Positions 1 through 64,000 of a stretch of DNA of 64,000 nucleotides are shown here, in pieces. A model generated the notes under the pieces. It did no database searches, was not told where the DNA came from, and saw only the letters and a program-made list of their open reading frames with translations. Positions within the stretch are counted from its first letter, which is position 1; each line of letters begins with the position of its first letter. Origin of the DNA: Sarea resinae (Eukaryota); contig JAPEUD010000003.1 in NCBI GenBank assembly GCA_026026165.1, positions 496,001 to 560,000 of the forward strand. Reading direction: 5' to 3'. The translations under genes and the position numbers were made by a program.

Positions 1-296
1 GGTCCTGATTGTCTAATGCAGCATGTTTACAAGATCAGGCTGGATCGACTCTTGCGACCATGCTTTCCATTGATATCAGCTGTACTGCGCAGTAGCTGTG
101 GTGGCGTACTCGGATTCGTGGTGCACAAGTGTGCATCTTCGGCTATTCTTGAACGTTGTGCCATGCGATAAATCCAGACGTCTACGGAGTACTGGAGTAC
201 TTCAGTATCTTATTCATGGATCCATGAGCACCTTCCTCCGAGTAATGGCTTTTGATTAGATGTGATTAGATGTGATTAGGTTATTATCGACAGGCT

Positions 297-303
297 TGAG
301 TCA
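297..303 (+). promoter_or_regulatory. Gcn4/CpcA response element TGAGTCA upstream of ARG2
   Basis: Exact TGASTCA ~135 nt upstream of an arginine-biosynthesis gene; a second copy (435-441) overlaps the predicted start codon. Confidence 0.5.
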
Positions 304-433
304 ACATTTCCTCACCGTTCTAGAGAACGGCCCCTGCAAGCCCACCTGTGTGTCGAAGAGCTTTCCGCCTTTGTCTAATTCACATGTCTTCGTACTCTCT
401 AACGTCAAGCTCTCTTCATCCCAAAGATGAAAG

Positions 434-2768
434 ATGAGTCAATGGACACTGGCCCTGGGAAAGGGCAGAGGCTTGATCAGCCCTCAGGTCTGTCAGAGAG
501 AATCCCCAAAGCTCTCGGTCAACCTCTGACGCAAGAATCGATTAGATCAAATACCCAAAGTCAGCATCGGTCGAGTACGAGCAGAAGATACCCAGGCGGT
601 GGTCGTCTCAGACCTCCACCGCACAGAATCCTGCCAGTCCAGCCAATGGTCATGAAGGCTCCAGCAAAGTCGGCAAAGTCGCAGAAGGCAAAGCCGCAGA
701 TCGGGTATGTCGATGAAACAGCATGCCCTTGCACTAGCTAACAAGACCTCAGCAACTCTTCTTGTCTGTCTTGAGCTCAACATCTACAAAGCGTGAAGCG
801 AGATCCTACCTCTCTCGCTTCAAGCCCTCAATCAAACCAATATCTAAGATCGATAAAGAGCAGGGAATTCCGAAAGATGGAGATAGCAATACAGTACCGT
901 CTGACTCACCGAAGGCATCAAGAACGAAGGCCAACCTCGACAGCCCATATCCTACAACACGAGCAGTACAAGAGAGCCCTGTTTTCGACCAATATCAAAC
1001 ATCGAGGCCGCTACTCGAGGAGTCGCCTTCTCCAATTCACGTTGCATTGGTCAAACTACGCTCGCCCCAGCTTTTAGACCGGAGAACATTGCGAGGAGTT
1101 GGCCAGACTCTTTCACAGCTCGGGCGTTTGGGCATGACTTGCGTCGTAGTGTCCGACTGCGAGTTTGCGCAACAAAAGAACAGTAAAACTGAGCGCGGCT
1201 GGCACAAGAAGGCTCTTGAGCAGGCGGGTCGCGTCGTTGACGCTATCGAGGCAAATCAAGGATCGAGAGCACGGCGTTTGGATAACGTTCTAGGGGTCTC
1301 ACAGACGGTGAATCAACAGACTTCAAATATCCGAGTCCGCTATCAAGCTCGGGTCGCCTATAGAGATTCACTATTGGCACCCTTGAGAAGGGGAATCATC
1401 CCGGTAATTGCTCCTATCGGATACACATTCGATTCGCAGCAGGCCACGCCCATTTCCGCAAATGAAGTAGTGCTAGCGCTAGCCAAGGAACTCGCGGGCA
1501 TTTCGGTAGCGCCGTTGCAAGGAGAAGACCCATTGGCTTTCGCCGAGAGGGTTGATTTACTTCAGAAGCAAACCTCACTTGATAGGCTTATAATCTTAGA
1601 TCCACTTGGAGGTATTCCTTCGACGGATCGACCCGACGGATCACACGTATTCATCAACATGGAACAAGAGTTCGAGGACATTAAGATTGAACTTCTTCAC
1701 AACACTTCTAGCGGGGTTGAGGGAAAGCCCGTGGAAAGTTTCTCGGAAGATGAGCAGCCAGATATGTCAATACTTGGTGCTAGCAATCCTTTTTCGAGAT
1801 TCGTCGAGAGCGAAATAGCCAGTATTTCTCCGAACCAGACTCAGGGCCTAGCCAAATCTCCTCTCGAAGCTGCATCAGCATCCCAGATGCATCTTCAAAA
1901 TCTGGAGCTGATTCAGCAAACCTTGGCCATCTTACCCCCAACGACGTCTGCCCTTCTAACCACGCCAGAGGAAGCAGCCAGTTCGGCAAAGCCCTCAGCT
2001 ACGCCTTTCGAGCCTTCGACTGTTGGAACGCGGAGACAGCGCAATGCACTAATACACAACCTTTTGACGGACAAGCCTGCTATCTCATCTTCTCTACCTA
2101 CCAGGCGCTTTTCTCCCGCAACCGATTCGTCCAGAAAGCCTGCTACACCTGCAATCACTTTCATCAAACGCGGGATGCCTTTGACGATCCTTCCAAATCC
2201 TCGAAAAGGCCCGTGGCAGCCTCCGCACAGGGGTAGGGCGAATCTGAGTCTGCATGATCCTCGGATTGATCTTCCTAGACTAATTCATCTGATCAACGAT
2301 TCATTCGGTCGGAAGCTGGACGTCAACCATTATCTCGACCGTATTGGCGGTCGCATAGCCGGGATCATCATTGCTGGCGAATACGAAGGCGGTGCTCTTT
2401 TGACTTGGGAAACGCCGCCGGGTGTGCCAGACGATGGCAGCGAAGCTAGCCGGCAGCGTATGGTGCCTTACCTCGATAAATTTGCAGTTCTCAAGCGCAG
2501 TCAGGGTGCAGGCGGTGTGGCAGATGCTGTTTTCAACGCTATGGTTCGTGGGTGTTTTCCGGAAGGAGTTTGTTGGCGCAGCAGAAGAGATAATCCCGTC
2601 AACAAGTGGTATTTTGAAAGATCGAAGGGGACATGGCAGATACCCGACAGCAACTGGGCGATGTTTTGGACTACGGAATCTCTGGACCAAGAACGGTTTC
2701 TGGACTATGAGGGCGTTTGTCGAGCTGTCGAACCCAGCTGGGCTGACCAGAAGGCGGTGGTAGATTAG
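434..2768 (+). CDS. ARG2: Mitochondrial amino-acid (N-acetylglutamate) acetyltransferase
   Basis: ORF 762-2768 has LSSTSTKREARSYLSRF, IHNLLTDKP and the C-terminal NAT domain (YLDKFAV, WRSRRDNPVNKWYFERS). Introns 488-545 and 705-752 join an N-terminus MSQWTLALGKGRG... in frame; the exact start is inferred. Confidence 0.92.
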
Positions 2769-3206
2769 GATGCCTTGATAGAAAGCATATAGCGGCGGGT
2801 ATACGAGGACAACAGTCCGAAAGATCAAATACAATATTTCTTCGTTCACGTATTGAATGCCCTCGTATCCATCGTACTGCGCAGTAGTCGATCATTGTAC
2901 TCATTGTACTCACGCAGGACAGGGGCTTGGTGTTTTTGTTGTCTTTGGTATTTTGACATGTGCGGCTGCAGGTCACATTGCTATGGAGTACCGGCAGGCG
3001 ATGTACGAAGTACCAATACGCAGTATGGTGCCTGGAAATGGACACTCAACAACAACCTTGAACGTCAGGCGCAGCATTCACATCTTTAAGCACGTTTCGA
3101 TCAAGCCCGCGCATACCAACACCCTCATCTCCCATCTCTCGTCCAACTACTCTCCCAAGCGTCAGTGAAGAATCCCGACTGCAGGACTCTCAAACAATAT
3201 CACAAA

Positions 3207-4711
3207 ATGGACAAAGTCTCAGCTTTCGGCAAGAACTTCTCGTAAGCTTCTCCCCTCGCCTTGACGATATGCCCCTATGAGTCCATTCATATCGGGATCG
3301 CCAGTGGGCCACTCTGATCTCACCATCGTCTGTCCAATTATAGGGCCACATTCAGCCCCTTTGCGACGAGAACTCAGCAGTATGTCAAGGAGCAGCTTGG
3401 CCAAGCTGAGGATAAGGTTGGTTGGGCGACTCATCCGCACTCTGGCAGCTTTACTGAATGTCTACCCCCTAGACTCAACTGCCTCCAGACTACATCGAGC
3501 TGGAGAAGCGCGTTGATGCGCTGAAGCAGGTTCACCAGAAGATGCTCCAAGTCACGTACGTCTACATCGTTGCAGCCCTCGGTATCGCCATTCCTGACTG
3601 ACAGGACGCTCGCTCTAGCTCACAATACTCGAACGAGGCGTATGACTACCCACCGAACATCCGCGAATCGTTCAACGACCTCGGCCGCACTATCAGTGAG
3701 AAGGTCCATCTCCTCTCTAACGCGAGCACGCCCACCGAGGCCCAGGCGGCTTTCACGGCCCCCCCGTCGGCCAAGCCGCAGCCCAAGACATTCAGCCACG
3801 CCATCGCGCGCGCCTCCCTCGCCAGCGCCCATCTCCTCGAACGCAACAACGCGGGCGCAACGGAAGACTCGCTCGCGGCCGCGCTGGAGAAATACGCTCT
3901 GGCCGAGGAGAAGGTCGGCGAGGCCCGGCTGGCGCAGGATGCGCAGATCCAGAGCCGCTTCCTGGCCGGCTGGAGCACCACGCTGAATACCAATTTGATG
4001 TTTGCGACGCGCGCGAGAAAGAGCGTGGAGAACGCACGATTGATGCTCGATGCATCGAAGACGAGGGCCAAGGCCGGTGGTGCCGCCGGTTTCAGTCTGC
4101 CTGGACAGGCTGGACGGACCGAGCAGCCTGACGACGAGAGCATGACCGAAGAGGCCCGTCTCGAGGTCGAACAGGCTGAAGACGAGTTCGTTGGCCAGAC
4201 CGAAGAAGCCGTTGGCGTCATGAAGAACGTAAGTCCTCGAATGAACCTAATTTGCCTCCCCTTGGCCGTCGCGCTATCATTACCGCACACAGACACGGTC
4301 CACTGACGCAGTATCATGCGCGCACCAGGTCCTCGACACGCCTGAGCCCCTCCGCAACCTCGCGGACCTCATCGCCGCGCAGCTGGAGTACCACAAGAAG
4401 GCCTACGAGATCCTGAGCGAGCTGGCCCCGGTCATTGACGGGCTGCAGGTCGAGCAGGAGGTGCGTCGTCACGAGTCCTACGCTCCCTGATTTGATTTTG
4501 AGATTTTCCGCTTTAACTCTTGCCTTGAATCTTGAAATCCGTCAATTCCGCGTGTGTTTCTCTGGTTCTACTTTTGCCCTCATCCGTCCTTCCCTTCCCT
4601 CGCGCAGAGAAGGCGTATCGAGATGTATATGTACGTGGCTGATGAGGCTGACTGATTCGGTGCGTACGTATAATACAGGCCAGCTACCGCAAATCCCGCG
4701 AAGGCGCTTGA
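3207..4711 (+). CDS. GVP36: BAR-domain protein Gvp36 (multi-exon)
   Basis: Spliced reading MDKVSAFGKNFS..TQLPPDYIELEKRVDALKQVHQKML..YDYPPNIRESF..EVEQAEDEFVGQTEEAVGVMKNVLDTPEPLRNL..ASYRKSREGA*; canonical introns. Confidence 0.88.
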
Positions 4712-5189
4712 TCATCCATTGCAACCACTTATCAGCCGCCCGCACCCGCCCGCATTTCTCAAGTCCACAGCACAACTCAATTACCACACAACATGGGACG
4801 AGGGAATAGAGTCACGTCAATAAATCCAGTTCCATTCGATTCTATTCTCATTTCTTGTGTTCATCCGCCTATCCACCCACACTGCTTGTCACTGCTAGGC
4901 AAGCAAGCACAAGTCTACACTCCCCTCGCCCGTGCGCCATTTTCCTGCTTGGGTGGTTCCTGTGCTCCGCGGTCTTTGTTTTTTCACAGTCAATTAGTTA
5001 GTCAGTCAGTCAGTTAGGCAGAGTCTAGCTCGGTCTTTTGTTGTTCTGTCGTTTTTCGTTTCTTCTGTTTTTATTTCTTTGTTTAGGTTTCCCGTTGGCT
5101 GCACCTAGCTAGATATGGGATAGATGATTCAATCCAGTCCATCCTCATCCACATCCGCATCCATCCTTCATCCTCCACCTAATCAAAAC

Positions 5190-5830
5190 CTCACGCATCA
5201 CGCATCACGCATCACAAGATCCAAGATCCAAGACAAAGACAAAGACAAAGACAAATAAAACTCCCCTAAGCCCTACCACCACCCCTTCCGCCATCCATAC
5301 TCTGTCCACCATACCTCGGACGCCTTAGATCCTACACTACGCCCCTACGCCCCTACGCCCCTACGCCTTGCGTCTTGCGTCTTGCGTCTTGCGCCTTACG
5401 CCTCACGTCTTAGGTCTTAGGTCTTACGCCCTACACCCCCACCGTTGCTAGACGTTGGATCCTGAACATTAGACCTTGAATGTTGGATGTCTAGATTTCA
5501 AGTCATGGATATCCACATCTACCGCATCTACCGCCGCGACTGCCGCGACCGCCATCGCCTGCCGTGACCACTGCGATCACTGCGATCTGGGATGGGAGTG
5601 GTGTACTCCGCGATTGAGAGTCGTGGGGTGTTGTCTAGGTTGTAGAGGATGTATGGGATGTATAAGGAGTCGAAGTATGAGTAGGAGTAGAAGTAGAAGT
5701 TTCAGGTATCAGGGGAAAGAGGAGGAGTAGTACAAGGAAGAGAAAGTAGAGAAACAGGAAGAGGGGGTAGAGGAAAAGGAGAAGGGGGAGGAGGAGGAGG
5801 AGGAGGAGGAGTAGTACGAGGAGGAGAAGG
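5190..5830. repeat. Cluster of short tandem repeats (CACGCAT, GACAAA, CCCCTACG, TTGCGTC, GGA)
   Basis: Directly visible arrays between the convergent 3' ends of GVP36 and the But2-domain gene. Confidence 0.8.
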
Positions 5831-6405
5831 CGAAGAAGAGTATGATTCTAGAATTGTAAATGTGCTTCTAAAGATAAATGCGGATATCGAAAATAAGTAT
5901 AGATATCGACAAAGGATATAGCTATGTGGATAGAGATATTCCATCGCTGTTTCTTCCTCCTCTTCCTACTACTAGTAGTATAGAGATACTGGTTCTTAAC
6001 GGCATTACATTTGCTAGTTGTAAGAATAAGGTATGTACATCCATGCATTGAATATATATATACATCAGTTATGTACATGATATCTCCAGATATATAGATT
6101 AGATATATCCATTAGATACATACAGAGATGGAACGGAACGCAGAGGAAACAGACAGGATAATCGGAAAGCGAGAATAGGGAGTGAGTCAGTGACTTGGCT
6201 TTAGGGATTATTAAGGTAGGGAAAAGGGACGAAAGGGAAAGGAAAGGAAAGGAAAAGAAGGAGAGCGACATGAGAAAGGAAACGGGGAAGTAGACAACAA
6301 GACTTTTCTCTCCGATACACAGACACCCAGAACCTGCTCGCCTTTTGCCTCTCTCCTATTCACAGCACATGACACCAACTCCACTGCCATCATACGCCCC
6401 ACTCT

Positions 6406-8000
6406 CTAACACTCCGTGACGAAAAGACCAATCGGACTAGGGTTAAAGTCCTCCATGAACACCAGACTCGTGCCGTTGACGCTGCTCAACTCGAACGCGA
6501 CCGTCTCGCCCGCCGGACAGGCAAAATTGGAGATGCTGTACGCGTTGCCGGGACTCACGGTCGTGGCGCCGAAATCGGTCAAGACGGCTGGCGCATTGGC
6601 GGCATCGGTGGCGTTGGTGGCGGGCGACACGAGGCGGGCGAAGTCGATGGCGCCCGAGCCGGCCGAGCTGCCGCCGGAGAACGTGAACGAGGACGTGCTG
6701 AGCTGGGCTTGGGTCGGAAAGAGGAAGATCAGCGAGCAGGTGAGGTTGGCAACCGAGGCCGGGAAGTCGAAGTTGAAGATGCTGGATACCGTCGGCGTGA
6801 TGGTGCCGTTGAACGAGGTGCCTGCTGCGGTGTTGGGTGCCGAGGACGAGACGGGGATGATGAGGTGTGGGAATTGATAGGCCCCTGATAAAGAGGTCGG
6901 GCACGTTGTTGGGTGCGCCGTGCCGGTGGCGGCCGTGATCGTGGCCGTCTGCACCGAGGTCTCGACTGTTGAGGTCGAGGAGCCGGCGAGCGTTTCCGTT
7001 TCCGTTTGCGCTTCAGTCGCGGTGGTTTCGGCGCTGGTGACGACGCTGCCGATTGCTGACGAGGCGTGCGTCGAGGCAACTGATACGGTTTCTGTTTCGG
7101 TACGAGGCGCTGAGGTGGACGTCGTCTCTGCTTTGGTTGACGTTGTTCCGGCCTCGCTTGATGTTACTCCTGTCGCCGTCTCGGTTTGCGGCGCTTCGGT
7201 TGAAGTTGACCCAGCTTCGGTTGAGGTGACTCCAGCCTGACTTGAAGTGACTCCAGCCTGACTTGAAGTCACTTCAGCCTGAGTAGAGGTGACTCCAGCT
7301 TTAGTCGATGTTGAGCCTGACCCGGTCTCAGTCTGCGGAGCTGCAGTTGAAGTTGCCGTCACAGTCCGAGTCGAGTTCGAGAGATGGGTCTGTGTCGACG
7401 CCGTCCCTGTCGACGTGGAAGTTTGGGTCTCGGTCTGACCTGAAGCAGAGCCCTGCTGGCTTGTCGCCGTGGAAGAATGAGAACTCGATGCAGAAGTAGA
7501 AGAGCCACTGTTGAAACAGGAGCTAGCCGTCAGGGAGATCTGGACGCACATCGCATTGGGCTGCGACTGCGTGTAGATATTGTACTCTCCATTCTCGCCG
7601 GTGGGGCAAGCAAAGAATGTCGTGCTCCCTCCAGACTCCAGCTGGCCAGTGCTTGAAATGGAGAATCCACTCTGAGCTGGTAGCGCTCAGTATGTGATCT
7701 TCTGTGGAGAACAAAGGAGGTTATCTCACCAGGAGCTCCAGTATCACACTGAAATTGAGTCGTTGGCGACGTCAAGATGCATCCCTTGCCGTTCTGGTCT
7801 GTGATTGCTCCATTGAGAATGGTAAAGGTCGATTGGGTCAATCCCCCTCCGATACGGACTTGTCCGTCAGTCAGTTCACCAACAGTCCCAGACTCGCTGC
7901 CGGAAGCTGTGAGTTGGAAGGGGCAGCCTGTTGTCTGCCTACGTGTGACCGCAGCAGAAGCGCCTAGGCACAAGGCCAAAGAGAAAAGTCCGTGCTTCAT
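6406..8000 (-). CDS. Secreted/cell-wall Ser/Thr-rich protein with C-terminal But2-like domain
   Basis: Signal peptide MKHGLFSLALCLGASA, dibasic VTRR, N-domain GKGCILTSPTTQFQCD, one intron near 7680-7730, Thr-rich linker with TSSQAGV repeats, C-terminal YQFPHLIIPV..SSIFNFDFP..CSLIFLFP..FNPSPIGLFVTEC. Confidence 0.8.
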
Positions 8001-11000
8001 ATTGTGTAGAAAGAGAGATTATAGAGTCTGAAACAATTGAGACGACAGAAAGTGAGACAGGGCGTCGCGGACGGGCGGTTTCCGTGGAACTGGACGCCAC
8101 TTTATATGCCAAGTCTCTTGTATCCTGGCCAACCTTTGTGAATCTGGAATTCCTCCATCTCAATGAGGACTTCGATGCAACTCTCCACAGCCTCCACTAG
8201 CGGGATGGAAAGCCACCGCACAGGTAATGAAAGATGCAGAAACGTAATACAAGCAACGCTGATTGGCATAGGCTGATCGTCTACTTTGGAAACCATTGCG
8301 ACCCGCGTTAAAATAGGCCATGCTCGCGCAGATTTCTGGTTAGTCTTGATGCTCAAAAAACTTAATATCACCACATTGCCTGTGAAGTCAACATGCCTAC
8401 CCCGGATCGACAACATCCTGGAAGATTTGCCGTGGCCCGTCTCTTAGTGCGTTCTATCTTTGGAAATTGGGGGGAACGTGGGATCCACGAAATAGATGAC
8501 GCGTGCCTGATTGACACTAGTAGACAGCTTGTCATGGCGAAATAGGTAAGTTTGGCTTCCTTTCGAGCAAAGTGTGGCTCGGTTGCGAATCAGCTGGTCG
8601 CATTCGCAAATGCGCCGACGTCTATCTGCGACCATTTGACAGACGAGGATGACAGCAATAGAAATGAATTATGAATGGGTAAAACAGAATCGTTTTGACG
8701 TCGCGACCGGAGAAAGCAGTGGTTACATCCATCGAGGCATCGGAGCGCGCAAAGCAGTCCAAAGATGCTCAAAAGTCAGTAGCCAGATTCGTAATAGTCA
8801 ACATCGTCGTCGCCAGATATCCGGGGTCAATCGTCCACAGCAGAGGTCATACGTCCTGATAGTTTAGCATCCGTCGGGTTGAAAACAAGGAGAGCCTCGA
8901 TGGCAGAATCTCGGGTAGATCGTTCCATAGATGCGAGCCGGATCTCCAGGAAACGAGAATTCTTGATTTTCTAGCAGTGTCCGGCGGGGCGGAAAATGTA
9001 AGCCTGGTTGTGGAAGTTAATGCTAGCATCAAAAAGAAATGTAAGCTTTCTCATGGGTGTCATTCGGCAGCAGGCGTTCTGACGGCCTCGATCATCGCAA
9101 TACATCAGGCCTCGAGGTATCGTCACAGCCGTTCCTCGTGACGCACCTGGAGGCCATGCAAGTTGAAAATACACGATCAGACAAATAGAGCGCGAAAGAT
9201 AGCCTCGCCTTGATTGGACAAAACAGCACATCCCAAACGAGACCTCAATCGGAGGGAGCCGTGGAAAACGACTGTTGTTCAATTGATACTGCCATGCCGT
9301 CAGCATCTTAAGCCGCTTCCAGATCGAGCATGGCGGAAAATGTGCTGATGTTCCCTGATCCAAAGATCAGCCTTTCTGCAGCTCTAGAACTCTGGCAGAT
9401 AATGTCGAGACGAGCATAACCGACGAGAGCCCTAGCGACGAGATTTCCCAATCAGAGGCCATGACCAGGGAGGGCGAGCCAAAGAGATAGCAATGAGCCG
9501 TTCCTCTTGCTCTTCGATCGGTCCATGCATTGGAATTCTTTAGGAAAATGGGCCACAGCGACGATACGTAGAATGCGCGTGATACAATCGTCCATAGTCA
9601 AGTCGCCTCACTTTCCATCGCAGCCTCTCCCCAGTAGACGTACAAGCATTCTGAGGCTATTGAGGTGCCGAGTCTCGTCGCTGCAGATGCTCCTTTCGAG
9701 CGTCCATGGTACGAAGGATGATCCGCTCTTGTTGTCTGGGAATCAAACGATGAAGCATCGGGGCCAGAACCAAACGCTTCGTGAGCTGGCAATGGAAGGG
9801 CGGGCTGCATTCACGGCCGGCATTGGGTCCCATCTAGCGATGGGAAGCTGATTGATGGCATTGCGGTACCCGCCTCTGCGTACCCTGCGTACCCTGCGTA
9901 CCCTGCGTCCATGAATGAGAAGCTTCTCCTGACAAACGGCAAGGCTTCCAGCTGATGTGAAAAGGCCCTTTGTCGTGAGAGGTGCGTCGAGGGCGGCGGC
10001 AAGGAGAGCGATCATCACGCTTTACACAGCACCATCACCATCCATCCGGTCTCCTCCTCCTTCGTAGCCTTCCTATGTACCTGGCCCTAACTCTCCTTGA
10101 CATCCATGGTTGACAGCCTACCGAAGTACCTTAGGGCCGTGGGCCGCTCCGGCTGCCTGAAATAGCGCAGTCCCCTACCTGGAGAGAAGATGAATGGCGA
10201 TCGAATCACCGAATCTGTCATGTTCTATTCTTTTCTCACCGGATACAGCATGCAGATGCAGGATGCAGCCCAGGTCCTGAAGGATCATCCTCTCCGCGAA
10301 ACTACGGAGTACCCTACAGACTAGGTGCTGTGCTCTGTACCCTAGACGGACTTAGGAGTCGTCGCAGACGATGCCGTCGCGTAAAGTATTAATACTCGTG
10401 ACGCTCATCATTCGCACGTCTTGACGGGCCCCGCAGCTCTGACATCAACCAATGCCGTGACCAGCTGCTGCCCCTCACTGCCACCACGGACGGGCACAGC
10501 TACTCAGGGTAGAGTACTAGTACCGAGTACTGCAGTCCATAGTAAGGCAGCCACTGTCTCGCCCGCGATCATTCGCCCTCATCTGCTGCCACTACTGCTA
10601 CTCTGTATGACGCGCGACCATCACCACTCGAGGTCAAGCCCAAGCCTGCTTTTCGCATCTCACATCACCATCAAGCGCTGCACTCTGCACTCTGCACTCT
10701 GCACTCATTCCTCATTCTTCATCTTCGTACCGATACGGTCCCTTGCCTCACCTCATCAACCCTTTGGAAATCGTCGATATTGCCAGGACACACCACCGAC
10801 GCCGACGACGCTACCTTCTGCCCCGCTTACTTTGACTTCGTCACTACTTGATCAGGAAGTCGAAGGAGCCCCAAAGCGACCCAAGGTTGCCATTAGCGAA
10901 CATTCCCACACCCACATATCCACACATCCACACCTGCATTCGTCACCAGCCTCACTTCCACGCTCATACCCCGATATCCGATCGACCCAGACGATAAGAA

Positions 11001-11057
11001 GAATCCCACGACATCTTGGGCGACTGTGAGGTCCTGACCTGGAAGTCATCCTTCGAG

Positions 11058-12727
11058 ATGGCTCACAACTACCGTGGATCGACCGGGAATCTGGCAGCGT
11101 ACCCGGATGATCCCCCCCTCGCTCCCCAACGATGGGATCCCGAACGCTTCATGCGCGAACGCGAGATGGCCGAGAAGTTTGCTATCAGCAGACGAGGCGA
11201 CTTCGAGCGAGATCGCTTCGAGAAGAGAGGCGGTGAAGATCGTGGCGGCAGGGAGCGAGACACGTTCGTGCGGGAACGCTCCATGTCTAGAGGAGGCCGC
11301 TTCCAGGAACGAGACTTCTTTGAAGAGGACAAGACTTCCAGACGTCCCCAGCGCCGTTCGATGATCTATGAGCAGGCCAACTACGAGAGCTCTCCGTCGC
11401 GCGCGCTTGCTCCATTCCAGCCTCCCAATCGGGATGAGAGAGCATATGGTCCTCCGCCTCCGGGGCCAGCGAGACCGAAGTTCCTTCGACGGCAATCTTC
11501 CCTCGATACATTCGACCGAGATCGACGAGCAAAGCCCAAGTTTGAATATGAGAGAGAGACCTTCCGGCCACCAGTCAACGTCCCAATCCCTCTGCCGTCA
11601 AGGCGGAGACCATCCCCTCCGCAAATGTACGAAGAGAGGGAAGTTGATGATATAAGGATTGCTGAGCCAGACTATTATGGAGACGAAGAATTTCGCGAAT
11701 ATAGAGAGAGGGAGAAGTCTGCTCCCCCCAAACGCAGCACGAGCCGATATAGGGTCAAAGAAGAGCAAACATTCGAGGAAGAGCCGCCCAAAGAATCACC
11801 GTTTCCTCGTAAGGGTAAGACCAAGATGCCCAGAAGACTGGCCAGCAGAGAGGCTGTGATCGAGCTTGGATATCCTTTCGAAGAAGAGGTATGAGATGTT
11901 CTATAGATGCGGATGACCGTTGCTCACCATGACACAGGTCGACACGATGATCATCCTCAAAGCGCTTGGGAAGGAGCAAATTGACGAAGTCATCAGAGTC
12001 ACGAAAGAAATGAGCAATAGTCAGTATAATGTTTCATCTTGCCGAACGAGACTGACAGCCCGATCTAGGTGGGCCGACTTATCATATCGAAGCTGCCCCA
12101 CCACAGCGTGAAGAGATCGTCGAACAGAAGACCACCGAAATTTACAACATGCCGCCGCCTCCGCCGGAGATGGATACCCTCTCCGTGCACTCTCATGCTC
12201 GCTCCCGTGCAAATTCGGAACATCGCTCCGAGCACCGCTCCGAACACCGCTCCGAACACCGATCCCGAGCACGGTCTAGAGCAAATTCGGTCCGCTCTTC
12301 GCGCACTCGACGCAGTCCCTCCAACGGACCCGAGATTGTCGAATTCGGCGAATCTTCCAGCTCCGTCGGTGGTCCCGTCGACGCGCTGGTCAGACCGAAG
12401 AACGATGTCATGGTTGTCCGGCAGGCGCCGCGCCACGAGAACCAGACGATGGTGATGCGGAACCCAGCGCCACGATACGAAGCCCAGCCACGATACGAGA
12501 ACCAGACGATGGTCATCCGAGACACGGGACGGCGCGACGACCGGGCGATCAAGGCGGAGATCAAAGCGCTTGAGGCGGAGAAGAAGGCGCTGAAGTACGA
12601 GCGCGAGGAAGAAGAGCAGCGCAAGAAGGCGGAGCGGATCCGGGAGGTGGGCTACGACGAGAAGACGACGATGAGGGTCGAGCGAGATCGCAGGGGTAGG
12701 TTGAGCCTGGTGAGATCTGCACAATAA
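11058..12727 (+). CDS. Conserved Arg/Glu-rich fungal protein (DUF8035-like), 3 exons
   Basis: RWDPERF, RPKFLRRQSSLDTFDR, RKGKTKMPRRL..ELGYPFEEE motifs; introns ~11890-11937 and ~12020-12068 join the ORFs in frame; RSEH tandem repeats. Confidence 0.75.
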
Positions 12728-13638
12728 CTTGGGCACTTGAAACCCTGATATTTTTGTTCTTGGTTCCGTCGCAGGCACGGTCGTCAATCCGAAAGTCGCC
12801 AACATGTTGCTCGGCACCCTGACTTGAGCGCCACCACGCTCGTCTCTCCCGGTGTCTTGCTTTTTGTCTTCTCGCAAGCCCTTTTTTGGTCTCTGAGGCT
12901 TCATACTTGATTGACATGGCGCACGCCGAGGTAGATCTCTCGAGATCCCTTCTTCTTGCTCACGACGACGGCCTTGATAGGTCTAAGGGGTCCTTCTTTC
13001 CATTTGTTTTTCCATCAAAGCTACAGCCTCATCTGCCTCATCTACCTTTCTCTCGAATTGCCCCTGTCGCTGCTGCTGCTGCTAGATACCAAGTCCCTGT
13101 CCCGTCCCCGTCCCGTCCTGTCCCGTCCTGTCCCGTCCTATCCCGTCTCGTCCAGAACCCCGCGGAGAATTTCTTCTCATTTCCATTTCCATTTTCATTT
13201 TCATTTTCATGTTCCTTGTCATCTTCCCTTTCCTGTGCTCCTCATACACGGTAAGCCAGTCGATCGAGACTGGCACACGGACAGGCCAATTGGGCAAAAC
13301 TGGGGAAGAGAGAAGAGAGCCCGGCTTATTTGTTTGTTTGTTTGTTTGTATGGATTCCAGAGAAAGACAAAAACAACAGAAGAACAAGGTCAGGTCGGGT
13401 CAGGTTAGCGGGGGGGTTGGGGGAACTGGTGTGTGAACGTGAACGTGAATGGGCCCTTTTTTTTTCTTTTTGAAGTTATTTTTAACGACCAAATTAATTG
13501 AATACACGAAATTTTGAAATGCCCCGTATCTTAGATGTTGTGTTTGAAGCCCGCACGTGCACACCCCTCTTTCTCTCTGGTGGGAGAAGGGGGGTGGGGA
13601 AATGGATGATTATACAGGAAGGAGGTTGTACATGTTTG

Positions 13639-13642
<4 letters not shown>

Positions 13643-13672
<30 letters not shown>
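13643..13672. repeat. (TC)n microsatellite
   Basis: Direct observation. Confidence 0.95.
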
Positions 13673-13677
<5 letters not shown>

Positions 13678-13710
13678 GTCTGCTGTCCGCCCACCTCAAC
13701 ATATCACAGA

Positions 13711-14926
13711 CTAGGCGACAGTACCAGCAGGGGCGGCGGCACCGACGGCGGAAAGGGGTACGCGCGCGGACTTGACGTCTTTGTCTTTGGCGCCCTTGGG
13801 GGACGCGGTGTCGGACTCGACGGCGGCTCGGGCTTCGGCTTCGGCGCTAGCTTGGATCTCGTGGTCGATGTCGTCCTGTGAGTAGATAAGTGGGTGAGTA
13901 GATGAGTGAGTGAATGAATGAATGAATGAATGAGTGAGCGGTTTCGGGCTTATGGGAGAAGGGAGGGGAGGGGGTGAAGAGAATGGTAGGTCCGAGGCGG
14001 AAGAGGATGGGACACATAAGGGGTAGGGGGCAGAGATAGACCGTACCTCGAATGCCTGGGGCAAGTACGCGGGACCGTCGCCCGTGAGTTTGACCTCCGG
14101 GTCCGAACGGGCCACTTTGCGGGCTTCGTCCCATGCGTACCAGCGCTCTGTCAGGGCGTGCTTGATGGCGCGTTGGGTCTCTCGGACCTGTGGTTTGGTC
14201 GGGGGATCACGGGTTAGCGTTCTTCATGAGACGGAAAGCGTAGGGAAAAAGAGAGAGAAAGAAAGGGGGGGTTAGCTCGTACGACTTTGTCCCTCTCCTG
14301 GGCCTCCCATTCTCCGTAGCCGGCCTTGAGCCTCTCGCGCTCCTTGTCGGACGTGGCGATGCGGTTCCGCTCCTTGGCGCACGTCCACCAGAGGCTATGG
14401 AGGTCTTCCCAGGACTTGCCGCGGAGCTCCTCGACGGACCAAGAGCGGCCTATATCGAACTTTCCATCAGTCTTCCGTCTACAAGAGAGAATGGCAAGCG
14501 ATGGCCCATTGTGAAGAGAGGGAACGAACCAAAGGCGAACAGTTCCTCGGGCGTGCTCAAGGCCGTTCTCGCCTTGCCGAAGAATTGCCAGAGACCGTGG
14601 TTCTCGTCCACGGGCACTTTGGAGCGCTTGCTCGGGTCCAGGGCCACGGGCTGCGGGAGCGGCTCTTTGGACACAGAGAGCGGGTGGCGGGGCCCCGTGC
14701 GGCGGAGGGCGGACACGCCTCGATTCCGGTTGGTATCGCGCGGGAAGGCGGCGGATGGCGAGGTCGAGAAGCGCGAGGTCTGCTGCGTTGATGCTGGGGT
14801 TGGGGCTGCGACGGACAGGCTCGGCGTGTGCACGGAGAAGAGCGAGGGGATGAGGTAGATTGGAGGCGAATCGAGGAGGTGGGAGCGGGTGGGTTTGAGG
14901 GTACGGGTGACGGTCGGTAGGGACAT
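13711..14926 (-). CDS. MRPL4: Mitochondrial large-subunit ribosomal protein uL29m (54S L4, MRP-L47 family)
   Basis: Presequence-like N-terminus, RDTNRNRGVSALRRTG, HGLWQFF, GRSWSVEELRGKSWEDLHSLWWTCAKERNRIAT, TQRAIKHALTERWYAW; three introns. Confidence 0.9.
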
Positions 14927-15547
14927 CGTGATGGTGACGGCGATGGCGATGGCGATGGCGATGGCGATGGGAATCAAATGGATGGCCGTCAATGGCCTTG
15001 GTGGTGCTGAGGTTGAAGCTGTCTCGATGTCTCGATGTCTCGATGTCTCGAATTTTTGGTCGGTGATATGCTCCGTACCGTACCTAGGTAGCTAGGTAGG
15101 GGAGCAGGTACTTGATTGACCGGCGAACTCGCAATGGTTATTCAAGTACCATGTAAGCGAGAGTCCGATCATCCCAGTTGTCTAAAGGCACAGAGACAGA
15201 GACAGAGAGAGAGAGAAAGAGAAAGGATGGGATAGGGCTATTCCAATCTCATGCCACGAAGGACGGCTGTATATGAATAATTGAATGCAAACATGCAAAA
15301 TAACAATATCAGTAACAATATCACGAACTTGTGTACGACAGGATAGCGTGGTGCAGCCCCAGTTCGCTTTCTCTTTTACCGCGTACCCTTCACCTTATGA
15401 CGCTGCCGAGCGAGTCACTGAGTTCATTGCGCTTTCCTCCGATGAACACCGATATTGGAAGTAGAATTCATAGACTGCTCCTTCCCTCTGAGAAGAGGAT
15501 TCTTATATTGCAAATCCACATCTTCTTTCAAGAACAAGACATCAAAT

Positions 15548-15635
15548 GGTCGTATGGCTCAGTTGGTTAGAGCATCGTGCTAATATTCCTAAAATGTTAA
15601 CGCGAGGGTCCTGGGTTCGACCCCCAGTATGACCA
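15548..15635 (+). tRNA. tRNA-Ile(AAT) with 14-nt intron (15586-15599)
   Basis: Acceptor GGTCGTA/TATGACC, D arm GCTC..GAGC, anticodon stem TCGTG/CGCGA with CT-AAT-A, T arm CTGGG-TTCGACC-CCCAG, downstream T-tracts (Pol III terminator). Confidence 0.93.
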
Positions 15636-16075
15636 CAGTCTTAATTACACTTCTTTTATTTTTGTTATTTTTTGGACTTGCCTCCGCCCCGCTCTCGCAC
15701 TGTGACAGGAAACCCTATCCTATCATTTTCCGAATACTTCGGTGAGAGAAGTGTCATATGTCTCGATATACGCATGACCTTTCTTCAACGCTACGTTGGC
15801 GTTGGAATCTGCTCTCAGCGCATAGACGGGATTCATTTCATGATCACTGGTGCTTACGTCACATTTGGGAACAAGCACAGTCAGGGGTATTACTATACGC
15901 AAGTCAAGCTTTTCTACCAAGCCGCATAACGGCTATTTGGATTACTATGCCTCGAGGCCCTTGCCGTCATTACGACAGATACACAGTGATCGAACTCCGG
16001 TATTCAACCCACCCGGGCATGCCCTTACGGTTTCAGAACAGCAAAGGAGCAAAAAGTCAGTGACGGAAGGAACAT

Positions 16076-18469
16076 TCAGACCGAGCTCAGAGGCCGGCTT
16101 CTCGAATCCAAGCTGTCGTACTGGAGGAGGAATTCTCGCTGTTGGAAGATTAGGGAAGCTCTGGTTTTGGAAATCAAGAGAAGATGCTTACCCGTGTCCG
16201 TTGCCACGTTTGAGGATCGAAGAAAATGTAAAAGCCCCTCTCCTCGTTCGGTCCAAGCTGTACCGGATCGTAGTTTAGATCCTTCGTCAGCCACTGCTTT
16301 TGCTCTTTGTGGTATCTCCAATTCCGGTTGGTCCTAAAGAAATTAGCGCTGCCAAAGGCGAGAACGAATTGCACTCACAGCTCGGCCGCAACGACTTCCT
16401 GCATCATGTCCCTCGGCATGCTATAAAAAATATAGAATAACGTCTCGTCCGAGAAGCTATTGACTTTGGATTGTAGAGGATGAACATTTTGAATGTGATA
16501 GCAGGATGGGAGCGAAAAGTCCGGCTCCACAGGTCGCGATGTACCGTCCGCAAAGGGAGAGGAGAAAGTTGGATACAATGGGCTATTCCTAAACAATTAA
16601 CGAGTATAATGATTTTCTCGAAAGCGTGCTTACTCTGGTTGGTTAAGATCCAGTCCCAGCTGGGTCAGATCTTGGCCGACGGTCAGGCTTGCCAGGTCAT
16701 TGCTCTCATGGCGTATCATTGCGAGTAACCCAGCGAGGCCGAATCTATCCAGCTCGCTCATCTGAGAAAGTGGCATCTGATCCGGTGTTTGCACTTGTCT
16801 AGGAGAATCGACGGTCTCACCTCCAAATAGGGAATGTTGAGGCTGCTGTGGGGGTTGCGTAGATTGCGGTTGGTCAGGGAAAGAGCCCGGCTTGCCAGGC
16901 ATTTGCGAGGATGATTGGGGATTAGAGAGCATTTGCACATTAGCGCTACCATTCCGTAGACGAGCATTGTTCTAGACTTGTCAGCTAATGTACTGTGAGC
17001 GGAGCGACTCAGCTCACCGCTTGGTCCTGCTCAGAGAATCCATTCTGCCGAGAGCTCTCCAATGGTGATCGGGACGACGAAAGTGCTAGCAAGAATCAGC
17101 TCAAGCATTTCCATTAGATGTCCCATAACATACCCCCAGAACCTAGCCCTGTGGGAGGCAAAACCCTGTCAACACTCCTTGTATCCTGTTGCCCGTTGAG
17201 GGCACTAAAAAGTCCGGCGCGACCTTGCATATTTTGTAGTTGACCCATATTGGAGCCAAACCCCGCATTGGAGCCTTGTCCACTAAAGGCTACATTCTGA
17301 ATCAGACCTCCGCGTCTATCTTGTCCAATATCTCCATTTGCGTTTCTGCCAAGTGGGGGGAATTCGTCAATGCTCGTAGTTTGCGGTTGTGTTCCTGAGA
17401 CTTGTCCACCCCCGCCTTGACCACCAAAACGGTAGTCATCGAGCCCATTCGTGAAATCTGATGCAGATGGAAACAAGTCATCCTGTTGCTGTTGAGACGA
17501 CTGTTGTTGAGATTGAGGAGGCGGTTGTTGTTGTGGTGGGGGTTGTTGTGGCTGCGGCTGTGATTGCTGCTGCTGTTGCTGCTGCGATGGTTGTTGTTGC
17601 TGCTGCTGCTGTTGAGTAGGTCGATGGTGTTGGGGCTGGGAGGATTGATTCTGCGAATTGCTTGGCTGTTGCAACGGGCGCTGTACAGGAGTATGCTGTG
17701 CCGCTCGTTGAGTCGCGTTGGCCCACACGGCTTGTGACGAGGTGTTTTGATGTTGAGGCTGGGCACCACCTGATAGAGATGGAAATTCGCTGAGATCAGA
17801 TAGATTAAGCGTCAACGCCAAAGTCATACGAGTCGATTGGGGAACAACAGGTCCACGACCCCATGCGCCAGCCTTTCTGGTCATTGCGAACTTGAAAAGA
17901 TGACTTACGAGAGATCAAGAGGTGTCGCGGGTTGTGAGTTTCCTATACTCTGGGCAAAACTTGTCAAGGCCGCACTGGTTGGTCGTGCCTGGGGATTTGG
18001 GAGTCCAGGTGCACTTCCCATGGGCACACCGAAACCCCAACTCGAGCCGCTTCCTGCCACAAACGGAAAGTCAGTATTTGTAGAATTGATATCTCGAGCA
18101 AGCATACCGAGCTTTCCGTTCGGCAGTCGCGCTGAGCCCATAGGTACATTTCGGCCTTGTGGAGGGTGTTGACCAGGAAAGCCAGGTATTCCTCGCAAGG
18201 GTTGGGGCCCAGGACCTATGTGAAGGTAATTATATTCATTAGTATAGCGCCGAAAGCTGAGCGGAAGGGGGCTGAGGGTATCGCATCCGAATCTCTTGAT
18301 CTTGAGATCCTCAGCTGAGTTCTGCGCTTCAAGCCAGATTAGATTGCCCCCGTCATGATCAATGGAGGTTGCAATTGACACCTGAGGTGAGCCGACACCT
18401 GCTGAGAATACAGGCCTTCTTGGGGCTTTCACTGAGGACAATGAGAGGTCACCAACCTGGACGATTCAT
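16076..18469 (-). CDS. NOT2: CCR4-NOT complex subunit Not2 (multi-exon)
   Basis: LDLSEFPSLS, Q-rich region, DRFGLAGLL, GQDLTQLGLDLN, FSDETLFYIFYSMPRD, NRNWRYHKEQKQWLTKD (NOT2/3/5 domain); start MNRPG at 18469. Confidence 0.9.
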
Positions 18470-19127
18470 GGCGCTGGAAGATGATGAGCTTCAAAACAAA
18501 AGCTTAGTGTTGTGAAAAAAGTGCTCTTTCAGTTGATGGAGCAGTTGAAATTGTATTTCGAAGTAGAAGGCACGATGAGCATAGGTAGGTATGTAGCCGT
18601 ATCCGTTGGCGTACGGTAGCTGCGTTCGCGATTGCAGATGAGAACATGGAGGTTGTAACTCTGTACTGATCGCCATTCCTTCTTGAATAGGAAAAGGCTA
18701 CGATGACATTACAGAGCCGCACTAGAGAGAGCCTCTGCCCCTCCACACATTATTACCTACTAGGTACTAACCTACCTTACCTTACGGTACCTTACACTTC
18801 CCTACTTTATTTATTCACTCTTCACTACAGATTAGAGGACATGCACTCAGTGGTCATTTTCTTTAAAAAGCTTCTAGTAGGTGTATCAATAAATGTCAGG
18901 TCATCTTGACGAAAGAATGAGGTATCTTGAAACTGGGAATGACAGGATGATCTTTCTCGCGTTCGCATGAGCCTGTATCGCTCTCAGGGAAATCTGTTCA
19001 ACTTTATTACCACGCCCGAGCTCAAAGCTATCGTCCCTGCTTGAGTATTCTCTGTAGTAAAAGCTAGCTCCCTAAGCAAACTCGATACCTTAAACACCAG
19101 CCATATCTGTCAGGCCCTTGACGACAA

Positions 19128-20233
19128 CTATCCCAAACCAATCCTTGCAGCCCAATCCTCCCAGCCCCCCAACCCCTTCAAACTCCTCCATCCCACCTCC
19201 ACAGGTCCAGCGTATACCCCTCCCTCTAATCCTACAGCCCTGAGAATGCACCAGCCCACCGCCACCCGAGCGACCGCCCCCGCACCTGCTAATCCGGCCG
19301 CAGCAGGATAACCGCAATCCAGTAGTATCTTCAGCGCCTCGACGTTGTTGACCACGACAGCCCATCCGACACTTTTGGCGGCAGCGGGGACGTCGTATTC
19401 CCAGATGACCATCAATATTGGAAAAAGCTTCGTGCAGGACGAGACTAACAGGGCGGTGGAGACCGAGTTGGGGCGGGAATGGTGCAGGAGGTGAGTAGAG
19501 AGAAGGCGGATAGTGAAGTGAAAAGTTAGAGATTCGGTCAGACACAAAAAGAGGAAGAAGAGGTATTGCAAGAGGATGGGGTGGGTGGAGAGCGGGTTTG
19601 GTTGCTCGTATGTGGAGCGGGACAGCATTGGGGGGTTGGTGCTAGACGGTGTGGTATGTGAAGAGGGGGGGAAGGGTGAAGTGGGCGATTGACGTTCGAT
19701 GCGTGCCCAGGTTAGGTAGACATCGAAGAGCAGGAGAAGGATGCCCAGGCGTATTATAGAGCGCTATTAGATTGAAAAGAGTCAGCTCGGTCCTTCCTTC
19801 CCTTCTTTGGCTCTTGGCAGAAAAGATGGGGAGGTGGAAGAGAGAATATAGAACAACAGGAGCAGCGAAAGAGCAGACGGCTTACATCAAATGTATCATC
19901 CTCCCTACCAAGTCGATTGAATAATAAATGTCTGTAGACCTAGATATCCGAATCCATCAGTACACTTCACTTCGAGCTTTTTTCTTCTGCCCCGCCTGTT
20001 GCCCATTCCTTTTCTATCTCGAAATACCTATTCTACTTACTCACCTGAGGCTTAATAAGCACGAGGTCGATGAATAGCACCACGAAGTCATGCTCGACAT
20101 ATTTGTCGGCGAAGCGCTTGCAGCGCGGACATTGCGTTAGGCGCACGCCCTTGCCGAGAGACTGGTCGTCTGCTTTGCTATAGGTTGTGTAGAGCTGGTG
20201 GACCGGATAGCGGCATTCGATACAGATGGGCAT
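19128..20233 (-). CDS. ARV1: Sterol homeostasis protein Arv1
   Basis: MPICIECRYPV..RLTQCPRCKRFADKYVEHDFVVLFIDLVLIKPQ/VYRHLLFNRL zinc-ribbon AHD; ALLVSSCTKLFPILMVIWEYD; two introns. Confidence 0.92.
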
Positions 20234-20970
20234 TGCGAGGGTCACATTGTGCGCAGCGAGGTGATCATGAATTCATTGAATGGGTAGTGAGGTAAGGCAG
20301 ATGGCGATATTGGTGGTGGCAGTGATGGTTGTTTGGAGCAGCTTCATGGTACGAGGTACATGTATGATCGTGATGTAGGTACAGAGTTACTTCGCACATG
20401 GTGACTTCCATTGTGATGTCAGTCAATACTTGGTCATGGGCGTTTTGTGACAGGCGCCCTGGAGAGTATCCCAGCCAGTACCTAAGGTACCGTAAGGTAA
20501 GGTGCCTAGGTGTTGTACTGAATTGCAATGAATTGCAACAATTAGCAAGCTCCCAAACTTCGTGTCTATCTACAGGCGTCATCTAGCACTCGAGGATACT
20601 TTGCATGTTCTTGTCACAGAATTGAACAGGAGAAGTCCGCTGCTTGATTTATGTTGATCTGATTTTACATCATAAGAGAGTGAGGTCATAACAGCATGTT
20701 CTCCCTTTCTCACTTGATCCGGTGTAGAATAAGGACTGAAAGCTCAATCGCTGGTCTATGTAGAAGCCTCTTCAGGTGGAGCCGAGAGACATCGACAACC
20801 CATCTCGGGAAGGGAAACCCGTTCGCAGACAGGAAAGGAAAATAAGCCCTCCATGCTTCTCGCCTAAAAGAACTCGTGCCAGAGGACGCCACCAGAAGAG
20901 AAAGGAAAGCCATTCATCATCAAGGAAATAGAAGCCAACATTCGTCATCATCTTTTTGGGTGTGCTTTGT

Positions 20971-22431
20971 TCATGCCGCGCCAGCAGTGGCAACGGGTTC
21001 GGCAATCTTAGTGACTTGATTACCGGCGCGAATGATTGGTTGGCCCATGTCGTCCTTGACGAATTGGACGTCCTTGTTCTCCCTCTGGGCGCGCTTCCAG
21101 ATCTCGACCTCACATCCTCCACGGATAACGCCGACGCGCATGGTGGACAATAGGTTGTGGGCAGCGTTGGTGTGGTTGTAGACACCGCCGTTGAACATGG
21201 CGGTGGCATCCTTTCCGATGCCGGACTTGATCATGGCTCTGCCACCCGGGTGATCTTGAATGAAAGCTGATACGTCGTGGACCACGCCCGCGACAGCAAT
21301 CAAACCTCGACCATTCTTAGCTTGCTCCTGGTAGTCTTCCCATTCCATGACTGGCAGTTGATCAAGTGGGACACCCCAGTCAAGCTGAGCACGCTTCTGA
21401 TCAAGCTTCTTCTGCTGCTGTTGGAGCCGACCCTTGTCGATTTCGTTTTGGCGGAACTGCTTCAGATCATAGGCGAGACCAACTTGCTTCCAGGCCCAGA
21501 TGCACCATTTGGTGGGATCGTATTGGAACCATCGAATGGCGTTGCGGTAATCCGAGGGAAACTCGTGATGGAAGTTATGATAGCCCTCGCCGAGTGTGAA
21601 GAAAGCAGTAAGAACATGGTCACGCGGAGAGTTGCGGTCATCGAAAGGCTGTTCTCCGATCCAGTGGGCCAGCGAGTTGATGCAGAAAGTGGCTTGCTGC
21701 ACAACAAAGATACGAAGAATACCGGCATAGATGAAGCCACCGAACCAGTCGTTCCAGCCCAGCCCACACACCATCATAGGAAAGACCAAACCCATCGTGA
21801 TGACAACTTTGAGGTAGTGGCGATGTTGCCAGACGACCAGAGGGTCCTCGTTGAGATCGGTGATGTCCGTACGGCCAATTCGCTTGGGATTTTGCTTCAT
21901 GATCATCCAGCCGATGTGGGAGTAGATCAATCCCTTGCGGACAGAGTAGGGATCTTTTTCGGTGTCGGTGTAGCGATGATGGGCGCGGTGATCCCTCGAC
22001 CACCATCGGATGGAGCCTTCGACGGCACCACCACCGACAGCGGCAAGGAAGATCTGAAGCGGCAGGGTGGCCTTGTAGGAAGTATGTGCCCAAAGTCGAT
22101 GGTAGCCTGTTACTGTCAGTGTATACTCAAAAGTTCCAAGATATCTGTTCCACTCACCAGCTGTGATTCCCAGACCGGTGCAAAAGTAGTAAATGAACGC
22201 AAAGAGGGCGGTCTTCCATTGCAGAGGAGTCCAGATAGCTTGAACCATGCCGTAAATGGGAATGCCAATGATCAACGTGACATTCAACCAGTTGATATGC
22301 TTGTACCAGTTGGCGCTGGTCATGGGCAGCTCCGTGATGTGAGGCTTCGTCGGATCATATTTCTTGTTGCGGTTGGGTTCCGACTTGCTCGCCATGCTGG
22401 GAGCCTTTGAGGAGTTGGATGGAGGTGCCAT
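20971..22431 (-). CDS. OLE1: Acyl-CoA delta-9 desaturase with fused cytochrome b5
   Basis: His boxes HRLWAH, HRAHH, HNFHH; b5 motif HPGG; 51-nt intron 22107-22157. Confidence 0.97.
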
Positions 22432-25400
22432 GATGACCGAGCTGTTGGAATTGGAAAGAGAGAACGAATTCCACGCTGGAGGAGAAAGGAAGAAGGATGT
22501 AGGAGGGAGTGACTTTTATTCTTGAGAAGAGGAAGGTTGGGGGTGTGGGGTGATTGTGTCCCAATGCTCGGAGTCCCAACGAGAGGGTACAGAATGCAAA
22601 GTGCGCAGAGTGTAAGCTGCCAGGGCAGCGCACACACACGGCCGGGCACACAGGAGAGACTTGCCGCAAAGAAGCAAGGGCTCTGTGTCTTTGGGGTGAA
22701 TCCCAGACGGGCGAGTGGCGGGAATGGAGTCGTCAGAGAGATTTAGTTGACTGCTCCCAGCACGAAGATGCTCGTTGCTACACCGAAGATAGATAGTCAC
22801 CACAGGCTAAGGTGTGAATTTTGCCTCGGGATGTACTCTCACCACCTTACCTAACCTTACCTACCTTACTGTGGTACTAACGGAGTACTATGTATGCAGG
22901 ATGACTGATGTATCAATGATGTGTGGAAGGTGAAGGTGAAGGTGTGGAGGGTGGAGGGTGGAGCATGGATCCATGTTATGCCTGGATTGAGCTGATCAAG
23001 TTATTCATCCATATGCTTCTTCGTGCCCGCACGGAGTACCCTGTACATGGTCATCATTACCAGTGTCAGCCATGGCTGGAGTACTGTCAGACCGAATAGA
23101 GTACTCCATACTGCAGCCCTGGAGGTGAGTGAGTACGAGTAGCGGAGGAGACTGTTGCAATCGAGCTCCATTCACCAAAATTCCGTTGAGCCCTCGTCTC
23201 TCAACATTCGCTCACTGCCTGGGGTAAGCGAGCTTAGAGGTTGGAGGAAGCCAATCAGCGACTGATCATCGTCCATCTGAACCCTGACTAACTCGGAGTA
23301 CGTCTGTGAGACGGCGAGAGTTGTGTGGCGAGCCCGCGTCGGTACTTTCCGCCATCACCTGAGAAGTACCTGTCCGTCCAAACCAGCGGGAGAGGTACTG
23401 TTCGGAGTCGTGTCCGGGGTATTCGTCCTGACCGGAGACTTGCACACCACTACGCTGACCGTGCCTGACGCTTGTTTGATGGCGCTTCCAATCGATGCAT
23501 CGTTCGGCGAGCTGGAGTACAGAGTACGAGCACGGGTGTCCGTTGCTTGCTTATCTAAGGGCCTGTTTGCCTATCGTACTCCAGCTATCTGACAAGAAAC
23601 GCATCGAGATCAAGAGTGGAAGCTGGCAATCATCAGAATAGCATTGACCTCCCTTGCTGTCACATGTGCCTGTCTTTGCTCCTCTCCACTTCTGTCTTCC
23701 ATCGCTCAACGAGGAAGGGATTGGAAGGCAGAAACTCCAGTTGCATACCTCTTACTCGATGAACTCGAAGCCTCTTGGCATACGGTGACCTGGCAGATAG
23801 GTCGAACCGAGCTCCGAGCGGGCGCTAGACGTCTGATCACTACGCCTTTAGGTCAGCCTACGCCCAACCACTTGGAAGTACTCCGACTATCAGTTTCCAG
23901 ATCGTCCATTTCCTTGTACGGTTCGGCACGCCACCTCGCTCGCTCTCTGTACGGATACTTGACGGATTCTTCGATGCCGGGAACTCGGAATTGCGGAGAA
24001 AAGAAGACGAAAAAGTCGTTCACCGCCATGCAGTTCCTCGGTGCCTTAGGTGGCGGAGGCAGCGCGGGCCGTTGGTTTGGGTTTGACCGCCGTATGGCCG
24101 TCCCAACGAAGGTCGTTCACGCTGCTCTACAGTAATTCTCGAGCCCTGCCGAGGCCTCCGAGTACTGTTGGCCAGACGTCGTCTGTCAGATCAGATCAGA
24201 TATTCGGAGCACAGGGGATGATGTGGCCTCATTGTAGTCAAAGGGCTGTTGAATCTCTACTAAGCGTTGCTGTATCCTTATTTGGTTGTCTTGATTTGTT
24301 GAATCCATGATTATCTGACTAGGTAGGTGCTCGATGAGGCTATTCATACTCATGGAGCGTCATCCGGTCCTGGGATGCCAGTAGGGAGGGAGAAAGATGA
24401 AATGGCTCTAGATATGTCTACTCCGGAGTACAGTTTTATATAAGTGTACATATATCTATCTTATCACCTCATCACCTCTTTACTCTAATGATGGCACAAG
24501 TCGTCACAGGGAACAGGGCTTTTTGCGGGGAGTCGCTCATCATCCGAGTCGGTGCCCTGGCGATCTCCTCTTCGCCAATCTCAGCAATCAGGTCAGACAG
24601 CATACTAGCGGCTCACGAACGTGCATCAATCTCACCTCGAGGTCTTGATTGGAGATTCGCATGACGATGATAGTCTATGTGTTAGGTTGTGAACTATACT
24701 CATACCCTTCTTTCCTCTCTGAAACGCGGGTTTACATCGACTGCGCTGAGCCTCAAAAGGAAAATCGAGCCTTTTCACATTCGAGAATCTTCGTGAAATG
24801 GATAACTTGACTCAAACCTCCAGAGGACTAAGGTCGATGATTGGCTGATTCGATGAAGAGCCTAATCATCCTGCCTGAACGCGACTGATGTTGAGCGAGG
24901 ACTCACGAGGGTCCAGATACAAGCGTCTCTGGGACTTCCATACGCATACCAAGTTGTTCAGTGAATCCGAAAATGCATTGATTTTACAGTTGTTCGCTTT
25001 ATCAGCAACCGGAAACTTGAGAGCAAGGCCTGGGGTATCAATCGATACAAATTGGGAATCGTTTCAGCATGCCCAGCTCACTTTGCATTGCCCATGCTTA
25101 GAGCATCATTTTCCCAAGGCCTTAGGTAGGCAGGACGCCAATTACTCGATGCTTATACATAAATCCGATAGATTGCCCAACGTCAAGAGATCCTCGCATC
25201 GTCGTCAGCTTGCGAGACTCGCGCGGTTCCGGACGAGATGTGGAATCCATTTTCCCGACAATAGACATGGAGCTCTCGAAAAGCTTGGGTAGAAGGGAGG
25301 AGATTGTCACTTCTCGAACGGTAATTCGAGCAATTACAAGTCGAAATTAGTCGTACTGCATACACACCTACCCGTCCGTCTCCGGACTCCACGCTCAAGC

Positions 25401-25499
25401 GGGCGGAAGAGACCCTGGGGCGAAGCCACTCTTGGCGGAAGCGTGGGTTTCGGAGTCCGCCTAACCCCCCCATCGGTCGCAGCGTCGCAGCCCGGCCAA

Positions 25500-25860
25500 T
25501 GATGTTGCCCTCCCCACCAAGAACACTTATCAGTTATCCATTGCTGTCTCGTGTTTACGGGGATGGGTATCTCTGATGTCCACCCAAACTACCTCCGATA
25601 CCGCCCAATTAGGTGACTGGATGATAAAGCTCTGCCTCACAAACCTATCATAGGCGTGCGACGCAGATGGCGGGCGCTGATTTCCGCCCTACAGTGCGGG
25701 ATCAATCTCACTTTTTTATCGGCAGGGTTCAGGATCGTGGGACCAGCCTAGAGCTTCTGACGCCGATGCCACATGTATGCGCCTTCAAAATTGATTCACA
25801 TAACTCTTGTTTTGCGCAGTCTTCGATCACCAAGAGTTATTATATATCTCTGTTCCTTTG
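25500..25860. promoter_or_regulatory. GATA (AreA-type) site cluster upstream of the purine permease
   Basis: Several GATA/TATC cores (CTTATCAGTTATC ~25526, TGATAA ~25622, CTATCA, TTTATC ~25716). Fungal purine permease genes are known AreA targets; function here is inferred. Confidence 0.45.
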
Positions 25861-26133
25861 GCTTCTTCGATTTTGATCATCCTCATTATACCATCCTGCG
25901 CTAGCAGATCCATTGGCTTTCGCGCCTTGCCTCCGTTGTCTCTATTTCATTCAAAGTAAAGCGAAGCCGACGCATCCCATGCGATACCAGTCTAATCGAG
26001 CCCACAATTGGAGAACTACCATCGATTATTAGCTCATTGAAGCTCAAGCGCATCGTCGGCTGTATATATAGTCGCAATCTCGAAACAGCGCACGTCCTTG
26101 AGGTTCCACCACCCTGAAAAGTGTACGTTCAAC

Positions 26134-28135
26134 ATGGACGATTCTCCCGATCGCATCGGTCCAGACATGGGCCCGAGGAGGAGTTTTGCAGATAAGGCAA
26201 GAGGGCTAGTAAGAGCCTTCACGACAAAGTATGATGGTACTTGTGCGCTATCTAGGTATTGTTTCTAATACCGCTACAGAGATGGCCTCATCGGGAATTA
26301 TGACTACGCCTTTCTGTTCAAACCGAATATACCATTTCTGAAAAAGGCACGAAGAGCAGCGCCTTTCTTTGGGCTGAATGACAGAATGCCCGTTATTCTG
26401 GCACTTCTGCTTGGGTTCCAGCATGCTCTGTCTATGCTGGCAGGAAGTAAGAGCCCTTTGACTACACTTAGATGATGCCGCTAACAGAACAGTCATTACC
26501 CCTCCCATCATAATTGCAGGCCAGGCGGGCGCAAATCTAGCTCAAGCACAATCCCAGTACCTGGTTTCCACATCCTTGATCGTCAGCGGTCTTCTCTCTG
26601 CGATCCAGATTACAAGATTCCACTTTTATAAGACCCCCTATTATCTGGGAACGGGCTTAATATCGGTGTATGTATCTTCAATGTTATAGAGATGAACGTC
26701 GCTCATATCTACCAGGGTTGGTACCTCCTTCGCCATTATTCCCGTAGCTACAGGTGCCTTCGCCCAGATGTACAAATCGGGATTCTGCCCCACGGCCGCA
26801 GATGGCACGAAGCTCCCGTGTCCGGACGGCTATGGTGCCCTACTCGCGACATCCTGCGTCTGCGCCCTTCTCGAGATCCTTCTCTCCTTCACTTCGCCCA
26901 AATACCTCAAGAAGTTCTTCCCTCCTCTGGTGACAGGCCCCACAGTCACCCTAATCGGAGTGTCCCTCATCGAGACCGGTCTCCAGGACTGGGCCGGTGG
27001 CAGCGGAAGCTGCCTCGGTCGTCCCACCAGCGGGGACTACATGCTTTGTCCTTCGAACGGGGCCCCACACGCCCTTGCGTGGGGAAGTGCGGAGTTCATT
27101 GGGCTGGGTTTCTCGGTCTTCCTGACCATCATCCTCTGCGAACGCTTCGGTAGCCCAATCATGAAGTCATGTGCCGTCGTCATCGGCCTCCTTGTGGGCT
27201 GCATCATCGCCGCCGCCTGCGGCTATTTCAGTAGTTCTGGCATCAACGCTGCCCCGGCGGCCTCTTTCATATGGGTCCACACATTCAAATTATCCGTCTA
27301 TGGCCCTATAGTCTTACCGCTGCTGGCCGTCTACATAGTGCTCATGATGGAAGCCATCGGCGACATCACAGCCACATGCGATGTCTCTCACCTCGAAGTT
27401 GACGGAGCTCTCTTCGATTCCCGTATTCAAGGTGGCGTCCTAGCGGACGGTATCAATGGCGTCCTCGCGGGGCTTTGCACCATCACCTCGATGAGCACAT
27501 TTGCTCAAAACAACGGCGTCATTGCCCTGACACGCTGTGCGAATCGCAAAGCCGGATATGCCTGTTGTTTCTTTTTGCTCATCATGGGCATTTTCTCGAA
27601 ATTCGCCGCCGCCCTGGTTGCGATTCCAAGCGCGGTCTTGGGAGGTATGACTACGTTCTTGTTTGGTGCAGTTGCGGCGTCTGGACTGCGCATTATTTCT
27701 ACCGTGCCATTTACGCGGCGCAATCGGTTTATTCTTACAGCGGCCATGGCTGTTGGGTTTGGTGCCACGTTGGTCCCGGAGTAAGTCTCATCTCTGTTCC
27801 TTTCCGATTCAATTTGTTCGTATACTGACCTTCCCATCAGCTGGTTCTCCTACGTGTTCACTTATAATGGCAATAACCACGCCAAGCAGGGCTTCTTCAA
27901 TGCTATCGTCCTGGTAATGGAAACCGGGTTCGCTGTAACGGCCTTCCTAGCCATCATCTTAAACCTCATCTTACCAGAAGAAATTGAAAGCGAGGCGATA
28001 GATACTACGGCCGTGGTCGAGGAGGACGAAGCCGATGATGAGGAATGGAGACGTATTGACCGGGTTGGGAAGGAGGGCGAAGATACCGTCAATGGTGGCG
28101 AGCGCAACGGTCACGCAGATGAGATCAAGGGCTAA
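26134..28135 (+). CDS. uapA: Uric acid-xanthine permease, NAT/NCS2 family (UapA/UapC-like)
   Basis: LLGFQHALSMLAG, NAT signature FAQNNGVIALTRCANR, METGFAVTAF; four introns. uapA versus uapC orthology is not resolved. Confidence 0.9.
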
Positions 28136-28709
28136 AATTGAGCTACGGGGCTCACTGGCTCTGGAGTCATTTCTTCTCTTTCTGGCATTTGGGTTTCTGG
28201 GGTTTGGCTCGTATTGGTGTCTGCTCCATGCATTACTCTGTACACAATAGTCCATTTCGGCATTAGATCTTCCTTTCGTCTTGGGGCTGGAGACGCCACT
28301 GGGCATCGCGCCAGGAAGGGAAAACTATATAACACGAATCGAAGAAGAGCACTTGGCCTTTTTCAATCCACGAACTAGCTAGATACCAGTAGGTCAGGAG
28401 GTGATAGAGGCCTTAGGTACCTATATATACCTTAGGTAGGTAGATATCGAGGGTACGAAGTACGTACCGCAAGACTTATCTTAAGGCGGGCAAGGTATGG
28501 CCAGATCAGATCTTATCAGTACTCTACCACATAATCATCTTATCACGTGTAACCAAGAACGTCGAACAGCGCGTTCCCAGTCTCAGTGAAGTCAACCTCA
28601 CGTAGTTACTCCGAGACCATCTGTACAGATAATCGTTGCGCCGCCAGCCAGTGGTCAACCCTGTGCGTTCTTTTCGTCGCTCGTCATATTAACCGGCCGG
28701 AGCGCGCAC

Positions 28710-29417
28710 ATGGCGGAACAAACCCTTAACGTGCCGCAGCTCTTCGCCATCATCCTCATCGTCTTCCTCGGCGTACGATGGCTATTCAAATCGACGTCGA
28801 ATAATGGGAGCAGCAGCAGCGCCAATGGACAGGTACAAGGAGGACGCAATGCAACCGGAGCACGAGGGCGAGTGATCGATCCGAGACAGGTGGACCAGAT
28901 CGCGCAAATGTTCCCGCAACTTTCACGGAGGGAGATCCACTGGGATTTGCAGAGGAACGGAGGAAGTGTCACGGCGACCACGGAGAGGATATTGAGCGGT
29001 AGAGGTCTGGAAAGAGTGAGTCTGCCTGTCGCAACCGTCCTTGTCTTCGATTGAGCTTGCGCTGACTGGATCTCTTCTCAACAGCCGCCTATCTCCTTTC
29101 AGCCACAACCTCCCACAAATCATGCAACAGCGTCAGGTCGGTCAAACGCATCTTCATCTATCCCTTCAAAGCCAACCTATCCCGACCTTATCACTCGCTA
29201 CAACCTATCGTCGAAAATATCGCCTCCTCCTTCAGACTCAAGCTCGACGGGGGCAGATGCTGGGCCCGCAAGTAAACCAGCGGGGAAGAATGTATGGTCA
29301 CAGAATAAGAATGAGCGGCAGCAAATATTTCAGCGGCGCAGGGAAGAAATGATCCTGGAAGCAAGGCGGAAACTGCAAGAGAAGGAGCAGGCAAAGGCCA
29401 AGGGTAGTAGTACATAG
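28710..29417 (+). CDS. CUE1: CUE-domain ERAD factor
   Basis: N-terminal TM, CUE domain QMFPQLSRREIHWDLQRNGGSVTATTERIL, PDLITRYNL, C-terminal WSQNKNERQ..RREEMILEARRK; one intron ~29016-29084. Confidence 0.85.
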
Positions 29418-30086
29418 AGGGCAACGTGAGGGCGGGCAGGCTTTGCTCTTCCCCGCATGTGCTCATTGGCATATAACATGGGCGAGGGACTAGCGTTGAT
29501 CTTCACTCTAGATATTGTTTCCAAAGCAAGGCGTTTGGCATGCGGCTTGAGGTCTCGAATTATGATGCCGTTCACAACTTTGCCATGCAGTCTGCCTGAT
29601 ATTGGAAAGGCGAAAGACCTACTATGTATCCATCAATGCTCCTATTTCGTATTCAAAGCCAAGATGTAAGAGAAAGGAAAGCGCCAAGAGAACACGTTTG
29701 GGATGATTCGCCATAGAGAGAGTCTATGTGTCCGTCATGCTGGCTGCTGTCATCTTGGCCTGCCGCTTTACCGACAAAGAATCGCTGGCCACCCCCAAGG
29801 TAATCACCACAATGCGGCACAAAAGAGCCGCTTACCTCATCGTAATCCCAAGACCCTGGCAGCTGCCCCGCCGATTTCCCCAACCCCACCAATTTCCACC
29901 GCCCTCTTGCGCATAAATCGCGTCGATCTGTCCCACCAAACACCAAGAGCCCATTTGCATCATCATTATCATCGCCATCGCCATCATCGAACATTTTCAA
30001 GAAGAATCCCACATAACACCAAATACCATATCCCGAAACAACCCCTACGATTAGAGTGACGGTTAAAAAGTCATACAAGCGCCAAT

Positions 30087-30704
30087 ATGCCCGCCCAACT
30101 GAGCCCCGAGTTCGAGCAGGCCTGCGAGGACAGCCGCAAGTTGACCGAGAAGCCATCATCCGATGAGCTGTTGCAGGTGAGCACTAGCAACTCTCAATCC
30201 GCAATGGCGGAAGCTGCATCATGCATTTGCCACCGCATCTGCGTTCTGCGATTTTATCTGCACTATGGCATCCACTGACCGCGGGTTCGTCGAAAACCAG
30301 CTCTACGCGCTCTTCCGCCAAGGCCGCCAAGATCCCCCCTGGGACCCCTCGAAGTCTCGCCCAGGCGTCTTCTCCCTCCAAGTACGTCGTCAGCCTATAT
30401 CTCCCCTCCTCGCCTACTCTCGTCCTCCTTCTTTTTCCTCTTCTCCGTTTCGCTGTGATAGCACTCACTCTACCCTGCCACTCCCCCCTCCTTCTTCCCC
30501 AAATCACCACCCATCAAAATCAGCGCATCTGACACCAGCCGCGTGATTCAACAGGAACGCTACAAGTACGACGCATGGAAAGAACTTGTCGACGAGGACG
30601 TGTCGGCCGAGGAGGCCCAGCGCCGCTACGTCAAGCTGGTCGAGGAGCTCAAGGTCAAATACAAGTTCGATCCGAGCAAGCAGCCCGAGCATGTGAAGAA
30701 ATAG
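30087..30704 (+). CDS. ACB1: Acyl-CoA-binding protein
   Basis: Spliced MPAQLSPEFEQACEDSRKLTEKPSSDELLQ/LYALFRQG..PGVFSLQ/ERYKYDAWKELVDE..AQRRYVKLVEELK; two introns. Confidence 0.88.
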
Positions 30705-31621
30705 ACGGCGGGAGAAGGCTCGATCTAGCATCAGGGGTTGATTGACGGGAGGGGCGGCGGCGGCGGCGGGCGGGAGATTTGCGTGGGTCAAGATAAAACT
30801 CATCTCTGTCGACGTCGACATCGATGTCGAGGCGGAGGCGGAGGCAGAGGTCCAAGGGACGAGGAGGCCAGGCATATGGTATGGGTTGAGATACCGAGGC
30901 TAGATGAAAGCACGCATATGGGCGATATGGAGGGTGTTTGAAACGGGTGGAAAGAGTGGAGCTGAAGATCGTCTTATCTAACTCTAGATGGAAGACAGCT
31001 TCGTTCGATATCTTTCAATCCACATGAAATCCACATTAGAAGACAACATCCGATCTGACCTTCCTCGCTCTCTATACGGACCCCCGCATCCGTCATCTTC
31101 CCCTCTCCTGCCCCTTCCTGACCTTACCTTACCTCATCATGAAAGCCATCCGTCTTCACACCTCGCGGCACGGAAGCAATCGGTATCCCGCAGCCCGTCA
31201 GGCGCGCAGTAGCTCACTGGCACTGACCATTCCCAAGACAGTCCATTCCCATCGGATCGCAGTGACAGCACGTAGCTCCTCCACCTGCCTGGATGCATGT
31301 ATACGGTGTAAATGGGGCACTGTATACTCGAGGACTTAGCCCCGAAAGTCTGCAGAACGGAACGGAGGAAGAACGGGATAAGAATCCCGTGGAATGGATT
31401 TACTAGCTATGGCTACAGGTATTGATGTGCATCTGTCTTAGAAGAAGACTCGTTTCGGTTTCCGTGCGCGTTATTAAATGATACGGATGTCGAGACCAAA
31501 GCGGCCCCGGACTGGCACTGCTATGGATGTGATATCATATGTGCTGCGTGTAAGTACAAGCCGTGTCAAGCGCCTCCCGTGATGTAGTGGGCCCTCCGTC
31601 CTGGAAGCACGCCGAGAGATG

Positions 31622-31625
<4 letters not shown>

Positions 31626-31660
<35 letters not shown>
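31626..31660. repeat. (GA)n microsatellite
   Basis: Direct observation. Confidence 0.95.
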
Positions 31661-31663
<3 letters not shown>

Positions 31664-31685
31664 CGGCGAGGCGGGCTCAGCCCAC

Positions 31686-33143
31686 CTACTGTTTTATGTA
31701 GAAATGCTCGCCGGTCTCGAGGACCTTGATCGCGTCGCCCACTCTGATCGTACTCTTCTCGGCGCCGGGGACCATCTGCATGCCCAGACATGCCAGGTTC
31801 GGCGCGCCGTCGTCGACGATCCGGAAGGATCGGAGGACCTTGTTGGGCTGGGACGCATGCTTGATGCCCGTCGCTGGGTCGACGTTGGGCAGCATGCAAC
31901 GCGCGGTTCGGCACGCGACGTGGTAGATATATGGGCCGATCAGGATCTTCTTCCATGTTTCTTCTGTGTATGCTGCTGGGCCCGTGACTGCGACGAGGGA
32001 GGAGAGAGAAGTCAGTTGAGGCTATGGTGATTTGGAGAGGAGGGAGGAGGTGTAGAAGGGGGGATTTACTTATTATGTTTGCGCGGAAGCGTTCGATGGT
32101 CAATCGGAGAGGTTCAGATAAGATTCGCTTTTCGACCTCCCGGACGCTGGCGAGGTTGAGGATGTGCAGAGGGTACTTTGCAAACATATCAGTGATCTAA
32201 TTTGGGTACAAAGCATTCGTTAATGGAAGCTTACTGCGTCCGCAAACCCGGTTATGGGTTGATAGCCCAGCTGCTCTTTCCTGGGCGCGCATCGGTACAC
32301 CTCTCGGTGATTGTCGACCTTGAAGAGCGTGAACGGTCGTTTAACGCCGAGGAACGAGCTCAGTTCCGGCGGGAGATGACTGCCCATATTGAGCGCATAC
32401 GGGGCATCTTTCCAGATCGTCATTTTCTCGTTTGTGTAGCCACGCCTCGAGATCATCTCTGGTGTTGGGTCGAAGGGCACTTTGATGGACATTTCTGGCT
32501 CCCCTATCAGAGGGGCCGCGAGTCCGGCCAGCTGCCCTCGCCATCCTGGCTGCTTGTATGGGAACGTCATTATGATTACTCCGCCGCTTTGGACGTCAAG
32601 AGATTTGGTGGAGTAGCCAGGGGAATCTGGGTCCGGCACCCAGATTTGCGTCTTGACTCTTGCAAGCAGAGGCAATTGGCGTTGGGTAACAAATGCCCAG
32701 TGTTCTTCCTGTTCCTCTGGCTTCTGAGAGTCTCCAGTTGTCGTCGGTTTCTTCAATTCCGCGAATGAGAATTGTCGGTCGTATCTCATGCCCGTGCTGA
32801 CGACCTCTCCGCGATTCAACTCAACACCCTTGCAGCTTTTGACTGGATAAATCCACAAGCTTTTGACCCGCCAGCGTTCCGTGCCGTCGGCAATCTGGCC
32901 CTGTTCTACTCCCTCCTCATATTTGCTGTCGTACTCGTCGGAGATGTTGCTCCTGATCCTTAGACCCAGCTTCCTGCAACCCCGCGGTGCAGACTGTTGC
33001 CTGCGCCTGCTAGAAACCTCGACGTAAACCAGGACAAATATGGGTGTAAAGCAGAGGAGAGATGTGTAGAAGAGGAAGTACGGCACGGAGAGCTCGAGCT
33101 TGGGCAGGAATTTCAAGTTCGGAAAGGGTATCGGGAGCGACAT
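31686..33143 (-). CDS. MOSC-domain protein (mARC-like) with N-terminal membrane anchor
   Basis: SLWIYPVKSCKG, YDRQF, GFADAYPLHILNLAS, RFRANII, RCMLPNVDPATG; two introns. Confidence 0.88.
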
Positions 33144-33783
33144 CTTACGGGGCGTGCTTCAAAGGCTCCGAAGTTTCTGGCTCTCTCTCTCTCTGTCAAA
33201 CACGACTTCATGGAGAAAAAAATTTTTCAATACTCACTGAGGGCTTGGAATCGACTCGAGGTTCAATAATGCGACTGCTTTATTCCGAACGACCGCGCCA
33301 CAACCGGCCTAGCGATCCTTCAACAGCAAAGGCTTCGAGATGTCACTCATTCGACGGGTCCCCTCATCGAGAAAGTGGAAGTGGGACCGGTGAAGAAACT
33401 GCCTTTGATGGCGATGAGATGGTGGTGCTTGGTAAAGCCGCCATCTGGGTCCGTAAACAGCTTGCCAGAGTGCCTTCTCTCAAGTGCGGGAATATCTGAC
33501 AGCTCGCGGGAGCCGAATCCGCCAATGGTGAAGTTAAAAAGCTAATCGAAAAGACAATTTTAGTGAACATATGTTGCACGTCGCCGCTTGCAGAGAAGGC
33601 ATTAGCTTATCGAAATATACTGTGTCCTCATGAATGTTATATAAGTTTGGTAAGGTAGTCATGACTTCAAGCATTGCTTGACTACCTAGAAACGTTGTAG
33701 CAGTAAAGTAGTAGAACTGGAGATTAATATGCGAGCCCACGAACGCGGCTTCCAAACGCGCAGCAGCTTTCATCTCAACTCGA

Positions 33784-35184
33784 ATGGACAATCAGAGCAC
33801 AGCAAACACTTCTTCGCCATCCTCCCGTAAGTTTCTAGGATGAGTCTCACACTGCTTTGGCTAATTTTTCAGATCGACTACCCACCGTCTCCGCGTCGCA
33901 GGCGCTTCTCAGCTTAGGATCGTCACAATCTAGACGCGTCTCCACGGGTCTGATTCAGATCGACAGATATCTTCTGCGCAATGTTGTTCAGAGCGAAAAT
34001 CAGCCGAACGGTCAAGGCGGTCTGAATAGAGGCCAGATTACTGAAGTCTATGGGCCTCCGGGAGTGGGCAAAACTACACTGGCGTAAGCTCCGGCAAAAT
34101 TGGGAAATTCTCATTTCACATCCTTTGGCATCAATCTTACAGCTGTCAGATTGCAAGTCAGCGCAAACGCTCTTCGATCGGGAGACCATGTGGTTTGGGT
34201 GGGTCAGTGGATCGATCTACAGCAGATCCGTGTCAAGCCCTTTTAGCTCATATCTTATTATACAGATACCTCGTTTCCCTTGGTAGGGTCGCGTTTAAAA
34301 GATATTGTCTCAGGCCTCAATGATGTGGCAGATACGCCGCTATCTTCAGCGACCGTTGTGCAGGACGTGGAAAATCTCTTGGAAGGATTTCATCATGTTA
34401 TAGCGCCTACCCTACCTCATCTAATAGCATTGTTATGCCACCCGACTCCATCATTTCCGCCCCCGAAGACAGGCCTCATTGTGGTGGATTCGATATCAGC
34501 TTCATTCAGTACCGCATTTCAGAAACCGCAGAGCCAGTCACTCTTGCGTCCTGAAGGCAAACCAAAGCTTACGAAGAAGCAACAAGATGCCAAGCAATTC
34601 GCGGGAAGTCGAAGATATGACACAATGGGCGACTTCGTCTCGAAGCTTGGACGACTCGCTGCGACAAGAAACGTCGCCGTCCTCGTCACTAATCAAACTG
34701 TCACCAGAATGAGAGCAGACGCAAATGCGGCCCTTTTCCCTGCGGTTGCCGGAATTGTCTGGGATGCTGGCATTGCCAGCCGTATATGTCTGTTTCGGGA
34801 CTTCCCTCCTCTGCAGGATGATGGTGCACAATATGCAGAAGAGAATCGGAAGACAAGATGTGCGGCGGTAGTGAAAGCCGGCGGACTCGTTATCAAAAGG
34901 CATGAGAGAATGGCGCATTTCACAATCAACGCAGTAAGTCGTGCAACTTGTCGCTATCTTTCAAGGCTTACATGTCGCAGAACGGTCTACGAGAGACTCT
35001 ATTGCAGCCTGTCCCTGCGGAGGCTGCTGGCACTCCCGAGCCGCGGAAGAGGAAGCACAACGAAGTCGCAGATAGTCAATCAGAAGATGGCGTAGACTCG
35101 GATAAAGAATACGGGTGGATGGTCGACGAGGTTGACGAGAATTTGACGGAACCACAATTCGAGCATGATGACACCTCAAAATAA
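33784..35184 (+). CDS. RAD55: Rad51 paralogue (Rad55/Rhp55-like) DNA repair protein
   Basis: HRLPTVSASQAL, GGLNRGQITEVYGPPGVGKT (Walker A), LIVVDSIS (Walker B), RKRKHNEVADSQSEDG..EYGW; four introns. Confidence 0.82.
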
Positions 35185-38100
35185 CCTGGAAGCCAGCGGA
35201 TAGTTTGATATCGATGATCTCATCGCGATGAACGAGACTTGGGCTGAAACTCTTGAGTACCATGACGGCATCTCGAAAACGGCTAGCCAGGACTGATAGT
35301 ATCAATATCGGGAAAGACCTTGCTCTGCAGTCTACACCAACATAAGACTCAGCACGCATGTTCCATGGCATCGGATCCGTCAGCTTCTCGAGTAGATACG
35401 CTTGGTCGATGTCAACCAAAACGAGAGGCGGTGTAGGAAGTCAGCACGGGCAGACACCAAAGCATATGCCAAGCCATTCGTGTGAAGACAACAACAGATA
35501 TTGACTTTCCACAGGATGAGATGGAAGCAGATAATCAGCAGCCCATCTATATCATATTAATAGCGTTGCGAATTATGCAGTACCTTATTCGTACGTGTTT
35601 CCGAGTCGGGCATACCGGTCCTCTGGATCTTTTACCCCACGTTTTCCCCGCGCTCTCTCGCTTGACCGCAAGCCTACCATCCAATCTATTCGTCCATCCA
35701 TCCATCCATCCATTTCACCTCCTATCAAACAATCTGGAAAAAGGAAGCGCCATATCGCACTAGGAAATTCGGGACGCACCTCCGCAGTCGACGCCACTGT
35801 CGTCGTTGTACTTTATTTGCACTCTAATTCCAACACGCGGGTCTACGAATGAAATATGTGTGGAAATGTTGTCTCAGCCACCCATAACCGGCCCGAACTG
35901 CTAATGTCTCTATCCGTCCGTCAGGTCTCGGGCTGGGCGCGTTGGCAATGTCAGTTGGACTATCGTATCATGGCGGACGTTTGGCATGTGAAATGATGCG
36001 TGAGGATCAGGGGGTTCCAACCCCAGACGCACTTGTTCAGTAGAGGCACAGTATAACTCGTAAGCACCACAGCTACAGAGGACAGCAACTTATAGCAGAA
36101 AACAAGAATCTGAAGTCGGGGTAATGTGGGGGAATAGCAACAAGCTCGTGTCGACCAGCACCCACCCCATTGTCTCATTATTTTTTTTGGTGGTGATAGA
36201 AGGGGGCAGAAGATGATTACCACTGAGCGGTGAACGCTACATCCTCTACAGATTGCGTTTGATGCAAGGACATCGATCGCATTATTTGCGCCCGACCAAG
36301 GCGCCGCACCGCACTGCATGCATTGCATTGCAGTGTGGCGCCATCAGCACAAGATGGATAAGCCGAATGCATATCCAGCTCCTGCCTGCTGAGTACCTAC
36401 GTTGATCTACGGGGACTGTATGGTCGGCCTTGCTGCCTCGACGCACCCTGCCCACCCTGCCCACCCCACCCACCCCACGACCCCTGACGCGAATCACAGC
36501 GGCTAGACGCAGCATCGCCAGCATCGCCAGCATCGCCAGCATCACGGCATTATTGCGCCCCTCGCATCTTCAGCAAGCAGACAAGCAGGCAAGCAAGCAG
36601 GCATCTGCAACACCCACCCGATCCCCTCTCACCCATCCCTACAGCAGGCACGCATGCAACCATCACGCCAACGGATATGTGGGAGGATGTCGATCTCCCC
36701 GGCCCCAACCTTGTCCGTCCGCAGTATCCCCACTGCGTATGATCTGATCTCTGCTCTGGGCCTGTAGGGTATTCCATCTTCCTCAGGCCATGACGGCGAA
36801 ATGCTCGTCTCGTCTTGTCTTACCTAACCCAACCCAACCCCACACCTCGAGGCATCAGGCGCATCAGCGCATCAGCAGAGGCGGAGATCGGTAGGTAGGT
36901 AGGTAAGCATGAGCACATACAGCGCTGCACCTCGTGCATATGTGAATCCGAGGTGTTGTACGTACCTGAAATCTGCAATACTCTAGCAGGAGAATCGTAG
37001 GCAAGGCAAGGTAGAGCAGAGCAACATAGAGCAAGGAAGCGCGCTGAGAATGATGTGATACCTACCTACCAACCTACCTACCATACCTACCTAGAGTGTG
37101 TGGGGTCCCCAGACCGGCACAGGAGGTAGGTAACGATACTAAGGTACAGGTACGTAAGGCAAGCAAGCGTAGCAGCACGACAGCCTCCCTGAGGTACCTA
37201 GACCTACTTCGTACATAGTAGACGGGGGGTATCAAATCGTCACGCACATTACATTGCATACCCGAGGCACCCACCACCAAGAGGCCCAAGGTGGTTTGTT
37301 TACACCGCACATCACACCACCACCTAACCGCCCCTCCGTACCTAGAAGTCAGTCAGTCAGGTCAGCGCACCATTCATTCGCGCCTTACCTATGCCATTTC
37401 CATGCCTTGTATCCCTTATGACCCTAATACCCCTAGGGAATAAATCCCCCGTGGTTTGCCCGTCCCGACGACTATCTGCTCACATGTGTACTAGGATAGT
37501 CAATATCTGTAGATCGGCACGACTCTTGCTTGCGGATGTAGCATACAGGTACGTAGATAGATAGATAGATAGATACAAGTGTTGTTGTTGTGTGTAGAAG
37601 GGTCTCGGGAGGGAAATTCGATTTAGATTTATTATCTGAGTTTATATTTATTTTTTTTTAGGCGGGGGAAAGAGGGGGAAGGGGGCCTGATATCGTTCTC
37701 TCGATCCCACAGTTTCATAGAAAACTCACCTTTTCTCTATCCATACAAAAGTAAATAAATAAAAGAAACAAAAAACAAAGAGACCCCCCCGAGACCCATC
37801 CTAACAGCTCTATCAGGCAGAGCCCACCCCCTCTCTACCATTCATCTCTGTCTCTGTACCGCTGTCCGTAATCTACTACGTACATACTCCGGAGTATATA
37901 TCAAAACATCCAAGAACCAACCCAACTCATCCCCATATATTCCTCCGCCCAATCTTTCGCTATAGCCACGGGGTACGCGTGCGTACGCGTAAGACAGACA
38001 GACAGAAAGACAGACAGATATGTCATGCCATATCAGATCCCAATCGAAAAATTTAAAAACATCAGCCCATACTCGCACGCGTCCTACCCTACCTACCTTA

Positions 38101-39457
38101 GTCTACCCTACCCTCCTCTCCCCTCCCTTCCTCTACCCTTCCCTTCCCCAGCCCAACCCGGGCCCAGCTCAGATTAATGCACCAAACCCTCCCTACTGCC
38201 CTCGTTCCCTCTGTCCTACCCTCTCTTCCCCATGAAAAAGTCCCCGCGCTCGTGCACTCTCACCCACACACTCACACTCACGCACACTACTCACACACAA
38301 ACTAAGCCCCGCTGACAGACAGACAGACAGACTGACAGACTGACCGTCAGGCTGACCAACAGGCTGACCCTCTCTAGGGCCGAGCCAGCCAGGTTGGCAC
38401 GCCATACCTCCACGCGACGCCGCTGTGATATACAGCGCATTGCAGCGCAGGTGCATTGCAGTGCTGTAGCAATTCCCGTGAAAGCTCTCTCCTCAGCTTG
38501 CGGTACGCTTTACCTGACTTCGCCTTACATACGTTCAACAGGCGACGAGCATCGATCGATAGAGGTTTGTATAGGACTATCTTTTTGAGTGCAGGTGGTG
38601 GGTTAGTGGGTAGGTAGAGTAGGGTAGAGTAGAGTAGAGTAGAGAGGGTAAGGGAAGTAGGCCATCTGGGTGTATAGAGAGTGGTGGGACGGGCTGAATA
38701 GGCACACTATATATATGATAGTGTGGGGAAAAGTCAGGGCGGTGCGGTGCGGTGCGGTGCGGTGAGGTGAGGCAACACAACAGCAGCAAGAGAGGGAGAT
38801 AGAGGCAGCGAGTTGGACCTGTCAGTGAGTTAGGCAAGACTCAAGACCCCTCCTCGTCTTCTACCTCTCCCTTTTAGCAAAACAAAGAACGAAAGAGGGC
38901 AAATAAACGCAACAAGAAAAAGACCATTCCCCCGATATCATACACCTGATCATTCTATTCCCCAGCACCACAGCAATCACGCTCTTCCTCTCCCCCCCTC
39001 TTCCTCTTCTCCTTGGCCATTCTACCGTTAGCCTAGAATGAAAATTGAAGTCCAACTCATACGGACTGTTATATCCGCTCATTGCCGCACAGTTGTACTC
39101 GCAGCATCTCCGTAACGTTTGGGGTGGCACGAGCTTGGGTAGGACGTAGAGGGCTTAGGCGTGACATCGTCGGTGAGTTTATTCTGTATCGTGAATGCCG
39201 GGGCCGAAAGAGGAAGGAAAGAAGGTCAGAGACAGGAAAAAGACAGGCGCAAATGAAATCAAGATGGGAAAAATCCAAGATGCCGATACAAACAAGCGGG
39301 GGCCGGGGCGAGACAAGGCGGGGGCAGGGGCCATCCTTATCACACCTTCTCATCCCAGAATCATGTTCTTTATTACCTCTCTTCCCTCTTCTTGAGTTAT
39401 CATGCCCCCCTTCGGCGCCGAGAATCTGCTTTCTCGCCCGATTCCGCATTCCGAATG

Positions 39458-39649
39458 CCCCGCCCCCCAGACCTGTTTCCCTAGTCGTGCGCGCCATGGT
39501 TTCCCCAGCCCCAATTGCCCCCCCGCCAAGTCCCCGCAAAACCCCAGTCAAAAACCCCCGCGTACATATCCAGCCTCAGGCCATCCCTCCTAAAACCCCA
39601 GACGCACATCATCCTCGGTGACCCCCGACCCCCGCCCCCCGCCCCCCGC
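39458..39649 (-). promoter_or_regulatory. Dense array of 11 CreA/Mig1-type SYGGRG sites
   Basis: CCCCGC/CCCCAG at 39458, 39465, 39503, 39521, 39532, 39542, 39556, 39596, 39630, 39637, 39644, all in one orientation, several with A-tract flanks. Confidence 0.55.
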
Positions 39650-40876
39650 GCGCCCACATCTCACCCGCAGGCGGCGGGCGCATCCCTCACGCCATATCAA
39701 ACGCATCGGCGAAAATCGTCCCCCTTCGCTACCGGATAAAGACGGAAAAGACGGATCAAGCCGGAAATGCACCGCAAATTTCACATCTCACATCTGGTTC
39801 CTGGTTTCGGGGGGTGGACTGGCCGACCAACCGACCGCGTGCGCGGACTGCTGCGGGCTGCATGCACAGCTGCACTGCACGACCTAAGTGAGCAAGGTCG
39901 TTCCGGAGCCACTATCCCACAATCGAAAACCTTGTGAGCTGAGGCCACTTGCGCACATACTTTACACGCATACGTGTATCCCGCAAATCTGTTGTGTATC
40001 GGCGGTAGGCAAGAGATCAGATGCAGCCAGTCGTCAAGAGAAAAATCCCGATCTCGAGATCTAGAGTACATAAGACGAATGTACCAATCGATAAATTGCC
40101 GAGCCCTGGGGTCCGGAGTCCCTGCCGGGTTCCAAAGTGGTATGCGGATCCGAGGTGTCGAACACTTCGTGCCTCGAAAGAGCTCTGCTGCGTGTTTCAG
40201 GCTGACCAGGGCAGGGTACAGAAAATACTCTCGGAGAGATTTGCTGAGATACCTGTTTCGCTTGCCTGATCTGTTGCATGAATGAAGGGCGGAGAAGCTG
40301 CGGAGAAAAATTAGTTGCCGGCTTGACTGCTTGCGACGCCGATGCAGATGGACCTGTGAGAGAGCATGGAGAGAGAATCAAAAAAACAGCAAGGAGCATT
40401 GACAGTCTCTGTAATTTGTATTAGGGAGCTAGCGATATGTTCGTGAATTGATGATTGCCTTTTTCCTGCTTGATAACAAGCATAACAAGCTTCGAACGTC
40501 TAGTAAATAGGTAGTATAAAGAGTAGAGAGTAGGAAATCTATAGGTTTCGGTCAAAAACATGTTTAAAGACGTTCTCAATAGAGGTAGGATTTCTCGAGG
40601 ACATTACTAAGGACAAAGGTGTGTAGTTGAAAAGCAATGGAAACCGAAAAGCGAAAATATCCATCGCCATGGTGCGCTGATGTAGAACCCCGCCGCCGTC
40701 TATAGTTCGTTCGTGATGAGTTGAAATCATTAATACCGCTGCTGTATGACAAATGGAAAAAAAGACTCTCAAAAGCAACCTCTACAGATATGAACGCCCG
40801 AGAAACTCCCATAAGACCGGCTTGGGACGGGAAATTGATCAGAGGATCCAAACTCCCGAATGAGGGCCGGCGAATT

Positions 40877-42130
40877 CTAATATCGGTCACTCAGGTCACC
40901 GCCTGCGACCGAACCATTCGCTGAGGAGCTGCCGGACGAGAAACCGCTATTGACGTTGAGCAGGTCCTGCACAGCCACTTTCGGCACCTGCGGCACCGGC
41001 AATTTTCGCTGTGTTCCATCCGATCTCGACATGATCTCGCTGATTCTCAGACCCGACGAGGGCGACTGCTGATTCATCGACGGACTGTAAGTTTGCTGGC
41101 CGTCGGCTTGAGGCTCCATCGGCGCCAGAGCGGGGGTGTGCTGGAGAGAAAGATGGCGGATGCCCGGAAGATGAATCTCGTTCATACCGTAAGGCCTCAG
41201 TCTCGGTGAGTGCGCGGGAGTCGCAAGCGGAGTGTGATCGGGTGTTGGAGAGCAAGAGTCGTGCGAAAAGGTGGGCGAAGATGGAGCTGTGGACATGGGA
41301 GAGTTTGGTCTCGATCGCTTCGAGCGGTGCATCGGCTGATCTTCGTCCTCGTGCGAGTGAGAGCGCGACATTGGATGTGACGAGTAGGCATAAGCTGAAA
41401 GTGAGGGAAGCCGGCTACCCGTATGGTAACCGCCGTGGTGCGTATGCCTATGCGGCATGCTGTACATCGATGGGTGATCTTCCCGCTCCACTTGAGAAGC
41501 CGCAGTCGCGAGCAAGTTGATGTCGAGGGGATTCTGAAGACCGTTCGGACTGCCGCCGTTACTTCGACCGCCAAAGGGTCCCAAGGCCGAGGGCAGGTGG
41601 CTCGAGTATGCCGAGTACGAGTGAGGGGGCGAGACATTTGGTGACCCAACCTTGGAAACAGGCGCTGATCGAGAGATGGTCTTTGGTGGCGGTGGCATCA
41701 TCGAGGAAGAATCTGCGAGACCGCTCACCACGGCGGCTGCAGCGGCAACCTGTTGAGATTTGTTACTTCTTCTCGAGTTTGGGTTGTTGTGTATTCTGGA
41801 GTGCCTCGTCAACTCGTCCGATCGACTGAAGCGCTTGGTGCACCCTGGAAACTGGCACGCGTGAGGTTTTTCTCCAGTATGCGTTCTGATGTGTCGAGTT
41901 TGGTGCTCTAGACGATGGAATGCTTTGTCGCAGAGAGGACACTTGTAGGGTCGAGGCAGATCTTGTCGGTGGTCCTCGCCGCCCGGCTGAGCACCACCAA
42001 CGAGTGGCGGCAGTAGACTGACTGCGGCCGAAGCCATTTGATTTTCTTGAATTTCGCCGAAGGATGATGAGGATGGTTGTTGAGGATTCAGCAGATTAGA
42101 GAAATCTACTGCGGACGTTGCTCGTTGCAT
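40877..42130 (-). CDS. creA: Carbon catabolite repressor CreA/Cre1 (C2H2), intronless
   Basis: [16 protein letters not shown] start, two zinc fingers ([33 protein letters not shown]), poly-Ala, SHED motif, conserved [27 protein letters not shown]-terminal [10 protein letters not shown]. Confidence 0.97.
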
Positions 42131-42286
42131 GTGATGTTTGCACGCCGTTGGCGATGCGTGCGAGTGATGATCTTCGGAAAGGTTTTTGGTTGTATGACGA
42201 GGAAAAGATACCGAAATGGGGGTGTGGGAAAAACTTATAGCGACCGACCCACGCTTCGGAATGATGAGAGCGAGGGAGGGAAGGAT

Positions 42287-42303
42287 GGGGGGGGGGGGGG
42301 GGG
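42287..42303. repeat. G17 homopolymer in the creA upstream region
   Basis: Direct observation. Confidence 0.9.
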
Positions 42304-44335
42304 TGTTCGTAGTGGGACGGAGTACAGAAGAAAACGTGGGGAACGGGATTCGTGTAAGGTAAGGTAAGACAAGGTATGCGTGTGTATGGAAGTAGCCCTG
42401 GAGGTACTTTCGTAGGGTACCTAGCGTAGCGAACTGAGCGAAATGTGGGCGCAACTTGAGTTTAGACGGAGCCTTGTCAGAGCGCGACGAAGATCGGCCG
42501 GAAAGCCACTTGGAGTAGTAATAATCAGTCGTGCTTTCTTGTGCTCGTCCTTTTCCTGGTCCTGGTCCTGGAGGAGGGGGGGGTCGTGATGGCGATGGCG
42601 ATGGTGAAAGAAACTGGGGAAGAAAGAGGGGATCAGGGGTTATTATTCGTCGAGGTGCAACGAGTGTGATGTGAGAAGAAGAATGGTGCCGTGACTTTTC
42701 CTCTGTTTGATCTCTATCCGTGCTTTGACAGATTCTGCGCTCTTCCGGGGCCCAAGTCCCGTTGTGGTATGCGTGGTATGAGATGATGGTATGGTATGTA
42801 CGAGTCACTACTACGGGTACTCGCGAGTAAGGTACGAATACGTTGCGGTCGTCGTGAGCTGGTAGAGTCGAGTAGTGTAATAAGGTTGGCGATATGTCCC
42901 TCGGTCGTATGAAGTAGTACAGCAGCAGTCCGTCAGGTAGTCACTGGCCAGGTACCTCAGAGTCGTAGTCGTCCTCCAAGTGGTGGACGTAGTAGTAGTC
43001 GCAGTCGTGGTGCTATTGCCGATGAGCGATGGGTGTTGACTTGCGGTTAATCGGCGCAAGGGAACTTCGCTCGACCTCGTTCGGCGGTACCTCTCGCCTG
43101 CACCAAACAGACAAGTGTACGGATAGACAGGCACGGTCGGTGTTTCTTGATCGTAAAACCGATCTAGAGGATGAGAGGAAAGGATCAGAGATGAGATGAT
43201 GGGCTGAGACGCGAAAATCAACTGAGCTCAGCCAAGCTGAATCGACCCAAGCGAGAGTACAAGGTCGTCCTAGTACCGTGTGAGCCACCGAGGCCAGCAA
43301 ATCCGAGTACTCGAGGCCAGTAGTGGTGGTAGTAGTGGCCAGGTCGAGCCAGGGCTACTCGACTCCAAGGTCTCCAGTATGGGGCGCGTTTGATCTATAC
43401 AGGGCCCCGACTGCCCCGTCCACGGCACTCGACAAGATGACAGGGCGAAGAAAGCCGTGGAAGATGAATGAATTGTGGCTCGTTGCCGGCCAAGGGACGA
43501 TGAGTAAAGGCTGGGTACGGGGATCTTGGGCTTAGGTTGCTGGATCGAGTCTAGGGGGAAGAACCTTACAGCCCAAGTCGCGCGCGGAGACCACCGGGGT
43601 TCAGGTCTCGGCGGCCGGTACTCCAAGCATGGAATTTCGGAAGGGAGTGGTTAAAAATCTGTTAAAAGTCGCAACAGGAACAGCACTGCGTATGCTGACT
43701 GGACGGGGCTGGGCCGATTGCGGGTCAATCGGGAATAGGATCGAGGCGATGATTTCGGTCTGACTCCTTGCTGACTCGTTTGTTGCTGTTGCTGGACTGT
43801 CACTCACGCATTCAATGGGAAGTACCTTGCGGTCAGGTACGCTTCATCCGTGGCTGACGCCTTGTTATCATTACTGAGGAAGTGAGATGGGAGTGTGCTG
43901 GGCTTCCTTTCTTTCTTTCTTTCTTCCTCTCTGTCTCTATTTGCCAGTGATATGATGGCAGTCTGGTCTGTCGCAAGTACTATGTAAGAGCCCGATATTA
44001 TTGTCGATGGGACGAAGTTGCCGAGGCGGAAAAAGTGGATCGATTACTACGTGAATGAGTTGCCCGGAGTGCCGCCGCGGTCGTGGTCGTGGACTGCGTG
44101 GTAAATGATAGCTTCTGATGCCGATGCGGACGGTAAATCCTCTTGGTGGGGAATCGTTGGAGCGACTGACTGGGGCGATCGAGTGATTTCCGTGGTCTCC
44201 AGGGGGGATGCTGGTCGCTTCCCAGGATCAGATAGGCGCCCGTGGGGTGATAATCGGTTGATTGAGCCACGGATCCGACCGAGAAGACTTTCTTTGTACA
44301 GTACAGGCCAAGTCGGATACGATGTTGATGACGAC

Positions 44336-44384
44336 TGATGAATGATGAATGATGAATGATGATGATGATGATGATGATGATGAT
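44336..44384. repeat. (GAT)n/GAAT microsatellite
   Basis: Direct observation. Confidence 0.9.
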
Positions 44385-47300
44385 TACATATATTGCTCGT
44401 TCCTCCTGCCAAAGAATTGATGGTCACAAGAGATGGATTTCTTATCACTTTCAAAATGGGTTGGACTGGTGGCGCACACTGGTACGCACACTGGTGCGCA
44501 CACTGGTCCGAGTGACAGGAATCTGGCGATAAGCAATGGTAGCGTTGGAAGGTACCTGAGATGAGAATGTGATGATCTCACATGCTTACAGGATTTCACA
44601 CACGGAAAGGGGGGACTTCGGAAGCCTGGGAGGATGAAGAGCGACTTTAACCCTGCTGCTCGTTTCGCCTTCTCCTACTACGGAGTAGTCTTGAGGTCAA
44701 GACTTGAACAAGGCGTACTGCGCAGTAGCTACGTGCAATTTCAGGTGCGAAAGGGTGACACGACAGATGGTCAAGAGGGTGTCCTCTGGGGTTGTCTCTA
44801 AAGAGACATCTGGGGCTTGCTGAGGACGACAAGGTTTCTCCGCCGTCCGAATCAGACGCCTCTACGGGAGGCGGTGGGGGTTGTGCTGGGCTGGTCGCGT
44901 CAGGATGCGCCCAGGAATCGACAGGTTGGCAACGTGCAAGGGGGAGATGAAAATCCGTGGGGGAGTTATGTCGAGATTGGCTGCCATGGTCCCGTGTCAG
45001 CCTTAGGTGGTCAGGTACATCGAATCCAATCCATTCAGCTATTGTCCCTTGTGGGCGACAAGATCAGATCGGACCCTCGGACAGGACAATAAAAATGAAT
45101 GATTGCCACCAACCAACGAAAACAAGGACAGCTGCACAAGGACACCTTACTTTCGCAGCTTCGGTGAATCAGGGGTTCCCTACCGTATATACGAAGCGGT
45201 ACGGAGTAGTGAGGTACATCCGTAGTAAAACTCCGATGAGCATTGATATTGCGGGGGAAGGATGTTCAGGTAGTCAAACGATCTTTCGCTTTCGGGTAAA
45301 GGCCCCGTCATGTGTCACAGAGGACTTTAGGCAAGATCCGTACGAGTAAGAGGTCTGAAATGAAATGATATTGCGGAGAAGCCAATACCAGTGCATGTCT
45401 CAACTGGGCGTATGCCCGGTATGGTCGGTACGGAACGCAAGTACCTTCACAAAGGTGCGTGCCCAAATGCGGAGTCACAAAAGGACCATGGATCACATGT
45501 ATGGTCTCACATTCGATCAGGCATTGTTGTCGTTCTGCTCAATCCCAACAGGGCTCCTACCCCAACATAAAATCGGCTCTCCGGACCGGGCGCGGAGTAG
45601 TCGTAGGGGGGAAGACATGGAGGGGGGGCGTTATTTTCTCTTACATGCGAACAAACGCAGTGGATCTTCTCCTCGAGAGAGAGGATCTGGGCAAACGATA
45701 TGGCGTGATGCGGTCTAAATACGGCGTTCGATACGGTGTCCTGCGTCGTCGTGAGACCACAAACATCAGATGACGGAACTCCACAGAAGCGCTGCAAATG
45801 GCAAGGAAAAGAGGCAAGGCGAGGTACTTTCCCCGTCGCTACGTATTAATTGTCCTGTCCCTGCAGCAGCGTATGAGTGAGTTTTTACTTTTTTGCACAT
45901 CATGGCTGGACTCCAGGGCGACCGAGGTACGAAGTACATGATGGATGCGCCGACCTGTACAAACTCCGGAGTACAATTGGAGCACTGGGCTGGGCTCTCT
46001 TCTCCAGCGTTAGAGTACCCCAAGGTACTTCCCTGACTGCGCAGTACCTTAGAGTCCTTTAGAGTCCCTCTAGAGTCGAGCAATCTGTGCTCCGCAGAGT
46101 ACGGAGTACTTCGTACCTCCATTTGGTACCTTCATTTAGTACATGCATTCCCCAGCAAGCCACTGCTATGGCTGCCGACGGTGGACATGCCCACCTACGC
46201 TGTACGCTGTACGCAGCATCCATGGATGACACAGCCTGGAGGTCGGTCTCGGTAGAGCGGTCGGGACAAGTCGGGAAGCATCTACGGAGGAGGAGAAAGC
46301 TGCACCCCTCGAAATGGCAAAGATGATCTGCCGCGGATATTCGCTAGTCCGGCTTCTGAAAGCGCCTACTTCGAGTACGAATTCTCCGACCGAGTCTGGA
46401 CTGTTTGATGAAGATCGTTCATTACTATTTTCCGGCGAGACTAAAATTTCGCCGAGATTGCGAGACGTCCTTGCGCCGTACTTCCACCATCTCGTCGGAA
46501 TTAAGCATCGATAGCAACAGCAGCGACGACGGCATCAGCAGCACGATAAGGTACCTCGAGGCTCGTGCAAAAGGCCGGCAAAGGAGAGCAAATCACAGGG
46601 AGATTGGCACGAAAGGGACGGTGGCATTGCCATCCGACTTGGAGACGCTTGGAGAGACAATCAGACCGGAACCTTGGAACGTTGTCTCTGTAGGTTTCAT
46701 TTGGTGGAATGGGTGATGAGTGATGATGCATCGACCGATCGATCGATCGATTAATCAAGCACCTCAGTCAATCAATCAATCAATCAATCAATCAATACGT
46801 TCCGTTCCGTACATGGACGAAATGCAACGAATTGAAGTTCAGTCCAACTTGGATTGTCATCGACATCTTAGGTAGAGTTTGGTCGATAAGGACAACAACC
46901 ACCAAATACTCTACTCCGTACTCGATCGAGTACTGTTGTGTTGGATGGTTGGATCCATGGATGTACCGTATCCATGGCTCATTGATGGATCATCTCTTCG
47001 TTCTTCCGAATTTCTATTCTTGCCGGCCATGTTGTTCCGAGCACCCCTGGCCCTTCTGCTGACTAACCTGGCGTGACTGGGCTCAAGCCACCGACTCCCG
47101 TCAGTGACTCAGATTCGCCACCGCAACTTGCGCCAACGGCAGCCCCCAGGGCCCAGGCACGTCAATTTCCAACCCTCTCACCCTCCGCCCTCCGCCCTCC
47201 GCCCTCTCGCCGTCTCTCTGCATCGTCTCATCTCCTGGTCCCCCATCCCACGCGGGCCCTTATCGCCAGCTTGTTCATTCTCGCTCTTCCCCATACATAC

Positions 47301-49764
47301 GTCAGTCAGCGCACACGGGCCCTAACTCTCAAGGGGCATGGCTGGGGAAGAGCGCTAAAGTCCAATATTCTACCCCCCGCGCCCCCCATCCCACGTTCCT
47401 TGACCTGATTCGGCAGGTCATCGACATACTCGTACTTCCCCCATACATTCCTAGCTGACGATCAATCCGGGGCTCCACACCCATGGTTGCACCTGCAAGC
47501 TACTGCGCAGGAGAGGACAGTTGTACCCCAAGTGCGACCCGACATCTTCTTCCGCTCGTCCTATCACTCGGTCCAGCCCACCAATAGAGACAGCCCGGTT
47601 CAACCGAGAATCTGGTTGACCTTCCCTCCGCATCTCGCACTGCTGCAAGGGACCATCTTTCGTCACTCATTCGACACAGGGTTCTCCACATGGAATGTCC
47701 AAGTCTGGAGCAATTCCTCCCCGCTGTCCTTCTTCGGCCATGAGCATTTCCCATTCGTCGTCTCAGGAATCCCATCTATTGACCGACGTCCGTTTTAGAT
47801 CACCGGGCTGACGTCTGCAGGATTCGTTGAGACATGTTGATCGTTGGGTTTTCTGAGCCGTCTCCTTATTGGGCTGTCTACCTGCTCCATACGGAGCCTT
47901 AAGCGAAAAAGCGTGGAGGGCCTTGCATGATTTGCATCATACGTGTCGGCAGCATCAGTTCATGGCCTCATTTTCGGAGCAACTTCCTGTCGAATGGCAG
48001 TTGCTATGCCTGTCTATATTATTTCACTTGTTTATGATCACTGCAGAGCTAAAATTTATGTGGCTTTTCCTGTCTTGCTTTATTCGAAAAGGGGTGATTC
48101 CCCGCTCACATCAGAACTAACTCCTCGCTCGACGAGAACGAGAGAACTTCTTCGCGAGTTCTCTACGTCATGTCTTGAAATTAAAGACTACCACCACCAA
48201 TTAATCGATTAGGCGTATTTGTCTATTTAGACCGATTTGCTTTCACTCCTTTAGGCCCACGCATACCCGTTGAATAGCAAGTCAAACAGAAGCAAAAGGT
48301 AATACTAAGGTCATACAATACTAACCGCCATCGTCTCCTTTCGACCTTCGTTTCTGTCATATCCCTAGCTCAGACGAAGCTTGAAGCTTCATATCCATCC
48401 TGACAATGGCGCATCCATCCATCCGCTCATCCATCCTCAGCATGTCAGCGGACCTCGTCATTATCGGCCACAAATAATAGCACCGCTGGCGTGGCAAGGT
48501 ACGGCACGGAACGGTATGGCATGGCATAGCACGATATGAAATCCTCAATTCTAGAACGGCTCGTCTGTTCCACTCTGGAGGGTTGATCATCTGTGGCTTT
48601 GCCACGCAACTCAATTTAATCCACGACATCGTCTGCTTCTTCTTCTCTCCCCTCTCTCCTTTCCATTATCATATCTCCTATCCTTGGCCCGCACGACTGA
48701 CTCAGCCAGCCAGAGAGTCGTTTAATCCAGTCTAATACAATCCAAGCCGGTACCATCACCATCACCATCACCATCACTATCGCCATCGCCATTCTCCTCC
48801 CCCCTCCCCCCCCTCCCCTTCCCCTTTTTCCTTTCCAATTTCTGTAAGGTCCAGTAAATAGGCAAACCTGTTCCTACGTGCGCCAAAAAAAAAAAAGACT
48901 ACTATACCGCGACTCATCCGGGCGATGCCAATTTGCCTAGTAAATAGCAGCGCACCTCACGAATTCCCGTTTCCAGTAAGTAACCACAAGCCACGCAACC
49001 GAATAGAATGGCAACGAAACAGACCGGAATGCAGCGTCATGGGTATCTAGATTATTACTACCCAAATCCGACCCAATGATATCATCTTATTTCATGTTCT
49101 ATTCTATTATCTCATCTTCTATTCTATTCTATGATATGATAATATTGCATCCTCTGATCCCCATTTTCTTTGATCTCTCACTCTCCTCTCCCCCCACTCT
49201 GCCGGCGGAGGCCGTGTTTGATTGGCCGGATAGTGGTAAGCAGAGCTGAGCTGAGTTAGTTGAGTTGATTTGAGTAGAGTTGAGTGGAGTTGAGTGCATG
49301 AAATCGAGTAGGCCATGCTGACCATCCCTGAAACATGCTCCGAGGGAGAGAACCAAAAGAAGAAGGGCTTGGAGCGGAAAGGATATCGGGGTTTGGGAAC
49401 CGAGAAAACAGGGACAAAAGGGGAGGGGAGGGGAAAGGGGGAAAGATAGAAGAAGTGTGTTTATGTGATTATAGTCTTGGTTTGCAGCATCTGCCTTTTA
49501 GTATTGGGGTTGGGGACAGAAAAAGTTTGTTTATCTATCTATCTAACCAGCTCGTCAGGTAGCCAGCTAGCCCGGACAAAGATCACGTATATCAGCCTCT
49601 TCTACTGCCCTCCTCGATTGATTGAATTATTTTTTCTGCTACTCTACTCTACTCTACCGCACGCATGCATTGTCTCTATTTCAGGTCCGGCAGGGGAAGA
49701 AGCACTGGTGAGCTGGCTGACCAACTAATTAATCAGCCATCTACCTCCCCACCTTTCTTAGGCA

Positions 49765-51864
49765 TTACTTCCACCCACCATTGTACACGCGGCCGTGACG
49801 ATCGGGCTCCGAGTAGCTGGCTGTCGCGCACCAGGGATCCTCGGTCGCGCTGTAGGGCGTCAGAGGTAGGGAATACGGCATGCGAAATCCGACAACCGTT
49901 TTTGCCCGTCGGATGGGTTGGGCTGCGATTGTGGCGTCAGCGGCAGTAGTATTACCGACCCCCTTTCCTTCAGCCTCAGAGTCGGTCTCTGGCTTAGTCT
50001 CCGACTCGGCGTGAGACCGATCAGGTAGATCCCGTCCAAAGACAGGCACCATCTCCATTTCTTGCTCCATAGACCCGACCCCGTCGCTTTTATCTTCCGC
50101 AAATAGAGCAGGCCAGACCACAACGCCGATCTCCCAGCTGCAGATCCGGACTTCGTGGCCTCCATAGGCTGGCGGCGCGGCGCCCCAAGCTTGCGTCGAG
50201 AGATTGGCGGATGTGACTAGGGCCCAGTCGATTTGCGTCATGGAGGGTGAGGTGAAGCGAACGTAGGTTTTGATGTGGGGTGCTGCGAGAGATCTATGTG
50301 CTTCGCGACGGTGGACCTCGGTGGTGTTGTCTGACGGAGAATGAGAGGAAGAAGAGGAGCTGGTCCAGTGGCGGAGAAGAGGACGTAGGTAGGCCACTTG
50401 TTTTGCCTGCGCTGCGGTTTGAATCTTGGTGTGGATAGAGGTGCCGGAGGAGTAGCCATCTAAGGACTCTCGAATTTCGTGGGCCGTGGGGAAGATGATG
50501 TGGTGTTGTGGGGACGCAGTATCCTTGATTGAGCCCGTGGCAGGTGCTAGGGCCGAAAAGAGAGCGTTGGTCAACCAGGAGGAAGTCTGGCCGAGGGTTG
50601 CGATCGAAGAGACCTTTTGGTGACAATTCAGCTCTGACATGGAGACCAAGAGAGATATAGCGGGAGACTAGTTACCTGTGTGACGATCTGTGAACGTTCG
50701 TTCTGCAGCGTATCTTTCGTAGGGATAGAACTGAGAACCTCTCTCAAGCCTGGCCAGCCCCAAAGCGTCTTGCCTTCGGCTCGAGCTTCTCGAGCATCCT
50801 GTCGACAAGGTATACTTCCCACGATGGCAGCTTTGATCTCGCTGAAATCGAATCGGACAATCTCTTTTGTTAGAGATCCCGTTTTACTTTGGCCGTAGGC
50901 TCGGAGATATGAAAGTAGATCTTGCTTGAACCTCTCTCCAGACCCGAAAGGAGGCTTAGTTTGATTGACAAGGGGTTGGCCATATTCCAACTCTTTATCG
51001 GGTAGGAGAGGTAGCAATGGAGATCGCCATACCGCCTGCGTCATGTTTGTCCAGTCTTTAGGGATCATGTTGGCTGTATGAATAACAATCCTTGAAAGAT
51101 TCAGTATTGATTAGCCGTGAAGAGCAAGTAAACGTACTGTGCGTATCCGTCATGGCGGAGCAAGACCATCATTTTCGTGTGATGTGTCCCAAAAGGCTCG
51201 GGCATATATGCTGTTACCGGCTTGACATTCGGAAAGCGTCTGCAGGCATCCTACAGTTGAAGTTTAGCTGGACTATAGGGTATATTGAAGCGAGATTAAG
51301 CTTCCTACCTCAAGATAGATCCGCAGAGAGTCCTCCTTCTTCCACGCTCCATGTACAATCTTGACTTGGACCAGACCGCGGACATCTTCGTCGAAAGCAT
51401 CCCTATATCGTACAAAGTCAGCTATGCTTTGCCAATACTTGTCGAAAAACAGACATTAAAAAGTCCACATCATATAGATAATTGAACTGCCAGCATTCCT
51501 TAATTAGAGGATCTCCGATGATATCTGAGAGGCTTATCGTATCGACGTTGCTGGAGGGCGGAAGATCTCTGATACGGGTGAGCTGTATTGGTGAGGGAAC
51601 TAGCCTGATTTTAGGGCCATGAAGGACTGGGGCTTCGATCTGCTCAAAGTGTTGTTGGATGCTCTGCTCGATTGCCTGCCCGGATCCTAGCTGACCAGGC
51701 ACCACGCCTTTCTGTGGGCAAGTGCCTCGAAGTGGGGGAGTGATCGAGCGACTCAGTGATTCTAGCAGCATTTCATCCCTGAAGCCTAGTTTGGAGTCCT
51801 CTTGTACGTCTAATTTGCGTCTTTTGGCTGAATTTGGCAGCTCGATTTCGCGTTCTTTATCCAT
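49765..51864 (-). CDS. TDP1: Tyrosyl-DNA phosphodiesterase 1
   Basis: PSPIQLTRIRDL, WQFNYLYDVDFLM, catalytic FGTHHTKMMVL and AAPHIKTY..SANLSTQAWG; multi-exon; alternative start at 51891. Confidence 0.93.
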
Positions 51865-52592
51865 GTTTGGCCGTCCAACGCACAGGATCATGAGCTAAAC
51901 ATCTCCGAATTGGATATTGGGACCGAAAAATTGTGATACGCTAGAAACCTTTTAGGAAATAAATCGTATGGCGAAGGCCCGTAATTATACTGAGGTAGGC
52001 GAACGCTCATGCAAGATGATACAGTGAGAACGTAGCATTCATACGCAATTGGACCTGAAAACTTTCGACTCGCGACTAAGCTAGCATGTATGAGCTTATG
52101 ATCCAATTTCAATCCGCGTCTAGAGTCCGTTCTCTAGTCGGAGGCTGATCAGAATCAGGATTGTATCCTCTCCATTTCTAGGAATATCAATGTTCAACAA
52201 CAGCTCTTATAGCCACATACCTCGAATTGGTTACCTTTGAATAAGATATGGATAGAAGGTCAGACTTTCCGCCCACGGCAGTACCAGTCAACACTCCTGA
52301 GTATTCTATCGAGGTACATAAAAGGCGCCGTCGGTCGTGGAAGGCATTATTACCTATGGATACCTAAGAGGAATGGTGTTGATTATTGACTTGTGGGGTT
52401 GGCGGCGGATCATATCTAATCTTTAGATCTTATCTACAGCCCGACGATCGCATCGCAGATCTAGAACATCACGTTCCGATGGATGGATGCCATCCATGAA
52501 TCTTCTTGCCATATGAATCTACAGTCTTTTCAAACAGGTACGAAAACAGTTCCCCAGAGTTTCCAAGACCATGATATCTAACTTTGGGAAGT

Positions 52593-54565
52593 ATGACTCT
52601 CGACGCTGAAGACGAAGCGCCTCCTTTGCTGGTGACCGGAGATGGCGACGCTCCTCCGTCAAGCCAGCCAAGTGCGCTGGATACTCAGATGGATGATCTG
52701 AGCCTGATCAAGGTCCCCATTACTATTGTCACTGGTGTGTATAACTTTTATCTCCTATGATTTCTTTTTGCAAGTGTACGCTTTTGTTTCTGATGAGTTA
52801 ATACGCCCTCTCGCCCAAAATGCGTTTTATACTTCTGCTCGGCGTTCTTCGCATTGTGCAGCGTATTTTCTTTCTGTGCGTGTTTAAAGTATATCATTCT
52901 GTCGGCTCAAGGTTTGGATGTCATGCTTTATAAAGTTGTTTGGTCTAGCTTGAGATCTACGAGTTCAATATTCTAATGGATTATGTCTCTGACGCTCTTA
53001 GGCTACCTCGGTGCGGGCAAAACGACCCTCATGAATTACATCCTGCAAGAACAGCACGGCAAGAAAGTAGCTGTCATACTAAATGGCATGTAGATCCCCA
53101 GCTACGCATTACCCAGCCCAGCTAACATTGTCTCTCCAGAATTCGGTGACTGTGAGTAGTACCATTGTCCTTCGGGGCTGTCATCTCATTAGGATGCTGT
53201 AATGGCAAGGTACTAATCCAATACCATTCTAGCCGCGGATGTTGAAAAAGCCTTGACAGTCAACAAAGATGGGCAACAAGTGCAAGAATGGCTTGAGCTA
53301 GCCAACGGCTGCATTTGCTGTTCTGTCAAGTAAAGCTCCCTATTCCCACTCCAATAAATCCGCCTCATCCAATTCAAGTCCTAACATGGTATTTCAGAGA
53401 CTCCGGCGTCAACGCTATCGAATCTTTAATGGAGCGCAGCGGCACCTTTGACTATATTCTTCTTGAAACAACCGGCCTCGCAGATCCAGGCAATATCGCG
53501 CCTCTCTTCTGGGTCGACGAGGGACTTGGAAGCACAATCTACCTTGACGGCATCGTCACTCTCGTAGACTCGAAAAACATTCTCAGAAGCCTGGACAGTT
53601 CACCCTCCACCAAACCCGAAAGCGAAAATGAGGCATCAAACCCGAAGCCAACAACAGCACATCTCCAAATCTCCCACGCCGACGTGATCATTCTCAATAA
53701 ATCTGACCTTGTCTCCGGCCAAGAGCTGGAATCTATCAAAGCGCGTATACGATCCATCAACGGTCTGGCAAGGATCCACACTACGGCCTACGGACGAGTA
53801 CCCGAGCTCCAGGGCACACTACTAGATCTGCACGCGTACGACTCCGTAGAGTCGCTAGATGTCCCACCGCCATCCTCCGATGGCCATTTAGATCCTGTGA
53901 GTGTGTCCCGTTTCCCTCCCAAGTTTACGTCTTCCCCTCCATTTCTCTTTGCTTCGGCTAGAACAACAAGCCCAAGAAAAGGTTGCTAATGGATAAAGTC
54001 AATTACGACCTTGACGCTGCCATTGCCACCCCTGCAAAACTCTTCTCTTCCACGTTTAGAAGCCTGGCTCCGTTCTATTCTCTGGGAATCCGTTCTCCCT
54101 CTACCACCTACCCATCACACGACCTCTTCTTCATCATATCTCGAGCCAATTGCAGCCCAGATCGACCAACCATTCGAGATCCACAGACTCAAGGGCCTCG
54201 TGCACATTGTCCCTGATGACCAAAGCGACATTCTAGGGGAAGCCAAAGGCACGAAGATTAAGATCATACAAGCCGTGCGCGAGGTGTTTGAGATATTTGA
54301 TATAGATGAACGGAGGATAGCCAGCGCTGACCCTCCTGCTGCTTCACAATCCCGCTCCCATGCTCATGCACACGACCACGATCATGATCATGAACATGAA
54401 AATGGACATGACCACAACCACGAATACAGCAATGGAGCTACCGGAGAACCAGCAGCAGCAGCAATAAGAGGAGGCAAGATCGTCATCATAGGTCGCAACA
54501 TTGCCCAGCGGCCCTGGAAAGAGAGTCTGTGGTTTTCGCTACACGATGATGGGGTACATGAATAG
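52593..54565 (+). CDS. ZNG1: COG0523/CobW G3E zinc metallochaperone GTPase
   Basis: N-terminal EDEAPPLLV motif, [41 protein letters not shown], CobW_C (HRLKG, IQAVRE), His-rich tract; five introns. Confidence 0.9.
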
Positions 54566-54701
54566 ATATTCATGGGAGACGCAAACATTGAAGCTGCTCA
54601 GGGGTGATGGGTATATAAAATAGACTGGTCTGAACCTTCTTTGAGGAATGTTAATCATCTATAAAAAACACTGGCGATATGAAGGCCAAAGAAGGCCCTC
54701 T

Positions 54702-55433
54702 CTAATCACTTGCTCTATACCTCTTCCTATATTCATCCAATCGCCTAACGTCATCCTTATCCCCCACGCCCGTGAGTCCTTCGATAATCTCATCCAATGT
54801 CAAAATAGAAAGCACGGGTACACCATACTGTCTCCTCACTTCCCCAATTGCACTAGGTCTCGGCGCCCCATCATCGTCCGTTGTGCTGGGCATCTTCTCC
54901 TGCCGATCCAGAGCAACAACTATCCCAACCAATTGGCCGCCCTCCCTCTTAATTATGTCGATCGCCTCCCGGATTGCGGTGCCCGCTGTGATCACGTCAT
55001 CCACGATAAACACCTTCTTGCCTCGCAGAGGAGATCCCACGATATTGCCGCCCTCCCCGTGATCCTTCGCCTCCTTCCTATTGAAGCTGTAACTTAAGCT
55101 ACCGAACCTCTTCTCGTCCAGCGCGGCGAGCTCGGTCACGGTCGCCGTAGCCAGTGGAATGGCTTTGTAGGCCGGGCCGAAGATGACGTCGGGGGTGAGT
55201 TCTGGGGGCTGGGAAGAGAGGTGTCCGGCGAGGGTGTGTGCGAAAGCGACGCTGATGCTGTGGAGGAGATCGGCGCGGTGGAAGAGGCCCGCGTTAAAGA
55301 AGTAGGGGGATTGGCGGCCGGATTTCAGGGTGAAGGTGCCGAATTTGAGCACGGACGAGGTGAGACACGCGGAGAGGAATGAGGCCTTGTAGTCGGGGAG
55401 TGAGGAGGACGTGAGGGGGGTGGAGGACGCCAT
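54702..55433 (-). CDS. URA5: Orotate phosphoribosyltransferase
   Basis: [50 protein letters not shown]; intronless. Confidence 0.96.
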
Positions 55434-56331
55434 TATGGCTGGTGCTGATGGACTTTTCGGCGACTTTGATATACCCTGCAACGGCTGGATGTGGATGATT
55501 GCGCGATAGTATCTTCCCCGCCTTGACTGTATTCACAGAATTGCTCGCGTCTCTACGAGCAGGAGGCAATGAAGATCATCTGAGTACTAAGTGATATGGC
55601 TGCGACCCCGTCGACTAGTACGACGCTCGTAACAATGTCTGGACGGTCGACTAAAATTCATCAAATGCACTGAGATTCCTGATTGATCTATCCGACTACG
55701 GAGGGGCAAGTGGATTTTTGACTTTGTACTTTGTACTTGGCGGGGCTCTTGGTGGGGTCGAAGCGACTGAATTTGTCTACGTCGTCGACTTGGAGAGACA
55801 TGTCTCTGAAGTACGGATACTGTGTGTCCAGCCTACCTCGAGGTGCGATCCCATGTATTAGTGAATCAGACTCGTATAATCGTAGATGTCTGTGGTGTTG
55901 CTGTCTGGCTGCAGCGATTCTGGACTCTGAGTAACTCATCACCTTCGCCCTTCTTACGCGGTGACAGCAGCATCCATATCGTAGCCGAAGCCCCCACTAC
56001 GACTAGAACACACTCGAGTACTGTACTACTGCACAAGTAGGTAGGTAGTCGACAGTCAACCAGACCGCAGATTCGCCTTCCCCAACTTCTCAATCCCTCA
56101 CCATCTATCCTCACCCATTGCCCACCCCTTCTTCTCCCAATCGAAGATCTGGGTTGCTTCTCTGCCGAATTAGCGGTGGTGGTGCATGTCGCGACAGCAG
56201 GCCGATCGCTGGGCTCGCGTTCGATACTTTGGATAGCAGCTCGAGGAGGGCGGAGGAGTTACTCGGGTCTGGTGTCTTTTGTTGGGAGGGATAGGGTCCA
56301 GGAAGTGCGTTGGATTGTCGACTCTTTCCAG

Positions 56332-56494
56332 GTGAGTGGTAGACACTCCAAGCCCAAGCCAAGCCCAAGTCCAAGCCCAAGCTCAAGATCTTATCGCTCT
56401 CGTGGGCGTTTGGCTACCGCGAACTATCCACGTCGTTTATTTGTTTTACTCCTCCGCCCAGCGCCATCGATGTCTCGCAACTGACAACAAGTAG
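56332..56494 (+). other. Probable 5'-UTR intron of MET13
   Basis: CAG|GTGAGT donor, CTGAC branch at 56481, TAG acceptor 24 nt before the ATG. Confidence 0.6.
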
Positions 56495-56518
56495 CTGCGT
56501 TGAGGAACTCTCGCCATA

Positions 56519-58531
56519 ATGCATATCAGTGAGAGGTTGAAGGAGACGGAGGCGGCGAAGAAGGTGACCTTCTCGTTCGAATTCTTCCCCCCTAAGACTG
56601 CCCAGGTTGGTCCGCCCTCCTGTCCTGCATAGACAGCTACTAATACATGTTTGTGAAGGGCGTACAAAATCTTTATGATCGCATGGACCGTATGCATAGT
56701 TTCGGACCTACATTTGTCGACGTCACCTGGGGTGCTGGCGGTCGTCTTTCCCATCTCACATGTGAGATGGTTAATGTCGCCCAATCGGTCTATGGCCTGG
56801 AAACATGTATGCATCTCACTTGCACGGACATGGAGAAATCCAAAATCGACGACGCGCTCAAGTCAGCATACAAGGCTGGCTGCACCAACATACTAGCGCT
56901 TCGTGGAGATCCTCCTAGAGACAAGGCGAAATGGGAAGCGAAAGAAGGGGGCTTCCAATATGCAAAGGATTTGATCAGATACATCAGGAAAACATATGGA
57001 AATCATTTTGATATTGGTGTTGCTGGATATCCCGAAGGCAGCGAAGACCAAGCAGATGTGGATCTACTTATAGACCATCTGAAAGAGAAGATAGATGCTG
57101 GCGGAACTTTTGTGGTCACTCAGATGTTCTACGATGCCGAAAACTTTGTCGAGTGGGTCAAAAAATGCCGCGCTAAAGGCATCGACGTTCCCATTATTCC
57201 AGGCATCATGCCCATCCATACGCATGCCGCATTTCTCAGGAGGGCGCAGTGGACAAAGTGTCGAATCCCGCCTCACTGGAACAAGGCTCTTGAGCCCGTC
57301 AAGAATGACGATGCCCAGGTAAGACGCGTTGGAAAGGGCTTGATTGCGGAGATGTGTCGCATTATGCTCGATGCTGGTATAATGCATTTGCACTTGTTAG
57401 TCACCCTCTCACTTGTTTTTCGCCTCGTGTCTAATTGATATCAGCTACACCATGAATCTTGCACAATCAACCCGCATGGTACTCGAGGAGCTAAATTTGC
57501 TTCCTCCCGAAGGGACACCTGTGAAGCAGCCGCTTCCCTGGCGACAATCCTTAGGCTTGAACCGCCGTGAAGAGAACGTTCGGCCAATTTTCTGGAGAAA
57601 TCGGAATGCTTCCTACGTCATGCGTACACAAGATTGGGACGAGTTTCCCAACGGCCGATGGGGAGATTCTAGATCACCAGCTTTCGGAGAACTCGACGCA
57701 TATGGCATTGGTCTTAAGGGTTCGAATGAGCAAAACATCAAACGCTGGGGCCAGCCGCAGACCGTGAGAGACATTGCCGGGATCTTTGTGGATTATCTCG
57801 AGAAACGACTGGACTGCTTGCCATGGAGCGAGGCGCCTATAACCAGCGAAGCGGACCCTTTGATTCTGGATTTGATTGACCTGAATAAGAGAGGTTTCCT
57901 GACTATCAATTCGCAGCCAGCTGTGGACGGCGTCAAATCGTCGGATCCTGTTCACGGATGGGGCCCACAAAATGGCTACGTCTACCAGAAGTCATACCTC
58001 GAGCTTTTCGTGGCCCCCGAGCTCCTGGAAGAACTAATTTTACGCATTGAGAGCAATCCCGAATTGACGTATTACGCGACAAACATCTCGGGCGACCTGA
58101 GGTCGAACAATCCAGAAGGACCGAATGCAGTCACTTGGGGCGTTTTCCCGGGAAAGGAGATCATACAACCGACCATTGTGGAGGCGATCAGCTTCCTGGC
58201 CTGGAAGGATGAGGCTTTTAGACTGGGCCAAGACTGGGCCCGCTGCCATCCCGTGTCGACACCAAGTCGTCACTTGATTGAGAACATGATGGACACATGG
58301 TATCTTGTAAACATTGTACACAATGACTTCCGACAGTCCCGTGGCATCTTTCCACTCTTCGACGGACTGCAGCTGGAGAGCATCGATCAGCCTTTCAATG
58401 TTGATCGAGTGGTCCCCGACAATCCAGTCTCAGGTGCACAATCGACGACGCCGACCGATGATCCCCCTACGGGCCAAGGAGCGGCGGTCAATGACGATAG
58501 CGCATGGGTGCGGTGTGCCAACCCCAATTAG
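56519..58531 (+). CDS. MET13: Methylenetetrahydrofolate reductase
   Basis: FSFEFFPPKTAQG, DVTWGAGG, CMHLTCT, LALRGDPP, VAGYPEG, TQMFYD, WDEFPNGRWGDSRSPAFG, NAVTWGVFP; introns 56606-56658 and ~57395-57444. Confidence 0.96.
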
Positions 58532-61500
58532 CTTCAGGGTCTCCATAATTTTCCCGACAGCACGGACGTAATCTCCGACCTGGGGTGATTGATGTTTCCA
58601 ATATTTCAACATAACGAGGCGTTTTTATTCCACAACGAAAGGGAGCGGAAAAACCATTCAACGGTTTATGATATTTTACCTTTTCCTTTCTAAGTTTCCG
58701 CGGGCACATTTCAAGAAAAGAGGAGAGATTTTGTTCAACAGTAGGACAGAAAAGTGTTGCATTTCGGGCGTCATATCAACTAGACGAGCTTCTACGACGA
58801 CACGAGTGATGATGAGGAACATGGATACGGACGGGCTTGGTCTGTGTGCATGCATGCGTGCAGGTGGGCCGGCAGGCGGGTGTGCAGGTTGCATAAAGAA
58901 GGCTTCGAGAAAATTCTGGAAACACCCTCAACGGTGTGTCGGTGTGTGTATGGTGTGGGTGGTGTGTGCTCGACTGTGTGTAACCGTTCTTTTCTTTTTC
59001 TCGCCCTGGGGGTCATCGTCAGTGGTTGGTGGTGGTCGGTCAGTGGGGTGTCTCTGTAACTGCCTGTCTCTCTCTCTCTCCCCCCGCCCTCTCGTCTCCT
59101 CTACTCTCCTCTACATACCATACTACCCATACAAGCCCCAGGCTCTCCAGCCCTGAGAAGAATAAAAAGAATACAGAAAATGCTTTTTTTTTCTCACATC
59201 TGCCATGTTGTTGGCTTTCTTTAGCGCTATTAGGTTGACAACATCATCTCTCTAACAGGCTAGCAGGCCTGATAGATCCATCATGTATAAGGTAGAGAAG
59301 AGGTACGAAGGAAGGTTGAGTAAGGTACCCAATCACACCTCTACTACTTAGGTTGGCATGCCTAAGGTGCCTACGGTACCTACCTCTTACACACCTCAGT
59401 AACCCAGCTACCTACCTTACCTAGCTAGGTACCTACTAAAGGTCGATTCATGCGGACTCGAGGTAAGATATTGCGATGTACTCCGGACTACGAGGTAAGT
59501 GTCCAATATCGAAGTACCTTAGGTAGTCTTCCTACCTTATATGTTTGTATATCAGTATATAGTGAATAACACGTACGCAGTACAGGTAGAGAGAGAGACA
59601 GAAAGAGAGACAGGAAGAGAGAAAGAGAAAAGACAGACAGTACTACGTCGTGAGTAGGTATGAGTGAGGAGGAGTGCAAAGGTGAGGTGAGGTGAGCCAC
59701 CCCCATGCTATGCCATGTCTACCTTACCGATTCTATGAAGTACGCAATACGGAGTATTCGTACTTTACTACTACGAGTACGGAGTACACCACGCCAGTCC
59801 CCCATCCCCATCCCCCCATCCCCCCATCCCTATCCCCCAGTCCTAGTGCCCCATGCCCCATGGCCCCAGTCCCGTATGTAGGAGTACTCATAGTAGGAGT
59901 AACAATATACCTTACCTTGAGCCGCCGACCGCCAGCCAAGCCAGCCAACCGACTGACCGAGGAACTAACCAGGTAAACAATCCACCAGCGCGACCTACTG
60001 CGCAGTATGTACTCCGGAGTAGGGGAGTAGGCGAATAGGTGAGTATATACCTACAGTAGGCAACCAATCCTTGACCTTGGCCAAAACCTAAGAAGTAGTA
60101 GTAGGAGTACTTGGCGAAGCCACCAGGACAGCTGCAATCCCTCGACTTAACGCTCGACTCGACTCGACTCGACTCCGGACTCTCATACCTCCACTATTAC
60201 TATTACTACTCCATACAACTCACTCCGGAGTACTCCGACTTACAGAGTACCTACGTTACCTACTGCGGGACACCCGTAGCAGCTAGCCCAGCTAGCTACC
60301 TTAGCCAGCCAGGCCGCCGCCTGCATGTCTCAGATGCTCTCCAGTGCTCAGATGGCATCCAGGATCCATGCATGGCCGAGAAAAGTGGCTTGCTCTTTTT
60401 GCCGAGAGGAAGGAAAGGGAAAAACATTCCACGCATCGTTCCATGCGTTCTAGCGTCCGTCTGCACGCATCCAGTCCCTAGCCTTGCCTTACCCTTGAAT
60501 ATTCACTCCTCCGAGTAGGTTACCTACCTTAGGTAGCCTTCTAATGGACTCTGACTTACCTACCGGATGGATGTAAAAGGCTAAGGTGCCCACCGATGTA
60601 CGAAGTACTCCGGAGTACTTCGTACCTCACTCGATCTCACACACACGCGGCGGCCTAGATGTACTGCGCAGTAGTGGGGGCCATTGGCGTTTTTGGCATG
60701 TATGCAGTATTGATATTTATGAGGAGGGAGTCTTGGTCTCGTCCCTTATTGCCGGGCGGATACTGGTAGAGTATACTTCATACGCAGTAAAGAAGTAGTT
60801 AGGCACCGTAGGTGAGGTCCACCGGTACCGACACGCTTAGAAAGGTGGCCCGTCGGCTGTCCCATGGTACGAGGCGGAAAATGGCTCAGAGATATGAGAG
60901 AATCCATGGATAGGGAGCTTTGGTGGCTTCGGAGGCGCGCGGGCGGGTAGGGTAAGGTACTTTAAGGTACCTAGGGTCCAGCAGGCGTAAGAGGTAGGCA
61001 TACCACAGGTTGCCTCCAGCTCCATACTAGGGTACGAAGTATACCTGACCTACGAGTATGGAGTACCGGGGGAGCCCGAGGGGATTCGGATGAGGCCCAT
61101 GGACTCGAGGCTGAGCGCCCGGTGCGCTACGGATACTGTATTCGTAGAGTTGGTAAGGTTACTTCTAGTCCTCTGGTTCAGGGTCAGCCATAATGACCAT
61201 GGAATTTGACGGTTGACAGTTGACAGTCCAACGGTTGATGGTCGTGATCTCGTGCTCGCTCGGTCCTCTTCTATGAGCTGATTTGGGGCGTTGGCGTTGT
61301 CGTAGGCTGTCATACGGCGGGCTGGCTGTCGCTTACTGCGGCACTTTACCTAACCTCCTCAAGGTAGGTACCGAGTACCATCCAGTGTCCTAGAATGGGT
61401 ACGTGAAAGCCTCCAGGGCTGTGTTATGGAGGGAGGATTATAGACGGGATCGGAAATCCTCAGGTATCCTCACTGTTGGGGTCTGTCGTGAGATCCTGAC

Positions 61501-64000
61501 TCGTGATGATGCTCAACACGAACGGCAAGGTAGGATAGGCAAGTAATGGAGAGCATTCCATTGTTCTCTTTCTCCGGCTTCTCCTGACACGAGGCGAGTC
61601 GAGTACGTCCTCTGAGATTATTCAGATATGTGAGAGTGGACTTTCCGAACAGGATCGAGGCGAATAATATTGGAGATGTGCAAAGTTTTCATTGTCCTGA
61701 AGGATCAGGTTTGGCTTACTTAGTTCTATCGAGTAATCACTGAGGCGTAAAATATATGTCAGATAGGATATGCGCATCTGAAGATGAAGAGGGTAGATCT
61801 CGGCATACGTATGAAGTAAGTACCTGTCCAATCCAGCGACTTGCATATCTGGGCTCGCCGCCGCGCCGCCTCCAGCTGCCAGACCCTAAAATCTTCCATG
61901 TATGGACCTATCAGACTCGACCTCCCATGGTAGAATGCCGGCTCGCTCCAGACGGACACCAACGGGGCTAGGCAAAGTCAAAAGAGTTTGGTTGTGAGAT
62001 GGGGAGAGACACAGTAGTGGAGACTACTCTACTACTTTACGGCACGGCCCTCATTTAGGCTCTGCCTGAGTCCTCGCCCCCCAAAAACCTCTTTCCTTGG
62101 GCCTTTGCTTTTTGGAATCAATCAATTAAGCACTCTGCTGACTTGCGTAGGTCGGCCGGTGCACGTACCAATGCAAGCGATTTATTGCGTGTTAATATTG
62201 ATAGGATGAGAAGAAGGGAAATTGAAGGCGGCGACTGGAGTAGGTTAGTAAGGTCGGGTACTTGAAGATACCAATATTGGCGCGAGCCCAGTCGTTCAAG
62301 GGTGGTCCTTGGCTGGCGAGGACGGGAGAGAGAGCCTGTGGTCAGTGAGAGACGAGACCAGACGAACGCAATGGTAAGGCTGCCAAAAGCCTCCGCTCAT
62401 CCTTCAAGCTCTGCCCCTGTGAGATTACTTTGCGCGCATAGGCCGCCACTATGGTTGAATTTTTATTGGATTAAGGCTTTTTCTCTCTCTTCCGTGCATG
62501 AAGGCTAAGGTACGATAGAATACAGGCACGAAGCCAATGGATGCTCGATAGAAACTATGGAAACTCAAAGTGGGGGGTTGGTGGGGTGCCTCAGCTGAGG
62601 TGAGCGCGTTCCGAAGTCGGAAATATCAGTTGAAGAGATTTCGAGAGATTGCAAAGGCTGAAGCAGGCATCATTGCTGTTCGTGTGCGCGATGCCAAGTA
62701 TGAGGCTTGAAGAGATCTTGAGGAGAGGCTGATTGGAGAAGAAGGGGGGTGGGACACAGGAGATACAGGAGATGACGATGATTAGAAATTGCGTGCTCGA
62801 GACGAAGAGGAGAATAGCGCCGTCAGCCATCATCAAACTTTTTCGTTTAGCAGTAGCAGCAGCATCAGGTAGGTAGCCAATGCTGTCAACCAAGGCGAGC
62901 CCAATGATGAAGTCGAAGCCAAAAGTCAGGTATCGTCAGAGTATCTTGAACTCAAATCCTATTTTGTCCGCTTTGCAGCTTAGTGGAGTCAACTAGAGCG
63001 CGGCTGCAGTACCGAGTTTAACCTGTTCCTACCTCCTCTTTGCCTCTCCCTGGTCGTTGATGTTCCGGGTCCTGGTCGATTGCTTGCGTGCCTTGTCTTG
63101 CTTTTTCCTCTTCGCCTTGTCTCTCTGACTACTACGATGCATGATGCTCAGGTAGAGCATGTTCATTTGCTCATCGATCTGCATCGTGGATTGATCAATG
63201 CTTCATGAGGAACAGAGTTGACCGATGTTCAATGGATGCTCCTGACCTGCAGGGGAGATATTGGTACAGTAGACACAACACTCTACGGAGTAGTACCCGA
63301 AGTGCTTCATTCAGTTCCTACGTGCCTACCTCCCTACCTACATTGCATGATACATCGATATCTGCAATCTGACGATTCGAGATGCTGTTCCGTACTTAGT
63401 TCGTACTCCGTACTTCGTACATCCTCCTGCGTACATCCTACTGCGTACACGATCCCCTCCCCTCCATTCCCCTCGTCCCATCTCGTCTCGTTCGTCTTCC
63501 ACTCCACCCCCCCGTCTCATCCCTACCATGTTCGCTCGACCTTACCTCTTCCCTCTGCGACCTTTCCTACCTGGGCGGCTAGAGCATGTAGGTGACCCGA
63601 GGTCGCCGTGCCCTCATTCACTCTCCCTAGTGATGCCCGTAGTTCTCTCCCCATATTCTCTGTTCCTACGTTACCCTCTCCAGTGCTCTTCTCTGTGGCC
63701 TGCCAAATCCCCTACAATACATAACCTTCGGCTCTCCCTCTCCCCCCCACCCCACGCGGCGTGGGACAAACCGTCAGCTTCTCCACACTTTGTGTTCACT
63801 GCACGTTTGCGACACCACTGGGATCTCCATTTGACTGACGCCCACTGACGCCTGAGACCTGTCACGATTGTCGTACGCATTTCGCCATACCATATACTCG
63901 GGCTCGTTTCTGGTCGGTCTTTTGTCTTGCCTGCAATAAACGGTAGTGGTTGCGGAGAGCCACCGACGCGCTTCTGCCTCCGGCATATTTCGCATCACGC

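Follow-up and report, generated by a model that had tools for sequence, protein, structure and literature searches.

The question raised by this locus of Sarea resinae is why so many copies of the motif read by CreA stand close together behind creA, the gene that encodes the repressor itself. We analyzed a window of 64,000 nucleotides, the whole stretch of DNA to which all positions below refer. CreA/Mig1 proteins bind SYGGRG, and the motif was fixed in advance by the neighbouring creA gene, which we counted in favour of reading the boxes as CreA sites. An earlier note on this DNA had reported 11 SYGGGG boxes in the same orientation 1.2-1.4 kb past the creA stop, and our motif count recovered every one of them. 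The cluster (39458..39649, minus strand) contains 7 GCGGGG and 4 CTGGGG boxes, at 39458, 39465, 39503, 39521, 39532, 39542, 39556, 39596, 39630, 39637 and 39644, with start-to-start spacings of 7, 38, 18, 11, 10, 14, 40, 34, 7 and 7, and all 11 match both SYGGRG and SYGGGG. All lie on the minus strand, which is the sense strand of creA, and the array is found 3' of the gene at 1228-1419 bp from its stop. Membership in a CreA cluster is argued here from motif and statistics and is unproven, and we refer to the boxes as candidate sites.

The array is made of several parts. Its non-repetitive core (39503..39561, minus strand) holds five boxes in 59 bp, where T-tracts join two boxes in a partial fit to the Mig1 AT box. 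A 7-bp tandem repeat of four copies (39622..39649, minus strand) is the source of three boxes; when it is removed 8 boxes in 164 bp remain, and when it is collapsed there are 9 distinct box contexts. No minisatellite runs across the array, as the tandem part covers 28 of its 192 bp, and no helical phasing of the boxes was found (0.36 at 10.5 bp). Four more SYGGGG boxes of opposite orientation, absent from the earlier note, are located on the plus strand at 39198..39323 (39198, 39296, 39303 and 39318) and face the main cluster across 135-260 bp, an arrangement that recalls the divergent pairs of CreA sites in the prn cluster. A hairpin between these boxes and those of the minus strand was considered and rejected, given that the folding was no better than that of shuffles (z=0.68). 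The Rfam covariance models gave no match within 34000-44000 at E<=1, and two chance-level hits further right. A Mig1 site consists of a GC box and a 5' AT box; all 11 boxes fit the SYGGGG part, and the A-tracts that had been noticed beside the boxes are real, but only 2 of the 11 have 4 of 5 A/T in the AT-box positions and none has 5 of 5. The longer CRE-1 motif TSYGGGG (PMC7084071) is matched by 3 of the 11.

C-richness alone does not account for the density of the SY boxes. The array is the top 200-bp stretch of the window, and the runner-up has 6 SYGGRG or 4 SYGGGG boxes, in agreement with the earlier remark that no comparably dense array is present elsewhere in the window. Local shuffles that keep 2-, 3- or 4-mers gave means of 4.3-6.3 boxes, with P<=0.0008 for the exact interval and P of 0.003-0.010 for a wider interval (39400-39700) untrimmed to the boxes, values to be read with the knowledge that the array was picked after the fact from a large scan; 5-mer shuffles are uninformative because they fix the box count. 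We used as background 800 kb of the same genome, sampled as 80 evenly placed 10-kb stretches, in which the maximum was 5 SYGGGG boxes. A 5' SY flank is carried by 11 of the 13 G-runs of the array; the share is 0.325 among 4131 runs of the background (p=1.7e-4) and 0.315 among 232 runs in a G-run-dense context (p 1-2e-4). Inside the array, comparison of SY on the 5' side with YS on the 3' side gave discordant runs at 7:1 (p=0.07). The chance expectation per genome, extrapolated under the assumption of independent flanks, comes to about 0.001 arrays of 11 boxes and 0.04 of 9 boxes, figures that flatter the finding because local duplication is ignored. By the shuffles and the flank counts, then, C-rich low complexity, against which the density was to be checked, is not a sufficient cause.

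The array was also compared with the rest of the genome, which comprises 25.5 Mb. The ranking set was built from same-strand SYGGGG triples with gaps of <=18 nt (314 matches genome-wide), and the 80 rival loci compared were those found with at least two triples together with hand-picked G-rich loci with a single triple, other single-triple loci being left out; simulation indicates that two or more triples are expected in 99% of 10- or 11-box arrays and in 75% of 8-box arrays. Only one of the 80 rivals is denser than the array, a 12-bp minisatellite with 17 boxes, so that the genome-wide density ranking proposed earlier, done here with same-strand SYGGGG rather than SYGGRG, puts the array second among these loci. 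The rivals with at least 8 boxes are four tandem or telomere-adjacent repeats (17, 10, 8 and 8 boxes, the 10 and one 8 belonging to a telomere-adjacent 23-bp repeat and the other 8 to a 9-bp repeat) and one coding stretch in an Ala/Pro/Ser-rich frame (8 boxes), the next-best non-tandem cluster among them. The array is thus the densest non-coding, non-repeat cluster of same-strand SYGGGG boxes among the 80 rival loci. The rank claim is limited to that class of DNA and to that motif because the full SYGGRG counted on both strands, which we rejected as a yardstick, gives coding stretches scores of 12 and 13.

Two of the repeats met in this survey are of separate interest. The densest SYGGGG stretch found in the genome (L093, G000:C35:23931-24323) is the 12-bp minisatellite, with one CTGGGG per unit, and three related copies of it are placed a few kb apart (also C35:21447 and 26095). 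The 23-bp GC-rich repeat immediately borders the TTAGGG telomere on its inner side at three chromosome ends (L135 at the right end of G000:C134, L117 at the right end of C85 and L096 at the left end of C41), has opposite polarity to the telomere, and combines in each unit one telomere-like hexamer and one SYGGGG box; the idea that it is a strange telomere was rejected since ordinary TTAGGG follows.

The neighboring gene encodes the cognate repressor. creA (40877..42130, minus strand) is a single-frame ORF for a 417-aa C2H2 repressor with the canonical recognition helices RLEHQTR and RSDELTR, which are invariant among 22 aligned proteins; its best relatives share 71-72% identity, and of 47 other CreA proteins none is a well-supported sister to it. 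The frame is open for 270 codons ahead of the first ATG, and in the database model the protein begins 31 codons past that ATG (386 aa). By the same count the region upstream of creA is unremarkable (SY flanks in 7 of 19 and 13 of 39 G-runs), and about 7.6 kb upstream of the gene (42131-49700) is also without a long ORF.

On the other side, the array lies in a simple-repeat-rich spacer of 5.8 kb (35096..40876) in which we found no recognisable protein gene: five spacer ORFs had no Pfam match, six-frame peptides of at least 25 aa detected no protein gene when compared by tblastn with 52 orthologue loci, and one homologue search and an exact look-up of 8 ORFs gave no protein. The small transcript that the earlier note had placed to the left of the array was not confirmed by these searches. 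No RNA data set was listed for 35500-43500 either, a result that carries no information on expression. Beyond the spacer is a convergent Rad51-family gene, probably RAD55 (33839..35095, plus strand, approximate boundaries), recognized by a Pfam Rad51 match, tblastn pieces and the neighbor of the N. crassa orthologue, where NCU08806 beside cre-1 is RAD55 (PMC4226480). Because its 3' end faces the spacer, the array is outside the promoter of that gene.

Two further observations concern this neighborhood. The RAD55-like gene and a MOSC-domain gene (31477-33158) remain linked to creA and swap sides: both are downstream of creA here, only the RAD55-like gene is downstream in L055 and L058, and both are upstream in three Cladonia-like loci (among L003, L004, L025, L055 and L058). 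Nested inverted repeats at 37590-37805 are predicted to form a 216-nt minus-strand hairpin (z=-3.06, reached by 0 of 200 shuffles, in a segment picked after the repeats were seen) that is single copy in the genome, has no Rfam match and may represent a structured segment of an RNA transcribed from the spacer.

We consider the best explanation of the array, with a probability of about 0.5, to be a lineage-specific homotypic cluster of CreA sites that acts either on non-coding transcription beside creA or on the gene itself. In the presence of glucose the GCGGGG and CTGGGG boxes would be bound by several CreA molecules, which would recruit a corepressor of the Tup1-Ssn6 type, whose recruitment is established for the CreA family. 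As there is no protein-coding promoter near the array, the direct target is most likely the non-coding transcription of the spacer, or creA through local chromatin or a 3'-5' contact. The outcome would be a second arm of negative feedback on creA beside autoregulation at the promoter, and while the dense form of the array is probably lineage-specific, sparser downstream boxes may be older. We infer from the sequence the occupancy of the array by CreA, its target and any effect on creA. The downstream element read by CreA that the earlier note had proposed is accordingly kept as the best reading, favoured by a density beyond composition and weakened by the distant orthologues described below, none of which has a dense array. 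Of the forms that this reading can take, an antisense RNA running into creA is the weakest, because the antisense signal tabulated for two orthologues is near nil and the array is about 1.2 kb from the stop: in the supplement of PMC4046813 (A. nidulans) every second read column of the creA rows is zero, as is the whole of a second table, values that we take for antisense counts from the text of that paper, and for N. crassa cre-1 PMC5738166 shows one 51-nt antisense bin at about 1% of sense.

If functional, the array would be a variant of the known autoregulation of CreA, in which the promoter arm is known and the 3' module would be new. CreA occupies its own promoter in ChIP-seq of A. nidulans (PMC8844935; also PMC8545104), its negative autoregulation is seen by western blot (PMC10714999), and Scr1 of S. 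pombe, for which a Tup1-Ssn6-type corepressor is described, likewise binds its own promoter and represses itself (PMC6440086). These systems share with S. resinae the repressor family, the motif and sites that adjoin the repressor's own gene; they differ in that here the densest cluster is 3' of creA and fronts no coding promoter. Several sites per locus are also a feature of the CreA targets alcA/alcR, prn and pmaA, and up to 8-9 summits per target promoter are given in PMC8844935, but those sites are spread over the promoters of coding genes, whereas the S. resinae array has 11 boxes in 192 bp in one orientation.

In the literature searched, which was mostly outside subscription journals and the classic autoregulation papers, we found no description of CreA sites 3' of creA. 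The supplements of PMC3951366 hold no row for cre-1. The N. crassa CRE-1 DAP-seq table, of which 24 of 330 NCU08807 places were considered, has no row for NCU08806, 08808 or 08809; with peaks listed by ATG distance and this coverage, it is unable to test for a 3' peak. Among the 1478 lincRNAs of the N. crassa genome (PMC5738166), five (nos. 903-907) surround cre-1, two of them within about 1-4 kb on each side, so that non-coding transcription flanks the orthologue on both sides and the RAD55 neighbour is the same; the lincRNA rows of that paper tie none to CRE-1 binding and give no strand for cre-1, and we regard these lincRNAs as context, not proof.

The DNA downstream of creA orthologues was drawn from a metagenome scan that confirmed 341 creA loci, of which we took the best 80; a stop codon was present in 72, and these formed 52 groups, of which 25 had at least 2 kb of downstream sequence. 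A dense array 3' of the gene is not found in them: within 3 kb, no 200-bp stretch of the 25 loci has more than 4 same-strand boxes, and the maximum further out is 6. All 25 are distant, the nearest being 0.37-0.4 changes per CreA column away, and only simple repeats of the spacer align with them; the result refutes an array common to the whole class and does not address close kin. In the region 0.4-2.5 kb downstream, pooled SY flanks exceed reversed YS flanks (0.424 vs 0.294; 19 loci up, 4 down and 4 tied of 27), as they do in the promoter regions (0.448 vs 0.301). When each locus is compared with its own distal DNA, this excess vanishes (ratio of ratios 1.05, 95% 0.87-1.31, 17 loci), a comparison in which the promoter control also fails; unpaired, the value is 1.22 (0.99-1.53).

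Single boxes were followed in alignable non-coding blocks 0.4-3 kb downstream in 8 locus pairs, where SYGGRG was ranked against 120 letter permutations. SYGGRG ranked 17 of 120 by rate in the first, unfiltered run; with coding-like blocks dropped, a filter that was tightened after the first run had been seen, 11 boxes were kept in 4 of the 8 pairs (22 of 38 two-way counts vs 14.6 expected), and the motif ranked 5 of 120 by z (z 1.8) and 2 by count, compared with rank 1 for the promoter control and 54 for the distal control. The rank falls to 13 of 120 without the best pair, L048/L051. Three of the four pairs show in-consensus changes or a perfect triple box, and the kept boxes are 0.5-2.1 kb past the stop in four pairs of related fungi. 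The search for the array behind other creA genes thus gave a mixed answer, with the dense form absent from all 25 loci and single boxes weakly kept in four pairs, and we take this as no more than suggestive of constraint behind creA in other lineages.

Some of these blocks deserve description in their own right. In L048/L051 a triple of SYGGRG boxes spaced by 8 bp is perfectly kept about 2.05 kb past the creA stop (near 13300 in L051), in non-coding DNA that is 68% identical, with two further kept boxes 150-310 bp upstream of the triple, and the next Pfam gene in L051 is 8 kb from it. A 790-bp non-coding block of 68% identity is found in L003/L018 1.15-1.9 kb past the stop, with many short invariant islands, among them an A-tract followed by GTGGGG, and no Pfam gene for 8 kb; it may be a conserved lncRNA or a module of regulation. 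A long gene-poor spacer follows creA in L003, L031, L051, L055, L058 and L068 (with 5-8 kb to the nearest recognisable gene in L051, L003 and L068), and a gene is placed within 1-2.6 kb in L004, L009, L020, L021 and L041, all by crude gene finding. In Penicillium-like loci a tandem gene stands 1-2 kb past creA.

The most probable of the alternatives, though unlikely in our judgement, is that the array is neutral low-complexity DNA, produced by slippage of G-runs and short duplications of GC/CT-G4 units, and that its proximity to creA is a coincidence of the scan. The spacer is full of simple repeats, three of the boxes come from a single 7-mer repeat, G-runs are generally enriched 0.4-2.5 kb behind creA orthologues (8.2 vs 5.0 per kb), the relatives have no dense array, and SYGGGG triples show no excess genome-wide (377 vs 375 for the reversed control). 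This origin is opposed by the shuffles, which rarely reach 11 boxes even when 4-mers are preserved, and by the nine distinct contexts left after the repeat is collapsed, more than in any of the 80 rival loci (best 8, in the coding stretch).

Quite unlikely, in turn, is a real cluster that is read mainly by, or shared with, another GC-box zinc-finger protein of the AmdX/Adr1/'Mig3' type, which would make it an input to creA instead of autoregulation. The genome encodes a two-finger protein (1202-aa frame, helices RLEHLKR and RRDLLLR) whose first helix is near-identical to that of CreA, and also an Msn2-like protein. Support from other fungi comes from Talaromyces, where Mig3 binds GCGGGG tighter than Mig1 (bioRxiv 10.64898/2026.05.08.723686), and from A. 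niger ATAC footprints, where most instances of the CreA motif persist in a creA deletion (2648 vs 2865; PMC8419926). This explanation needs the proximity to creA without the simple logic of self-regulation, and it is compatible with CreA binding rather than exclusive of it.

It is improbable that the selected feature is a G-quadruplex or a nucleosome-excluding, G/C-skewed element behind creA (a pause or termination site, or an R-loop) in which the SY bases are incidental. The earlier note had suggested that the G-rich strand could form G-quadruplexes, and two canonical patterns (four G3+ runs, loops of 1-7 nt) are indeed present on the minus strand within 39509..39655 (about 39509-39545 and 39629-39655), folding being a predicted potential. 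The array has 13 G-runs in 200 bp vs a best of 11 in the 800-kb background, its 200-nt G4Hunter score of 1.45 nearly matches the highest background value of 1.49, and since the G-rich strand is the sense strand of creA a read-through RNA would carry the G-runs. Such patterns are common, however, with 141 in the 800 kb, the shuffle comparison that gave z=0.68 shows no unusual Watson-Crick fold (the tool does not model G-quadruplexes), and a quadruplex does not constrain the two bases that precede a run, so the SY flanks are not predicted by it. Least probable is a small protein gene whose proline codons would account for the C-runs: a 122-aa proline-rich ORF (39253..39621, plus strand) spans eight boxes, and the next-best non-tandem cluster sits in a coding frame, but the ORF is probably not a gene, having no Pfam match, no homologue among 16 candidates and no exact counterpart in the protein collection, and three boxes are past its stop.

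Returning to the CreA-site cluster, a wider form of this reading can be proposed, which we hold as doubtful: that in filamentous ascomycetes generally, CreA sites 0.5-2 kb behind the creA stop form a second, downstream autoregulatory module. In such a module a gene-free spacer that has been kept would hold a non-coding promoter, often bidirectional, under repression from the downstream sites, lincRNA or antisense transcription would be coupled to glucose repression and would shape the CreA pulse, and the S. resinae array would be an extreme, expanded copy. It could have escaped notice where ChIP peaks are assigned by ATG distance and C-terminal tags alter the 3' flank; PMC8844935 assigns targets by ATG distance and uses such tags.

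The array is real and unusual within its own genome, and should the CreA reading fail it would be an ordinary cluster of G-runs. Filamentous fungi have in CreA their master repressor in glucose, and for enzyme production it is one of the main targets of engineering. Its self-regulation has been viewed as a matter of the promoter, and in genomes as compact as these there is little documentation of elements that act from behind genes. A 3' module of feedback, were it to work, would extend a well-studied circuit by one layer and would bear on the interpretation of tagged and deletion alleles of creA.

Follow-up and report, generated by a model that had tools for sequence, protein, structure and literature searches.

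Depletion of upstream AUGs is a general feature of eukaryotic 5′ leaders, in which it is restricted to one strand and directly precedes the start codon. Leaders of the filamentous fungus Neurospora and of Cryptococcus have been described as 'long and AUG-rich', with weak AUGs that are leaky (Wallace et al. 2020, PMC7049704). In the available text of that study, dual-start genes read by leaky scanning combine a weak first AUG, no AUG in between and a better in-frame AUG, and the examples given mostly set dual localization; creA is not named there. CreA is one of the genes for which both large upstream regions and the positions of polypyrimidine tracts have been reported as conserved (Noble and Andrianopoulos 2013, PMC3730340), in a study whose main text treats the large upstream region mainly as regulatory DNA and mentions neither ATG or AUG depletion nor uORFs. 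The developmental regulators stuA and brlA are likewise master regulators with long leaders and very large upstream regions in the available text of that study (PMC3730340), and their leaders carry regulatory uORFs.

Here we describe a creA locus in a 64,000-nt stretch of Sarea resinae DNA (the window). As in general upstream-AUG depletion, the signal is strand-specific and abuts the start codon. By contrast, the creA run extends for 0.5–1.5 kb without any AUG and is conserved within one gene family. The putative creA leader is AUG-free where filamentous fungal leaders are generally described as AUG-rich and, unlike those of stuA and brlA, holds no uORF. Our literature search, which did not take in the classic subscription papers on creA, returned no description of an AUG-free creA/cre1 leader or of dual initiation, and, among the papers listed, none that links creA/cre1 to leaky scanning or to alternative translation. 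The main text of PMC5795998 never uses the word 'translation'.

The creA gene and its surroundings

A single minus-strand ORF at 40877..42130 encodes a protein of 417 amino acids with two C2H2 zinc fingers. In a similarity search, its matches to CreA proteins had E-values down to 6.6e-181. Homologues named 'DNA-binding protein creA' or 'Carbon catabolite repressor A', with the domains PF00096/PF13465, were 61–75% identical across 90–100% of the query (70–75% at best), and the zinc-finger columns (core RPYKCP...HTGEKPH) were invariant in an alignment of 22 sequences. Judged by this similarity, the ORF is creA/cre1, encoding a Mig1-type C2H2 carbon catabolite repressor.

The next recognizable gene upstream, at 49768..51894 and on the minus strand like creA, consists of three ORF pieces matching the tyrosyl-DNA phosphodiesterase family (PF06087; E-values of 3.4e-62, 3.7e-39 and 2.7e-14). 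The other eight ORFs tested between and around these two genes gave no Pfam match. Measured up to the next Pfam-recognizable gene, the creA upstream intergenic region thus spans about 7.6 kb, and this very large upstream region with its CT tracts resembles those of the regulators in the available text of PMC3730340.

A 1.5-kb interval without sense ATG

For a minus-strand gene, a sense ATG reads as CAT on the plus strand. The earlier note on this DNA had claimed that CAT is absent from the plus strand between 42131 and 43627 and returns at 43628, whereas plus-strand ATGs are frequent in between. Our counts reproduced all of this: the 1,497-nt interval 42131..43627 lacks any sense ATG on the minus strand, the next CAT lies at 43628, and the interval holds 35 plus-strand ATGs. 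On the near side, the bounding CAT at 42128 is the creA start codon itself (42130..42128, minus strand). The outer limit is the first upstream sense ATG at −1500, which opens a 9-codon uORF in a weak context (43601..43630, minus strand). This gap of 1,500 nt is the longest between CATs in the window, the next longest measuring 946 nt; between plus-strand ATGs, no gap exceeds 484 nt.

A first-order Markov model predicts 10.1 CATs in the interval. The earlier note had warned that the sense strand is G-poor, which is the case (12–25% G per 250-nt bin). That caveat is already covered by dinucleotide-preserving shuffles, as these keep the dinucleotide content. Among 20,000 shuffles, the CAT count averaged 10.07 (s.d. 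2.63, minimum 1), with three or fewer in 56 and zero in none, so that zero is not a common outcome. None of the other 63 trinucleotides was as depleted there as CAT. Upstream of creA, AUG is depleted relative to composition in a strand-specific manner.

Depletion recurs in creA lineages with non-alignable leaders

We compared the window with creA loci from metagenome contigs, in which 583 pattern matches yielded 296 confirmed loci; the best 80 of the 296 were kept, and a start codon could be assigned in 79 of these 80. Clustering at a CDS identity of at least 90% gave 52 clusters plus the window, and one locus per cluster was counted. The lineages are related, so the counts that follow are not fully independent.

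Sense ATG stood at 0.04–0.35 of expectation in every 100-nt bin of the first 700 nt upstream, rose to 0.59–0.76 between −700 and −1100, and was close to 1 farther out. Antisense CAT remained at 0.84–1.19 of expectation in all bins except the first (0.62). In 42 proximal segments (25,165 nt, reaching at most 700 nt before the start), we found 37 ATGs against 184.7 expected (0.20). ATG was the sole outlier of the 64 trinucleotides in these segments, with the next-lowest at 0.81; antisense ATG and the other trinucleotides were near expectation upstream of creA. In 22 distal segments (−3000 to −1500), ATG occurred 592 times against 596.5 expected.

Distances to the first upstream ATG gave a similar picture. 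Among 29 representatives with at least 1,000 nt upstream, the ATG-free distance had a median of 690 nt and a maximum of 1,301 nt; it was at least 500 nt in 18 and at least 1,000 nt in 6. The CAT-free distance in the same loci had a median of 69 nt and never reached 500 nt. As a background, we took 275,066 nt of flanking sequence on both strands, in which 3 of 9,963 gaps reached 500 nt and none reached 600 nt. An upstream ATG close to the start does occur in some lineages (L076 at −53, L070 at −87, L016 at −90, L046 at −157 and L025 at −180), and L070 had no clear depletion, with 10 ATGs against 12.5 expected in 1 kb.

The leaders themselves have diverged. Thirty loci, including the window, fell into 24 groups that could not be aligned with one another over −1000 to −31, and 14 of these 24 groups had at least 500 nt free of ATG. 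In blastn comparisons of the window leader with other creA leaders, we obtained only low-complexity matches and no real alignment. On these comparisons, the ATG-free property is conserved among creA orthologues although the leader sequence is not.

These data bear on the suggestion that chance or base composition created the gap, or that an intron accounts for most of the interval. The G-poor sense strand does lower the ATG expectation, and the 946-nt CAT gap, the other long one in the window, just reflects a coding region rich in Ser and Thr. However, a CAT count of zero never arose in the shuffles, background gaps of this size were absent and the depletion recurs in independent lineages. A search for consensus introns (GTRNGY ... 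CTRAY ... YAG) found no candidate in 1.6 kb, and purging of AUGs is not expected in introns. We regard this explanation as highly improbable.

Extent of the putative leader

The earlier note had proposed a very long, scanned leader under selection against upstream AUGs, with a transcription start as far upstream as about 43600. Its selective component gains strong support from the comparison, in which depletion is confined to the sense strand in dozens of non-alignable lineages. The reach to about 43600 is the less secure part and is inferred; depletion elsewhere mostly fades between −700 and −1100, short of the 1.5 kb seen in the window. Because depletion elsewhere mostly ends there, the distal third of the window interval may not be leader.

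A reading in which only the proximal 400–1,000 nt or so form a leader under selection, with the distal part being promoter and lacking ATG through chance and G-poor composition, would account for several observations. The lineage depletion weakens past −700 and is gone by about −1100, and the window block from −1500 to −1001 has ordinary predicted structure (−25.5 kcal/mol per 100 nt) and a higher G content (23–25%). Since 5.6 ATGs are expected in the first 1,000 nt and 10.4 in 1,500 nt, about 4.8 fall to the distal block, where the chance of finding none is near 0.008, a low value but not an extreme one. Against this reading, the C excess on the sense strand and the low ATG density of the window run well past −1500, with only 10 sense ATGs between −1500 and −3000, each opening a short uORF. 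Moreover, 6 of the 29 other lineages are ATG-free for more than 1 kb (up to 1,301 nt), and CT-rich tracts at −1074 to −1025 (43155..43204, minus strand) and −1342 to −1304 (43434..43472, minus strand) are plausible distal start regions. On balance, we consider so short a leader unlikely.

Fungal transcription often starts at or downstream of CT tracts. The tract at 43434..43472 is a candidate distal transcription start on this ground. Two further CT-rich tracts lie closer to the gene, at −515 to −464 (42594..42645, minus strand) and at 42255..42349. A TATAAG at about −109 (42234..42239, minus strand) could be a TATA box driving a short-leader transcript from a proximal start. It does not match TATAWA, which has no occurrence in the 3 kb upstream of creA.

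In the only RNA run found, metatranscriptome contigs from a close relative (0.09 word share) cover 40401–41082 and 44733–45110, and none falls in 42131–43627. Metagenome contigs of 1.2–2.8 kb that carry creA alone had no poly(A) ends, and one short creA-only contig was collinear with a genomic relative, with no gap. For Aspergillus nidulans, published 5′-end data give creA a 'tight' major start at position 966171 of chrI, the gene model there spanning 965719–967720 (PMC4046813, supplementary file 8); that start list is limited to within 500 bp of gene ends and does not tabulate the ATG position.

The sense strand is C-rich and predicted to fold weakly

The sense strand of the interval is C-rich and G-poor. 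In the window, the two proximal 500-nt sense blocks had mean minimum free energies of −13.6 and −17.8 kcal/mol per 100 nt, compared with −23.5 and −26.1 for the antisense of the same blocks; the −1500 to −1001 block folded like ordinary sequence. Across 22 loci, the mean was −17.1 for the sense leader, −24.7 for its antisense, −22.9 for distal sequence and −21.8 for the CDS, and the predicted fold of the sense leader was weaker than that of the antisense in all 22. The boundary of the C-over-G skew lay at a median of 1,177 nt and did not track the ATG-free distance to the first upstream ATG (rho 0.10, n = 23).

A cluster of CreA-binding motifs, as expected under autoregulation, was rejected as an explanation, since SYGGRG counts matched dinucleotide shuffles both on the antisense strand of the window (7 sites against a shuffle mean of 7.9) and across 30 loci (119 against 120.7).

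Long leaders with cap-independent translation are found in yeast starvation and invasive-growth genes. The creA leader could similarly act as a platform for cap-independent internal entry through its pyrimidine-rich tracts and a run of 17 Cs, rather than being scanned from end to end. It is long, pyrimidine-rich and, by prediction, weakly structured, and the tract at 42255..42349 includes a C17 homopolymer (−173 to −157; 42287..42303, minus strand, a G run on the plus strand). But internal entry near the start codon would leave no need to purge AUGs far upstream, yet ATGs are evenly depleted all the way from −1 to at least −700. Neither did we find a conserved sequence or structure element common to the window leader and the others, nor any match to an Rfam family between 40000 and 50000. 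Internal entry is therefore, in our judgement, very unlikely.

Two in-frame AUGs with the features of leaky scanning

The first AUG of creA (M1, 42130..42128) has the context catcacATGC (42127..42136, minus strand), a weak Kozak context with C at both −3 and +4. C occupies −3 in 51 of 52 lineages and +4 in 51 of 52, while −1 and −2 vary. The second in-frame AUG (M2, 42035..42037, minus strand) encodes residue 32, lies 28 residues ahead of the zinc-finger motif, and in the window is flanked by C at −3 and by G at +4. Across lineages, M2 is preceded by a purine at −3 in 39 of 52 and followed by G at +4 in 46 of 52, and the first internal in-frame Met always lies 20–36 residues before RPYKCP in the 52 lineages.

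No ATG occurs in any frame between M1 and M2 in the window. Out-of-frame ATGs between the two codons numbered 1 against 28.5 expected in the 52 lineages, compared with 41 against 75.4 in an equal length after M2. A weak M1, an AUG-free stretch and a better-context M2 together are, as far as start contexts can tell, the signature of leaky scanning, the same architecture as in the dual-start genes of Neurospora and Cryptococcus. In CreA, it concerns the first 23–67 residues. Leaky scanning would probably yield a long and a short CreA proteoform. A database protein predicted from the same genome (P0001, 386 amino acids) begins at M2.

The earlier note had further held that a leader of this kind would favour near-cognate initiation. 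The leaders show no purging of near-cognate codons (CTG at 1.30 and TTG at 1.17 of expectation), and the expectation was not borne out in the form of a conserved N-terminal extension. In the window, the creA frame is open for 270 codons upstream, which is lineage-specific, and the interval could be read as an extension of CreA starting at a near-cognate codon: this frame stays open for 813 nt, whereas the other two close after 334 and 107 nt, and CTG, GTG, TTG and ACG codons occur in it. However, the creA frame was the most open no more often than chance predicts (11 of 30 loci), with median open lengths of 28.5, 25 and 31.5 codons in the three frames, and in four loci (L034, L054, L068 and L076) a stop interrupts this frame within 10 codons of M1. 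The translated upstream stretch resembles non-coding sequence, and a coding region would contain ATG in at least one of the three frames. We rejected a conserved extension because upstream in-frame openness is not conserved among orthologues, and an extension in the window itself is scarcely credible.

Discussion

We favour the reading, with a probability of roughly 0.65, that all or most of the interval 42131..43627 is the transcribed 5′ leader of creA, or that of its longest isoform, kept AUG-free by purifying selection and scanned to a leaky M1 and then to M2. Pre-initiation complexes, once bound at the cap, would have to travel along several hundred to about 1,500 nt. An upstream AUG would divert them into a uORF, so that less CreA is made and the mRNA becomes exposed to nonsense-mediated decay; AUGs would have been removed from the leader because of this diversion. 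A C/U-rich, G-poor leader that is predicted to fold weakly would suit long-range scanning. Scanning complexes would then meet M1 in its conserved weak context (C at −3), and those that pass it would cross about 90–200 nt of AUG-free coding sequence before reaching the in-frame M2 in its better context. The length of the leader may also make CreA output respond to scanning capacity or energy state.

Across the sampled filamentous ascomycetes, the same parts appear to recur: an AUG-free, C-rich and weakly structured putative leader of 0.5–1.5 kb, a weak M1, an AUG-free N-terminal coding stretch and a stronger M2. We tentatively suggest, as a possibility held at somewhat less than even odds, that the creA mRNA is a single-AUG runway in this group, on which translation, and not just transcription, sets both the amount of CreA and the ratio of long to short proteoforms.

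CreA/Cre1 is the central switch of carbon catabolite repression in filamentous fungi and a main engineering target for enzyme production. Gene callers often begin CreA at the second Met, as in the 386-residue model from the same genome, and promoter swaps or '1 kb of 5′ flank' constructs probably disturb a functional leader. If our reading is correct, a conserved, kilobase-scale AUG-free leader and a weak-first-AUG design would point to translational control of CreA and, on the more tentative runway view, to an unrecognized layer of carbon catabolite repression that would depend, through the leader, on scanning capacity and energy state.

An ATG-free interval upstream of creA

The creA/cre1 gene lies on the minus strand at 40877..42130 as a single ORF of 417 aa, whose closest database relatives are CreA proteins (70–75% identity; Pycnora, Xylona and Piccolia among the names); many of its Aspergillus and Penicillium matches are labelled 'DNA-binding protein creA'. 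The nearest Pfam-recognisable gene upstream, on the same strand and in tandem orientation, encodes a homologue of the tyrosyl-DNA phosphodiesterase Tdp1 (PF06087; 49768-51894, minus, at least 3 exon pieces), leaving approximately 7.6 kb without a recognisable gene before creA. In this respect, the locus fits the pattern described for CreA orthologues, which retain large upstream regions with positioned polypyrimidine tracts (PMC3730340).

The earlier note had reported that CAT, which is ATG in the sense of creA, is missing from the plus strand between 42131 and 43627, and that plus-strand ATG is frequent there. Both observations hold: the flanking CATs are at 42128 (the creA start codon) and 43628, and 35 plus-strand ATGs were counted in the interval. 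The resulting CAT gap of 1,500 nt exceeds every other in the 64-kb window; the longest gap for plus-strand ATG is 484 nt. Of the 64 trinucleotides, CAT shows the strongest depletion in the interval, with 10.1 expected from dinucleotide frequencies, and zero is not a common outcome of dinucleotide-preserving shuffling, as none of 20,000 shuffles reached it (mean 10.07, minimum 1). The second-longest CAT gap (946 nt, from 6603 to 7549) is low-complexity coding sequence rather than a leader, being held by a Ser/Thr-rich ORF of 381 aa (6406-7551, minus) that has no internal Met or out-of-frame ATG.

The sense strand of the interval consists of 31–42% C and 12–25% G, and the C excess extends to around −2900, counted from the creA ATG. 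It includes a C17 run (42287..42303) and CT tracts at −69..−219, −464..−515, −1025..−1074 and −1304..−1342. A cluster of CreA-binding sites was rejected as an alternative, as composition alone accounts for the sites. An intron reading of the interval is unsupported, as it holds no consensus intron candidate, and no Rfam family matched it. The first upstream sense ATG, at −1500, begins a 9-codon uORF. Only 10 sense ATGs occur from −1500 to −3000 (43631-45130, minus), every one opening a short uORF of 1–12 codons, with one exception of 41; in two, a stop codon directly follows the ATG. A microsatellite at 44330-44390, with ATGA and ATG units on the plus strand that form CAT repeats in the sense of creA, marks the end of a second ATG-poor stretch.

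Metatranscriptome contigs of a close relative, from the single RNA run found, do not cover 42131-43627. One such contig matches 44733-45110 (378 nt, 6 differences), a region 2.6–3.0 kb upstream of creA where no ORF is recognisable by Pfam; the contig may stem from a gene that is not annotated, from a non-coding transcript or from a creA isoform that begins far upstream.

Sense-strand ATG depletion across creA loci

For comparison, creA loci were fetched from metagenome contigs with an alignment of 22 CreA proteins. Of 583 pattern matches, 296 were confirmed and the best 80 of these were used; a start codon was assignable in 79 (L057 lacks the N terminus). At a CDS identity of at least 90%, the 80 loci formed 52 clusters, with the window additional and one locus used per cluster. 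Observed-to-expected ratios for sense ATG per 100-nt bin were 0.04–0.35 from −1 to −700, 0.59–0.76 from −700 to −1100 and approximately 1 beyond, versus antisense CAT ratios of 0.91–1.07 (0.62 in the first bin only), 0.84–1.17 and approximately 1. Over the 700 nt nearest the start codon, 42 lineages among these best 80 of 296 had 37 ATGs compared with 184.7 expected, a ratio of 0.20; the second-lowest trinucleotide stood at 0.81. Between −3000 and −1500, 592 ATGs were counted, with 596.5 expected.

In the 29 representatives of this set whose flank is 1 kb or longer, ATG-free distances had a median of 690 and a maximum of 1,301; 18 representatives reached 500 or more and 6 reached 1,000 or more. 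The antisense equivalent had a median of 69 and never attained 500. As an empirical null we took the remainder of the same loci (275,066 nt, both strands, 2 kb upstream of creA left out), in which 3 of 9,963 ATG-to-ATG gaps reached at least 500 nt and 0 reached 600. Together, the shuffles and this background survey exclude chance or composition as the cause of the gap.

No alignment of the window leader to the leader of any other locus was found. The window and the other loci with an upstream flank of 1 kb or more, 30 in total, were sorted into 24 groups with mutually non-alignable upstream regions; 14 of the 24 had an ATG-free distance of 500 nt or more. Across leaders, it is the lack of AUG that is conserved and not the sequence itself. 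Proximal upstream ATGs do occur in a few lineages (L076, −53; L070, −87; L016, −90; L046, −157; L025, −180); in L025 it is the single ATG in 1.5 kb, and in L070 depletion is not clear. In a large subset of lineages, including L019, L020, L038, L049, L059, L073 and L075, a block of about 18–20 nt just 5′ of the creA ATG is conserved at all positions; the window does not have it. The block shows no third-position wobble and is an element of RNA or DNA, not a coding stretch.

As ATG is removed and CAT is kept in the same DNA, the constraint applies to one strand and therefore acts on RNA. AUG depletion in scanned leaders follows a known general logic, and the simplest reading of the sequence pattern would be a long transcript leader, scanned from the cap, in which upstream AUGs are selected against. 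Internal ribosome entry at the leader would leave the AUG purge over its whole length unexplained, and we consider it very improbable.

Predicted folding and extent of the proposed leader

The two proximal 500-nt blocks of the window leader have weak predicted structure, with mean minimum free energies of −13.6 and −17.8 kcal/mol per 100 nt, compared with −23.5 and −26.1 for their antisense. Across 22 further loci, the sense leader had a mean of −17.1 per 100 nt, and its predicted fold was weaker than that of the antisense in 22, of distal sequence in 19 and of the CDS in 18. The block from −1500 to −1001 folds ordinarily (−25.5 per 100 nt). The earlier note's proposal of a long scanned leader under selection against upstream AUGs gains strong support from the recurrence of sense-only depletion across lineages. 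Elsewhere, depletion mostly fades by −700 to −1100. Given this fading and the normal folding of the distal 500 nt, the distal third may be promoter or belong to a minor long isoform only, although we regard this as unlikely.

Start codons and upstream initiation

The first creA AUG (M1; 42130..42128) has C at −3 and C at +4, each in 51 of 52 lineages of the best 80 of 296, with −1 and −2 variable; a purine at −3 is the hallmark of a good start context (PMC7049704). Codons 2–3 vary synonymously (CAA/CAG; CGA/CGC/CGT/CGG), which shows that M1 is translated. The second in-frame AUG (M2; 42035..42037) is residue 32 in the window and 24–68 overall (median 44), invariably 20–36 residues ahead of the zinc fingers. 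Its start context is better than that of M1, with a purine at −3 in 39/52 lineages and G at +4 in 46/52; in the window, −3 is C and +4 is G. Between M1 and M2, 1 out-of-frame ATG was found versus 28.5 expected, compared with 41 versus 75.4 over an equal length after M2 (52 of 53 representatives; the remaining one, in which the zinc-finger string could not be located, was left out). The database model from the same genome starts at the second in-frame Met (386 aa, covering 93% of the 417-aa ORF). From the sequence, this layout is the textbook arrangement for leaky scanning, which would yield two N-terminal proteoforms.

Upstream of M1, the creA frame runs on for 270 codons without a stop (42131-42943, minus). 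Other lineages do not share this openness: among 30 loci, frame 0 is more open than the other two frames in 11, and on this ground a conserved coding N-terminal extension was rejected. In L034, L054, L068 and L076, 10 codons or fewer separate an in-frame stop from M1. The leaders show no depletion of near-cognate codons, so that upstream near-cognate initiation, which the earlier note had thought favoured, may occur.

Relation to known leaders

In the literature searched, neither a creA/cre1 leader free of AUG nor dual initiation was found described; an earlier mention may exist in older work on creA transcripts. A. nidulans 5′-end data are restricted to starts within 500 bp of gene ends. The main text of a review on carbon catabolite repression from 2017 (PMC5795998) does not contain the word 'translation'. 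The scale of the proposed creA leader is unusual compared with the long leaders of Neurospora and Cryptococcus, which are described as AUG-rich (PMC7049704). The creA leader would belong with known AUG-depleted scanned leaders, among which it stands out by being so long, by being conserved in a single master regulator and by the weak-first-AUG design alongside.
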